A stretch of 62,734 nucleotides of DNA, filler included, from Dirinaria sp. TL-2023a (lineage: Eukaryota): the NCBI GenBank assembly GCA_051941275.1. It is 7 parts of 7 records of this genome, joined end to end, with 100 filler letters (N's around TTAATTAATTAA, not from the genome) between each part and the next. Parts side by side here need not be neighbours in the genome. Positions count along the whole stretch, not along the records: positions 17,990 to 26,870 come from JAVEBF010001129.1; 6 more parts are not named here. One strand, 5' to 3'. Shown here piece after piece: positions 1 through 62,734 of the stretch. The position numbers were made by a program, and so were the translations under genes. Below the pieces are notes generated by a model. That model saw only the letters and a program-made list of their open reading frames with translations, was not told where the DNA came from and searched no databases. How positions within the stretch are numbered: the first letter of the stretch is position 1; every line of letters starts with the position of its first letter.

Positions 1-3000
1 AATCTGGAAAATGCGGGTCGAAGCCGCTCAATCATTATGAGCCGCATAAAAATTTTAAGACGTTCTTGAGAATTAGAACATTTTGAACTATACACACTAT
101 TGAGATGTTTGAGAATACAAACACCGCCTTCCGTGATGTCATGCCATTTCAATTGCTCTGAAAATATCGAGGGTAAGGGTTAGGTGTTGCACTCGGCTTG
201 CAATGAGGCAGGAGCGGGACCAGCTCAAACCAAGAGACTTCCGTTGAAATAATTTTTAACCGATGGCGGATTAGGAATAATAGCAGACCGGAGTACCTCA
301 CAGTATGATCAAAGCCTAGCTTGACCAACGAAGAGTGTCCGAAGCGATGAGGTACGAATGAAGACGATGAGCTTTCTCATCGAATCTCATGGGGTCCGGG
401 GTTTGAGGCCGGCGGATGTGATTGACCCTCTGATCAGCTGCACAAACCGCCTGGGCTTCTCGAAGTAAACAATATACGTAAGCTTACCAAATCAACTACG
501 TCTTCATTACTGTGCAGGTAGAGATAATGGAAGATGACTCTAACGTACGAGTATACTGTGATCTACCTTAAAGTACCTTGGAGGTATCAGTTTTTAATTA
601 CACGGTCTTGCCACTACCTACGTACCTACCTTAAGCTCCTAAGGGGCCTAGTGCGCAGGCAACAATGGCGCTGCAGCCCCGTGTCCATTTATCGCCTTAT
701 GCGCACTTTCTTACTTCTGCTTTACCTTACTCCTACATGTACATGGTCTGTTATATTAAATTGGGTGCACTGACTACCGTAAATATCTTGCTCCTCTTGA
801 TGTCAAATATTACACTCTGTCGAGCTTAAAACATCAACTTGGGCTGCGCATGCTTCCAAGGCCGAAGTAGATTGATACCTACCTTCAAAGGTAATTAACT
901 GATATAGCGAAATGGACAGTGTGTCTCGTGAGAAAGATTACGGTTCATTGGCCGAACTCTTATTGACCTGAAAATTGCGAGGCTGAGGTTAAACGTTGAC
1001 GAATATCGTTCCCTCGAGTCGGATCTCGCCAACTCAGGTTACTGCTGACTTGTTCATACGAGGGCTAACATTCGAGAGTCGGCATTGGCTGTGATTTACC
1101 AGGCTAACAAAGTTTCGAATACGACGAATGAAGGGTCCTGGATGATGGGCACTTCGTACTTACATTATGCACATCTACCAGTAGGTACTCAAGGACTTAC
1201 CACAATCTTCATCACTGCTTTCACGTGCATGATCGAGCCTTGCTCTTTGGGGTTGTGCTGGATCGGCTACTGATGACCAGACGTATGGGTGCATGATCCG
1301 CTGGAGGTTTGTATTGGCAGCGGTGGCTCTCTAATTAGCCTTCTAGAAAGGTGATGATGGAGGTTTGACATATACATGAATAACGGATTTGAACCCAGGT
1401 TCAAGCGTCGTGTTCGCCTGACCACCCACAGGGCTGTAGCATTTGTGTACCATGGACATCCGAACTATGGGTCGGAGTTAAACGACGGACACCCAAACGC
1501 CAACGCTGACAATTCGGACCAAATAAGGAGATCTAAGACCACTTCGAGTCGGGAATAGCACCAATATAAAGCGTTCGATGTTTCGACGAATACGCTCGCT
1601 GGACGTTGGGCGTTAAACCAAGATGGTAGTAATATAGCCTGGCAACAAAGCTCTTGCCTTGCACATTATCTGTGCTGCGCGTAACGACCTTATGCCTGGC
1701 TGACTTGTCTCCAGGCGAGCTACGGTCGAGCTCACTGGGTGCCCATACTGAAAAACGACGCTTGAACCTTGGGATCTTGACCTGTTCGTATTCCGAAGCT
1801 GCATGAACGATCAGACGCGGGTCCGCTACTTAGGCAGAGAAAGGGTAATCACACTCTTTAATTTGTTTATGGGTAGCCTTCGGAGATCGCAAGACTCAGG
1901 GTCGAAGACAGCAACATAGCGTTTTTCGTTCATGGAGATAGACCGAGACTTAGAATGGGACAATGAGGGAAGGCACATCTTATTTATCTACTCGAGGCTG
2001 TGAATGACAAGGCAAAATTGGCAGCATCAAGACGGCTAGCATAATGTGAGAGAGGATCGGTGAGCCAGGACCGGTGAGCCATATATACAGCCCCATAGCG
2101 TGCGGTGTCTTAATGAGGAGCATGATCTGCCGAAATGACCTGGCACACAGACAGCTAGTACCCCTACACAAGCATGTCTATCTTCCAACCAAGAACTGCG
2201 GAACGAATAGGCGTACCATGGCCAGTGGTGGGGCAACTATTCTCGTGGGGACAGGTTGCCCGGTCATGACAACCCATATCTATCCCGTCGTAAGGTATAC
2301 GCCCTGAAAAGGTGAGGTGAGCGGTGTGCTTGTAGAAGGCTCTGCTTCGAACGATGTTGGTCAATAAGCCTGCAGTGCGCCGTAGTCCATTGTTATTGGC
2401 CCATGCGTGATAGATTATGCTCTCGCAGGGGAGACATGCACGACATGGGTAACGTGATGGTGTATTGATATTGGACAGGTGAATGCTACGCCTTCCGTTT
2501 GATCCGTAGGAGTAGACCCTGCTTGCGGTAATGGTCAAATGTGTGACGTTGCCTAATGACCCAACATAGGAAAGCGGTGCTCCGGTCAGGCGGATCGCAA
2601 TGTGATATGGAGTCGAGTATCGGGTCAGCTCTGCGACCATTGTCGTCTCGCATCCGATACAGTTAGCCGCTCGTCTCCTCTCGAGCTGCATTGTTGTTGA
2701 TCATCGACAAGGCAAAAACGCCATCGCTACTTCGTGCTTCGTGAATTGATTGGTGGGCTCAAGCGAGAATCTATTTACCAAGTCTCGGGGGTGGTCCATG
2801 CAACCGTCATCAGAATCCAGTGTTTGAGGTGATATGATACTCTGATTGGTCGCTGTGCACCGTGATACTTGGCATGGGGCAGATCTTCTCTTGGCGCATC
2901 CTGTGACCGAAAATAAAAAGGGCCGAGAGGGGCTCTAAAGGCGCTAGGAACGTGGATTTAAGTAAGAGCTCGATCATCTTCACTACTATGGTCAAAACCG

Positions 3001-4021
3001 TCTCCAAAACAGTGTGGTCGCACAAAGACGACTGTACTTCAATCATGGAGTTTTGGCCCCTCACTCAGACTGTGGACTGTGACGAGGCGCATGCCACCTC
3101 TCCTTCTTCGGTGATCCTTATTCCCTACCTGAGGTAAGGTCATTACATATTCACTACCTACCTTATTCAGGGTCTGCTGCTCACGTCACTCCTCGACACC
3201 GACCCAACGAATCTGCGCTCTGTTCGCCACACCCTCTACTGTTACTGCCTGCTCTGTTCCTCGTGCGCCCATCAGCTAGTCTCCTTCAGAAGCGAAGTCT
3301 GGACGGCAGGTCATGGGACTCTGCCAGTATGGATCGCCCCGAATCTCTTTCTATGGATACGACAATGGATGTGTCCCGAATAATTTGAGCATTGCTCCCC
3401 ATTTGCGTTCTTTACGGCCGATGTCCCTCCTGGAGGCTCTGTATTCCCTCTCCAGGACTGAAACAGCGGTGAGGGTATGGTACTATCTCCTCACGGACAG
3501 GACGTTGTGGAGGAATGAATCATTCTATATTTCAGTATCTTGATAAGGTTACCCGGCTTGCGTTCACTTGCGCTCACAAACGGTGGCGCAAGCCAGCAAA
3601 GCCAAGCACTTTCCTTCTCCAAATTGCGCCGTTCTCTCTTTCATGTGTGTGGTTTCGAGTTGTAAATGCGTCTTTCAGCTCGTCAATCAAATCCGTCTAC
3701 CCTTTGAGTAATCTGATGTTCTCAGCCTAGTTCTGAGAGCTCAGCCTGTTCCTCGAACATGGCCCGTCCTGCAGAGCAGCCGAACAGGGACGTTTTAACG
3801 CAGATCATAGCCTTGCCTCCTTAATTGAAAAGACCACAGACAAAGTGCAGCTGCCATCAGTTGCTAATGGCACTCCCAGCCACAGGCTAGTAATGACACT
3901 CTCCAGTTTATGCCATCTCGGACTTCTGGAATCTTCTCAAGCTAATGCCTTCAATGAGTATGCATGACGAACTACGTTTCATCAAGCTTCAACATCCTAT
4001 TTCCTACAAGCTTTGTCAAGA

Positions 4022-6496
4022 ATGTCCGGTTTCGATGGTAGCCCTCGAAGCCTTCGCTCCTTGCCAGGACACAGCCCTTCTGCGGAGAAGTCTGCCGATC
4101 CACCGGTCGGGGATGTCGAAATCGATCTCGAAACACTCCGACTTTCACAGGAGACTATCCCGTCTAATCCCAATGCTACCAGGCGGCTACCGCAGCGTGC
4201 CGATTTCCCTTCATCCATAAGTATAGACATAGTGCAACCGGTAGAGAACAAGCAGATTAAATTCGCTATCGTATTGCTACAAGATCACGGGGTAGCGCAA
4301 AGGTCGCTTGAGCAATTAGCGCGCAAACTGCAGCGGAAGTATCCTGAGAATACATATGTCCTTATCCGTTGTCAAGAACCAACCAGCGATAATATGTATG
4401 GCAGGGCCGGTGCGCAAGAGGATCATACTTTTGGTAGGACTTGCTGGATGCTACTTTTGGACGTGATCAGAGACTGCCTCATACTCAAGTGTGGTTTCAA
4501 AACGAGGCAGATAGTCATCCTCGGACACGGCCAAGGAGGTACCGCAGCCCTCATGGCGGTCTCACTGTGGGGTTCTACACAATTCGCGGGTGTCATTGCC
4601 ATAGGAAGTCCGAGACTTACTCTAGATTGCCAGACGCCTGCACTCCAGCTTGGCAACTTCCCTGAAAGTAATACTACCAACGCGGTCCTCCCTCAGATCA
4701 CCGGTTCAAACCACTTGATACCAGCAGACATGCAAAATCTGGCCGACATAACACCTGAACTGTCAGAAGGACTCTTGCAGCCGATAAACGAGTTTTTTGC
4801 TCATCGACTGCGGCGAGAGGAATGGACCAAGCAGGCCATTCTTAGCCTTGGTGAGTGATTGACGTACTTAGCCGTGCCCGAATCCTAACGCCTAGGACAG
4901 ATGGTGGTGGCATCAGGGGTTATGCCAGCCTATTGATTTTGAGAGAACTCATGAATAAAATCGGAGACGAAGAAAAGAAATACGACCTCGAAGAGGGACC
5001 TGCACACTCAAGCTTTTTCCCAAGCCCATTCCGGCCAATTAGTGCACAGTCCGCAATGTCAAAAGGCGCTGCGCCCAGTCCTGAGTTACTTGAAGGCAGT
5101 CCCATTGTTCCTTCGCCACATGGAAACCTGCCGAACTCATCCCTCTTCTATCCATGCCATTACTTTACGTATGCTGCAGGAACAAGTACTGGAGGGTATG
5201 AGTATAATGTGCGAGTACAGTAGGGACAGAATGCTGAATCTGCTCTAGGCTGATAAGCATCATGCTATCAAGATTACGAATGTCAGTCGATGAGTGTATA
5301 ACAGAGTATAAGCGCCTCGGGCAGAAAGTGTTTGGTCATCCACGACACTTATCACTAGGTGGCTTGACTTGGCACAAATACAATCACAAGATTCTTGAAG
5401 ATGTAGTTCGCAGTGTCACAGCTCAGTACAGTGACCAGAATGAAGACCGTCTGTCCGAGGTTCAGTTCCCGTCAAACGAGTCCCTATGCAGAACGTAAGC
5501 TTCACCTACTGTGGAGATAGCACAACGTACTAATACATCTGAGCACGAAGAGTCGTCCTAGCTTATGCCAATACTTCCGAGAACGCTGAAGTGCCGCATA
5601 TCTTTCGCACCTATGGGACTCCCACATCTCAGCCTGATCGGACCAAGAGCATACCAAGACAAAGATCAGCAAGGAGCCATGGGCCGGCTCCTGGGTTACC
5701 GATATGGCAGATTGCTCGCGCTACGTCTGCAGCTCCGGGCTACTTCCCACCTATGAAGATTCAGAGAGCTCGTAGCCTGAGTCCCAATGAAGTCATTCTA
5801 TTTAAGGACGGCGGGTTTGGAGCCAATAATCCCAGCAAAGAGGCTCTTGAAGATATAGTACACAAGCACGGAGCAGGCATACGAAGTATCGGTCCTTTCG
5901 TCAGCGTTGGTACTGGCGCTCATAGTGAGCCTATATTCGCCAAAAAACCGGGGAAGTGGCAGAATTTCAAGGCAAATGTAAGGGCTGCGGTGGCGCATCC
6001 CGCGAGAACGAAAGGTACAGCTGATGACATCGCATACCTTTCCAGCCCTGACGGAGAAGAACAATTCCCATACTATCGATTTGAAGGAGGTGAGCATCTT
6101 GGTAGGATTGCAATGGATGAGTGGAAAAGCGTTCGATTTCCCACCATGCGAGGTAAGAATAGCATGCGAGGTTATAAAACGATTGACTCCATGGACCAAG
6201 CCACGTCAGTATATTTGCTGGACCGCGACGTACAAGAAGATTTAAAGGAGCTGGCCAAAATCCTGGTCAAGAGACGTCGACTACGTGCTAAAGATTCTTC
6301 TGCTTGGGATAAGTATGCGTCGGCATCGTATTTCGAGTGCACCCATAAGGGATGCGAACACAGGCGCATTGAAACGAGTGACGAATACAAGGAGCATCTG
6401 AGGGACGAACATGGCAAGAGCATGACGCGCCAGGAGTTAGAAAGCGATATCAAAAGATCGAAACGGTGCTGGCTATATAAAAGCAAAGAGCCCTAA
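4022..6496 (+). CDS. Patatin-like phospholipase with N-terminal alpha/beta-hydrolase-like domain and C-terminal C2H2-like finger (4 exons, ~771 aa)
   Basis: Exons 4022-4850, 4901-5195, 5249-5494, 5551-6496 joined by GT-AG introns stay in frame (2316 nt). Splicing restores the patatin motifs LSLDGGGIRG and AGTSTGG-LI; also ARATSAAPGYF and the catalytic FKDGG. N-terminus has ILGHGQGG; C-terminus has CTHKGC...HLRDEH. Confidence 0.88.
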
Positions 6497-8895
6497 AGCA
6501 AGATTCCTGATCCAGAAAGGAGGGAGAGCCAAAGTCTCACGACCAGCGAGTGAGATGGCTACTGGTACCTTGAACATAGAATGAGGAAGAGACAATTGAT
6601 GGCACCAGATACATTTGCGATACGAGTCGAGAACTCCAGGTCCAATATAGATTCCAGATAAAGGCTCTGTGCAGAACAGAAGACCTCTGAAGGGACGGTA
6701 CAATGGAAAGATATTCCGCCAAGTCAGGGATTCGGTGGACCTTCTACCGACTACTGGTTTCGAATCAGGCGTGGCGCATTTATGGACCATATTCCACTCG
6801 AAACTGAGAAGCAGAAGCAAGACACCACATCAGCAGATTTTCAGCAACACCTTGAGCTTTTCACTCGGATCACTACAGAGTATCACCACCATCCCACAAT
6901 CCTCACCTGCAATACATCAACAATTCGAAGGGTCTGATGACGATGTTGCACAGCTGCTGCCATGTTTTTCCGCAGTAGAAATCCTAGGATCTGGCCGCAT
7001 ACTCCATCCTCATCAGCAGGCCAGTGAGCCTCGTGCAATACCATGTGTCGGCTCACCATCATCTACCGTTTCGTTCCCAAACGGCTCGCATGGGAAATCT
7101 ACATTATAAGTTCGATGGAGCCTGATCCGGCTCTTTTTGCATGATATCGCTTTGAGTTGTATTCGCATCTTTATATTGGTCTTCGTTCGTCTACGTCAGC
7201 GCCTTAGCGAGCAACAGAGACCCTAAATCTTCGAATTCCAGCTCGTGGGACCCGGGGTACCGCCTCAAAATAGTCCGAGATGTTCTTGCTTGGCCTCTGC
7301 TATACTAATCAATTATTGTATGGTATGCATATATCTTAAGAAGTTCCTACAATGGTCATGTTTTCAATTTCCGGCGCGTTATGTTTGATACCCTATAGAT
7401 CATTGGAAATAAGCCTGAAAGGCATTGGGTATAGCGGCTTCCTTGGCCTCATTCTTGCACTTGCGAATATCTTGCTTTATTGTTTGCTAATAGTGGGTAT
7501 ACTGAAGACCTCATTTCTCTACTTCTTGCATTCTCGCTATTGCTCTGTACTATAGTTTCATAAAAAGGGACTAAAGGATTGAATAGATAAGCAGCTAGAG
7601 TGTTTTTTCCTAGAGAAATACTAAGTCTTTTTATAAATCTATACCTAGTCCCTGTAATGTACATCTCTACTTCTTCGCCATGCCTGAAAAAGAATCATAT
7701 GATATCAGAGTTTATAATCTATCGAAAAGGAATGTACAAGAAACTCAGAATCTCTTAATTCACTCCTCTTCTGACTCTTGAAAGAAGCAGGCAAGAGCTA
7801 GGTTTAGTTATCAATCGATACTATTCGTCTGGTTGACTGCACTGCTGAAAGGGAGTCTGTAATCGAGGGGCTATTTAGTCGAGATTTCAACGTTGCTGCT
7901 AAAATATCTAATCAAAAGTAAGAAGAGGCTATAAGATTTTATAGCTATTGAAGCTGAACACATTCAATATCCTCAACTAAATTATCGATTCCTCTATATC
8001 CTCCCAACTTCCCCCATATAATTCGGAACTGAATCCCCAACCCATCCCATCACACCCCACATACGCTGCACAGATCAGTTCCATCTTCCGCTTCAAGAAT
8101 CTCTACAACCGTAATAGCCTAACATCCAACCAACCATCCAACACCTTTACCTAGCTGGATAATTTTTTTTTCAAGTCTAATTTAGCAGTCGATAGTCCAA
8201 CCATTTCATCAAAATCTACATGAATCGTCTCTGAAACCAAAGAGATCTGCCATGCTAAAATCATCACCTCGAAATTTTTTACAGAGTTCATCTATGTTTC
8301 TCCATCACCAACACATGAATTTCTCTCTTTTCGCTTCTCTTTGAAAACCACGCTGTAAGTTATGATATCAAAACAGCGTTCTTAGTTCTCTACTTTGAAT
8401 ACATCCCTATCAAGCAGCAATAAAGATAGGAAATCGAACATTAACCACTATCCCCTTTTCTCCGAGTTATCCTCTCAAACTTCACGCCTAAAATTCGAAT
8501 CAGAAAACCGAACCAAAAAACAAAGCTAAACAAAATCCTTGCCAGAAGTAACCCCCAACTCCGCAAACCCCCTTCGGAACGTCAAAAAAAAACCCCCCCA
8601 AAAAACCCAGACCGCCCTCTCCTCCAAGCCCGACCAAAAAACTAACAATTCCCCTGACAAATTATATCCCACATCCTACCCTCGCCATGGGCGCGAAAAC
8701 CTATCGCCTCCCTCCTCTTACTTACCCCTATGTACTTTCGTATATCAATCTTTCCAATCTTTCAGCTCTGTATCTCTTGGTCTGTGATATGATTCCTAAA
8801 GCCGTCCTTTTACTTGGGCCGTTGCATGGATAAATAAGTTTTTTTTCCCTTGAGATTCTCCTTCGCTGCGCTTGGGTTTTTAAACTGTCATACAT

Positions 8896-8995
8896 NNNNN
8901 NNNNNNNNNNNNNNNNNNNNNNNNNNNNNNNNNNNNNNNTTAATTAATTAANNNNNNNNNNNNNNNNNNNNNNNNNNNNNNNNNNNNNNNNNNNN
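8896..8995. other. Artificial contig linker N44-TTAATTAATTAA-N44
   Basis: 100-bp spacer with a palindromic six-frame stop, identical at six positions. Confidence 0.98.
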
Positions 8996-10246
8996 ATTAC
9001 CACGACCCCGAGGAGGCGGGGGGCCAGAGAAAGAAGGCTCGCGCTCGCGGAATGGTGGAGGGCCACCTCGAGGCCGACTCGGAGCGTTAAGGAGGGAGGC
9101 ACTTGTTGGTCGGTTGTGTGCAGACATGGAGATAGGCGCCGACGGCGGGCCAGAAGGGGAATCGCGGTAAGCGCTGCCAGGTCCCGAAGGAGGACCACGG
9201 TCGCCATTGGCAAAGCTACCATTCAGTGGAGCCGATAAAGGTGGCTGGCTATAGCCATGTGCAGTTCCTCCGTTGCGATAATCATCTTTCACGTAAACCG
9301 GTGGAGACTCGCGACGACGTGGAGGTTGGGGGGAGCGCTGACGGTATGGTATCGGTTCACGCTCACGCGGTGGAGATGGAGGGGCTGGTGAATACCCACG
9401 TGTTGGAGGTGATCTGTCACGGTATGCAGGTGATCGAGCTGGTGGTCCGCGAGAACTACGGTAAGCTGGAGGGTCGACTTCGTGAGTAGCCAGAGCGATC
9501 CTGTCTGGATGCACCTGCGGTGAAGAGCGATGGGAGGAGATTGGTGAGCCCCGCCGAGAGATGTGCTCTACGCGCCGAACTGGTGAGCGCGAGCGTTCCC
9601 TAGGGCGATAATTGTTCTCTTGCGGGTATCTTGGCGGGCGATCTCTCGGAGGAGAAAGTGGCCGTCGTTCGAACCTATTCCGGCCGGGTGATGGATATCT
9701 CTCTTGCTTCGCATAAGGAGGAGAATGCGGGCGGCGCTCGATGGGTGATGGGTCTCGCCGTCTCATTGGCGGAGGTGACCTAGAGTATCGTCGAGCTATC
9801 GGGGGCGATCTTCCGTAAGTATCTCGGCGAGGCGAATAGACGCGGGGAGGCGACCGCGGGCGCCCACGGTATGCCATCTCATCTCGACCTCTAAAAGCTG
9901 GGCTCCTAGAACGACGGCGAGGAGAACGACTGCGAGGACGGCTAGTAGTAGGGGCATACGTATCGCCATATGGAGGGGGCGTACGGCCACGTCTCACAGG
10001 AGATCGATTGCCTCGATAGCCGCCGCGTGGTGGTGAACGGGGGCGCTCTGAAGGTCGGTAAGTCTCTCCGCCAAGGGCGCGGTCATCATATCTACAAAAG
10101 AGCTCATCAGTACACCATTCATTTTGGAAGCAGTAGTGCTGAAGAGCGGCTGTAAAAAAAGGTCGTCGCCCGCTTGTGCCAAGCAATACAATACAGAGTG
10201 TTGCTAGCAAAGCATTGACCTACCTCCGGTCACGACCTCGATCCAT
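8996..10246 (-). CDS. Arg/Ser/Pro-rich protein (SRRM1-like low complexity), 3'-truncated by contig end
   Basis: Exon 10246-10224 (MDRGRDR), intron 10223-10092 (GTAGG..TAG), then a long open frame with RSRSP/RSPP repeats running into the linker. Confidence 0.75.
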
Positions 10247-10917
10247 GGTCGTTCAGTGGTTCCTTGTGTAGGTGCCCTCAAATCTGTGCAGAAAGTGATA
10301 CGATGTGTATTCACTAACTACCGCAAGCCGAGTAGGCAAACAAAGTGAGGGGAATATCACTAGCTGGCAGATCTAGCCATCCAAAGTTCTGAGGAAGTTG
10401 CAGCGGTAGAGCACAGTAGAGTAGTCAGTAGTGTGTGTTAAATGTGTTCGGTCAGGGCAGGTCGGGTTCCCTCAAATTTTTGGAGCTCGACGCACTAAAC
10501 CGCTTCGGGCGCCAACCCCCTAAACGGGTCAGTGCAGCTCTGCTCTGCAGTGGGCAAAAACAACAAAAGGATCTGGCCACCAGGATATCTAAATCAGTCT
10601 GGTATCTTGATGCTGAGCGGATGTCCTGGCTTCAGAGGGGGATGGTACAGATGCGGACATGACCCGAATTCGCACCATCTCGATACTCAGGCAATTGCCA
10701 ACGTCTTCGGCCTGGGCGCTTTAGGCTTTGATCTTTATACCACAGGGACCCTGAGTGACCTGCATCTAAATTGGATTGATTCTCAGGATGACGGAAATGA
10801 TGATTTTATATCGTCAGAACGAGGGCCGGTATTCACACATATACGTGCACAGCGCATTCATCTTGTTTTGTGGATTCTTCACACCAGCAATATTGAGTGG
10901 GCATTCACCGTCGCTGC

Positions 10918-12648
10918 CTATCGTCGCCTGCTCCTCTCCTCATCTCTCTTTTGTCTCTTCCGGCTCTCGCTTGCTATCATATCACTGAGATCCTCTTGGA
11001 AGCCCCACTGGCCTTGTTCTTGCTGTTTCTGAGCTTCATAAGCCCTCCGCATGTCTTCCTTATCCATGCCGTCCTTAGCCTGCAGTGCATCGGGGTCCAT
11101 AGCTACATCCACATCGCCGGGCTTCTTACGCTTCCTGGTATCTTCTTGCCCGAGCACGGGCATGCCGCTTTGCGCAGCCTTGAGGTCATATGTGCGATCC
11201 CCGCCAAAGAAACCAGACACCTTTGCCTGTTGTTCAGGCAGGACCTGATAAGCCGTGCGCGGGTGCGTCGACTCCTCGGTGTCTACGCCTCTCCTCTTTC
11301 TCAGATCGAACTCCCCAGCCACACTTTCAGCACCACCGTACTCGGAAGGCACCGTAGACGCCATCCCTCCAGGTGTCTCCAGACCACTTGGCGTCTGTAG
11401 ACCTGCCCCAACGTCTTCGCCTGCTTCGTCTTCATCCTCCTCCTCACTTTCCTCTTCTTCTGACTCCTCTTCTGGCTCTTGTAGTTCGCCCCACAACGTC
11501 TTCTCTACCGGCTCTCCTAGCTGGGTGTTTTGCTGCGGTTGTAGTACACCAAAGATGTCACCCCCGTACAATGGACGATTGTATTCGTCTACAGGTGGCT
11601 TTCCATACCCACCAGGGTGAAAGCCCCATTGACCACCAGGCGGCGGGGGTGCATTGAGACCTGGGATTTTAAGGGCAGGGTAGGATGGTGGTGGACCAAA
11701 GCGCTGTTGATTGATCAGCCATGGCGGCGGAGCGCCGGGTGGAATGTTCAGAGCTTCTTTGAGCTCTTCGCTTAGCTCACCAGGTCGAAGATGCTTTAGA
11801 TTAGTCTCGTATTCTTTGCCCTCATAATACACTTCACCGTAGCGAGTCAGCTCTGGCTTGGTTTGAAACCGAAAGAAGGCTTCGTAGAGCTTGTGATAGT
11901 CAATGTCAAGTTTGCCCATCTTTGGCTGAACTCGCTCTCGTTGTTTTTGCTTTAGGCTTGCTTGGTCCTGTTTCTCCAATACCGCATCGCGCATCTCGGC
12001 AATACCGGTTTCTTGGATGAACTTAGGCAGCGAAAAAGGCGGCTTCTCCACTCCACGTTTTGAGGATAGATATTCCCGCTTCAAGGACCAATGCATCGGA
12101 ACGGGTACGACATTTCGATACGCTTTGATGTGAACGAGCAGTCGTGGGTCTGAAGCTGAGGTGTCTGTCCAATCCACCGTCTCAGGCTTCTGAACCAATG
12201 CTTTCAGTTCGGCGACAGAGAGTTTGTTCTGTTCTTTTCGCTTCTTTTTCGAAAGCTTAGGCGGGCCTGTATCTTCCTCCTCGTCAGGTATCTCGTCGTC
12301 GTCATCGTAATAGACTTCCGGTTTGTCCGGCTCTTTTGTAGATGGATCTGCCTTGTCCGCCTGTTCGAACTTTCCCAGAATATCTTTATACATCTCAAAG
12401 AGAGGGTCAGGCTCTTCGAACTCATCGACGCCATCTTGCTCCGCCGGTGGAGGTGTGCTTGGTTTTGCTATGGCAGGCTGCAGTTCCGGCTCCGCACTAG
12501 GCTCAGGCGTTGGCGTTGTGCTATTCTGAACCACGGTCTTAGTCACTCTATCAGAGACATTAGGAATTGTACAGACTTCATGTTGCTTCGCAGCTTTCTT
12601 CTTCGCCCTCCGCAACTGATTCTTGGTTGGCTTAGGAGCCGCAGCCAT
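10918..12648 (-). CDS. CUS1: U2 snRNP splicing factor SF3B2/SAP145 (Cus1)
   Basis: VPVPMHWSLKREYLSSKRG, QPKMGKLDIDYHKLYEAFF, PPPWLINQQRFGPPPSYP (DUF382 + PSP motifs); probable 51-nt intron 12576-12526. Confidence 0.95.
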   Translation of the reverse strand: MAAAPKPTKNQLRRAKKKAAKQHEVCTIPNVSDRVTKTVVQNSTTPTPEPSAEPELQPAIAKPSTPPPAEQDGVDEFEEPDPLFEMYKDILGKFEQADKADPSTKEPDKPEVYYDDDDEIPDEEEDTGPPKLSKKKRKEQNKLSVAELKALVQKPETVDWTDTSASDPRLLVHIKAYRNVVPVPMHWSLKREYLSSKRGVEKPPFSLPKFIQETGIAEMRDAVLEKQDQASLKQKQRERVQPKMGKLDIDYHKLYEAFFRFQTKPELTRYGEVYYEGKEYETNLKHLRPGELSEELKEALNIPPGAPPPWLINQQRFGPPPSYPALKIPGLNAPPPPGGQWGFHPGGYGKPPVDEYNRPLYGGDIFGVLQPQQNTQLGEPVEKTLWGELQEPEEESEEEESEEEDEDEAGEDVGAGLQTPSGLETPGGMASTVPSEYGGAESVAGEFDLRKRRGVDTEESTHPRTAYQVLPEQQAKVSGFFGGDRTYDLKAAQSGMPVLGQEDTRKRKKPGDVDVAMDPDALQAKDGMDKEDMRRAYEAQKQQEQGQWGFQEDLSDMIASESRKRQKRDEERSRRR

Positions 12649-13873
12649 TTTGGCTCGTTATGAGGACTATGCAGCTTTGGTCTATCTTGAGTGGGCGAGC
12701 TTGAGGTAGTTACTTTCGATGCACAAAGAATTACGAGCTGCGAGTAACGAGCTTTGACGGAACGGAGAGCGCTGTGAGGTGATTCGCTTCAACATCTTCA
12801 AACCACGCTAAATCTCTGTACTAGGCCCGATGTAGTAAGGCCTCGTTTAGGTTCATCTGATGGATCGCGATTCCATTCCATCAATATTTGTACAATCTGA
12901 ACAGAGAAGGCGAAGAGCTGTCCACAAAACATACGCCAGCTATGGCAGTGGAGCATATCACAGGAAGTGATCACATCGGTACCTCACGAGCATTTACAAT
13001 TTTACTCATTTGCGCAGAAGAGAATGTTCTCGTCATAACACGAATCACATTCTCTAGCCTATCTGATTTCTATGTCCGAGGCTAAGCTATGTTTCCTATC
13101 TTGGGTTCAATGCAGGCTACATACAAAACCTGGCTGATTCCTTGTGTGTCCTTTGCACGGTGCAAAGCAACCGTCTTTTTTGGCTGTATGCTTGTGAAAT
13201 CTGATGCTTGCTGACTCCGTGGGCCAAGCTGATGCCGAGGATTTGGTGATTGCATGCACGACGGCAGAAATAAGATCAAGCCCATTCAAAGAAAGAAATT
13301 CGTTAGATGCTGTATTCGTTTTGGGGAGATTGGGGTGGGCGACATGTCTCGGAGCCAAAGCTCAACATAAGATCCAGACCGAGACTGCAATGATTGGCGA
13401 GAGCTAATGATCACTGGGGAGGTGCTCCGTGTTCCGAAATGTGCTAACGTGGGCCCGCAGTCGATGAGCTAGGCGCTCGGCGTTGGCCCGAGGTACTGTT
13501 CAGTGAGCTGAAGGTCAGGGGGGGAAAGGAAAATTCATGCAATGATCTCGGAGTCGCTGAGTTTTAAGTCTAAAGACGAAGGAAATGAAAGGATAAAGAT
13601 GCTGCAAAGTTCTAGCCGCATGCTGAGCCGCCGCGACCTCGTTCCGAATACAGGATGTCAGGGCGCCAACAGGGCTTAGAATATGCCACCCGTACACCTA
13701 GTGTCCTGAGAAGTGCGCACGGCTGGATCGTGGTAAATATGTGCAGGTGCTAGTCGAGTACCTCGGATAAATCGAAGTCCTCGCTGATGTAGGATGGCCA
13801 GACCGCGCCGTGCATCGTAACGCATACTTTCGTGAACCCTACAGTGTAATACGCCCTGGCGCAGATGATTCCC

Positions 13874-16800
13874 TTAGAAGTAGTTGAAGCCGTTCATAGC
13901 TTGACGGCCGTAGGCTGACAGGGGTTGTTGGACTGTACCTTGGTGCTCAGAGGGGTATTGGCCGAAATTTGTAGAGCCATTGCCAAATTGAGGCTGCCCA
14001 TAATTGACCGGAGTGGAAACCGTAAAAGTGGCCATATTAGCAGGATAGCCGCCATTGGCCTGAGCTGCGTATCCTTTATTCCCGCCACTATAGCTGCTAT
14101 AGCCATTTGCGCCTCCGCTGGATTGCCTAGCCATAGAGATCTGGCCTGGATTGGTTGGGTCAATAGGCGTCCCCATGCCGCTACGACGTCCCGGACCATC
14201 GCTGGCAGCGATCTTGCTCTGCAGTCGACGCCCGTACGGAGTCTGACGAATGGAAGGCAGAATTGGACGGATGGTATCGACGAGCTTAACGCGCGTGTCA
14301 GGATCTGCATAGTCCAAAGCAGTCTGGATGACATAGTTGGCAAAAGAGTCTCGCAGCATCTTCTCAAGTTCGTTGCCGTTAAGCATCTCTTCGATCATCA
14401 TACGTGAAACGCTCGGCTGAGCTCCACGGAGGCACTTCTCGATAACGTTGGAGCTGAACTTTTGTTTGGACAGAAGCGGAATGCTGCCCTGAAAGCTATA
14501 GCAAAGAGGGTCCGTGAAAGCAGGCTCGCCAAGGTCCACGATGTACTGAAGCACATAGTTGCCGAAAGGGTCCTGGACCAGTGAGAAAGCATTTGCAGTG
14601 ATTTGGCTGATGAGCTGCGCTTTCTGATGGCCAGAGGCGTGGTCGATGCAGCGCTGTAGCACGCAGCAGCCATGACGGTGGGTCCCAACGATCACACAAT
14701 TCGTACCGACAGCGTCGAAGATAAACTAAACGGGTTAGCCGCTGACGGATTAAGTGACAGCAAGAGTGCATACCTGAGCGTCGTCAGGGGTGAGACGGTT
14801 GAGGCACTTCTGGATCACATGGTTGCCATTGAGATCTTGGATCAATTCAACAACCCTATCGTGCAGAGCGAAGATGATGGTTTGGATTTGCTTGCGGGTG
14901 GATATAAATTCGATCATCTTCTGTAGAGCGCGGGTACCATGCTGATTAAGAGCGATCTTAACCATAGACGGGGCAGCATTGTTGATTAGTACCGTACGCT
15001 GGTCGTCGTTGGAGTATTCAAGGAGCTTCTGGCAAAGGTAATTGCCGAATGGATCGGTCATCAGTTCGACGACGTGAGCATTGGTCTCAACAAAGATGAG
15101 ATGGACATGCTCAGGATTGCCAGACTCTAATTGCTTCTGCAAATAGCGGCACCCATGCTGATCTTTGCAAAGTCCGTATATCTCTCCTTGCACATGTTCC
15201 AGACGAACATTGTTAAAGCGAGCGTTTTCCTCGCTATTTTGCATGCGGCGCTGTTGAATGATCTTAGCCTGGCTATCCTGGAAACGACCCGGCTGACCGT
15301 AATTTTGAAAAGGGGCAAAACTGTTCTGTTGCTGATAGGTTTGAAGCTGCTGACTAAAAGCTGTAGGGTTATTCATCTGCAGTGGTGTCATGCCCATGCT
15401 CATCAACTGCATCCCATAGCCACCGTAGAATGAAGGGGAAGCATATTGCGGCGAATTGACTTGGGCAATCTGATTAGCCATGGTGTCAGTGAGAGATACC
15501 GGTGGATTCGAAGAACTATAAGAAGCAGCACTAGCTTGAGGACTAGAGATGTTCTGCTGGTAGCCATTGCCCTGTAAGGCAAGCATTGGGTCATCGCGAC
15601 GATTGTCGGTACCAGATAGCTCACGGCTGTGACGGTTGCCAATTGCATTTGGTGGGATGCGGCCAAGGCTTGCATTATGGTTGTGGAAGTGCTGCTCTGC
15701 ATGCGTCTTGGGCGGCGTGACTGTAGGGACGGCGCCATTGGGATTCTTCACAGTAGGGATGTCATTGGTAGAGTACGAAGACTGGATATTTGCCAGGCTT
15801 GGTCGTCCGGAGCTGCCATCGCTGGAGGCAAGTTGCCCCGGTAAATTTGACTGAGCGTAAGCGGCCAAAGAGGCTTCCATTGAGTGGCGATTGAGCTGAC
15901 GAGTACTGCCAACCATCTCTGGCTGCTGAGTGCTGGAAGGAATCCCATTGTTACTCTGGGATTTCTGTGCTCCATTGGATAGCTCTTGCGGCAGGTTCGG
16001 CTGAGAAGAGCGGTGACGTGCAAACGAAGCTGCATCGTGTAGCTGTGCTTCGGGACCTGGAGACTGCGACAAAGCCAGGTCTAGCGCAGCGGAAGAAGCA
16101 GACAGCTGTAGACAACCATTAGCGTCGGAAGCTAACACTAGTCAGAAGAGCTAGCTTACCAAACCTGGATAGCCATCACGACGAACTAAAATCGGGAATT
16201 TATCGTCTGTGTCGTTCATCTGCAAGTACGTCGTAACATCAGGAGATGTTGCAGCCTCTTTCTTTGCCGCTGCCTTCTCGTCGTCGTTGTCAAATAAGAA
16301 CCCAGTCGTATTGATATGGCCAAGACCCATCATCGACGCATAGTCGGTCGCAGTATCATCCTTTCGAGTGCGAGATCCTGTGACAGGCATCGAATAGCGA
16401 TTCTTCGCACTAGTGGGTGATTATTAGCCTGTTACCAAAACGCACGCACGGCGCAAACACTCTGGCACCAGAGATACGCCTCAAGGAGCGGAACACTTAC
16501 TTCGCAGGTGCACGTTGGCTATTTCCTATGATGTCTTGGTTGTAGGAAGCGATCCTATCATTGGAGCCACGCCTGGAGCCCGGGACAGACTTCGAGGGAA
16601 GCGTATCATTACTAATGTGGTTGTGCAAGGTTTGTGCGATCTCCGATGGCGGAGAGGTCAAGACCGATCCAGAGCGGCTACTACGGTTATTCAAGCCTGG
16701 CGGGGAGGTCAAGCTGGAAGATGAGTACCGGTTGGTACGTGAGAAGACCGAAGGATATATCTGGTCACGATATTCTGGTGGAGTCGTTGGTTCGCTCTGA

Positions 16801-17468
16801 TGGCCTGCAGAAACATCCATACCGATCAGGTCTTGAGTCATCTGATCCAGCTGTTGTTTTTCACGGGCTTGCTGGATATTGAATTTCTCCAACTCGGCCT
16901 CGAAGCGGCGCCGCTGCTCACGAAGAATGTCGTACTCAGCACGCTTCTTCTCCCACTGGACAGTGTTAGCCATCAAGAGGATATTATCAAAACGAAAACG
17001 CCGATGCCGAAGGTGGAGTCCGAGAGACGAATGCGGATGAAAAGTTGGGGATGGAAGAAGTGAGCCGAGTGAAGGAGCGCTTACAAGTTGAACCTTATGG
17101 AGACCCTGGGTTTACCAACGTCAGTAAAGGTGCTATGAGCGCACAAAAAGCCGAGTTGGACCCGAGCGGATCTCAGATATCACGAAAAGCAAGCAAACAG
17201 GACTCACTGAGGAGTATTCAGCAGGATCAACGCCCTGGCTGGGCAACTGTCCGATCGGCGGCAACGTGGGCATCTTGCTCAGATCGGTCGTAAAGCGTCG
17301 CTGCAAGCTTGCACGAGCTTCGTTGGCGGTTGAAGAGTGGCTGGGCATAAAGCTCCCACTGTGTCTTGAAGGAGTTGTGTATCCACTAGGGGCCTCACTC
17401 GAAGTGACTTGGTGGTTACGGGAACGGAGCTCGTCCAAGCGATTCGTCAAAGCATTACTCGAAGCCAT
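13874..17468 (-). CDS. Pumilio-family RNA-binding protein, Puf4/Puf5(Mpt5) type (6 exons)
   Basis: Exons 17468-17208, 17105-17085, 16955-16501, 16409-16160, 16105-14774, 14725-13874. Eight PUF repeats with recognition motifs CRYLQ, NYLCQ, TRALQ, NHVIQ, CCVLQ, NYVLQ, SNVIE, NYVIQ. Confidence 0.92.
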
Positions 17469-17889
17469 GATGATGCTCTACGGGGACGAGGCAGATGTTA
17501 GCGATCCGATGAAGTCAAGTCATGCCCGATGGGAAGGGTAAGAAGTGAGGAGTGAGTTGATAAGGAAGCAAAGTTGAAATGGAGGGAGGAAGAGGAAGAG
17601 GATTTCATATCACATGGACGCAGGAGCGGGGCAGCGGCATCTCTCAACAGTGAAGGTCGAAGAAGCCGAGGACTCACAATGAATATCAGACAATATGAAT
17701 ACCTCAGGTTAAACCACCCTAGATGAAGCAATAGGTCAAGATTTGATCACAGGTACCAGGTGCAGCGGCTCGCCTGCGAAGCCCCTGTCAACACGGCGGG
17801 AATGGTACAGGAATGTTATAAAGAATGGACTTGATATCAATTGATCATAGATCATACACATCGTACAAGTACAGGAGAAGTCATTAGGG

Positions 17890-17989
17890 NNNNNNNNNNN
17901 NNNNNNNNNNNNNNNNNNNNNNNNNNNNNNNNNTTAATTAATTAANNNNNNNNNNNNNNNNNNNNNNNNNNNNNNNNNNNNNNNNNNNN
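17890..17989. other. Artificial contig linker
   Basis: N44-TTAATTAATTAA-N44. Confidence 0.98.
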
Positions 17990-20900
17990 CTTTCCTTGTC
18001 TCAACAATCATCTTTCAAATCATTGCATGGGTTTCTGGCATCTTCAAGATTCAGTCTACGAGAATAGAATAGATTAGTAAAGTATCGGCAACGGGCCCTG
18101 TGTCGCCGCGCTACAATATTTAGATGCTGAATCATCTTTAATTCACGACGAGGTCAAAGTCGCACCTTAAGATATTCTTTCAATAAAGCTATCATCTGCA
18201 AAGAACTCTCATGAAAACCTCGTCAAAAGTAGTATGGAGGTACTCTGGTTTGGACACTTTGACCCACTCAGTGAGCTTAAATCTTGCCGCATCAGCATCC
18301 GCCTGACTTATTATGAAAGCAACGCGAGCGCCAGAAGCTGGCATGATAATTATCAAGTAATAGTTCATACTTAATGCCTGGGATGGTAGCGATCGTAATT
18401 AGAGCGAATGGAGTTCATTCACGCAAAAAAATCTTGTGTATCCTCGCCGTGTGATTCTTGAAGACCTCAATGCTGGGGAGGACTAGTTCTGCCGCCTTGC
18501 ATTGCGGATGCGGACACTGGACCTCATCCCCTGGGGCGAACCTCTCCAGGTGCTTCTCAACCTCGTTCATCATCTGGTGGGGTTTGGAGTATTCGTAGGT
18601 CCGATGATGGTATGGTAAGCTTTCGTTCCCCAGGCAAAACAGGCATTGGGTAGGCAGGCATTCTATACGGAACTCATCTTTCGCATCCCTGTAGATGCCG
18701 TTCACCGTTTCATCCGACTCCTCTTGCTTGATGGAGACCTTGGGCCGACCACGGCGTTGGGCTTCCTGCCGATGGCATAACGCCGTCCGGGCCTCAATAG
18801 CCTTGATCCTTCGCTGGAATTTTTGTTCATCTGTCAGACTCTCTCCGGGGCTGCAGACCGATCGGACGACCTCAGCCCGCTCGAGGATGTTGTATGTGAA
18901 CGGCTTTGCATGTGGTATATCTTCAGCGGATGCGTGAGAGGCCGTCTGCACGGAAAACTGAGCATCAAAGGCTACAGTATCAGCCTTCCGAAAGTGTCGC
19001 TTCCGGGCTTGCGCAAGCATATCCACTCGCAATCTCTTTTTCACAGCATTCAAGCGAGCCTCTGCTCTTTTTTTCTGCTCGAACAAGCTTGTCCCTTGAG
19101 CATCCTTGACAGCTCTATACCCTGCTACGCGAAGTCGCTCAGTAAAAGCTTTGTTTTTTTGGCAGAGCTTGATCACTTTAGGATGAAGGGCCAATTTCGC
19201 CTTTTGTTCCGATGACAACTCGGTCGGTGCGCTCGTATCGGCTGTCAAGCTGGCAAGCCGGGCCATTTTTTGTACTACTTCGTTGGATGGGCGTCCTAAG
19301 TAGCAGGCCTTGGTATCGAACCGTACCTCCTGGTCCAGATAATAACCGACGGCGCCCTGTCTATGATCAAAGGTTTGATCCCGAACGGAAGCGGGAGCCT
19401 CATCTGTTGCAAATGCATCACATCAGTGTCGGAAATATCCTTCGGGGGTGTTTTGGAGGCCAGGGATCAGGAGGGGCATACATACTGTTGACGACATTCA
19501 AGAGGCCACGTCGAAGGCCATACTGAGTGAAAGAGTGTTGAAAGCCGGCCTTCTCCCCAAGTCGCTTCAAATAGCCGATCCACGTCCCTGCACGTAAGGG
19601 TTCCTTCGATGATGTGCCGGAATCAGCCATGCCACGTTTCTTCTCGCGGAAGACTGGAAGGTCCAAAGCATCACGTCTCCATTTTAGTGTCAAGCTTTTC
19701 TTGTGCGGTGGCATCTTCGCCCAAAACATGTTCTCCACATTTTTTGCTGATTTGGCTTCAAAAGCGTCATCGTGCAGCGCAAGAGATATCAAGTGATCGA
19801 GAAGGGAAAAAAGCGGATCGTCATCTTCCCCGTCAACGACTATGGTTTTTCTATGAAAGCAAAGCTTAGTTTAAGATCTTCATCCGCCGCGTGGTATTGG
19901 GGGGAAGAGGAGGTTGGGGGGTAAAAGCGGCGTGCGAATAGAGCTTACATCCGCGGATTATTATCTTCCCCTTTGGTGTGAAGAAGCGTGGCCTTCATAA
20001 AGACAAGATTTGGTTTCCCGGGGTCCTCATTGGCAACAATGGTAATGGTGAAATGTCGATACAGGAAAGTCCGAGTTCCTTCAGGCCCTGCATCATAATC
20101 ATCATCGGTATCACTGCCCCGATCATCAGTGTAGAGTGAGCTGAACTCGCTGTCGCTGTCATTAATAACATCATCACTAATTCGGCCGGGATCACTGTCA
20201 ACTTCGCAGCCAGGATCGATGATCACAGTATTGCAGCTCCGCTTCGTCCTCATGTGATGGTGATGGCTGCCGTCAGCTTTATCCTCCTGCGGATCCATTC
20301 TTCCATTTTTAGCTCTGCCAATGGCCTTGGTGTCCGGTGGTTCGTCCAAATCATTAGGATCATCGAACTTGACTCGGGTATCAAACAACGAGCAGGGTCG
20401 GCAGCCAAAAAACACGGCGGCCAGGATACCGGTGGCAACCTGCACTCGCTGCCGCTCGTCCGTATATGTCGCATTGTCCAGCGCCCAGTGTGTATAGAGA
20501 AGGAGGTACAGGTCGTCCAGGCTGATCACCGGTTTCTTCTTGGGGAGAGTCCGGAGGCCATACTCGTCGATAAGGAGATTCATGTACTACACGGGGCCGA
20601 GAGGTAAGCGTAAGGCTTCCTGAGGAGGGGGAACGGGCATCTCACGTTCTTTATGTCTCTCCTCTCAAATGAGTCAAAGTCTCGATCAGCTTTATCAAGG
20701 ATATACATTCTCAGAACCCTCCAGTAATTCTTAAAACTTGATGCCGCATCAACTCTCTCGTAGTGATCTAATGTCCACTTCCAGAAGACCTTAAAGTCCG
20801 GTACTTGTGCTTGCTTGAGAAAATCGTGGGGTTCGTAGCCTAACTCGTAGCAGTATCTGGTTAATGAATTATGGATGTTAGCAATAGTCGCGGACCACGC

Positions 20901-21710
20901 TGGATGTTCTTTTACCGATCCCATTTCTGCACAACCGATTTCAAGCTTTTTCTCGTGTTGTCGGCAGCTTTCGGTGGAGTTTTGCCTTGCGCTGCAAGTT
21001 CTTCACGCTGCTGCTTGTAAAAACTTGGCGGCAATCTCCGGGGCTTGCGGCGGAGTTGTCCCATAGTGTCGAGGTGAGTGACAATTGAAAAGCTATGTTC
21101 CCGGGGGTGGCCAAGATGGGTTACCGGGGCGTGATGACTGCGAGCAACAGACTTAACAACCGAGGGGTTGTTGGAGCGGCGGAGTGAAGGCCAGCTTCAC
21201 ATATGCACTAAGAAAGCGAAGGGTTGAAGAAGTAAAAGGGTGGGCGCCAGACTCTACTTATTATGCTGCCTGTCTTGCAGAGACTTATAAAAAGAAGGAA
21301 GGGAAAAGAGAGATGGAGGAGGGCCACAACAGGCGTTGCGCAATGGCTGCAACAGGGATGCCTTAGAACCGACAGGGATCCTCGGCAGCGCTTTTACTTA
21401 GTGCGGTGCCGGGATCAGCGCTGGCATCGCCCGACGATGAGTCCCGCCAACCCGAATGAGGGCTTCCCACCGTGTCCGGGTTGCTTAAAGCAGCTTCCAC
21501 ACCAGCCCTTTTCGGCCTCCCAAACACCCCAACCGAGATACTGTCTGTAAATTATGGACAGATAGATGGGCGGAGGAATTGGCCAGGATTTGCTTGTTGG
21601 AAGTTTCTAGCTGAGCAGATGTACAAGCTGGTAAATGTGCAGTCGACTTTTCGCCGGTTGCGCCTTGCGAACATAGGTACTTTACTTATAGTGAGATATG
21701 CTGTGTAACT
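17990..21710 (-). mobile_element. Putative captain-proximal end of a Starship element; body would run off the left contig edge, right boundary approximate
   Basis: Captain-like gene points away from a conserved host gene (GH47) about 1 kb upstream and toward the contig break; captains are the first gene of Starships. No second boundary or cargo visible. Confidence 0.5.
18415..21064 (-). CDS. DUF3435-type tyrosine recombinase (Starship captain-like), 5 exons, ~783 aa
   Basis: Exons 21064-20916, 20856-20646, 20586-19949, 19850-19486, 19403-18415 (2352 nt, no internal stop, all GT-AG). Motifs FFGCRPCSL, LHTKG, LISLALHDDAF, LPVFR, YGLRRG, RDQTFDH...GYY and C-terminal CLFC/CPHPQC...H...H. Confidence 0.88.
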
Positions 21711-22123
21711 CGTATCTAGATTGGCTATCTACAAAAATTACACATTTCGAGCATCCTTCAAAAATCCTCCTTGGTGGCTTGAGATCCTAGATTGAGATTG
21801 ACTGATCCTATCAAAGGCATCAACGTGCTCGTACCTTACCTTATTCTTTCAGCTTTGCGGCCTCGAACTCCGCTCGCTGCTTGGCGGGGACTTGGCTGCT
21901 TGGCACAAGAAAAGGAGGAGGCCGAAGGGCCTCAGAGGGTTCTTTGTGAAGGCTCTTGCTCAACTGCGCATTCATAATACTGTAGATCCAGTGCTATGAC
22001 GAGAAATTCATCGTTCTATCTGATCACATTCTGTCCCAGCCTGCGGCTCTTTGGGCCTTCGTGTTCCTCGGTCCCAGCTTAGATGTGGGACCTGTCCCGT
22101 TTCGAACGTCGTCGGTATCGACA

Positions 22124-25100
22124 ATGCTTCGACTTAGGCGGTACAGAGTCTTCGCCATATTTGCGGTCATTGCGATAGGACTACTATACCATTTTCGAGG
22201 TCTCGGAGGCATTGATCATCCTCTACCCAGCGCCGATCTAAAAGACTTTGGAGATTTGAAAAACTTTGGAGGTCTCAAGCCAGATGAAGGTCTTAAGTCA
22301 GAGGGAGGTCTCAAGTCAGATGGCGGTCTCATAATAACTACGAAATCCCCGTCAATCGCTTCGACCGCCTCGGAAACACGACCTGCCACCTCGTCAGCAG
22401 TCGTGAAAGCGATCGAAACTACCGGCGCATTCAGATCTCCAACTGTAAAAGAAGATGGAACGAAAACGGCTACACCTACCAGCAGACCCGCAAAAGCTTC
22501 TCATGTCGCAACCGCGAAGCCTAAGCTGGGGCATGCTTTTGATATGCAAGAAGATGATGCCGTACCTGAAGCAGATGACGAGGACGCGGTGTCCAAGATT
22601 CACTGGAAGAAACAGAAGGAACACTTCCCCATCCCTACTGAAAGCATAATACAGCTACCGACTGGCAAGCCCAAAGCCATTCCCAAAATCCAACATGCTT
22701 TCTCTGATGAGTCGAACACCGAGAAAATGGATCGCGAGAAGAAATTGGGCATCATAAAAAAGACCTTCGAGTTTTCTTGGGCGGGCTACAAAAAGAATGC
22801 TTGGATGCACGACGAATTGTCTCCCGTGTCCGGGCTGTTCCGCGATCCTTTCTGTGGTTGGGGTGCGACGCTTGTGGATAGTCTAGACACGTTGTGGATT
22901 ATGGGTCTCAAGAGCGAATTCGAGGAAGCAACCAAAGCAGTGGGGAAGATTGACTTCACAACCAGCATACGGAACGATATTCCCCTGTTTGAAACAGTCA
23001 TTCGATACCTTGGAGGTCTCATCGCTGCCTATGACCTGGGAGGCAGAAAATACAAAGTTCTTCTGGATCAAGCAGTGCAATTGGCCGAGGTCTTGATCGG
23101 AGCGTTTGACACTCCGAATCGTATGCCAATGACCTTTTATCTCTGGAAGCCAACATTTGCTTCGCAACCGCATCGCGCCAACACTCGTGTCGTGCTCGCT
23201 GAGCTAGGCTCCTTATCTTTAGAGTTCACTAGGCTCGCACAAATTACGAAGGAAGCGAAATACTATGATGCGATCGCACGAATCACTAATGAGTTCGAGA
23301 TGTGGCAAAACAATACGAGACTACCGGGACTGTGGCCCAAGAAAGTCGATGCTTCCGGCTGCCAGAAAGACGACACATCTGTAATGTCTCCCATTGGGGA
23401 TGCGATGCGGAAGGGACCTGGGGTGAAGGCGATGAACCAGAAGATTGAAAAAGCCCCTAAAGCATCAAAACCTGTTGATTATGGCGAAGCCAAAGCCGCT
23501 GAATTATCAGGACCTCTTGATGATGGCGAAGCCGCAAGAATAGCTGGCATGGAAAAATATCAAATAAAAACGGGCACAGGTAAAGGGCTCATGAATGAAG
23601 CGGACGATGATGAAAGTCCGTCGACGAGATCTACCAAGTCCCCGTTGGACAAGAGGCAGCTCACAGAAGATTGGCCGGAATCCACCTCGCTGCTTGGTGA
23701 AGCTGATTGCAAGCCCCAGGGTTTGGCCTCGCCACCATTTACCTCGTCAGAGGAATTTACCATGGGTGGCCAAGCAGATTCTGTCTATGAGTATCTTCCC
23801 AAAGAGTACATGTTGTTGGGAGGGCTGGTACCTCAATATCAAAGCATGTATGAATTATCAGTCGAAGCGACGGACAAGTATCTTCTCTACCGTCCGATGA
23901 TCCCAGACGAGAAAAGAAACATACTGTTCTCTGGCCAGGTATCGACCTCTGGCAGGCTTGACGACCCAGATGACGTCAACCTCAAGGCTGAAGGTACGCA
24001 TCTGACTTGTTTCATAGGTGGGATGATAGGAGTAGGGGCCAAGATATTCAATCGTGAAGATGATCTCGAGCTCGCCAAAAAGCTAACAGATGGGTGTGTC
24101 TGGGCGTACGAATCGACTACTACTGGCATTATGCCCGAAGGCTTCCTTACTCTCCCTTGCGACGACAGGGCGAAGTGCCCATGGAACGAAACTCGCTACT
24201 GGGATGAGCTCGATCCTTTCCGCGCAACAAGACACTGGAGAGACCAGGCAGATCCGGATGTAGTAGATAAGAAAAATGGAGCAATCGATCAAGAAGCCAA
24301 GAAGGCCAGTGGGAAAGCTGGCGCAAGTAGCCAGAAAGAGGCGCAAGGGACAGTATCATCAGCGTCCAAGACAGTCACTTCCGAAGAAGCTGTTGCCACG
24401 CAAACGAAGACGCCGTCAGTGTCGGGATCCACACCATCGGAGCCAGCTGCTACTTTCTCGAAAAAAGCTCCTCTTGCGAAACGCCAACTTGGAGACATTG
24501 AAAATGATGCAGTGGATTCCTCATCTTCTACCAGCAAAGGCGCAAAATCTGGTTCTTCCGGAAAATCGACAAAGGCCAAAATAGGCAAAGAACCCTTGGA
24601 AAGTGCTGGTGGCTCGGGCAAAAAGAGTCTCTTAGACCCTTCTGAAACAGATGAGGAAAAGTCCGAAACGAGTACCTCTGCCACTCTGTCCCCCACCGCG
24701 GAGGCAACCATACCGGTCATCCCGTCGTATACGCCACCGCCAATACCTACCCAGGAGGAATATGTAAAGGCAAGGATTCGAGACGAGCGACTACCGCCCG
24801 GAGTAGTCAGCGTATCGAGCTCCAAATACATTTTAAGGCATGTCAATGTCTTCTATGCTAGGAGGCAGCTAAGCTAACAGATCATGCCCATAGGCCTGAA
24901 GCGATTGAATCTGTATTTATCATGTGGAGGATCACAGGTGACAACTACTGGCGGAAAAAGGGCTGGCAAATGTTTGAAGCAGTCCACAAAGCCACGGTCG
25001 CAGATTATGGTGCTTCGGCTATAATGGATGTCACTAGCGAGACTCCAGTCACACTTGATGAAATGGAGTCTTTCTGGCTGGCGGAGACGCTGAAGTACTT

Positions 25101-25244
25101 CTACCTTCTGTTCAGTGACCCAGACCTAATCAGCTTGGACGACTACGTCCTGTGAGTAGCAACTGCTTACGTACGTCTTTGATCTGCCGTTGCTGACCCG
25201 AGTATAGTAATACGGAAGCGCATCCCTTCAAGAGGCCCAAGTAG
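22124..25244 (+). CDS. Class I alpha-1,2-mannosidase (GH47), type II membrane protein with long low-complexity inserts
   Basis: N-terminal anchor [87 protein letters not shown]. Exons 22124-24837, 24894-25151, 25208-25244. Confidence 0.95.
22235..22330 (+). repeat. 18-bp coding tandem repeat, about 5.3 degenerate copies ([32 protein letters not shown])
   Basis: Units start at 22235, 22253, 22271, 22289, 22307 in the mannosidase stem. Confidence 0.8.
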
Positions 25245-25764
25245 ATAAGTATAGCATAGGCGACGGCGTTTTGGCTGATCAGTAGACAAATGCTGATCAA
25301 AAATGCATGGCGTTCGGTCAGCGTGTATCATATCTGTTCGCGAACTTTTCGTGTCCTTGAGTCTGGAAGGATGTTGGTATATACCATATTCGTTCTCAGT
25401 TCGCTAAAGGGTGGTTGACTGCACTCAGCGTAGGGTCATGATGGGCAAACTGTGGGTTTCCCCATAGTCACGCATGCACGATTATTGTAAGAGTAAAAAA
25501 TCAGTCGGAGAGCGAGTGAAGTCGCTTGAAGATCACTCATATCAAAATTAGCAAATTTTAGGGCTTTCGTGCTTGTATGATATTGCCGCAATATCATGTG
25601 GCTGTAACTCGTACTCGTACTCGTACCTTATTGTTGATTCTGCTTTTCTGCATATGACCGATTGCCGAACACACATCCCTACATGTAAACAGCACTGCAC
25701 TCTAATGAAGCCACTTCAGAGACCTTAGGCTGAGTTGCGGCCATGATACCTTCCGCAGTGAGCA

Positions 25765-26870
25765 ATGGACTTTGAGGTCTCCTATACCCTCGAGAATGAG
25801 CAGCAATTCTGGGACGGTGTGTAAGCCAGCGCCGCCACTGCAAGCCCCCTTCAAGCGACTAACATCGATCATGTAGAGCTCGACGAGATCGTATCAGCGC
25901 ATTGCGAATCCCACGTAGCTATCGATAACACTCTTCGATCATATTTACACTTCATCACCAATTACAAAGGTCTCCCCCAACCCTTCCGCTTTCCTTGCAG
26001 CAGGGGGGGATTTCAAGGTTGCTGAAAATTCGCAACAGCGGAATATCTGCAGACGGAATATGACATCGCTCGCTGCTCGTACAAGCTCCTGGAGTCGGCG
26101 CTTTTCGCCGCGCACCAGGAGTATGTACGAAGGCAGATAACGTACAGTTTACTCCAGGTTCGCAGACTGCACGCCTTTCGAAGAATGAGTGCCTCTTTTA
26201 CTTACCACGGGCGGCGTAGGAAGACTCAGCCGACACTCTTCACCTGATAGTCGCCTTCCTCCTGTTCGACGGCAGGCAAAACGATGTTACGTTCGAGATG
26301 ATGAATGAGGAGGGCGCGTTCCCGAGATTGGTGGAGCTCATTTTGGAGAAGAAGGATGACGACGCGGGCCTGCATCGGATGCTATTGGAGCTGCTTTACG
26401 AAATGTCACGAATACAACGAATACGAATCGAAGATCTAAGTGAGTCCCTTTTATTTTGGGAAGCGTCATCAATGATCCCTGAAGCTCATCGTCATCATAC
26501 TGACGGCAAAACCCTTATGAAGTGCTAATTGAGGACGACTTCATCGTCTACATGTTCGCGATCATCGAGGGTCTCTCGGACGACGTCAACGACCCATACC
26601 ATTATCCCGTTATACGAGTTCTTGTACGCATGCTCTCCCATCTAACGCTTCCTTCCAAACACCGAAGTACCACCACTCTTCCAAACTAACCACCTCTCCT
26701 GCGCGTCACAGCTGATCCTAAACGAACAATACATGGTATCCGCGCACGACCCATCCCCCTCGCAGCCGCAATCCCCCAGCACGCAACTCACAAACAAAGT
26801 AATCAAAATCCTCTCCCTGCACGGCTCCGCCTGCAAAACCTTCGGCGAGAACATCATCCTCCTGCTCAAC
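25765..26870 (+). CDS. LDB17: Ldb17/SPIN90-family protein, multi-exon, 3'-truncated by contig end
   Basis: [17 protein letters not shown] start; later exons encode [62 protein letters not shown]. Confidence 0.85.
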
Positions 26871-26970
26871 NNNNNNNNNNNNNNNNNNNNNNNNNNNNNN
26901 NNNNNNNNNNNNNNTTAATTAATTAANNNNNNNNNNNNNNNNNNNNNNNNNNNNNNNNNNNNNNNNNNNN
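26871..26970. other. Artificial contig linker
   Basis: N44-TTAATTAATTAA-N44. Confidence 0.98.
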
Positions 26971-27248
26971 GTATGATAGGTGCTGGATGGTGCATAGAGT
27001 AGGTGAGTAAGTGGGTTCGATGCTAAGGGCTGTAGTCAGTATGCAGCTTAAGATTTTTTTTTTAATTTTTTTTTCTCCGTAAAAGGAGGAAAAAAGGCTG
27101 GTGTAGGGGCAAGGTAATGTATACTCCTCTAGAAACCTACAGTGCTTGCAATCTTCCACCTCCTGTTTGGAATTGAGGAATTTTGTTAATGGACTAACCT
27201 GCAAGCCGTTTTCAGATCCCTTTTTTTTATTTGCAGATTTTGGGCCTC

Positions 27249-27986
27249 TCAGATCGGTTTTGCAACCTTCCTAGTCTCGTTTTCACCCGTCATCGGATCG
27301 CGGAACTCCTTCCAGCTGATCGGGTACATGGTGTTGCCGGCCTCGCTCTTGGCCATGATAACGCCCAATTCGTTCCGCGCGGTGGTTAGATAGTAGTTGG
27401 TCTGGTCGCCGAGACTGATCTATTTGCAACAAGGAAAGTAGCAAGTGCCTCGAAATCAGCCTCTGAATGATCTACTTGTGAAGACGTAATTGCAAAGCTT
27501 CCAAAAAAAAAAAAGCCGATAAGTGAAATAGGATAATGAGACACGTACCACTTCCGCCCTGACCAAGTCCCCAACGCGGAAACTGTCGCCCACAACCACC
27601 TTCTCCTTCTCCGTCGCTTTCACATCTTCTCTCCTCACCACCCCAGACCACTCATCTGCACACACTTCTTCGTCCACGACCAGGATCGCGACATTGGTTT
27701 GTCGCACCATACATCTCGTCACCCTGGCGAGCACGATACTGCCTACCCTGGGCAGGGTGTTGGTCGTCGAGACATTGGACGATGGCAAGATTGAGGCATC
27801 GGCTGGTGGGAGAAGGCGCGGGATGGAGAGGGTAGGTGGTTTGGTGGTTTTGTCCACGGTCGGCGCCCCGGCTAGGGAGGCCTGGATTTGGGAGCCGTAT
27901 ACATGTGTCCCCGGACCGGCGGCGTATTTTGATGACGGGGCGAGGTTCTGACCGGGGTGCGCCAGAGATGGTAGAGGTGCAGACAT
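27249..27986 (-). CDS. CSL4: Exosome complex component Csl4
   Basis: Exons 27986-27549 and 27419-27249; [64 protein letters not shown]. Confidence 0.95.
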
Positions 27987-28522
27987 TAAGTCTTATTATT
28001 TGACGCCTGAGCACAAGGTTCGGAGGTGCTTTTGTGCGCGCGGGAAACTATCATAGATGGCTTGGCAATGCAAGCATGGTGAATAAATTATGCAAGGTAC
28101 CAAAGAATACCGCCATAAGGTAAGTACTCTCTTAAGTCCTGGCTGGCGTCAATCCATGAATCCTCAATCCCCTGAGAGACCTTCAGCTAATGTAGCTGCA
28201 ATTTGGGGAAGCACAGGTGCGTTCCTGGCGCTGATCCAACGCCCCTTAGTTCAGGTGACGCGCACAAAGAAAAATCAGCAATTATCCATCAGAACATTCT
28301 TATCAACTTCAAAGCATATTTCTCATGAGGTACAGAAGCTTCATTAGATTAATGCATGTAAGTACGGGCTTCTAGCAACCATTTGTACAGCATAGGCGGT
28401 CAGGCATATCTCTATGTGCAAAACGATATGGTGATATCATTTCTGTGGGTTCGAGGTGTGCCCTGACATCCGATCGCTTCCTCCTTGTCGAATTCCTCGT
28501 CCCCCCATCCAATGTTCACTAA

Positions 28523-30246
28523 TCACTCAATTCTAAACCTTCCACCATCATACCCCATAAGCTTTCTTACCATATCCTCCCCACCCCCGCCTCCAACCTT
28601 ATACTTCAATGTCCCTGACGCGATCGACGTGACCCAGCCCTTGGGCGCCGTCGAGAGCCGCATCGGAGATAGGGCAATTATGAGCCGTGCAAGGACAGCT
28701 TCGGGCTTGCTTCGGTCACTGATATCAATGGCGTTGGTGGCGGTAGCTTTATCGGCAGTACCAGACGCGCGTTGGTAGCTGTTGGTGGTGATGACGGCAG
28801 AGGGACTGTAGGCTAAGGAGAGGGATCTGAAGGTTGGAGAGGATTGGAGGGCGGCATAAAGGTCAAATTTGACGTTGGTGGCGTTCTTGGAATTGGATTT
28901 CTCAAAGGCGGAAAGAGAGTCGGTGGACCTGCCTGTGCCCATGGCTTTTTCGATGTCAATGGGTTGAATATTGGGGTGGAGCTGAGTCAGAGGTAGTGAT
29001 CTATCTTTTTCTGGGTGGTGGGAACCTTCAAACGTGGATTTCTTTGCGCCACCACTCAGTCTGCTGAGCAGCTCTCGATGCTCGGGAGAGCTCCAGCATG
29101 ACCTTAGTGCGGACATAATGTTTGCTACAAGAGTAGCGTCAGTGGGAAAAGCGGTCGAGATACAGGATTGGAGGGATTCGGGAGGCGTTTGACGAAGCTC
29201 TTCAATTACTTCGAATTGGAGCAGTAAGAGACATTGTGGAATGGGGATAGTTTCGCACGGGATTCCGTGGCGGAGCTCTTCAAAGTAGAGCGTCCAGGCG
29301 AGGGCGCAGTGGACGTTATGAAGGATGCTGACATCGACAGGATTAGAAGCAATGTCTTCGCAGTCGCATATTTGTGCAATTGGTGTTCGGTACGTATCGG
29401 TTGTGACAGGAACCAAATGGAGTACTTCCCATTTGCCTTCGCGTTTGGTTATGATATGGAGGGTATGCGCTAAAGATCGACGGATCGACCACGAAGTGCA
29501 TTGGTCTGTAAGCTCAAGACAGGGTAGTCCTTGATGCCATCGAATGCCAATCAACCGTTGCCCCGTCTCGGAACGGAGAGCTGCGGGGCGCAGAGTCTGC
29601 TCGCTGAGTGCACCTGTACCTTCCCCTAAGCTATGCAAAGCAGGATCTGATGGGTTTACTCCTAGTCCCAAAGAGAGAAACACCAAAGATTTCCAGTCAC
29701 AATCTAAGGTTACTGGCTCCACATCCAAACTCGAATCTACGAGAATGCGTTGAGCTTGTTTCTTGCACTGGGGTTCAAGACCAATAGCATGTATCAGCCG
29801 CATCCATGAGGCAGCAAGACAGTAGGGCTCGACGTATGGCAGAGATTGGATGTCGATCTGAGCATGGCGACGCTTGACATTGATGAGAATGTTATTGAAC
29901 TCAAACGTAGGACTTCTAAAGGAGCAGACGACAGTCCCACCTACGGGGTTTGGATAGAGATGGAAAAACGCTGCCGCAGATGCAGGAAGAGAGTGGAGTA
30001 GACGGTAGCGAATGAGCAAGCATTGGACGGCATTGTAGAGAATGGGAAGAACTGATAAAAAGTAGAACGGTCAGATTTCCGCATCAGGCTTGGTAGGCTC
30101 GATAGAAAAGTACCCCCAAGGACTGCTAGTGGAACACCAATGTACGTTATCTACCAGCTGCAATTAGCAAATATCAATTTTGCTGATGGTCTCCAGCGCT
30201 GGAAGGACTTGAAGAGAAAACGAACAATATCTGTGGCATTTGCCAT
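28523..30246 (-). CDS. Uncharacterised protein with N-terminal hydrophobic helix
   Basis: Two short 5' exons splice to the 498-codon ORF, giving MANATDIITYIGVPLAVLGVLPILYNAVQCLLIRYRLL...; start codon tentative. Confidence 0.7.
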
Positions 30247-31135
30247 GCCTGTAACAGTCAGATTTGTTCACGAGGAAGACTGCTACCTGTCGCTTTCTAA
30301 GTCGGTAGTGGTAAATGTAACTTCTTCCCTGGAGTCTAAGTAGCCAAGAAGATGGATGAACGGCGAACTGTCCCTGATTGTTAAAGTAGACGCCATGGTA
30401 TCAAGGCATGACTGTTGCGAATAGAAGGTCTTTCTCTACCTTGCCTTGGGGAACGCTGAATTGACGTCGTAAATGGTTCTTGAAACTTGGTGGTGCGGAT
30501 TTAGTAGAGGTCCAAGAAAGATCCAACCAGTTGTGTTGCCTGCCCGAGCTATCAGTACGGGATTGAACTTGATTAATGAAGTCTGAGTCTTCCTCTTACC
30601 CACAGGTATGGAGGTTCCTTACTTTAAGGTACATTACCCCTGGTGCATCGGTATTCTAGGCTACTTCTGGTTAGCCGCTCTTACCTTACGCTCTACTCCA
30701 GCCCTGTGGTAGCCCTAAGGGCGCTAGCCAGGGCTGATGAGCGACGGCCTTCCGTGCCTCAATATTTCCTGAAATTGAAGCTTTGGAGTTGAAACTTGGC
30801 TAAAGCCGCAATTCAACTGCTAACGAAAATTATTCGATATCTATTTATGTACTTTCCGAGCGTGTCGTGGAGGAATGATGAAGCGCTGGGTAATATCCTA
30901 GGTCTTTTTGGAGGCTGACGTGTACCAAAATCGTATGCGGTTGCAGTGAGGAGCCATTGTTGTTAGTCTTTTCACATAGGAACCATGAAAACTTGTGTGG
31001 AGGCTTGGATTCTTTGCCAGCGCGCTTGCGCAGTATATCTAATCAAAATAACTGTGCAAAAAATGCGAAAGACGAGCGAGTATCTGTGACTGTTTCCACA
31101 CAGGTATCAAGCTTAGAAAGAGGAGTTCAGCCGTC

Positions 31136-34100
31136 ATGGCTTCCAGTACTTTAGAAGCTGTCGATCCGTTCATTGGTCTCGCGCATTCCTTAAAAGAGTT
31201 CAAGCAAGCGTTGCAAGTTTTCCCTTTCGTGGACGCTGAAGAGAAGCAGAATGCAATATCGGCATACGAGAACACGTCGAGAAGCTCATTGGAAGCTTTC
31301 TTGCAGCTGTTGAGTCAGCAGATAGAGATTCGCAAGGAAGGTATCTTGCGTCTTGCAGGTTTGCTCAATCTACTACAACCTCGGGCCGCTCAGTCCACAG
31401 CTGCGAAGTTGGACGGCAACCCATCGTCCTTTTTGGGGTTCCTCCAAGCCACACTCATAGCAGGACATCGCATATGTGGCGATTTGGCGATTGTCACTGC
31501 CAAACTCGATCACCTGAGTCAGTCTACGTGGACAATCAGAGGTGACGAACTCAATATCCCTTCAGAAGAAGTTGTGCAAGGTCTGCTCGCTCAGCTGACA
31601 TCTGTCGTTGTCGAAAGTTGCTGCAAGATCTTGACATTAAGTGAGTATCTTTGAAGCAAGGAACTTCTTCCTCTCTTAACAAGGATAGGATCCCGATCTG
31701 AACTTCAGGCTTATGAGCCAGCAGTTCACAGAATTGACCAGGTGTGCCGGAACCTTGGCAGAGAGATTGAGAAGGCTCGAAAGGTGGTTGGCGAAAGGGA
31801 GCGAGCTGACGAGCAGAAGCGTGCTGCGGAAGACGAGAAAATCCAAAAATGTCAAAAATGGATTGAAGAGATGGTGAAGGGAGATATGCAAGACAAGCAT
31901 GACTCAATTGCCAGCAATCGTGTTCCAGGAACTGGAGCGGCTTTTGTCCGCAAAGTCCAAGAGTGGTTGAAAGCGAAGAAGGTGCCCACCTTCCTAGCCC
32001 ATGGCTCACCGGGCATCGGCAAGACGTACTTGACCTGTGCTGTGGTATCGCAGCATTTTGAACAGCCCCTGGAAGGAGTTGATGGTATGGCCTACACCTA
32101 TTTCACGTATGATGACCGTGATCGACAGACACCCTTCGTGGTGTACGCTAGCATAGTTTCGCAGCTTCTCAGAGATTCTAAACTACAAGAGGCAATTTTT
32201 GGGCTTTTCGAAGAACAGAGGAAACTTGCACGGAAACAAAAATGGCAGATCCTTAATGGGTTGAGACGTGCAGTAGCAAGTTTGAAGTCGTCTAAACTTC
32301 TTATCTTCGATGCTCTGGATGAGGCGAGCGAGGAAACGCGGGACCAAATATTAAATTTGCTGGAAGGCGCTCGCTCGGATTCCTCAAGGATTCTCGTAAC
32401 ATCCAGAAGTGACTATCGGGAATCTCTCACCCACGAGCAGGTATTCAGTCATCGCGTGCATGCAGATGAAGATGACATTCGGGCCTTCTCCGAGGACAGA
32501 TTGAAGAATAGGAACGTGAAGCGTATTGTGAAAGCTAAGTACGGAACCGGAGCCGAAGCTCAGAGATTTGCGTCGAGTATTTCAGAAGCGATCCTAATCA
32601 ATTCGCAAGGACTGTAAGTCTCATTTGGTTGTATCGTGTTTCAGTCCTAACAGAACCAAGCTTTCTACACGCATACTACGCTGCCAAAGAGGTATGCGAG
32701 CAGGTTAATATTAATGGAATCAAAACGGCTGCATCCAAGCAGCACAAAGACGCAAACGTCATCTACACTGTAGCTTTAGAACAAATCAGTGGCCTTGCAC
32801 CAGCTAAAAGAGATCTTGCGCATAGAACCATAGCTTGGCTGACTTTCGCAAAGGAGCCATTTGAGGAGAAGAAGTTCAAAGAAGCTTTCGCAATTGACAA
32901 TCGGAGTGGCCGAGTAGATTCCGCAGCGCAGATCGAAGTAGAGAATGTCATAGAGTACTGTCGAGGTCTCGTTGTCCGAGTGAAGACACCTAGAAAATTA
33001 CATCTGCGACTTGCTCATATGACCGCGCAAGAATACTTCGCGCAGGTCGAATTCTTCCAACAATACCATGTGGACATATGCCTTACCTGTTTCAACCGTG
33101 TTTTATCTTGTCTACCATCGAATAGGATGACAAATCAGGTACAGGATAGCTCTGATGATCAAATAGGCGGTAGTGGCGAAGAGTTCGATGGCCTAGATGA
33201 CGTTTCAGACGAGTATATGTTGGAGTCGTCTTCGAACCAGGCATCCGAAGAGTCAAGCGATCTCGGTACAGATGAAAGAGATGAAGAGCAATGTAGTGAA
33301 TACAATGAAGGAGAAGCCGCCGACGACGAGATTGGCGAGTGGCTCTTCGAGGGATCCAATTCCCGGATCATCTCCGAAGACTATCAATCTTGGCGGTTTG
33401 GTGAGGAAGTATGGCCAAGGACACTGATCCCTTGGGTCGCGAAGAAAACGCCATTTTCGTTGTATGCCGGAAACTACGCGCTTTCTCATTTGGAGGACTC
33501 AACTGTGACTTCTGACCTTGAAAGGACGATTCTCGATTTCATCAAGACCGCGATATCTCGAAGACGCAGATCAACGTTTTCCAGCAAATTACAAGATCAT
33601 CCGTATCGCATGAACATGCTTCACATGGCTTCATTCATTGGCGTGTCGTCGACTGTAGAAGAAGTGCTCAGGATGCCGGCGATACATGTCGACGACAAGG
33701 ACTACTTGGGTCGTACAGCTCTAATGTGGGCCTTAGGCCTTGGGAAAGATGCCGCTGCCGAACAACTGCTTGAGGAAGGGGCCCAGATCCAAGAGTACGA
33801 TCGACGAAGACGCTCTACTCTGATGTATGCATCGGCGGTGAAAAACGAAGTGCTTTTGACAAAACTGCTTCAAAAAGCTCCTGAGAAAGACATCGACGCT
33901 AGCTTTCTTTGCTCCTGTGCCAAAGCTAACAATGTCTATCTCATAGATGGAGCTTTATCCCGCGTGAAAATCGATATTGACTACGTTAGTGAGAATGGAA
34001 GAACGCCAATACACGAAGCCGTCATATGTGGCTCTGGGGCTGCCGTAGAGTCGTTGATTCGGCATGGAGCGCAGGTTTCAGTCCCTGATCGCCGCGGACG

Positions 34101-35844
34101 TACGCCTCTAATGGATGCAGCTGAAGGCCAGAACAGCGATATGGTGAACATGTTGATACGCGCTGGTGCAGGTCTAGATTCCCCTAGCGGAAAGGAAGCT
34201 TCTCTGCATATCGCCGCAAAGAACAGAAAAGGAGGAGGCCCAAGGATACTTCAGATGTTGCTCAGAGCAAAAGCGGACATCTTCGTCGAAGATGAAAATG
34301 GGCTAGTACCACTTCAAGCACTCTTACGATTCCATCGAGATTGTCAATGGTCAGAGAAAGAAACACTGGCGTGTGTAAAGCTCCTGTCGGGAGATCCGAA
34401 GACTATTTCCCACCAAAGCCACGATGGAGCAAATGCTTTACATGACGCTGTACAATGTCCATACATCGCAGTTCTGAGGTATATCGTCAGTCGAGCTCCC
34501 CCGAATGCATTTAATTCTAGAAAGAGCGAAGGTCAAACACCGATTTTCGAAGCCTTGATTGTCTACAATGTACCTGCGTTCGATCTTCTGATAGACTTGC
34601 CTGGTATTGACGTGCTGGCAATTCGGCAGGACAAGAAAACCCTCCTCAATTGTGCAGCCTGGGCTAATGAGATCACTGTTGCACAGAAATTGATCGATAA
34701 AGAACCGCGGCTCATAAAACTGGCGGAGCAGCACAGTGTCTCTGCCATACATTATGCCGTTGAGAGAGACAATCCAGAAATGTTCGAACTACTCTTGAAA
34801 GCTGGTAGTGATCCAAGGTCACGAAGACATAGATTCAACACGGACCTCATATCTTATGCAGCATTTGAAGGGCGGGTGTGGTGCTTGGACACATTGCTGG
34901 AATTGAGAGCTTGGATGGCTTACGATCACTTGGGCCATCTGGTAGCTCACAAAGATGATTTGGGTAAAACCCTGCTTCACGAAGCAGCAGCTAGTGGCTC
35001 CACGGCTGTGCTCCAAAAGATCTTAAGCTCTTTACCTTTGGAGGGTTTATCACTCGAGGATCGTGACGCATTCGGCCAGACGCCGTTGCATTATGCTGCG
35101 CGCGCCAGGAAAGAAACCCTTGTCAGCCTCCTTCTGACTGCCAAGAGCGACAAAGATGCTCTAACATATACTGGGGAGACACCTCTCGACTTGGCATTGG
35201 AATATGAGGCAAGCCAGACCGTGCGTACCTTGGTTCTCGCCGACGCTCATGTTGGTCAAGGCTCGCGCTTGACATGGGCGAAAATACAACGCTACCAAAA
35301 CGAAGACTTTTTCGCCCAGTTAAATGATATGATGGCGGCGACGACCGATACACAAGAAAATGATGGAACGACCGGCCTTCAATCATGCAAGGAGAAGACA
35401 GTCTGTCGAATAGGGACTGAGCACGACGTTTTCAGCCAATGGAGCCCAAGCATGCCATTCTTGGAGCTCACTGTTCCGGAAAGCGCTGTTTTACCTATAA
35501 CCCAAGTCATTTTCGAGACAGTTTCTCATGATCAAGGTGAGACTTGTGTACTTGGTTTTGATGGTCGCTAATTACATGATGGCAGGATGGAGCAGCGATG
35601 CATCCCAATGGCACGGCACTTATGATCATTCACACACCTATTTCGATGCTGCTGTCCATAATATTTGGGAGAATATTGGTGACACTGAACAGAGGCAGTC
35701 TCGACGAATCCGAGTTCAAACAAATATACACGCCGATTTTGATTCCCGTACACATGTCAATACTTTCACTTGTGAGGACCTCAATCAAGGACGAAGAGAG
35801 TGGGTACAAGCTCTACGTCCGGGGGATAGAATTCAACTTTACGC
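31136..35844 (+). CDS. NACHT-type NTPase + ankyrin-repeat protein (fungal NLR-like), 3'-truncated by contig end
   Basis: Exons 31136-31640, 31689-32613, 32661-35536, 35586->35844. Walker A GSPGIGKT, Walker B LLIFDALDE, ILVTSR, GLFLHA, RLAHMTAQEYF; many ankyrin repeats (GRTALMWA, GRTPIHEA, GRTPLMDA, GKTLLHEA, GQTPLHYA, GETPLDLA). Confidence 0.92.
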
Positions 35845-35944
35845 NNNNNNNNNNNNNNNNNNNNNNNNNNNNNNNNNNNNNNNNNNNNTTAATTAATTAA
35901 NNNNNNNNNNNNNNNNNNNNNNNNNNNNNNNNNNNNNNNNNNNN
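35845..35944. other. Artificial contig linker
   Basis: N44-TTAATTAATTAA-N44. Confidence 0.98.
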
Positions 35945-36485
35945 GGTGAGGAGGGAAGGATGGATGAGAAGGGTGGATGAGTGTTAGGTGTGTGGAGTGT
36001 AGGCGGGTTGAAATGGTGAAGAGGGAAGTGAGAAGGCAGAGGTATGAGGGACTAGGGGGGAGGAGAGATTTGGGGTCTGGTGAGGGTGCGAATTAGATAT
36101 TTGTATCGCATTTGCTGAACAGCAAAATCTCAACCCTAGCATAAGCCTAATCGACCAAGCAGCCCCGAACTACCTTACTTTTAACTTAGTTTCTCCGGCT
36201 TGGCGGGTACGAATTAAGCGGTCTCTAAAAACGATCGATCTGGGACGGTAAGGTAGAGTCGCTTACGCGCAACACTTTAGAAGCTGTAATACTAACAAAT
36301 CAAGACACGGGAATCGGAGTCGCCTAACGCATGTACGGATATAAATCGTGGGATGTAAAGATGGCGGCCGACAGCTTCAAAACTCGTAACAGCGCGGTAA
36401 GGATGACGGCCCATCTTTCATATATATTGTATACTTCCTTCGCATTCTAAAAAGTCCTGTTGCCAATTGTGTCCTGCTCGCAATA

Positions 36486-37309
36486 ATGCAATTCCTTCCC
36501 ATTCTCGCCATCTTCTGCTTCAGCAGCCATGTTCTAGCGGACGGCAGATTGGAGCTCACCGACGCCCTCGCTTTTTACGCCCAGCAATGGGAGTTCCAGG
36601 CTCTAGCCGCAACCACGATGGTCAACACCGACCCAAAGTCCGTCTTTCCCCCCCAATCACCCACCACTGCCTGTCATCAAGCAGCTATCGCAGTCTATTA
36701 ACCTTTCCCAAAAGTCACGCGAAGCGCCATGATGGCCCTGAAACCCCCAACAAGATACTACTCACCCGCCGCGATAACCCTATCCGGTACGACGTACCTC
36801 TCTGCAATACAACCCTGTTCATTCGATCTGGCGCGCACAGCCTCTCGCAGACAGCGATGACGAGCGCGGTCGCGGTGACATTTGGCGTGAGTCAGAAATT
36901 CATTGCTCAGTTCGCTGATCAGGGGTTGCCCGCTGGGTTGGATCCCTTGAATGTGGTTCCCGGAGGGGGGTCGGCTGCCGTTGGTTTGACGAGCCAGACG
37001 GATCAGAAATTGACTTATGGGATCATTGGTGCGGCGATGCAGGTTAGTGGAGAATTATTTTTTCTCTTTTTTTCTTTTGGAATGGGGTCTGTTCGGATAG
37101 TTTTTCGGGCGGTCAAGTCTGGGCTTGTTGTAAGAGGATTCATTGATTCGGAGGCGGAAAATGAAGTTGATGGTCTGTTGACCGCTGCTGATTGGCTCTA
37201 GGGGCTATTTAATAGCATGATCTCAAATGGCAGGTTCTATGAAGTCAGCTTCGAGATCTGGGACGGCCAGTGGGGACACGTCGGTGATGGTGTTTTGAAG
37301 GGTGGTTAG
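36486..37309 (+). CDS. Small secreted protein of unknown function (3 exons, ~195 aa)
   Basis: Signal-like MQFLPILAIFCFSSHVLA; exons 36486-36637, 36715-37042, 37202-37309 splice in frame; ends LTYGIIGAAMQGLF...VSFEIWDGQWGHVGDGVLKGG. Confidence 0.75.
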
Positions 37310-38505
37310 AGAGGTGAGCGATCTTCGAGGCAATTAGGGAAGGAAATCTTGACTTTAAATGATGCATTTGTTGGCTCTTGGTATTCTCCCAATCCCATGA
37401 TTCAATGCTCGTATTGAGCAGGCTCTGCTGCTGCGAAAATCCACACTAAAAAATACATACGTGTATTTCCAAGAGTCTATCTCAGACTCAACAGTCTCCA
37501 ATATCTGCCTGATAGTCCAATATGCCCGCTTGTCGCATACATAGCTCCCTTCTGTTCCCGCTGTCCAAGCCCCTCGCTCGATTTATCGCCGTATGAAGCT
37601 GGGAAGAATATGTTTTCCCGAACACCCCTTTTCTAGATTTGATTATTTGCTTTGCCACTGTCCTGGCTCTGCTTTGATTTATTTCTCAAAGCCGGCTCTA
37701 CCTTTTAGTTCTCGTCTTACCGTAGATAGGATGGCTGGTCTGACGTCAGTTGATAGGGCTCCCCTGTCGGCCATTCTCTCAATTGTGAATCTCGGATATG
37801 TGGGTTCACTCCTAGACCGAGGTTTACTACAACTCAAACAAAATCACATGTGAGGCAATGACGTACAAAGACCCTATCATCATAAGCGGCTACAAAACAA
37901 CATACCTTAAGGCTTATTTTTCTAACTATCACAACATCAAGTATCGTCAGACCTCATACTACGTACTACTATCTTCAACCATTTTATGAAGTTAATTCCA
38001 GAAAGTTATTACCACAGCTACCAAGTGACGCTTTCACGTGGGGTATGCCTTGGATTCTCCCTCAGAGAGTCATAAGTTATCGAGCAAGCGACAAGCCACA
38101 GTATTATTGATGCGTCCTGGTAGCAGCAAGGTCTCCACTCTGATTCTACAAGTGCTCATGGAGCCAAGGCCTCAGTCGATCCACGTCAAGTGAAGCAACT
38201 TTGCGTGTATGCTTGGTGCTTCGATAGTGAACATTATTCACTACTCAAAGAGAATTAAACGAGGTTTTTCCTACTCAATATCTCATGGATACTGAGAATA
38301 TATTCAGTCACGACGACTCCTGGCTAAGCCCGTAGTCTGAGATATCTCCTCTAAGTGCAAGGCTTCGCGGGGCTTTGACTAACTTGCATTATTATCACGC
38401 TGAAGGATTCTTTCATAATCTGACCAAACTTTCAACTCCATTGATCGACGAGTATTTCTCAAGCAGTTCGGAGACTCTGCAGAGCTCAACAGAACATTCA
38501 TCATC

Positions 38506-40917
38506 ATGGCTCCTTACGACGCCGAAGAGCTAATGACCAAATTCATTGATATTAGGACCAAGACTATTCCGAGTCTAAGCAAACCAGAGTTCTTAGGTCG
38601 AGCAGAAACTCAAAAGCTAGCTACAGAACGTGCCAATGCTGTCTTTACTCATCGTGCCGCTATCCTCGCCATCTTGGATCGATATGAAGAGACTCTTGGG
38701 AAGCGATGGCGCAACAAGAGCATTGAGCTGCGTCGGAAAGTCCTGATGAGCGCTTACCCGACCATGCCATCTCATCATCGGCCAGACTTCGAGGCCATAC
38801 GCACGGAGAGCCCAGCACAGACTATACTGGCGACTCGATTTCCTGAGGCCTTTTCATTACCTTCTCTCAATATGGAAGATCTGACCAAACCCAAAAGCCT
38901 GTTAATGCTTTTGAATTCCCGCGGAAGACACGATCCAGCGCTATTCGTCAATGCTGATATGAATTCGATATATCTGGGCTTGTACTCACAAGCAATTAAG
39001 CCCAAGTATCTCTGTGGGTATACCATGTTTTTTTTTCGCCAACCAGCCGCCTAAGGATTATGGCCAACTCGTCTCTTGGAATGCACGACCGGGAATATAC
39101 CAGATGATGTGGCAAGGTATTGGAATACAACCTGGGGAGGGGCTGATTGTTCTAGAGATCCAACGGCGGATCCTCGACTTCCTTCAACGATGTGCGGAAG
39201 ACTTGCCACTGCACGACACCAGAATACCTGTGCAGCCGTCGATTAAAACGTCAGAGCCTAATGCTGCTACCATTAAGCAAGGTCTGATGAGTTCGTCGCT
39301 CCTAGAGGAGACCATGGAGGCACCTTACAGTGTGCCCGGCCTGGACCTAGATCGCCTAGGCTCTTTCCTGTCTGCCAAACGTGATGAGGCCGAAGACCAT
39401 ATCTGGTCACTTCGCGAAGATCCTTCCTATTTTAGATACTGCATCGGGGTCTCCAGCGAGCATCAAGAGGTACAGATCGCTGGTGTCGATGGGTCCAAGC
39501 ATCCTATGCTTGGCACCACCAAGTTCTGGGATTTTCTCTTGAAACAAGCCGTTCTCGATGCTTACATGGTTTTTGCGAGCTGGGATGACCTGTACCAAGC
39601 TGCGAACCAGTTGATCTCGCTGCGAAGTCAGTACGCCAGCGAGATACAGCCCAGTATGCCCTTACCAACGGAATACGATGTTGCACTCTGCCACTTCTCG
39701 TTCAGCGTGGATCAATTAGTTGAGGGCACCTTAACCATCTACAAAAGAGCAATGATGGCATCTCCTGGTCTGCGAGGGCACTACGCAAGTCGCACCCAAA
39801 ACTGGAAAGGCAATACCATCGAGGTGGTAGCTAAAGCCAACTCGCGCAAGAAGGATAAGTTTCGTTGGCATCTCGAGCAGCTATTCATGCTAGACCAGGT
39901 GTCTCTCCACGGACTTGAGGTCCTAAGTGATAATGCGGAGAGAGTGATCCTCGATCCTGGGAATCGAGTGGATCGAGCGCGAGTATCACCTTACGTAGCC
40001 AGCATTCTGTCGGACTTGTCGCTCCTAGGGGAGATCCGCCGCCAACTAGGCTTGCTGCGTCCAGGGATACCCATGACGGAGCCAATAAGATGCGCCGATC
40101 AACTAAAAGCATTCATCCAGCGTATGGAGCTCAATGGCCGTTTGAAGACGGCCTTCGAAGAAGGTATCCAATTGTCTGCGGTTGGAACACCCCTGGCCAA
40201 ATTTACTTATCCTTTGGATAAGCCTTTGAACGCAAAAACCACAAGAATTCTACAAGAAGCCGAGAGAAACTTGGATCGTTTCTGGAACAAGGTCGATAGC
40301 CATATAATTCAGCATGGTGGTACAAGCTTGCACACGAAGCTCATCAATATCATACGCATTAGGGAGATTCGCAGAACACCTGACTGGAAGGATGTCAATA
40401 GTGAAGTCAGAAAGTTAGATAAAGCCTTAGAGGAGTTATCAGTTAAGACTACGTTACTTGAGCTTGAGGCTCGTACCGAGAATACTGTCAGTCATACAAC
40501 CCAGCAGCTTCCTGTACCAAAAGTCAAGACCCGTGGTACGGCTTCTTAATCTGACACAAAGGTGGAACACGCACGGAACCATACACCCGAACAGCTATCT
40601 CCACAACCACCCATCAAAGTCAGTAAAGATGGCTTTAAGGTGTTTTCCTCCTTATTCTACAATCCAGATGATGGCCAGCCCCCTGGTGAGATACCTTGGG
40701 TCAAATTCCAATCGGCGATGGCCTCAGTGGGCTTTTCCATCTAAAGCTGAACGGCTCTGCTTGCGTCTTCGAGCCACTGTCAGACGAGTTCCATCGAAGT
40801 ATCATATTCCACGAGCCTCATCCTAACAGCAACATACCTTTTCAAGTCGCAAGAAGGTATGGCCGACGCTTGGAACGTGCTTATGGTTGGAACTTGGCCA
40901 GTTTCGTCCGTCGCTAG
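38506..40917 (+). pseudogene. Disrupted ~800-aa conserved fungal protein with C-terminal HicA-like motif
   Basis: Four consecutive ORFs read as one protein. Lesions: extra T in the T9 run at 39028-39036, in-frame TAA at 40547-40549, and a frameshift near 40742. Motifs LLNSRGRH, AEDHIWSLREDPSYF, FHEPHP, RRYGRRLERAYGW. Confidence 0.75.
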
Positions 40918-42041
40918 GTTAAGAAGTCCTGTTGCCATCCCAACCACGAGCCGAGTGTCTTTCTCAAGGCTTGATACGAAATCTTACTACATGGGTAAAG
41001 ACACAATAGCCTTTGGTCGATGTGCATGCATTGGGCAACAAATCCATAATCCGCACGTGCGACCGTTAGAGTCCTAGATGGCTCGCTTTTCATTATCTAC
41101 TGGGTTAGATCCTGTGGTGTCTGTATACTTTCGTCAACCGATAATTCAGATGCTAGGACGAAATACACTCATCCTCCGCATGAATGAGAGATAGCTCGAG
41201 TAGCCACGTGCATCAAATGCTTCCTATTCTAGACAGGAAAATTTCGTCAATAGTCCGCCAATCCAACTTTTCTCCTTGAGTAGATCACTGATTATTACGC
41301 ACAATTCTTCATTGCCCCCGGCGCGGAGAAAGGGTCTTCTAGCAGCCCTTCTGGATTCTGCTGAGGTGTAAAACCGAACGACAAACTGATGCTCCAGTTG
41401 CTAGCCATTTTTATTATGAAGCGACTGGCAACCAGGTAAGCAAACACGCAGTGCTTATCAAGGCACCTGGTTAAGTGGTTATGTCTCTAGATAGATTTTT
41501 CAACAGTCAATTGCTATTTCCAATGATCTCTCAACAATTATTCAACAGTGTACGCCTTCCGCGCCACTTCCGTTATGACTCAACATCAAAAATTTACGCA
41601 AAGTATATTTACACTGCCATCACTATTCTTTCTCCTTATTCTTTCCCAGATTCCAAACCCCAATCACCAAAATTTTCTCAAAATTTTACTATATAGATAG
41701 ACTACACCAACCGAATCTTAATGAACCTAAACCCTAAAGTAAGATACTAGTACCGAGATACTTACGTAAGGTACCCAAGTACCAAGACACCTTACCTTAA
41801 AAGACATATCTACTTATACTATTCATTTAGACCAAGTAACATACCGTCAATGAGAATTACTCAGGCGTGGATACTGTTACTCTAGAACAAATCGCACCTT
41901 CTCGGTCTCCTGGGATCGCGAATCTCTGCTGAGTTGCTACGGTAGCCGCTCAAATCACTTCCTTTGCATTCTTAGATCATACTTCCATCACCGTCACGTT
42001 CAATTTAAACTATATCATCTTTACTTTCCTATCGAAGCAGC

Positions 42042-43439
42042 ATGGATTCTCAAGCCGGCCGTTGTCCAGTGGACCTCGATGAGGAAGAAATCCTTGCTCT
42101 CGAAGAGGAGTCCCTGATACTGCGAAAAGCTCCAGGACAAAAGCGGAAGATTAGCTCATCGCTGCTTACACCGCCATCAAGTGGTTCGCCCTCCTCCTTG
42201 TCCTCTGCGAACTCCACTGCATCAGTCAGTGTTTGGAAAGTAGCTTCTACAAACAGCGGGTTCGTATTGCCTGAATCCTACTACAGCGCCGATACAGTCG
42301 CATGGTGTGGCTTTGCACCGGAGGCAGCCAACACGACGTTTACGAGGTGGTCAGCGAGATCAGAAGGCAACGATGGAAGAAACCCGGATGATTTGATCGA
42401 TTACATGGTAGCGGACATTCGACAGGTCGATTTCAAGGACGAACTGACAGAAGACGAACAACTGAATCGTATGCCGCTGAAGGAAACTCTCAAATCCGTA
42501 CTCAGAGACCCCAAGTTCGAGTCTGTTCGTAGCACCGCAGATCTTCGGTACTGGATCATTAACACCATCACGATTAACTATGAGACCCTATGGGCCCTCA
42601 AATCGCGAGTGAAGACTATTGGTACCGCGGCTGCTCACAGTCGAGCGAAGAAGAAGCCCAAGCTGCATGCCAGCGAAATTTTCACTACGAAACCAGCATC
42701 GCCGAACCAACCAGCCTCCCCTCCCACCAGTTCCACTGCAAGCATTTTGTCCTCGATCAACGACTTCTCGCTTTCCCAAAACCTCCCAAAAGCTCATGTC
42801 CGTCTTGTTACTCGACCTCCATTACCAAAGCAAGATCATATCATCTTGTACAAGGCGAAAGCAGCGGTGGAGATGCAGGAATGGATCGATAGCGAAGGCA
42901 ATGTGGATCTGAAAGGGCTAGAAACTTACTCAGGCGGCGATTTCGATCCGCGTACGCCAGCATATTATTTCACCTTGGAGAAGGACACGGCAGAACGGTA
43001 CCGACAATGGACAGCGGAGAGATGCACTTATGCCGACACCTGGCTAATTGAGATACAAGTGCCACGCGCCTTCATCGATCAGCTTAGATACAAAGAGATT
43101 TGGTACGGCTTCGAATGGAAAGAGTATGTATGGTACTGCCGTCGACAGAAAGTTCCCCCAGCCAAGTATGATGACCTCTGGAAACCCGGTGGAGTGGATT
43201 TGATAAAAGGTCACGTTTGCGCGACCGCCTCCAAACACGTCGCCAGAGTCGCCAGTGATGCGGTGCAGTCATGGTTCAACGAAGGTCATGTTTTACACAC
43301 GGCGGACGGGCAAAAGAGTATTCAATGGGTATTTCCCCAGTCGGAAAGCAGTTCCCGTCTATCGTCCGTCATCAGGGGGAAGATCTATATTGAAGTGACG
43401 CCACCTTTACAAGATTACAACGAGTTTAAATTGAATTGA
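42042..43439 (+). CDS. Single-exon 465-aa protein, putative C-terminal ADP-ribosyltransferase-like (DUF3990-like) domain
   Basis: Long ATG-initiated ORF; motif order ILYKAK...GGDF...AYYFT...A..Y..W...WKEYVWYCRR...DLIKGHV...QWVF. Coding status is firm, domain call is tentative. Confidence 0.7.
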   Translation: MDSQAGRCPVDLDEEEILALEEESLILRKAPGQKRKISSSLLTPPSSGSPSSLSSANSTASVSVWKVASTNSGFVLPESYYSADTVAWCGFAPEAANTTFTRWSARSEGNDGRNPDDLIDYMVADIRQVDFKDELTEDEQLNRMPLKETLKSVLRDPKFESVRSTADLRYWIINTITINYETLWALKSRVKTIGTAAAHSRAKKKPKLHASEIFTTKPASPNQPASPPTSSTASILSSINDFSLSQNLPKAHVRLVTRPPLPKQDHIILYKAKAAVEMQEWIDSEGNVDLKGLETYSGGDFDPRTPAYYFTLEKDTAERYRQWTAERCTYADTWLIEIQVPRAFIDQLRYKEIWYGFEWKEYVWYCRRQKVPPAKYDDLWKPGGVDLIKGHVCATASKHVARVASDAVQSWFNEGHVLHTADGQKSIQWVFPQSESSSRLSSVIRGKIYIEVTPPLQDYNEFKLN

Positions 43440-43459
43440 TGGGGCTCACTCAGACTCAT

Positions 43460-44274
43460 GTTTTGCAACCTCCTTTTTGACTTCGGCCGCGTCTCTCCAC
43501 AATAATACTATTCATAGTCCGGCAAGGGTCACAACGGATTCCTGCTCGAAGGCGCCTTCATGGCCCTTTTATATGCTCTGCCGATTTACTTCCAAGCCAT
43601 CAGCGATGTGTCACCAGCGGCCGAAGGCGTCCACAACCTTCCCCTGCTTCCCAATTGTGACATTGGATCTTTCGTAGCAGGTCTTCTCATATCAAAATTT
43701 CGGCGCCTTGTACCCTTCATGGTCTGGGCGAGCGGCGGCGGCTGCATTGGTACAGGGTTGATCTACACTCTGGATGTCAACTCCCCCTCCTCGCATTGGA
43801 TTGGGTTTCAAGTCCTAGCAGGCCTCGCCTTCGGATCCGGGCTTCCCCTTGCAATTATTGGGGGCCAAGTTCGTTCCTCGACCAAAGATCTACGTTCAAC
43901 AACAGCGATGCTTCTATGTACGTCTCCCCTAATATATCCATTACTGTCAGGAAAGGCTACTAAAATCTTCTCCCGCAGTCACCTTCAACGTTGGTAGTTC
44001 GCTTGCCCTCGCAGCCGCACAATCCGTCCTCGACAACATCCTCTTCACCGGCCTGCCATCTCGTGCCCCCAACGTCAACCCCAAAGCCGTCATTCTAGCC
44101 GGTGCCACGGAAATCCGCACCACCTTCCACCCAGACGATGTGGCCGGCATCGTCGACGCTTATCTACACGGCGTCAGGGCTGTGTATATCATGATCATTG
44201 CACTTTCTGGGGCGGGGACATTGATGGCTATGGCAAATCGTTGGCAAAGACTTGCTTTGACGAAGGGGTCGTAG
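43460..44274 (+). pseudogene. C-terminal half of a 14-TM MFS (DHA2-type) efflux transporter
   Basis: YALPIYFQAI, GVHNLP, WIGFQVLAGLAFG, LAAAQSVL, AGATEIR, AYLHGVRAVY; intron 43918-43978. N-terminal half absent; a frameshifted TM remnant lies at about 43460-43530. Confidence 0.8.
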
Positions 44275-44817
44275 GTAATGAAATTTATGAGTATGACGAA
44301 GAGTATTTTCTACGCTAAGTAATTAGAGTATTTGCAAAGTCATATATCGCGTGAACGGGGCTTCTGTTGCTACTTTCTCCGTAGTTTATACACGCTTTAC
44401 GGAGTCATGACCGGTCGAAATCTACCTAGAGCGATTCTAATCTAGAAAAAAAAGAGAAGGTCACTGGATCAAGCAATGATATGATAAATGCAAAATTGAA
44501 TGATCATTGCACGAGCTCTCTTGAACAAATCACCTTTCCAAACTTATCCAGCCAGGGTTAGCTAGAATGGGGCTGAATCCCTAATGTAAGGTAGGAAACA
44601 TCCTCAGAAAAAATCCAAACCACATAGCAAACGATCTATAGACCACAGAATCGTGTTTTTCTAAAGGTAAGGTAAAACTCGCATGCTATCAAAACGCTTT
44701 CTCTAGGTAAAAATAAAAGCGTGCAAATGTATATTACGCGTCCTTCTTACTCTACACAAATCGACCCCCATTTCCGGGACTCCTTTGAAACCATATTTTT
44801 ACCTTGTTCCCCTAACC

Positions 44818-44917
44818 NNNNNNNNNNNNNNNNNNNNNNNNNNNNNNNNNNNNNNNNNNNNTTAATTAATTAANNNNNNNNNNNNNNNNNNNNNNNNNNN
44901 NNNNNNNNNNNNNNNNN
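44818..44917. other. Artificial contig linker
   Basis: N44-TTAATTAATTAA-N44. Confidence 0.98.
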
Positions 44918-45206
44918 GGAAATTAGATACTACCGTTTTCTTTTTTTTTTAAAAAAAAAAAAAAATTGTGGCTGTAGGTAAGGTAGGTAGATACAGGATC
45001 TATTTGTTCCTTTGTATTATTATGGTTGATATGGCGCCACCACCACCCTGCACCATCATCTCTGGGTTTGGAATCTATACTATTCTTTTTTCTTCTTCTC
45101 TATATATAAAAAAGAGGATGGTTTACTTACAGTATGCAATGCTAAGTTTCCCTCCACTTCTCTCGCTACATACGAAAACCGCCATATCTTGTGTACATAG
45201 AGAACG

Positions 45207-46454
45207 TCATGAACTCGCGATTGCAGCCCTAGGCCCCGTTGGCTCGGCCCTGATATCGATTAAAAGGTGCTTGTCCTTTCCTAGATAGAGGATGTTAATT
45301 AATACATGATGAGTATGTGCTGGAATCCCTTTTGTCAAAAGGAGGGGGCCGGGGAACATACCAATCGCGTAAGCAGTGCCCACTTTCCCCTGACCGAGGC
45401 AGAGATTCATTATCGTGGCGACGGCGGCCCAAAGCTCGTACCACGATGTCGTATCTGCCGGGCCGCTGGTGTCGATTATCGCTATACATCCCGCGGGGCC
45501 TGGGATAGATTTCATTGCTTAGTTTTTCGAGGTTTTTTTTTTTTTTTTTTTTACTTTCTTACCTCCTTCTTTCTTTCGTTTGGGAAAAGGGTGAGGTAGA
45601 ATAAAGTTACTCACCGAAGAAAGACGAGTACAAAGCCACCGGCAGTTGCATGCCTGGACCAGGCCCGTAATGGAAGAGCTGCTGCGACGGATCGGCCATC
45701 ATGTTATCCGCGATGTCTTGACAATGCTGCGGGAGAGGGCCCAGGGGCTCCGAGCAATGCACGCTGGGGTGGTCGCCTTTCATTACGAGATTCAAGTGCC
45801 CGTTGCGTCCTATATGATAAAAAGAGATTTCAAACAATGATCAACAAGTAACTCGACGGCGGATTCATAATGGGAAAGAAGATTACGCATATACCTACCG
45901 ATTCCAGAAGCAATGCCGCCGTCCAGGGTGCCGGTGTCTGGATGGCATTTCTTAATCAGATTGTACGCGGCGTCTTTGAAGTCGAGTTCGCTGGCGATAT
46001 CGGCATCGACGAGATCGATTCCGATTTCGAAATAGCAGAGACCGTCGGCTTGACACACGCTACATCAGTGACATGTTCTTCCTTGGAGGCTTGCGGGGCA
46101 GGGGGTGTGGTGGCTCCCACAGCTCGTGATCCTGTAAGGAAGCCGGACATCCCAAGTGCCATCTTCGCGTCGACCAAAGGTCAGCGTTCTGGGGTTGTTA
46201 AAAAGTTTCCGCCATGCGTCGAAACAACTGCTCATAGGTATGTGTCGTCCATATTCCACGGCATCGCATTTCAGTACCGGACCTAATTTCAGAAGCCCGA
46301 TCGCTGAAGTGGACGTCGGACTTTTGGTGGTGTTTGCGATAGGTTCTGGCTGCCTTGAAGGGCTCAAAGACGCATTTGCAAGGCTGGCCAATATTCCCAG
46401 CAAGGCTGTCACCAATACATATCGCTTGAGATGCCGTGACAGATTTACCTGCAT
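45207..46454 (-). CDS. Secreted Cys-containing protein with two tandem similar domains (5 exons)
   Basis: Signal-like VLVTALLGILASLANA. Repeat 1: C..C..LPYRITSSDGLC..DIAS..LIKKC..GGIASGIG. Repeat 2: C..C..LPVALYS..GC..DTTSW..IMNLC..VGTAYAIG. GT-AG introns keep frame. Confidence 0.78.
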
Positions 46455-49400
46455 TTCGACAAGAGACGTAACCTGCGAGACGTTTGACAAGGATTTTGAA
46501 AAGAGATAGATCGCTTCTACTGCAAGTTTTCATACAAGCGCCTTACGGGATTTGATGGTCATTCGACCGCATTTGGCGGGCTCTCGCTTTGACGGTTGCG
46601 ATAGCCGGCGCAGCATTGAGGTCACTGCGCAGTTTCTGGACGCAATATTGTGACATGGTTGGCTGCGTACCTTACTTCGAGAGAATGCGTAGATAGAGTG
46701 AAAGATCGGACGGCCAGCCAGCTATGCTGCTCCAAAACTTATCATAAGTTGGAAAAATTCGTACATCTGTAGAACGCCACCGCCTCGAAGATTTAGGGAC
46801 TGTTTGATCGTAAAAAAAAGAGATCAACCAAATTGTCGAAAGATTACTACCACAAATGTCGGCCACGTAAGTTTTTGGATGTCCACTGAGCCTTGGCCAT
46901 CGGTAGTTGAGCGAACACATTGTTGTGACAATTAACCACCACTATCGATGTTAAGCTCCTAAGAAAATTCGACGGGTCTAATAACTTCCTCGTTGCGGAT
47001 CTCCTTATCGTCTGTATTCGTGACTATGTGACTCTTGGGTCAACAGTAAGATTGATCAGCGGCTGTGAACAGCACAGCGATATCATGTGCAGGCCGTCAG
47101 CATCCGCTCTCAGAGGTGGTTTCTAAATTACTTCAGTTGGTGTCTTCATTGAATACTCGACAATCGCTATAGAAGCGCAAGTTAAAACTGAGCCCAAGAT
47201 CCCTTAGGTAAGCCATCATAATTGACTAAGAAAACCAAAGGAAGTACAATCATAACCTCGTTTACCTAGTTCCAGCATCCTCACCATCTGACCATTATGC
47301 ACGCTTTTCTTTGCTGAATTTCATTAGAGCGTAAGTGCGCACTATACCCAGAAAGGAGCTGCTGTTTTTGTGATCGCGACTGTTGGGTGCTTTCTCAGCT
47401 TCCGCCGTCTTTGTGATTCTCGCAAATCTTTAATTAGGGCGCAGCACGCTGAATGGAGAATGCCATCAAGAAATGTGACAGGATGAAACGGAAAGAGGAC
47501 TTTGAGCGGGAAATTGTGCAGCCTTCCTTTGTAAATTGAGGGTGTCGGGGAGCATTGAATGTATGGTGTTTTGAAATGAGGTATCGCACATGTGTGAGGA
47601 GGTCATAATGCTATTGGTTCGACGGCCGAAACCTGATGTTTTGATGCACCAAGTGCGAACAAAGGATTTCAGTCACCGAGCCACCGTTCTCAAAGAGAGA
47701 AACGATCTGCCGTTACTTTCCAAGCTGGATGGATCTATTCTGATCAGGAGTAAATTTGTCATTGTGAAACTTGTACTCTGGGTCAGCACAGTTTCCGTGT
47801 GAGCAGTTCATGCTTCGAGGAATCCATTGCCAAACCTTGAGGGCATGCTGCGTGACAGGTCGATCGAGATTTGGTTCGGCATGAATTGGGCGGGCAGCGA
47901 CCGGGATGTTCCTTAAACCAGAGCTCTACAAAAAGATCTCGAAGGATTCGATCCAAGATCTGCGCATGCATCTCGGGCACCGTTTCTCTCACGGATTGCG
48001 GCAACCGAGACTTGAGTCTTTCAGGTCGGGACTACTGTTAAGTTTAGATTCAGAAAATCATGCAAACTTTCCTGTACAAGGTTAACTTTGTGATAAGCTC
48101 GAATGCCTTCGTAATGCAGCTGCTAGTCGCAGTAGCACATGTTCAATGAAACGCGGATTTGGATGAAAATGTGGCACTTGATATCAGATACAGAGTTAGC
48201 GCAGCGGTCGATCAGGCTTATTAGGCGCCAAGGTAGGGTAATTTGTGACTTCTATCTGCTTCGTTTCGAGATACCAATCAGCACTCAATCCAGTGTAGGT
48301 GAAGGATCGTGCATGCCTTATCCGAGATCGACCTCCAAAACTCTAACCCCTTTTGAGCTTGTGGCTAATTGACTTTACATCCTTGTAGTGTGTGCTTTGC
48401 CGTCTTTGCTTTGTAGTATTGCGAGACGCTGCGGAGGCGCGCCGCAATGACGAATACGTTCTGTCAGTGATTCAGATAAGGTTACGTATCGCAGGTACCC
48501 AAGGTTCGATATGAGGGTAATGATCCACGAGGTGGGTTCTCCCTGCCCTCAAAAGCCACACGAGTCAGGTATGATACAAGGAGATAGGCTCACGAGTCAT
48601 TCAGATACCCTAGAGACTAGAGAGGAGCCTGAGGCGGTTAGACCGCCTCACGCACGCTTCATAACGGTCGGTACCATAATTGAAGCTTATGCGTACACAA
48701 GACCCGAGGGACCCTGATCATAGATTGAGATCTAGAACAGTATGCTCGACCTTTAGACTGCTGGAGGGCGTGCAAGAAATAACCAATGATCATTTCCAAT
48801 AGATACCTCGCTGCTGGGCGCTAACAAGTCTCGATCCACCGCAATTTACCATCAGCCGCGCAGGATCAGAAATAGCGGACATGGATTGAGGCAATAGACC
48901 GTATCCGCGTTGTACAAAGCCTTTGTAGCCTTTCTCAGCCTTCCATGTTTTTGCCAATTCTGACAGGAACTCGTGTGACCTTATCACTCCTGGAAGTGAT
49001 TCTACCTGGCTGGCTTCGATGTCTCGCTGTTCAATCGACATTTGAAATCCGAGAACTGATTGCAAATAGGATAAGGGCGTGGTCGAGAGACTGTAGAAGG
49101 AGCGACTTTAGGAAGGCAACCCCCAAAGGGCGGGGCGTGGCGGTAGCGATGGCAAAGTCAGAAGTACGAAAATTTCCAACGTGAAGTCCACGATGTTGGG
49201 GCTGAGAGTGCTTTGCCATGGCTAGTCTCCTTGAGACGAAGAACAAAGAACTCAATAGATTTACAGGCTATGCGCACATAGAAAGGCAAGCAATAGGAGA
49301 TCGTTTCGGCCCATTTAAGAGGAAGAAGAATGTAGAATGAGAGCTCGAGCGCTAGGGGAAGTGGCGTCATTTACCCCGATCAGAGCAGACAAGGTCCTTT

Positions 49401-52400
49401 CTTCCCGTTGCTACAACTTTCGTAGTAGAAACACGAAGAATTCTACGCAACAGCTACGTACGGAGCTCAAGGCTCAAGTGACGATTCCATGCACAAGAGG
49501 CAACATAGGCAGCAGGTCCTAAGAACGTCCAAGGCCAAGTCAAGAACGAGGTTAAGGCAGACCTGCTGTCTTTCATCACAGTAATGAACAGAGGCTACTA
49601 TGTGACGCCTAATAGTAAAGTAGAGCTGCAGAGCATCAGAGTGTACGCAAACTGGAAGGAACAGGGAATACTTAATACTAAGATGGTCTTCATGAGCTAC
49701 ACACGAGATGAGAAAGACCGTATATTGTCCTAAAATTTGTAGCCCAGCCGATTTCAGAGTACAGGTCGAAGTCGCACTTGCTGGAGAATGCAGCACCCAC
49801 AAAGCTTTACCTAGTTGAATAAAGATCATGATGTAACACTCGAGTTTTTTTTAACCAGCACAAGATCCATGCCAAGGGTTCAAACTCCCTCTTGGTCCTG
49901 GATAAGCAGATGCCCTGTCATTTTCGAACGTTACATGGCTACTTCGGACACGTACGAGTATGAATACCACCGTCGTCGTATATTTCGCTTCCAAATCAAG
50001 CGATACCAAGAACGGTATCAGCACGTTGTGGATACGAGGTAGCCGGTGAGAAAGTCCTAATACGGAAATGTACTGCCTACTTACCTTACCTTATGAGCCC
50101 AAGTACCCGTACATCACTCAGGTACCCTTGACCAATTTCTCTCTCTCCAACAGCGTGTCGGTGGCGTACGCTGTGCTACCCCACCACTGTGATCCTACAA
50201 GACTGCGCAGCGAGCATGGGAGCACAAACATCATGCATGCTCACCCTGGAACAGCCGGCAGCGTCCTGTGACTCAACCTTAAGGGGACAGCAAGCGCAAA
50301 TAGATTCTTGAGCTGCTTGCACACGCCGATAATGATGAAAGAGAACGTCGTCCGTTGGGGCTAGAATACCCGGATAGCGTCAAGGAGGATTAGAGGCTCG
50401 CAGGCCGGGTCACGTGGCTTGCAGCAAGCATGCCGTACTGCAGCCATCATGAAGCGGATGCTCATGTAGGCGCTCATTTAAACCGGGTAAGCAGGATCTG
50501 GAAAAACGTGGATCATGCGATCATAGACTTCTGACTGATCACTTTTTTTGATTACCTCTCACTCCTCGAGTCTCAGCTTCACCAGTCACCACTTTCGAGC
50601 TGGGTCGGGACGCTTCTAAGCGCGTTGCCGTCTTGCATGGCAGCTGCTGCAAGTGTCCCTTGTATGCAGGTTGGTCTTCTCCACAACGTGAAATCATAGT
50701 ATCAGGCTTCTGAGGCTTGTCGACAAGAATGAGAACCTGAGCGCTCACTTTTCCCTCCAATCCAAGGGAGGATGACGTTCGACAAAGGATCATATCCAGT
50801 ACAGTATGATTCGCATTGCCGTCGATAGCCGGCCGGAGCGGTTCTCGTGCAACTCAGCAACGATTATTAATGAAGCCGTACGTGTACAGTACCGCTAGTC
50901 GGATCCAAGCAGATCCGGTCGCATGCATAATTGGGCCTTTTTGCAGATTTTGTTGCACTGCTATCGTTGAGTCACACAAAATGTTTCTTCGCAAGATCGC
51001 ATAAGGTAGACGCTGGGGTCAAATCCGGATGGTCCTCGGAAGCTCTGGTTGCTGTTCGCTGTTCGCTGCAGCCCCTTCGTCGGCATTCCAAAGGATCTCT
51101 CTGTAGAATCGGTTTGGGTGCATCTGTATCGCGCAAAAGGATAGGTATACCTTACTTTCGACTGCGTAGTTGATTTTGAAACGTCCCCAATCGAATCGAA
51201 GGGAGGCTTTAAAAGAGAAATGCGAAGGGACATAAGGCGTACATGCAGAGGACGATACTTGGTAGTCGGGATCTGTAAGTAGTACTGGGAGTGGATATGC
51301 TTGGCTTGACAGCTCGTAGAATCCAGCGCAGCTGCAGTAGGCCAACGCATGCCGTACCTACAACAGCTGCAGAAGGGCCGCAAGACGAGCGAGACAGCGC
51401 AAACACCTGGACTTGGCACATATCGTTAGACTAATCGATGCCATTGATCATGTCTATCGACACACAATACGAATACAGTGGCCAGATTTGCATCATTGCT
51501 TCTGGATACTGACCTTTCAACGGCAAGCCTGCAAGCTGGGCAGAGGCGACGGTTGGGTGGTTGACAGTGCCATCGCCACGCTCTGTGGCGAAATGCATTC
51601 CATGGTTAGACGCCACATACCGACGCTAATACTCTTCAAGGACGGAGAAGGCGCTCTGTTATCCTCATTCAGCATTATTGCTGCATTCGCCAAGTTAGTA
51701 TAGTACCTTACCTAGTGGAGCATCTCGTGTTCGACCTTTCACAGATGACTACCCCCTCTACCGAGGTGTCGTGGGTGTCTATGTCAAGGTGCATTTACCT
51801 TAAAGTAGCCGTACAATCATTGGACGGTGGGTACTTGAAACAACGATCTGCAGGCTTAGTCACTGCTAAGGGAGCTTCGTCTGTCTGTTGTTAACTTATT
51901 CCATCATCGGTCCGACGAGGCTACATTTTCTATGTGAGAAAGCTTTGATCACGAGGTAGTGGGCGATCTCGTGGGATCTGGTGAGGTAGAAAAGGGTGTC
52001 AAGAAGGTTTGCGAGGCCATTCGGTATTCCAGGCACATGACCACGTACTTTACTTCAGATTTGACAGGTGTGCCGCCACTGACGCTAGATCAGCTCGATT
52101 CAGTTTCTTACTAAGTATTCCCACTTGTTGATCTGGCAGCGAGAGGAAGGATAAAGTTAAAAGTTACCTCCAGATCGCCTGGTGTATGCCGCAGACGAGA
52201 CATTGCATTTACTATTGCACACGATGATGAAGGGCCTCGAGGGAAAAGGAGTCGGGATCATCGCAAGCCGTTACCCAAGTAGTAATCCGCGGTCGCCGAC
52301 CGAGAGCTTCGTCGTAGTGAGGGTCCAACGTCATTTTTATCATCCGTGCAGAGTGCTGGCCGAGCCCGCGTTAGAATCAGATAACGGATTAATGAGCGGA

Positions 52401-53777
52401 GGAGGCTCGCTGAGGTAAGGTCAGCTTGAGGAGCTCGCCCGAGCTTGCCGTTAACACGCGGCAGCGAGGGTGTCTTTGCCAGGCTTGCTTTGGTGTGGAT
52501 GCCTTCTCGCGTGGCAGGCTGGCTTAGTGGCCAGCATCCGGGCTGACTCAAGAGATCTAGTCTGCAACTCCGTGTTTCTGCTCCCGTCCTCCTTTGGCTG
52601 GCCTTGAGGTTAAACCGGTGTTGCCATATCACCGAGTAACTTGCCTCCACCCCAAAGGACGGAGTGAGGAGCGTCGCAGCGTTCGGAGTGTAAATCTTTG
52701 ATGCCTGATTATAGACGAGGCAGTCGGATAGATGATGATAGGACGGATGATCGCACGGCCACCTCAGTAGTGAAGCTCGGACCCAGAGGGAGCGACAATG
52801 CAAATAAATTTCCTGGGCGTGGGGGAGACTTGGCCAAGCTCCTCGCTGCTCGAGCAGGTATGGTTCATAATGTAACGAGTTGGTCAAGAAGGTGGAATAG
52901 AATCAGGTAATAATATACAAACAAGTCATCATCTATTATTATAGTACTTTTTATTTGACTCCTTTTGTACTTTACCTTCCCCCGTCAGAGTACTTTCTGA
53001 ACATCCGAGTTGAGGTAGAGGGGCGGCCATTTTGGATATCAGAGGGGTAAGGTAGCTGTTTTGATTACTACCTTAGTTAGCTAGACGACTTAGCTTGGCT
53101 CTTGCGAGGTGACCGCTTGTTTCTGAAAGCGGTCCAAATACCGAGGTCCCTGATGTCCCTGATGACTACTACTTTAGTAGGTGACGGCAGGTGGGCAGGT
53201 GGGCAGGCGGGTGGCTCGGTGGGTAGGCGAGTGGCCATTCTCACTCTGGTCCAGTGATGCCAAGAATAATGGATTCGAGCAATAAATAGGAGTAGCAGGT
53301 CAACTGAACCCCAGCTACCAGAGAGAGTATCGTAATTGTGGAATCGTAATCACCACTAATTATTGTCGACGTTTCCTTCCACTGATTATTAACAATGGGG
53401 CCTTTCTGGTATCGGTCATAACGGAGTCACGATGAAACCGGTAAGGTTGACTGTTCGTTACCTTGCTTAAGGCCTGCATGCAGACTGAGGTCGAAGTACC
53501 TTCTACACGCAAGCACTCGTCACTCGTACTTCGGTGGAGGTGCAGGGAGAGGGAGACGATGGAGATAATCTGATCAGTCCAGTCCGGGTGGTGCATAGCG
53601 GTGGGAAAAGAGGGCCAATGAGAGCGAGGATGGAGGCTGGCTAGATAGAAAGGTTGAACTGCCGACCACATGGTCAGGATTGATCGCTGCGGCAATCGAA
53701 CATCTGGGAACATCTGGGGGGGACTAGAAGTCCTTGGGTGTTAAGCTTCCCAATGCACATCCCGTCTAGTCCATCCT

Positions 53778-53877
53778 NNNNNNNNNNNNNNNNNNNNNNN
53801 NNNNNNNNNNNNNNNNNNNNNTTAATTAATTAANNNNNNNNNNNNNNNNNNNNNNNNNNNNNNNNNNNNNNNNNNNN
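53778..53877. other. Artificial contig linker
   Basis: N44-TTAATTAATTAA-N44. Confidence 0.98.
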
Positions 53878-56574
53878 GGGTGGGGTTTGAGGGAGAGGAG
53901 GGGAGATTGTGAGGTGTGGTTGTAATAATAATTACTGGACTGTTAACACGGTAGAAGTGAAGCTCTTGGCATAAGGTAAGGTACGAGTACGACCTGCCAC
54001 GCGCGGTCACGCTAGGCCCGAATGAGATTAATAGGTAGTGACCTTAGGGTAAGGTACTCGTACCCAGAAACACGTACCATTCTCCATGATATCGCACCTA
54101 CAGTCATGATCTGACGCGCAATCAGGAACTACCTATCCATGTCATATTTTCGAATATTTGGTATAGCTGCAGAATGGTATAGCCAAATGGTCTAGGAACA
54201 TCGTCGCGTCGGATACCCTGGGATCCTTGATACATGACAAGAAATACTGTAGGAAGAAGTACGCCGAGGGGCTTTCACCGACTTTTGTGATTGTGAAACC
54301 TCGAGGAAAATTAGGTCAAGAAAGGTTTCAAGATGTTGTTGGGGAATCCTCCCTGCGGAAGATTTACCCTGGAAGAACAGAGGGAAGGGAGGTTTGATAG
54401 GATGTGACTCTCATAGGTAGGTAATCTTACTTTTACGTCGGAGACACACATCTCCTCATGGTGGAAAACCCAACGATATTCTGAGAGGTTAGACCCTGCA
54501 CTATTAGTCCGGCCATCACTTGAATAACCAAGGATATCATCTGGAAAACACGGCATTCTAGAAAAATAACGACAATGGCCATGAACTAGGTACGAGTACG
54601 GTGCTACTCTACATGCAGTCCATCCCATTCGTTCTGTTCTCCTTCTCCTCTGTGTTCTCACTATCTAAATTACGCACCATTATAGATGCTGCTTGGGTGT
54701 CCGCCTTTCTTTGCTTCTTCGTCTCCAGCGAATACACTCCCTGGCCGGATAAAATTGGTGTCTGGGGTGTTATGAGCTTGCCATTGCAAGCAGCATGATA
54801 TTCGAATTGGTCTCTCAGAATCCGGCGACAGCATGATGGAGTGTTGTATTCTCACTCTTTCAATCCCCAACTTTCTCATTACGACCATTGATCATTCTTC
54901 ACACTGATTTCACTTCGAGAATATGATATCATCACGAGATCACTGCATCAAAGCATTCAAATATGATGTCATGGTGTTCTTGCCAGCTCTTCTAGGGAAA
55001 AAGCGCCCAGCGCATATAGAGTTGCGAGGCCAATACTACCGAATTATGGGACAACAGTACTCCTCCTTGGGAGGACTCTCATGCCTATTGCAGAAAATCT
55101 TCGTTTGCCTATTGTGGATCGCTTTAGCTTATTCGCTTTCTCGGTCATATTCGCTGGTTCGTTGAGGGTCTCCAAGTGGATTTAAGCCTTCCTGTTCTTT
55201 CCCCCAGACCAGCTGGCCATTCTCATCAGTGCTTTTGGGCTCGAACCATAGATTGCGGAATCCGAAGATTGCCGACTAATACCTCTTTCAGTATGGCCTC
55301 TGCTCCTCTGGAAGCGCCCCAGGAAGATCTCGGAAGTCTTCGCTAATGATCTCCAGCACCTCGTTGTATCGGCCTGCAAGCTAACTTATCAGGTACTGGT
55401 GACGGAATTCAACGGCAAGACAAGCTCTGCATGTAAAGAAGGGGCGGCTTACCTTCAGCCTCAGTTTTACTGAGAACTTTTGTCAATCTTCTCTCGTACC
55501 CGAACGGAGTCAGTCCGTCTATATTGTTCACATCTGGATCCGAACGTATGGACGCTGCGCGAAGGCGAAAGACATCATGATCTCAGAAGACGTTTCTCTC
55601 AACCATGACAGCAATTCTTCATAAAGTCGAAAGTAATTGAACTCAATCGTCAGAATTGAGTTCGCGGTGCGTACGTATTCTACCGATTGTTTCCTGATAC
55701 GTGCCATCGACAAAATGCAGGAGACTACGATCCTCATGCTCCCGCTGGACTTCCAAGCTGTGCTGTACAGCAAGTTTACCATATGAAAGTGATCAGCGAA
55801 TGATGTGGCTACTAGATTATAATGCAATTTATTTCGAATCTATGATATTTCTCTGTATCGGTATCTAGGAGGGTATCGATAGTATGTTGATCTACTAGCC
55901 CTTCTTCTCATCCTGGCAAGATAAAATGGTGTTTCCTTTCCAATGGGTCCAATACTTCATCCTGAGGTTACTGTGATGTGGTGTGTAAATTATGTACGCT
56001 GCTTCAGTTCTAGGATTGGCAGCATTAGAAGAGATCATAGTGTTCACGATACAGTGTACCATGTTCGCTAAATAATATAATGCCACAGAGATTGGTCGCA
56101 CGAGATTTGAATTGCACGCATTACACTAACAAGCTCGTTGCTCAAATTGTGAAATAACGAACCCTCCACGATCTGAATGGGCAGGGCTTTGTGACATCTT
56201 TTAGGAGCAGTACAACACTGGCGGTGTTCAGTCCCATTGAGATGCGAGCTGTGATTTCGGAGATGTGACGCGTCACTGTAACATTGAGCGACACTAAATC
56301 CCCAATGGATTCATATTTTCTTCGAGTGAACACATTAACACATGAAGAATGGCCTTAGTAATCGAGAACCAGTCTTGTATAAGGTATTTAGCCAGGTAGG
56401 CAAAGTCGATCAGTGTAAGTCCTTGGTCGTATGCATTGCCTTACATTCTCTTAGCTAAAATTGTCTCGTGCTTCTGACACTTTTGTCATAGAAGATAATC
56501 GACTCAACGAAACGCAGAGTCTCTCAAGTTCCTGTTGTCTAAAGAGCTCCAACTTATATGTTAATTGTGAGAGA

Positions 56575-57515
56575 ATGAATCCACATGTTGCCCCTCCTCC
56601 TAAGATCATAGTCGTGGCAACACCGGATACTACTCCAATTTGTGAGTCTCTATAATAGTGAAATAGTTAATTAATGTACTAATTATTGCTTTAGTCCCCG
56701 TTGTACTACACTGCTTGACCGAACCGCCGCCCTGCACATGCAAGAATGAAAGTAGATATATTTACGAGAGTCCCGAAGGTCTTCAAGGCCTCGAAAAATA
56801 CGCTTTTGCTCCACTCGCTCAGCAGGTCTTGCCAGGCAACGCCATCCGCAATGCTGCCAGCGAGACAGAAGGAAAATTTCCTTTTATGCGACTCTGTCCC
56901 GAGCTTCGTACTATTGTCTACAAATTCCATTTTTTCCAAGCTAAGAAGCCTGGCACCATTGGCGAATACTGTCCAGCAGGCGACCGCTGTCCCAATCGAG
57001 TATACAATGGACATATCCCTGTCCGAGCGATCATCCTGGTGTCGAAGACCGTATACGCAGAAGCAATGCCGCTATACTACCGCTCGAGGCACTTTCGATT
57101 CAGCAACGTCTCCAGACTCCAGAATTTCCTGCAGGTAATCGGACCGCGGCAAGCAAGCCACATTCAGCATCTAAGCTTCACGTACTCTGGTATCGGTGCA
57201 TCGCAGGCCTTCTCCAGACTAGGCATGTGTATCTCGCTTAAAACCCTCAACATTATCATCGTGGAAACGGTGGAGGAGCAGGTGGACGATTTGGTGAAGA
57301 AGGTCGGCGTCTCAGCATTGCTAGGTAGCGTCCGCGGTGTGGAGACGGTGACGGTCGATATTTCCAAATGTTCCTTCGGGACGGAATATGCGACGTTCGT
57401 GAAACTCCTAGGTCTGCTGAAGCTTCCTCGCGACACGGCGCTTCCACTCTCGTTGACAGCCAGATTGAAGGGGCAAAGTGGACACCAGAACCACCATCAT
57501 GCGGAAAGAGCCTAG
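56575..57515 (+). CDS. Uncharacterised protein with F-box-like motif
   Basis: Exons 56575-56641 and 56695-57515 (GTGAGT..TAG, in frame); FPFMRLCPELRTIVYKF, IILVSKTVYAEAMPLYY, FLQVIGP. Confidence 0.72.
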
Positions 57516-59284
57516 GAGGCACAATTTGGAGAACAGGGTGTTGGATGATTGTAAGCTTTCTATACAGCTGACATAGGACGGAGGCCTGAGCTCACACAAG
57601 AGCAAGGATGCCAATGTGCCCACACAGCAAATATCGGGAGGAAGGAAGAGCAGACTGGGGGAAAGGTCAGGATACCCAAGTGTTGGACCGGGGCAAGTCA
57701 AGATAATTACCGAAGCGGCAAAAGCAGTACGTGTGAATAATAGTAAGGTCAACGAGATAGTGTTGTCTTAGAAGGGGAGAGTACCATGTGAGAGAGTCCA
57801 CGAGGACAATACTCCCATCTACCATGTACTACTTACTACATCGCGACGCATCAGAAGTAGGGAGTCTTTCCAAGTTGAAGCGATTCAGTTGGTTCTTGGC
57901 ATCGCAGTTCACCTTCTTGTACTCGTCTTGTCTCAACCAACCATCAACCACAGCCGGTTAATCTCCTCCCAACGCTGCTGCTTATTTGCGACTTTGGCGA
58001 TGCCTGCTTTTGCCTGTCGAGCGTGTGGAGAGAGTTTACGCTGGCATGAAAGCAAGCATTTTAACTCGATCTCCGACTCCGAGACGGAGTAAGAGAGCTA
58101 ATCATTTTGCGGCGCTACCCCACCAAAAGTATCTCTGCATGTCTCCTCTACCCTATCCCATGTTAACACACATGCACAGCTAGGCTAATAACGATCTGCA
58201 GGCAAGGATGGGACAGACCAAGTCAAGACGTCGCAGTAGTCGCTCATCAAATGTCGATCCTGGGCGGAAGCTAAACCCAAGTCAACTGCAATTTCACCGA
58301 CTGGCCGATTTGATTCTCGCTCAGCTGCTCTTCCACCCATTCTTGGTTCAAATTACGGCTCCGACCCTTTCGACGATTCGCTCTCACTGGCTCCTGTTCC
58401 CGTCCCGCAAGGACAACTCACAAGTTCGAGATAGTAGCAGCCTCGCATTACTACTCACCAAATTAAAAGAGAGGATGAGTTTCAGTTTCAGAAAGTTAAT
58501 CGTGGATATTGACTGCAATTCCCAATCTGAGCCATTGCACATGTACAGCAATGTCGGTCCCATCGGGATCCTCATCGGGGACATGCGTCGGTCAGTATGG
58601 TACATACGGAGTACTTACTAGCAGGAGATCGAACACGAGGGTTTCTCTCCGCCAAGTCTCAATTTCTTGCATATCTACTTCCCACCAACCACTTTGGGGC
58701 TGGCGACACGCCCAACTCCTCCCAAAGTGTGCAAATGCAAAATGCAAGCCACGCCACTGCCAGCAGCACTCCACGAAATTCGCTCCCCCATACTCCGTAC
58801 CCCGGCCGCCATGCTTGCCAGCCATTCCGATTCTGCAGCGCTTGCTGGTTCGATTTCCCCATGTCTTTTTGCAAAGGCTTATGCACCTCCCCACCATTAT
58901 AATGTGTCGGCTGCTCCAGGCTAAAGGTGTACCTTGTCTGTTCACGATAATGCCAGGCTTTGCTGGTTTTCTTTTCGCCGGCGCCCCTCGGAGCTCGTCA
59001 TCGCTCAAGATGAGGCATTGCCATGGTGTCGTCCCAGTCTCTTCTCATCCTCCCATCCATTGTCATGCTTCTCCCATCTACCATGTAGATGTCTGTCACT
59101 CTTTCGTCCCTTCAATCGCTCGGTCGTTTGCTTAGCTGCTCTATCGAGAGGTCTATGCTGGCTTTGGTCATTGGAGAGCCTTTTGTCAATCTATTCAACG
59201 ATTGGTTTTTAGAACATTAAAAAGATCTTGCATGGCGGGCGTTGACTCACGTTTTTTGAAGATCGACCTGCAGCGCTTTCCAAG

Positions 59285-62200
59285 ATGCGGCCGTGCAGCG
59301 TTTCAGTTGTAACAGCTTTGATCCTAGCAGCTTCCAGTGAACCTGCAGAAGCGTCCAAGCGCAGATTGATATTACCACGAGCAAGCATTCAAGCTGCTAC
59401 GCACTTGAGTAGCACTGCACAATCTGGATCGCTCACCACCACAAAGCCGAAGTCCGATCTATCATCACCATCGAGCAATGCAGCAGAATCGGCTTTCACA
59501 TCGGCGAGTCCGGTTCCGTCCGGTAGCCAGACACCAATTTCGAACCTTCATCCCAGTAATGTCCAGGGCTCGCCGGACATATCGCATAGTCCGTCACCCT
59601 CCTCAACTCTGTCATCTTCTGCTCCATCAGTCGTTACAGTTACTCCAGCTGCCAGCCAAACATCAGGCGCTACTAGTAACGGTATATCTTGTCCTCACTG
59701 GCCCAGAGCTTCAATTGACCTGATATTGTAGGCACCATGAGTGTCAGCCCCAGCGAACTACCCATGAAGCCGACAATTACACCGGCACTTTCTGTTGCCG
59801 GTGTTTTGTTGATGCTGACCGGCGTCTTCTATACCTTGATCGGGATAAGGACTAAACGACTACATATCTTTTTGTCTTCTGCTTACTTGGTGAGCTTGGC
59901 AGTCACGGTCTTGATCATCTACGTGATGCATCCGCCGATCAGCAATGCCATCCAAGGTGCATATTTCGTCGCAGCTTTTTTTACCGGGTTGATATTCGGT
60001 GGTGGCTCAGTGGTCTTTGCAGACGTGACAGAGGGCATGGGCTGCCTCTTGGGTGGGTTCTGTTTAAGCATGTGGTTCCTAGAATTACGTCCAGGAGGTC
60101 TTATCCAATCAACTATCGGCAAGGCAATTTTCATCGCCTGCTTAACGCTCGGCGCATATTCATTCTACATAAGTCATTATACTCGACCGTATGGACTCAT
60201 CGGCTCGACCTCGTTTGCTGGCGCGACCATCATCGTGCTTGGAATTGATTGCTTCAGCCGTGCCGGATTGAAAGAGTTCTGGGTTTATATTTGGAGTAAG
60301 ACACTCTTTCTTTCGCTTGCGGTTATGATCAGATGCTAAGTTCGTTTCCTAGATCTAAATGATGCTTTACTACCCTCGCACTATAACGCAGGTTATCCAA
60401 TTACGCGCGGAATACGGGTTGAAATTGCGGTTACTGTCTTGTTATTCGTGCTCGGGGTCCTGTCCCAGATGAAGGTGTGGAAGGTAGTCAAGAAGCACAG
60501 GGATCAGAAAGCCGCTCAACGCTTGGAAGCAGAGCAACAGCAAGATCAAGCCGAACTGAATCTAGGGGTGAAACTCGAAGAACGCAATGAGCGGGATAAA
60601 GCAATGTGGGAAGCTGTGTACGGAGATCAAGTCTACAGGAAGGCGCCTGCAGATGACTCGGAAGCCGGCGCTGGTACATTAGTAGATTCAAATACAGCGT
60701 CTACGAGTGGGATTGCAGTACACAGTTTTGAGACCATTAGCGACAAGTCTGCAGGCACCAGCCAGAAAAGGGCGCAGCAGCCAAGCAGCGTAACGATAAG
60801 AGGAGCGTCTGAAATTAGCGTCTACGAGACGCCATCGGCTACGGTTGAGAATCTCATGCCAGCTGAACTGGAAACACATGAGAAATCGAATCTATCATCG
60901 TTGAAAGAGCCTTCGACAGACGCACCGAAGGATGCAGCATCGATCCTATCAGCTGTGGAGACAGCCAATTCAAAACCGAGCCCAGAGGGAAGTGTACTGT
61001 CAGAGCCTCAAGTCATGTCCTTACCTTTCAATCTCTCAGGGCATAACTTCAGGGACGATGATGAAAGGTCTTCTATTGCTACGTTCGCAGCTTCGGATCG
61101 ACCGCCAACCCAAATTTCGCAAAGACTGTCCAGTTCATCCCTCTTACGAAGCTTTGCAAAGCCGTCTAAACGACGTCGCAGTAACCAGATGCCGACAGAA
61201 GAAGCCTCGGCTGCCTCGCTTGAGGACGATCGAGCTTCTTCGATTGCGGCAACTTTCGACGGTGTCGAAGATGATCCAAACTCTGAAGGGGAGCGACGGC
61301 CCAGTTCGCCGCAAGAGACTCGATCTTTGGAAAAGCCTGAAGTAGAGACATTGGCAGAGCCGCTTCTGGGCGATTCTTCGACGCCACCGAATCCTGCAAT
61401 TCTCACTAGTGGGCAATCTAGTGTAAAGCCAGCATCCATAGAAGGAGTGGCCAATAAAGAAATTTCGGAGCCTAAGAGTATTGATGACCATGAATCTGCC
61501 ACGACAGAGATTTTCTTACCAGCAAAAAGTACTTGTGGAAGCATTGTGTCCCGAAAGCAGCATCGAGTCGTAAGTGAAGCACGAAGAGCTCGAAGTCCAA
61601 GGTCTGGGACGGGCTCCGAGCCGAGCCAAGGAGAGTCGAATCCAGCCAGCTTCCGCGATCAATTGCCTGAAGGCGCGTCTAAGGTCGAGATGGCTTATCG
61701 GACAAACGAATGGGCAAAGCATCTGGATCGAGCTGAAATGCCGTCGGTCGAGGACTTGAAGGATTCTTCCAGTGCCTTGGACGCAGAACCAGTGATGGAA
61801 GAGAGTGCCGCTCCTGTAGACGTCCGACAATTAGAGCAAAATGCCCTGACTGCGGAGCCTCGCCCCGTCATGGTCATCACGAACCCAGAAGCTGAACCCT
61901 CTCAACAAGCTTACCTCAAACGATCAGCTTCTTGGTCACGCGACTCACTTCCCAGCCAGCGCAACCGTCAGCAGCGTGAATCAAGCCTTCGACGAGCTTC
62001 GTATGGAGCGCTCCTTAACCGCGTGGCTTCTCAGAATCTGTCGCAGAACCCACGCGGCTTCCGGAATTCTTCAAATGCAATGCAGAACTCGCCGCTAGTC
62101 GGATCGCCAATCGAAGAAGACGTTGAGAGCTTCTTTCCACCAAGAGCGGAGGCCACTACTTCCGCCATCCCCCTAAACACATTGATAGCCAAACGCAACA

Positions 62201-62688
62201 GCACGCTCCAGAACAGATACTCTACTACCTCGCTCACCCGCAGCAAATCATCCACTCTGCCACACCTGGAATCCCCCCTCGATGGACCAGACGCAGAAGA
62301 CCTACCGCTCGCCCAGCGCAAATCGCTGCTCAAACTCCAATCCCGTCGTTCCTCACACCCAACCTCTCCACGCACCTCAGCCGCCTATATCAAACGCCAC
62401 CCCTCTAGTGAAGCAATCACGACTGCAGAGAACAGAGAGACCATGGTTTCCGCATGGCACACCTCACTCCGCAACGATTCCAAAGCGAACATCCTCTCCC
62501 AACGCGATCTGGAGCGAAGGCGGAGCCAGATGCTGGGTGAAAAGCGGAGGGTGAGTGCTGACCTGCAGGCCGCTAGCGCGGAAAAAGCGCGGAGAGAGAG
62601 CCAACGGGAGGAGAATATGAGGCGCGGCGATATGTTGGAGAGGCATCGCGAAGCGATGAGGAAGTTGCAGGCTAGAGTTAACGTTTGA
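59285..62688 (+). CDS. DUF4203 (TM7SF3/TMEM198-like) multi-pass membrane protein with long disordered C-tail
   Basis: Exons 59285-59681, 59732-60295, 60353-62688; signal peptide, S/T-rich stalk, LPMKPTITPA, GCLLGGFCLSMW, LGIDCFSRAGLKEFW, YRTNEWAKHL, HREAMRKLQ. Confidence 0.88.
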
Positions 62689-62734
62689 GGCTATCGCGTA
62701 CCAGTACACGCCTCAGTCTCAGAAGAAGAAGAAG

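Follow-up and report, generated by a model that had tools for sequence, protein, structure and literature searches.

The whole stretch of Dirinaria sp. TL-2023a DNA analysed here (62,734 nucleotides; the window) contains a captain-like gene that is real and intact. We consider it probable that this is an unannotated captain-type recombinase gene of a lichen-forming fungus, positioned as the leading gene of a mobile element, at its 5′ edge. Among the vehicles known to carry large horizontal transfers in filamentous fungi, Starships are the principal ones. The gene adds one more ordinary example to a kind that has already been catalogued from lichen fungi: the available text of a 2026 paper counts 1,508 tyrR genes in 554 lichen-associated fungal genomes (PMC13486527). 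The role of Starships in lichen fungi is, by the same text, newly opened up (PMC13486527).

An earlier note on this DNA had proposed a lesion-free frame of ~783 aa running through four canonical introns. Rebuilding of the gene by a script yielded five minus-strand exons and four GT..AG introns that produce a 783-aa frame with no internal stops. The coding sequence is 2352 nt long (783 codons plus the stop), and the span from the stop to the ATG is exactly 18415–21064. The gene is made up of the following parts:

20916–21064, minus strand: exon 1, with the ATG at 21064; amino acids 1–49 plus 2 nt
20857–20915, minus strand: intron 1, 59 nt, GT..AG, donor GTAAAA, with a CTAAC branch-point-like motif; splice sites also present in the related locus L001
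20646–20856, minus strand: exon 2, up to amino acid 120; part of the core-binding domain
20587–20645, minus strand: intron 2, 59 nt, GT..AG, donor GTGAGA
19949–20586, minus strand: exon 3, which completes the core-binding domain and holds the box I arginine R183, an acidic insert and the beta-hairpin lysine K325
19851–19948, minus strand: intron 3, 98 nt, GT..AG, donor GTAAGC
19486–19850, minus strand: exon 4, the core of the catalytic domain, with YGLRRG (Y443, R446); DUF3435 match of 80.3 bits
19404–19485, minus strand: intron 4, 82 nt, GT..AG, donor GTATGT
18415–19403, minus strand: exon 5 and the stop, with H468, the nucleophile candidate Y476 and a long helical region; DUF3435 match of 80.8 bits

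The proposed frame was confirmed, including by homology to the protein P0001, which continues across all four exon junctions. The composition of the gene (GC 0.51, TpA/ApT 0.57, substrate index 1.35) is the same as that of the neighbouring GH47 gene and indicates no RIP; the unbroken 783-aa frame and the absence of RIP bear out the claimed intactness. The acidic insert of exon 3 is disordered and ~100 aa long (pLDDT below 50 in the model of P0001, our structural proxy). Two Cys2-His2-like motifs, CxxC...H...H and Cx4C...Hx4H, can be read from the sequence and the alignment at the C-terminal end of exon 5, which suggests that the captain carries a zinc-finger-like tail. No protein of this family of 433–1381 aa from Dirinaria sp. 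TL-2023a is found in the protein collection, while the GH47 protein encoded on the same contig is there; thus, the deposited annotation seems to have no full model of the captain. The earlier inference that the element is probably not yet catalogued in this organism is not supported, given the 1,508 tyrR genes already listed from lichen-associated genomes.

A search with the Pfam DUF3435 profile (PF11917), which the earlier note had suggested, gave strong matches: exons 4 (E 1.8e-22, profile positions 97–209) and 5 (E 1.3e-22, positions 218–418) each score ~80 bits against a gathering cutoff of 25.8 bits, far more than chance would give. Exon 3 scores merely 13.7 bits (positions 2–48), and the exon pieces are colinear with the profile. 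PF11917 is carried by 28 of the 28 protein matches. P0001, a hypothetical DUF3435 protein of 789 aa from a Variospora MAG, is 76.3% identical to the captain (residues 1–782 against 1–788), and DUF3435 homologs of 780–792 aa from Aspergillus and Histoplasma are 34–37% identical at 93–99% coverage; the architecture is colinear from end to end in all of them. These proteins come without a described function or element, and “FluG domain” is only a label of the source. In a quick tree of 27 rows, which took in no Tangerine reference sequence, the captain falls into a nine-row clade (SH-aLRT 99) whose eight other members, where named, are Lecanoromycetes. By protein matches and in the quick tree, it groups with the 780-aa Aspergillus DUF3435 proteins. 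A literature search for six locus tags of captain homologs found no mention of them.

Candidate catalytic residues had been claimed in the order R, K, YxxR, H, Y, and all five motifs are found in that order and are conserved among 18 full-length relatives. They are GCRP (R183, codon 20400–20398), HTKG (K325, codon 19974–19972), YGLRRG at amino acids 443–448 (Y443, codon 19522–19520; R446, codon 19513–19511), FDH (H468, codon 19365–19363) and GYY (Y475 and Y476, the latter with codon 19341–19339), all on the minus strand. Across the alignment of the 18 relatives, the positions that match R446 and Y476 never vary, and those that match R183, H323, K325 and H468 show at least 90% conservation.

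Superposition of a model on Cre, also suggested earlier, was carried out with the 76% identical proxy P0001, whose AlphaFold2 model has a mean pLDDT of 64.9 (below 50 in segment 475–488, which bears the Tyr). VIA-align matched residues 37–491 of the model to Cre (5crx_B) with Z 9.2 and an rmsd of 4.1 Å over 254 aligned residues. XerH was matched with Z 9.2 and lambda Int with Z 7.2; the top 21 rows are all Cre or XerH, rows 1–24 are all tyrosine recombinases, and 37 of the 321 chains reach Z of at least 8. The match to Cre and XerH extends across the core-binding and catalytic domains. Helices 41–180 of the model are paired with Cre starting at its residue 41, and the captain is colinear with P0001 over residues 1–190. 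The top 14 Foldseek results with the model are all Cre, with target-normalised TM scores of 0.30–0.58 (mostly at least 0.5); the best E value is 0.097, and none is at or below 0.001. A sequence-profile search of PDB chains gave no match at E up to 10. Judged from the model of its relative, the captain has a Cre-like two-domain tyrosine recombinase fold. The profile, the homologs and the proxy fold together support its identification as a DUF3435 captain-type tyrosine recombinase.

The surroundings of the gene are limited by the size of its contig. Six linkers, placed about every 8.98 kb, join seven size-sorted pieces of 8895, 8894, 8881, 8874, 8873, 8860 and 8857 bp into the window, and the captain lies on the third. 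The features around it are:

17890–17989, no strand: contig linker of 44 N, TTAATTAATTAA and 44 N; artificial, with another contig to its left
18056–18388, minus strand: shared downstream stretch, 85% identical to L001, the closest relative, with the end of homology at ~18056
21543–21985, no strand: unique flank outside the putative element, the promoter region of the divergent GH47 gene; no homology to related loci
21986–25155, plus strand: GH47 alpha-1,2-mannosidase-like gene, a host neighbour outside the putative element; 100% identical to P0029 (PF01532)

The earlier suggestion to extend the sequence to the left of 17990 does not hold, the run of N being an artificial linker between unrelated contigs and not a sequencing gap. 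Since the contig ends 425 bp past the captain stop, the body of the element is not visible here; no auxiliary gene lies on the 8,881-bp contig, and neither cargo nor a 3′ end, a pair of TIRs or an empty site can be seen. The expectation that element-level pipelines would overlook the element is borne out, a contig of this length being too short for them. Rfam and tRNA scans of the captain contig gave no matches, and so it holds no 5S rDNA or tRNA target. The six remaining contigs in the window have no sequence in common with this one or with the related loci.

The GH47 gene has orthologs across Lecanoromycetes, and RNA contigs confirm two introns in it. Its closest proteins are three at 83–87% identity, followed by named ones from Heterodermia (71%), Physcia (70%) and many Teloschistaceae. 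It is highly improbable that the contig comes from a co-occurring fungus binned into the MAG and not from the lichen fungus. The assembly is indeed a metagenome-derived bin of short contigs, but the GH47 gene lies on the same contig and has lichen fungi of the same or neighbouring orders as its closest named relatives, composition is uniform along the contig, and the nearest relatives of the captain are all Lecanoromycetes.

In RNA of a ~97% identical relative (four runs, one sample), the GH47 gene from 21921 and the gene next to it are covered, and nothing is found in 17990–21850. The RNA contigs start at 21921–21933, which places the GH47 transcript start ~380 bp from position 21542. They do not reach the putative empty site and speak neither to absence nor to silence of the captain.

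The 5′ boundary was located by comparing related copies in an alignment (A1) of seven sequences from five distinct loci (the window and four other metagenome loci). Homology among these five loci begins abruptly at 21542, 478 bp upstream of the ATG: mean pairwise identity rises from 0.33–0.46 upstream of 21556 to 0.73–0.77 at 21530–21471, and the flanks beyond 21542 are unrelated among the loci. Three features are recognised here:

21539–21550, minus strand: TTAC(N7)A motif TTACAGACAGTA, straddling the start of the conserved block; putative target-site/direct-repeat core
21420–21542, minus strand: conserved 5′ subterminal block, which begins AGTATCTCGG and contains GGCCGAAAAG; putative element end/recombinase site
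21065–21419, minus strand: moderately conserved stretch from the terminal block to the ATG, identity 0.4–0.8 in 30-column bins; probably promoter and 5′ UTR

The subterminal block holds a short palindrome-like core, GCTGCTTTAAGCA(G/A)C, and no ORF is present between the 21542 boundary and the captain ATG. TTAC, seen at a single end, is exact in only two of the five distinct loci (the window and L013/L014, at the same offset and in both cases as a complete TTAC(N7)A); one-base variants occur in L009 (TTAT), L007/L008 (TAAC) and L004 (TCAC). AT-rich, RIP-like sequence (GC 0.17–0.33, TpA/ApT 1.2–1.6) makes up the flank in L009, L013 and L008 but not the element side. A second match to the terminal-block pattern in L007/L008 was rejected as a chance match. 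We regard position 21542 as the putative 5′ edge of the element, as suggested by sequence comparison.

Related loci number 15, of which 11 are distinct. The earlier note held that a fixed syntenic copy with host genes on both sides would point to a solo or domesticated recombinase; at none of the 15 loci is GH47 the neighbour or the upstream flank shared. Four distinct captain copies occur within one metagenome record set. The closest copy, L001 (92% identical in nucleotides), carries frameshifting deletions of 10 and 8 nt and a 1.7-kb insertion, and L009, L011 and L013/L014 also have frame changes or deletions.

These observations bear on the reading that the recombinase has been stranded or domesticated: selection for a host function, or its youth, would keep the gene intact, with the element gone or immobile. 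The dN/dS against L001 (0.19–0.33 over 770 codons) and the host-like, RIP-free composition are in keeping with it, no movement or polymorphism has been observed, and the Tangerine element is likewise fixed at one site in X. parietina according to the available text (PMC13486527). Yet the gene occurs patchily and in several copies whose flanks are unrelated, frameshifts have made a pseudogene of the closest relative, and a conserved non-coding terminal block behind a target-like motif fits a transposon end and not a host gene. We therefore hold domestication to be quite unlikely.

How far the element extends beyond the captain is a separate matter. Homology between the window and L001 stops ~360 bp past the stop codon, and among copies that are 81–89% identical, it ends at the stop or within ~220 bp of it; thus, the sole demonstrably common unit is ~3.2–3.5 kb long. 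The genes downstream vary by locus: a NACHT-WD40 NLR (6–9 kb downstream) and BTB in L003, AAA+DUF7025 in L001, DUF7924 in L005 and L009, P450 and multicopper oxidase in L007/L008 and TPR/DUF7708 in L011; a ferric-reductase FAD domain lies upstream in L004. Among the ORFs of 130 aa or longer (126 in all, taken from 10 of the related loci), none encodes DUF3723 or patatin.

One could suppose a compact, cargo-less element of ~3.5 kb reaching from 21542 to ~18056 or just past the stop, a “solo captain” or Crypton-like transposon. The restriction of common sequence to the 5′ block and the gene, with divergence of window and L001 at ~18056 and of the 81–89% identical pairs at or soon after the stop, agrees with this, as does the lack of DUF3723 and patatin genes just noted. 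A tyrR-only candidate of 17.9 kb has also been reported, although its authors dismissed it as a false positive in the available text (PMC13486527). However, the 11 aligned gene ends share no conserved 3′ terminal sequence past the stop, and the 4–13 kb downstream contain no second copy of the 5′ block, in either orientation, in the window or in L004, L008, L009 and L013. The AT-rich flank of L009, L013 and L008 is not resumed for at least 7–13 kb; normal-GC DNA continues behind the edge for at least 11.7 kb in L009 and at least 13 kb in L008, with no second terminus. The full captain architecture and the grouping with the 780-aa Aspergillus proteins also argue against so small an element, which we find rather unlikely.

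Returning to the captain as the first gene of a mobile element, a mode of action can be proposed, largely by analogy with known systems. The edge of the element would lie at ~21542, directly behind TTAC(N7)A, and the element would continue in the direction of falling coordinates until it leaves the contig. On the model of HhpA, the captain of Hephaestus, the recombinase may bind the conserved sequence at the element ends. Cleavage would proceed via Y476, while R183, K325, R446 and H468 would activate the phosphate and Y443 would stand in for the canonical His; the whole element would be excised and then reinserted at TTAC(N7)A-like sites. By inference, cargo may lie behind the captain and the window copy may be active.

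A more specific proposal, which we advance tentatively as one possibility, is that the captain and its lichen-metagenome relatives form a Lecanoromycete lineage of Hephaestus-like Starships that targets TTAC(N7)A and shares a ~120-bp 5′ terminal recombination block with a small palindromic core, the window copy being still active and parked in the GH47 promoter. In a bolder variant, the lineage would move as a minimal ~3.5-kb recombinase-only “shuttle” that rarely gains cargo; if true, this would be a living intermediate between Cryptons and Starships. The captain locus alone leaves the picture of the field unchanged. A full-length captain that is intact and whose 5′ edge is mapped is nevertheless a handle for locating the rest of the element in long reads, offers a lichen captain for mini-element testing and lets one ask whether Hephaestus-like target choice reaches beyond Eurotiomycetes. 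It also illustrates that annotations of short-contig MAGs miss captain genes.

As in Cre, XerH and lambda Int, the modelled fold has two domains and the catalytic residues follow the same order, whereas identity to these enzymes is 9–14% and the captain has in addition the ~100-aa acidic insert, a ~300-aa C-terminal extension and Tyr for the box II His. HhpA, by its published description, is also a DUF3435 protein with a Cre-like core-binding and catalytic fold and Tyr for His in the YxxR box. According to the available text, both Y381 and Y416 of HhpA are demonstrably necessary (PMC10104507); the spacing of this essential pair compares with the 33 residues from Y443 to Y476 here, so that in both proteins the second Tyr follows at about 33–35 residues. 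YxxR is given, in the accessible part of another report, as the signature of clade 1 and clade 3 captains (PMC11162782). The target of Hephaestus, a Starship of Paecilomyces variotii, is TTAC(N7)A by the text at hand (PMC10104507). Hephaestus also has its captain gene first at the 5′ end, as does the putative element here with TTAC(N7)A at its edge, but its host belongs to Eurotiomycetes and ours to Lecanoromycetes, where one end is seen and TTAC is exact in two of five loci.

CryptonF elements, small cargo-less tyrosine-recombinase DNA transposons of fungi, resemble the ~3.5-kb common unit. Cryptons, however, are the outgroup to captains in published trees, and the gene described here has the full DUF3435 profile and captain length, with no 3′ end or terminal repeat found.

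P0149 (283 aa, 94.7% identical to the C-terminus of the captain) was considered as evidence for Tangerine and rejected: it is an ORF-only call on L001 that starts past the catalytic Tyr, and so its match in length to the Tangerine type captain is a coincidence. That type captain has 283 aa and neither active site 1 nor 2, whereas the gene described here encodes 783 aa with all sites. In 88% of the members of the Tangerine family, the core-binding domain of the captain is lost or vestigial, in contrast to the full domain here (37 to ~180 of the proxy on Cre), and the distance from captain to edge is 1,390 bp in Tangerine compared with 478 bp here. Both share Lecanoromycetes as the host class, a captain that is (here putatively) the first gene near the 5′ end and the splitting of elements in short-read lichen MAGs. 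The Tangerine family is a monophyletic, Lecanoromycetes-only clade of captains, and the named closest relatives of the captain described here are likewise all Lecanoromycetes.

We rebuilt the recombinase gene by script from its minus-strand exons, with the following result:

21064-20916, minus strand, exon 1
20856-20646, minus strand, exon 2
20586-19949, minus strand, exon 3
19850-19486, minus strand, exon 4
19403-18415, minus strand, exon 5
introns 1-4, minus strand, 59, 59, 98 and 82 nt, all GT..AG

The joined exons comprise 2352 nt (783 codons plus the stop codon) without internal stops, and residues 1-782 of the product align at 76.3% identity with P0001, a 789-aa DUF3435 protein of a Variospora MAG. 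The alignment runs unbroken across all four splice junctions; at junction 3 our model (...KGEDNNPRIKTIVVDG...) is closer to the family consensus than the deposited P0001 model. The rebuild and this colinearity confirm the lesion-free frame of ~783 aa through four canonical introns that the earlier note had proposed. RIP is absent from the gene, whose composition is that of its host neighbour, the alpha-1,2-mannosidase-like GH47 gene. Among proteins of 433-1381 aa in the protein collection, none belonging to this family was found for the window organism, though the GH47 product is present; therefore, as far as models of 433-1381 aa are concerned, the deposited annotation probably lacks a full recombinase model. 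An intact captain-type recombinase, concealed by a fragmented and under-annotated assembly, was the right reading for the gene.

The 62.7-kb window consists of seven size-sorted pieces (8895, 8894, 8881, 8874, 8873, 8860 and 8857 bp), the third of which (17990-26870) carries the recombinase gene. The pieces are joined by six identical, artificial linkers, each made of 44 N, TTAATTAATTAA and 44 N:

8896-8995, linker
17890-17989, linker
26871-26970, linker
35845-35944, linker
44818-44917, linker
53778-53877, linker

Since the linkers join separate contigs, DNA left of 17890 is not adjacent to the recombinase contig, and what had been taken for a gap left of 17990 is one of these linkers. Any window finding that spans a linker is affected, neighbours across linkers being physically separate. 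For the GH47 protein of the third piece, the database has a 100% identical entry from a lichen-fungus MAG (Dirinaria sp.). A long ORF on the neighbouring contig (14750-16141, minus strand), PUF-repeat-like (Pumilio) as judged by eye only, is an ordinary host gene with no relation to the recombinase.

Two exons score above the Pfam DUF3435 cutoff of 25.8 bits, exon 4 with 80.3 (profile 97-209) and exon 5 with 80.8 (profile 218-418), as the earlier note had anticipated; exon 3 gave a weak colinear match (13.7 bits, profile 2-48), and the Pfam scan of exons 1 and 2 returned nothing relevant. PF11917 is carried by all 28 collection matches to P0001, nine of which come from Lecanoromycetes or unnamed sources (45-69% identity), followed by Aspergillus and Histoplasma proteins of 780-792 aa (34-37% identity, 93-99% coverage). 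When 1.84 billion representatives were searched exhaustively, 1552 relatives reached E ≤ 0.001 and 136 reached E ≤ 1e-30; many of these relatives are fragments. A quick maximum-likelihood tree was built from 27 rows (the window protein and 26 of the 28 matches; P0022 and P0028 were omitted because they are short or weak). It joins the window protein to the one from Variospora (SH-aLRT 99), within a nine-row clade of Lecanoromycete or unnamed origin (SH-aLRT 99), separate from a 13-row Eurotiomycete clade. The candidate catalytic residues R, K, YxxR, H and Y are present as R183, K325, Y443/R446, H468 and Y475/Y476. An alignment of 18 relatives shows their conservation: positions equivalent to R446 and Y476 never vary, and those matching R183, H323, K325 and H468 are conserved to at least 90%. 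Two Cys2-His2-like patterns in the last ~80 residues are seen in the family consensus, not in Pfam.

P0001 was folded as a proxy from an 18-row alignment (mean pLDDT 64.9, falling below 50 in the acidic insert, residues 190-301, and in the Tyr segment, residues 475-488). Foldseek gave no PDB match at E ≤ 0.001 (best E 0.097); Cre fills its top 14 rows (target-normalised TM 0.30-0.58, in most cases ≥ 0.5), and lambda Int, Tn1549 Int and XerH come next. The Cre superposition called for earlier succeeded with this model: VIA-align matched its residues 37-491 to Cre 5crx_B with Z 9.2 over 254 residues at 4.1 Å, and to XerH with Z 9.2, rows 1-24 being tyrosine recombinases throughout. A PDB search by sequence profile found no chain. 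Core-binding and catalytic domains are both present in the predicted fold.

Scanning metagenome contigs with exon 5 yielded 15 related loci, 11 of them distinct once the near-identical pairs L002/3, L007/8, L010/11 and L013/14 are joined. A fixed syntenic copy between host genes had been named earlier as the sign of a solo or domesticated recombinase; GH47 adjoins the recombinase in none of the 15 loci, and one metagenome record set holds four different copies. The relatives behave like a transposon family. The closest, L001, is 91.9% identical in nucleotides across window 21347-18388 and is a pseudogene (L001:395-5114), with frameshifting deletions of 10 nt at codon 121 and 8 nt at codon 479, three in-frame indels, including a 9-nt deletion beside the box I Arg, and, 27 bp past the stop, a 1.7-kb insertion holding an unannotated 280-aa ORF (3733-4572). 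Frame changes or internal deletions were also seen by tblastn in L009, L011 and L013/14. Over 770 codons, dN/dS between the window copy and L001 is 0.19 (NG86) to 0.33 (YN00). That the window gene is stranded or domesticated is, in our estimate, quite improbable.

Alignment of upstream regions revealed homology that starts sharply at 21542 (AGTATCTCGG...GGCCGAAAAG...GCTGCTTTAAGCA...), an onset common to five distinct loci (the window, L009, L013/14, L004 and L007/8). Mean pairwise identity in 30-column bins is 0.33-0.46 upstream of 21556 against 0.73-0.77 at 21530-21471, and 0.4-0.8 from this conserved block on to the ATG at 21064. The block is missing from L001, which has different sequence in its place. 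Across its start the window carries a candidate target motif:

21550-21539, TTACAGACAGTA, of the form TTAC(N7)A

TTAC also stands at the equivalent offset in L013/14, with TTAT in L009, TAAC in L007/8 and TCAC in L004. A palindrome within the block, GCTGC-TTTAA-GCAGC (21471-21500, minus strand; L004:5710-5724), pairs perfectly in most relatives and with a single mismatch in the window; it may be a recombinase-binding or hairpin element.

Sequences outside the edge are unrelated among loci. Three flanks are AT-rich and RIP-like (GC 0.17-0.33, TpA/ApT 1.2-1.6, substrate index 0.2-0.7), as judged by general thresholds for these RIP indices:

L009:1-399, AT-rich RIP-like flank
L013:1-736, AT-rich RIP-like flank
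L008:7500-7945, AT-rich RIP-like flank

The element side of these loci is normal in composition, and their captain genes are not AT-rich or RIP-like, which suggests that the insertions went into already-mutated repeat regions. The window flank is unique sequence toward the divergently transcribed GH47 gene, and RNA contigs from a ~97% identical lichen relative start at 21921-21933, ~380 bp off the edge. These contigs (21921-25548 and 25697-26870) confirm both the GH47 gene and its introns, 24836-24891 (printed ends AG..AT, with an ambiguity of 4 nt in the cut) and 25152-25207. They also confirm a gene with several introns to the right of GH47, which extends beyond the contig end. No 5S rDNA, tRNA or other Rfam family was found on the window contig.

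On the downstream side the window contig stops 425 bp beyond the stop codon. Past its insertion, L001 stays homologous for another ~330 bp, as far as ~18056; pairs 81-89% identical lose homology at the stop or within ~220 bp. The 11 gene ends compared share no conserved 3′ terminus beyond the stop, and in five loci the 4-13 kb downstream contain no further copy of the terminal block in either orientation. A compact element made of the recombinase only is unlikely. Normal-GC DNA extends at least 11.7 kb in L009 and at least 13 kb in L008, and downstream genes vary by locus (BTB and NACHT-WD40 NLR; AAA+DUF7025; DUF7924, twice; P450 and multicopper oxidase), a pattern that would be expected if the captain is conserved and the Starship cargo behind it varies. 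We consider it reasonably likely that the gene is the captain of a cargo-bearing element and stands at its edge. The 126 ORFs of at least 130 aa in the 10 of 15 loci examined include no DUF3723 or patatin gene. Two unrelated loci have DUF7924 genes at 3-4 kb on the downstream side of the captain (L005:7869-9275 and L009:6324-7387; E-values 5.6e-94, and 1.3e-54 and 6.4e-35), which may represent a passenger or auxiliary gene that recurs in this captain lineage. L008 also has a second, fragmentary captain copy (18361-18851; aa 202-337, 42% identity), oriented like the full one and 7.4 kb further downstream, with P450-like and multicopper-oxidase ORFs between; it may reflect tandem or nested elements.

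Starship captains of lichen fungi are already published: PMC13486527 describes Tangerine in Xanthoria and, across 554 lichen-associated genomes, 1,508 tyrRs that include members of Phoenix, Galactica, Tardis, Prometheus and a new, Lecanoromycete-only Tangerine family; eight of 11 earlier captain families had been seen in Lecanoromycetes, according to PMC11162782. This analysis adds the 5′ edge at 21542 and its motif resembling the Hephaestus target, a terminal block that is conserved, relatives that are non-syntenic and in part decayed, and the recognition of the supposed gap as a contig linker. Unlike typical Tangerine-family captains, the window protein has a complete core-binding domain and all active-site residues. 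In its box II motif Y replaces H, and Y443 is spaced 33 residues from the candidate nucleophile Tyr; both features mirror Y381/Y416 of HhpA (captain of the Paecilomyces variotii Starship Hephaestus), two residues that are both needed for Hephaestus transposition according to PMC10104507. The same source gives TTAC(N7)A as the experimentally defined Hephaestus target and, with PMC11162782, TTAC as the direct-repeat core across the Hephaestus family; YxxR marks captain clades 1 and 3 according to the latter. Judged from sequence, the YxxR box and the TTAC(N7)A edge suggest a clade 1 captain that would behave like that of Hephaestus.
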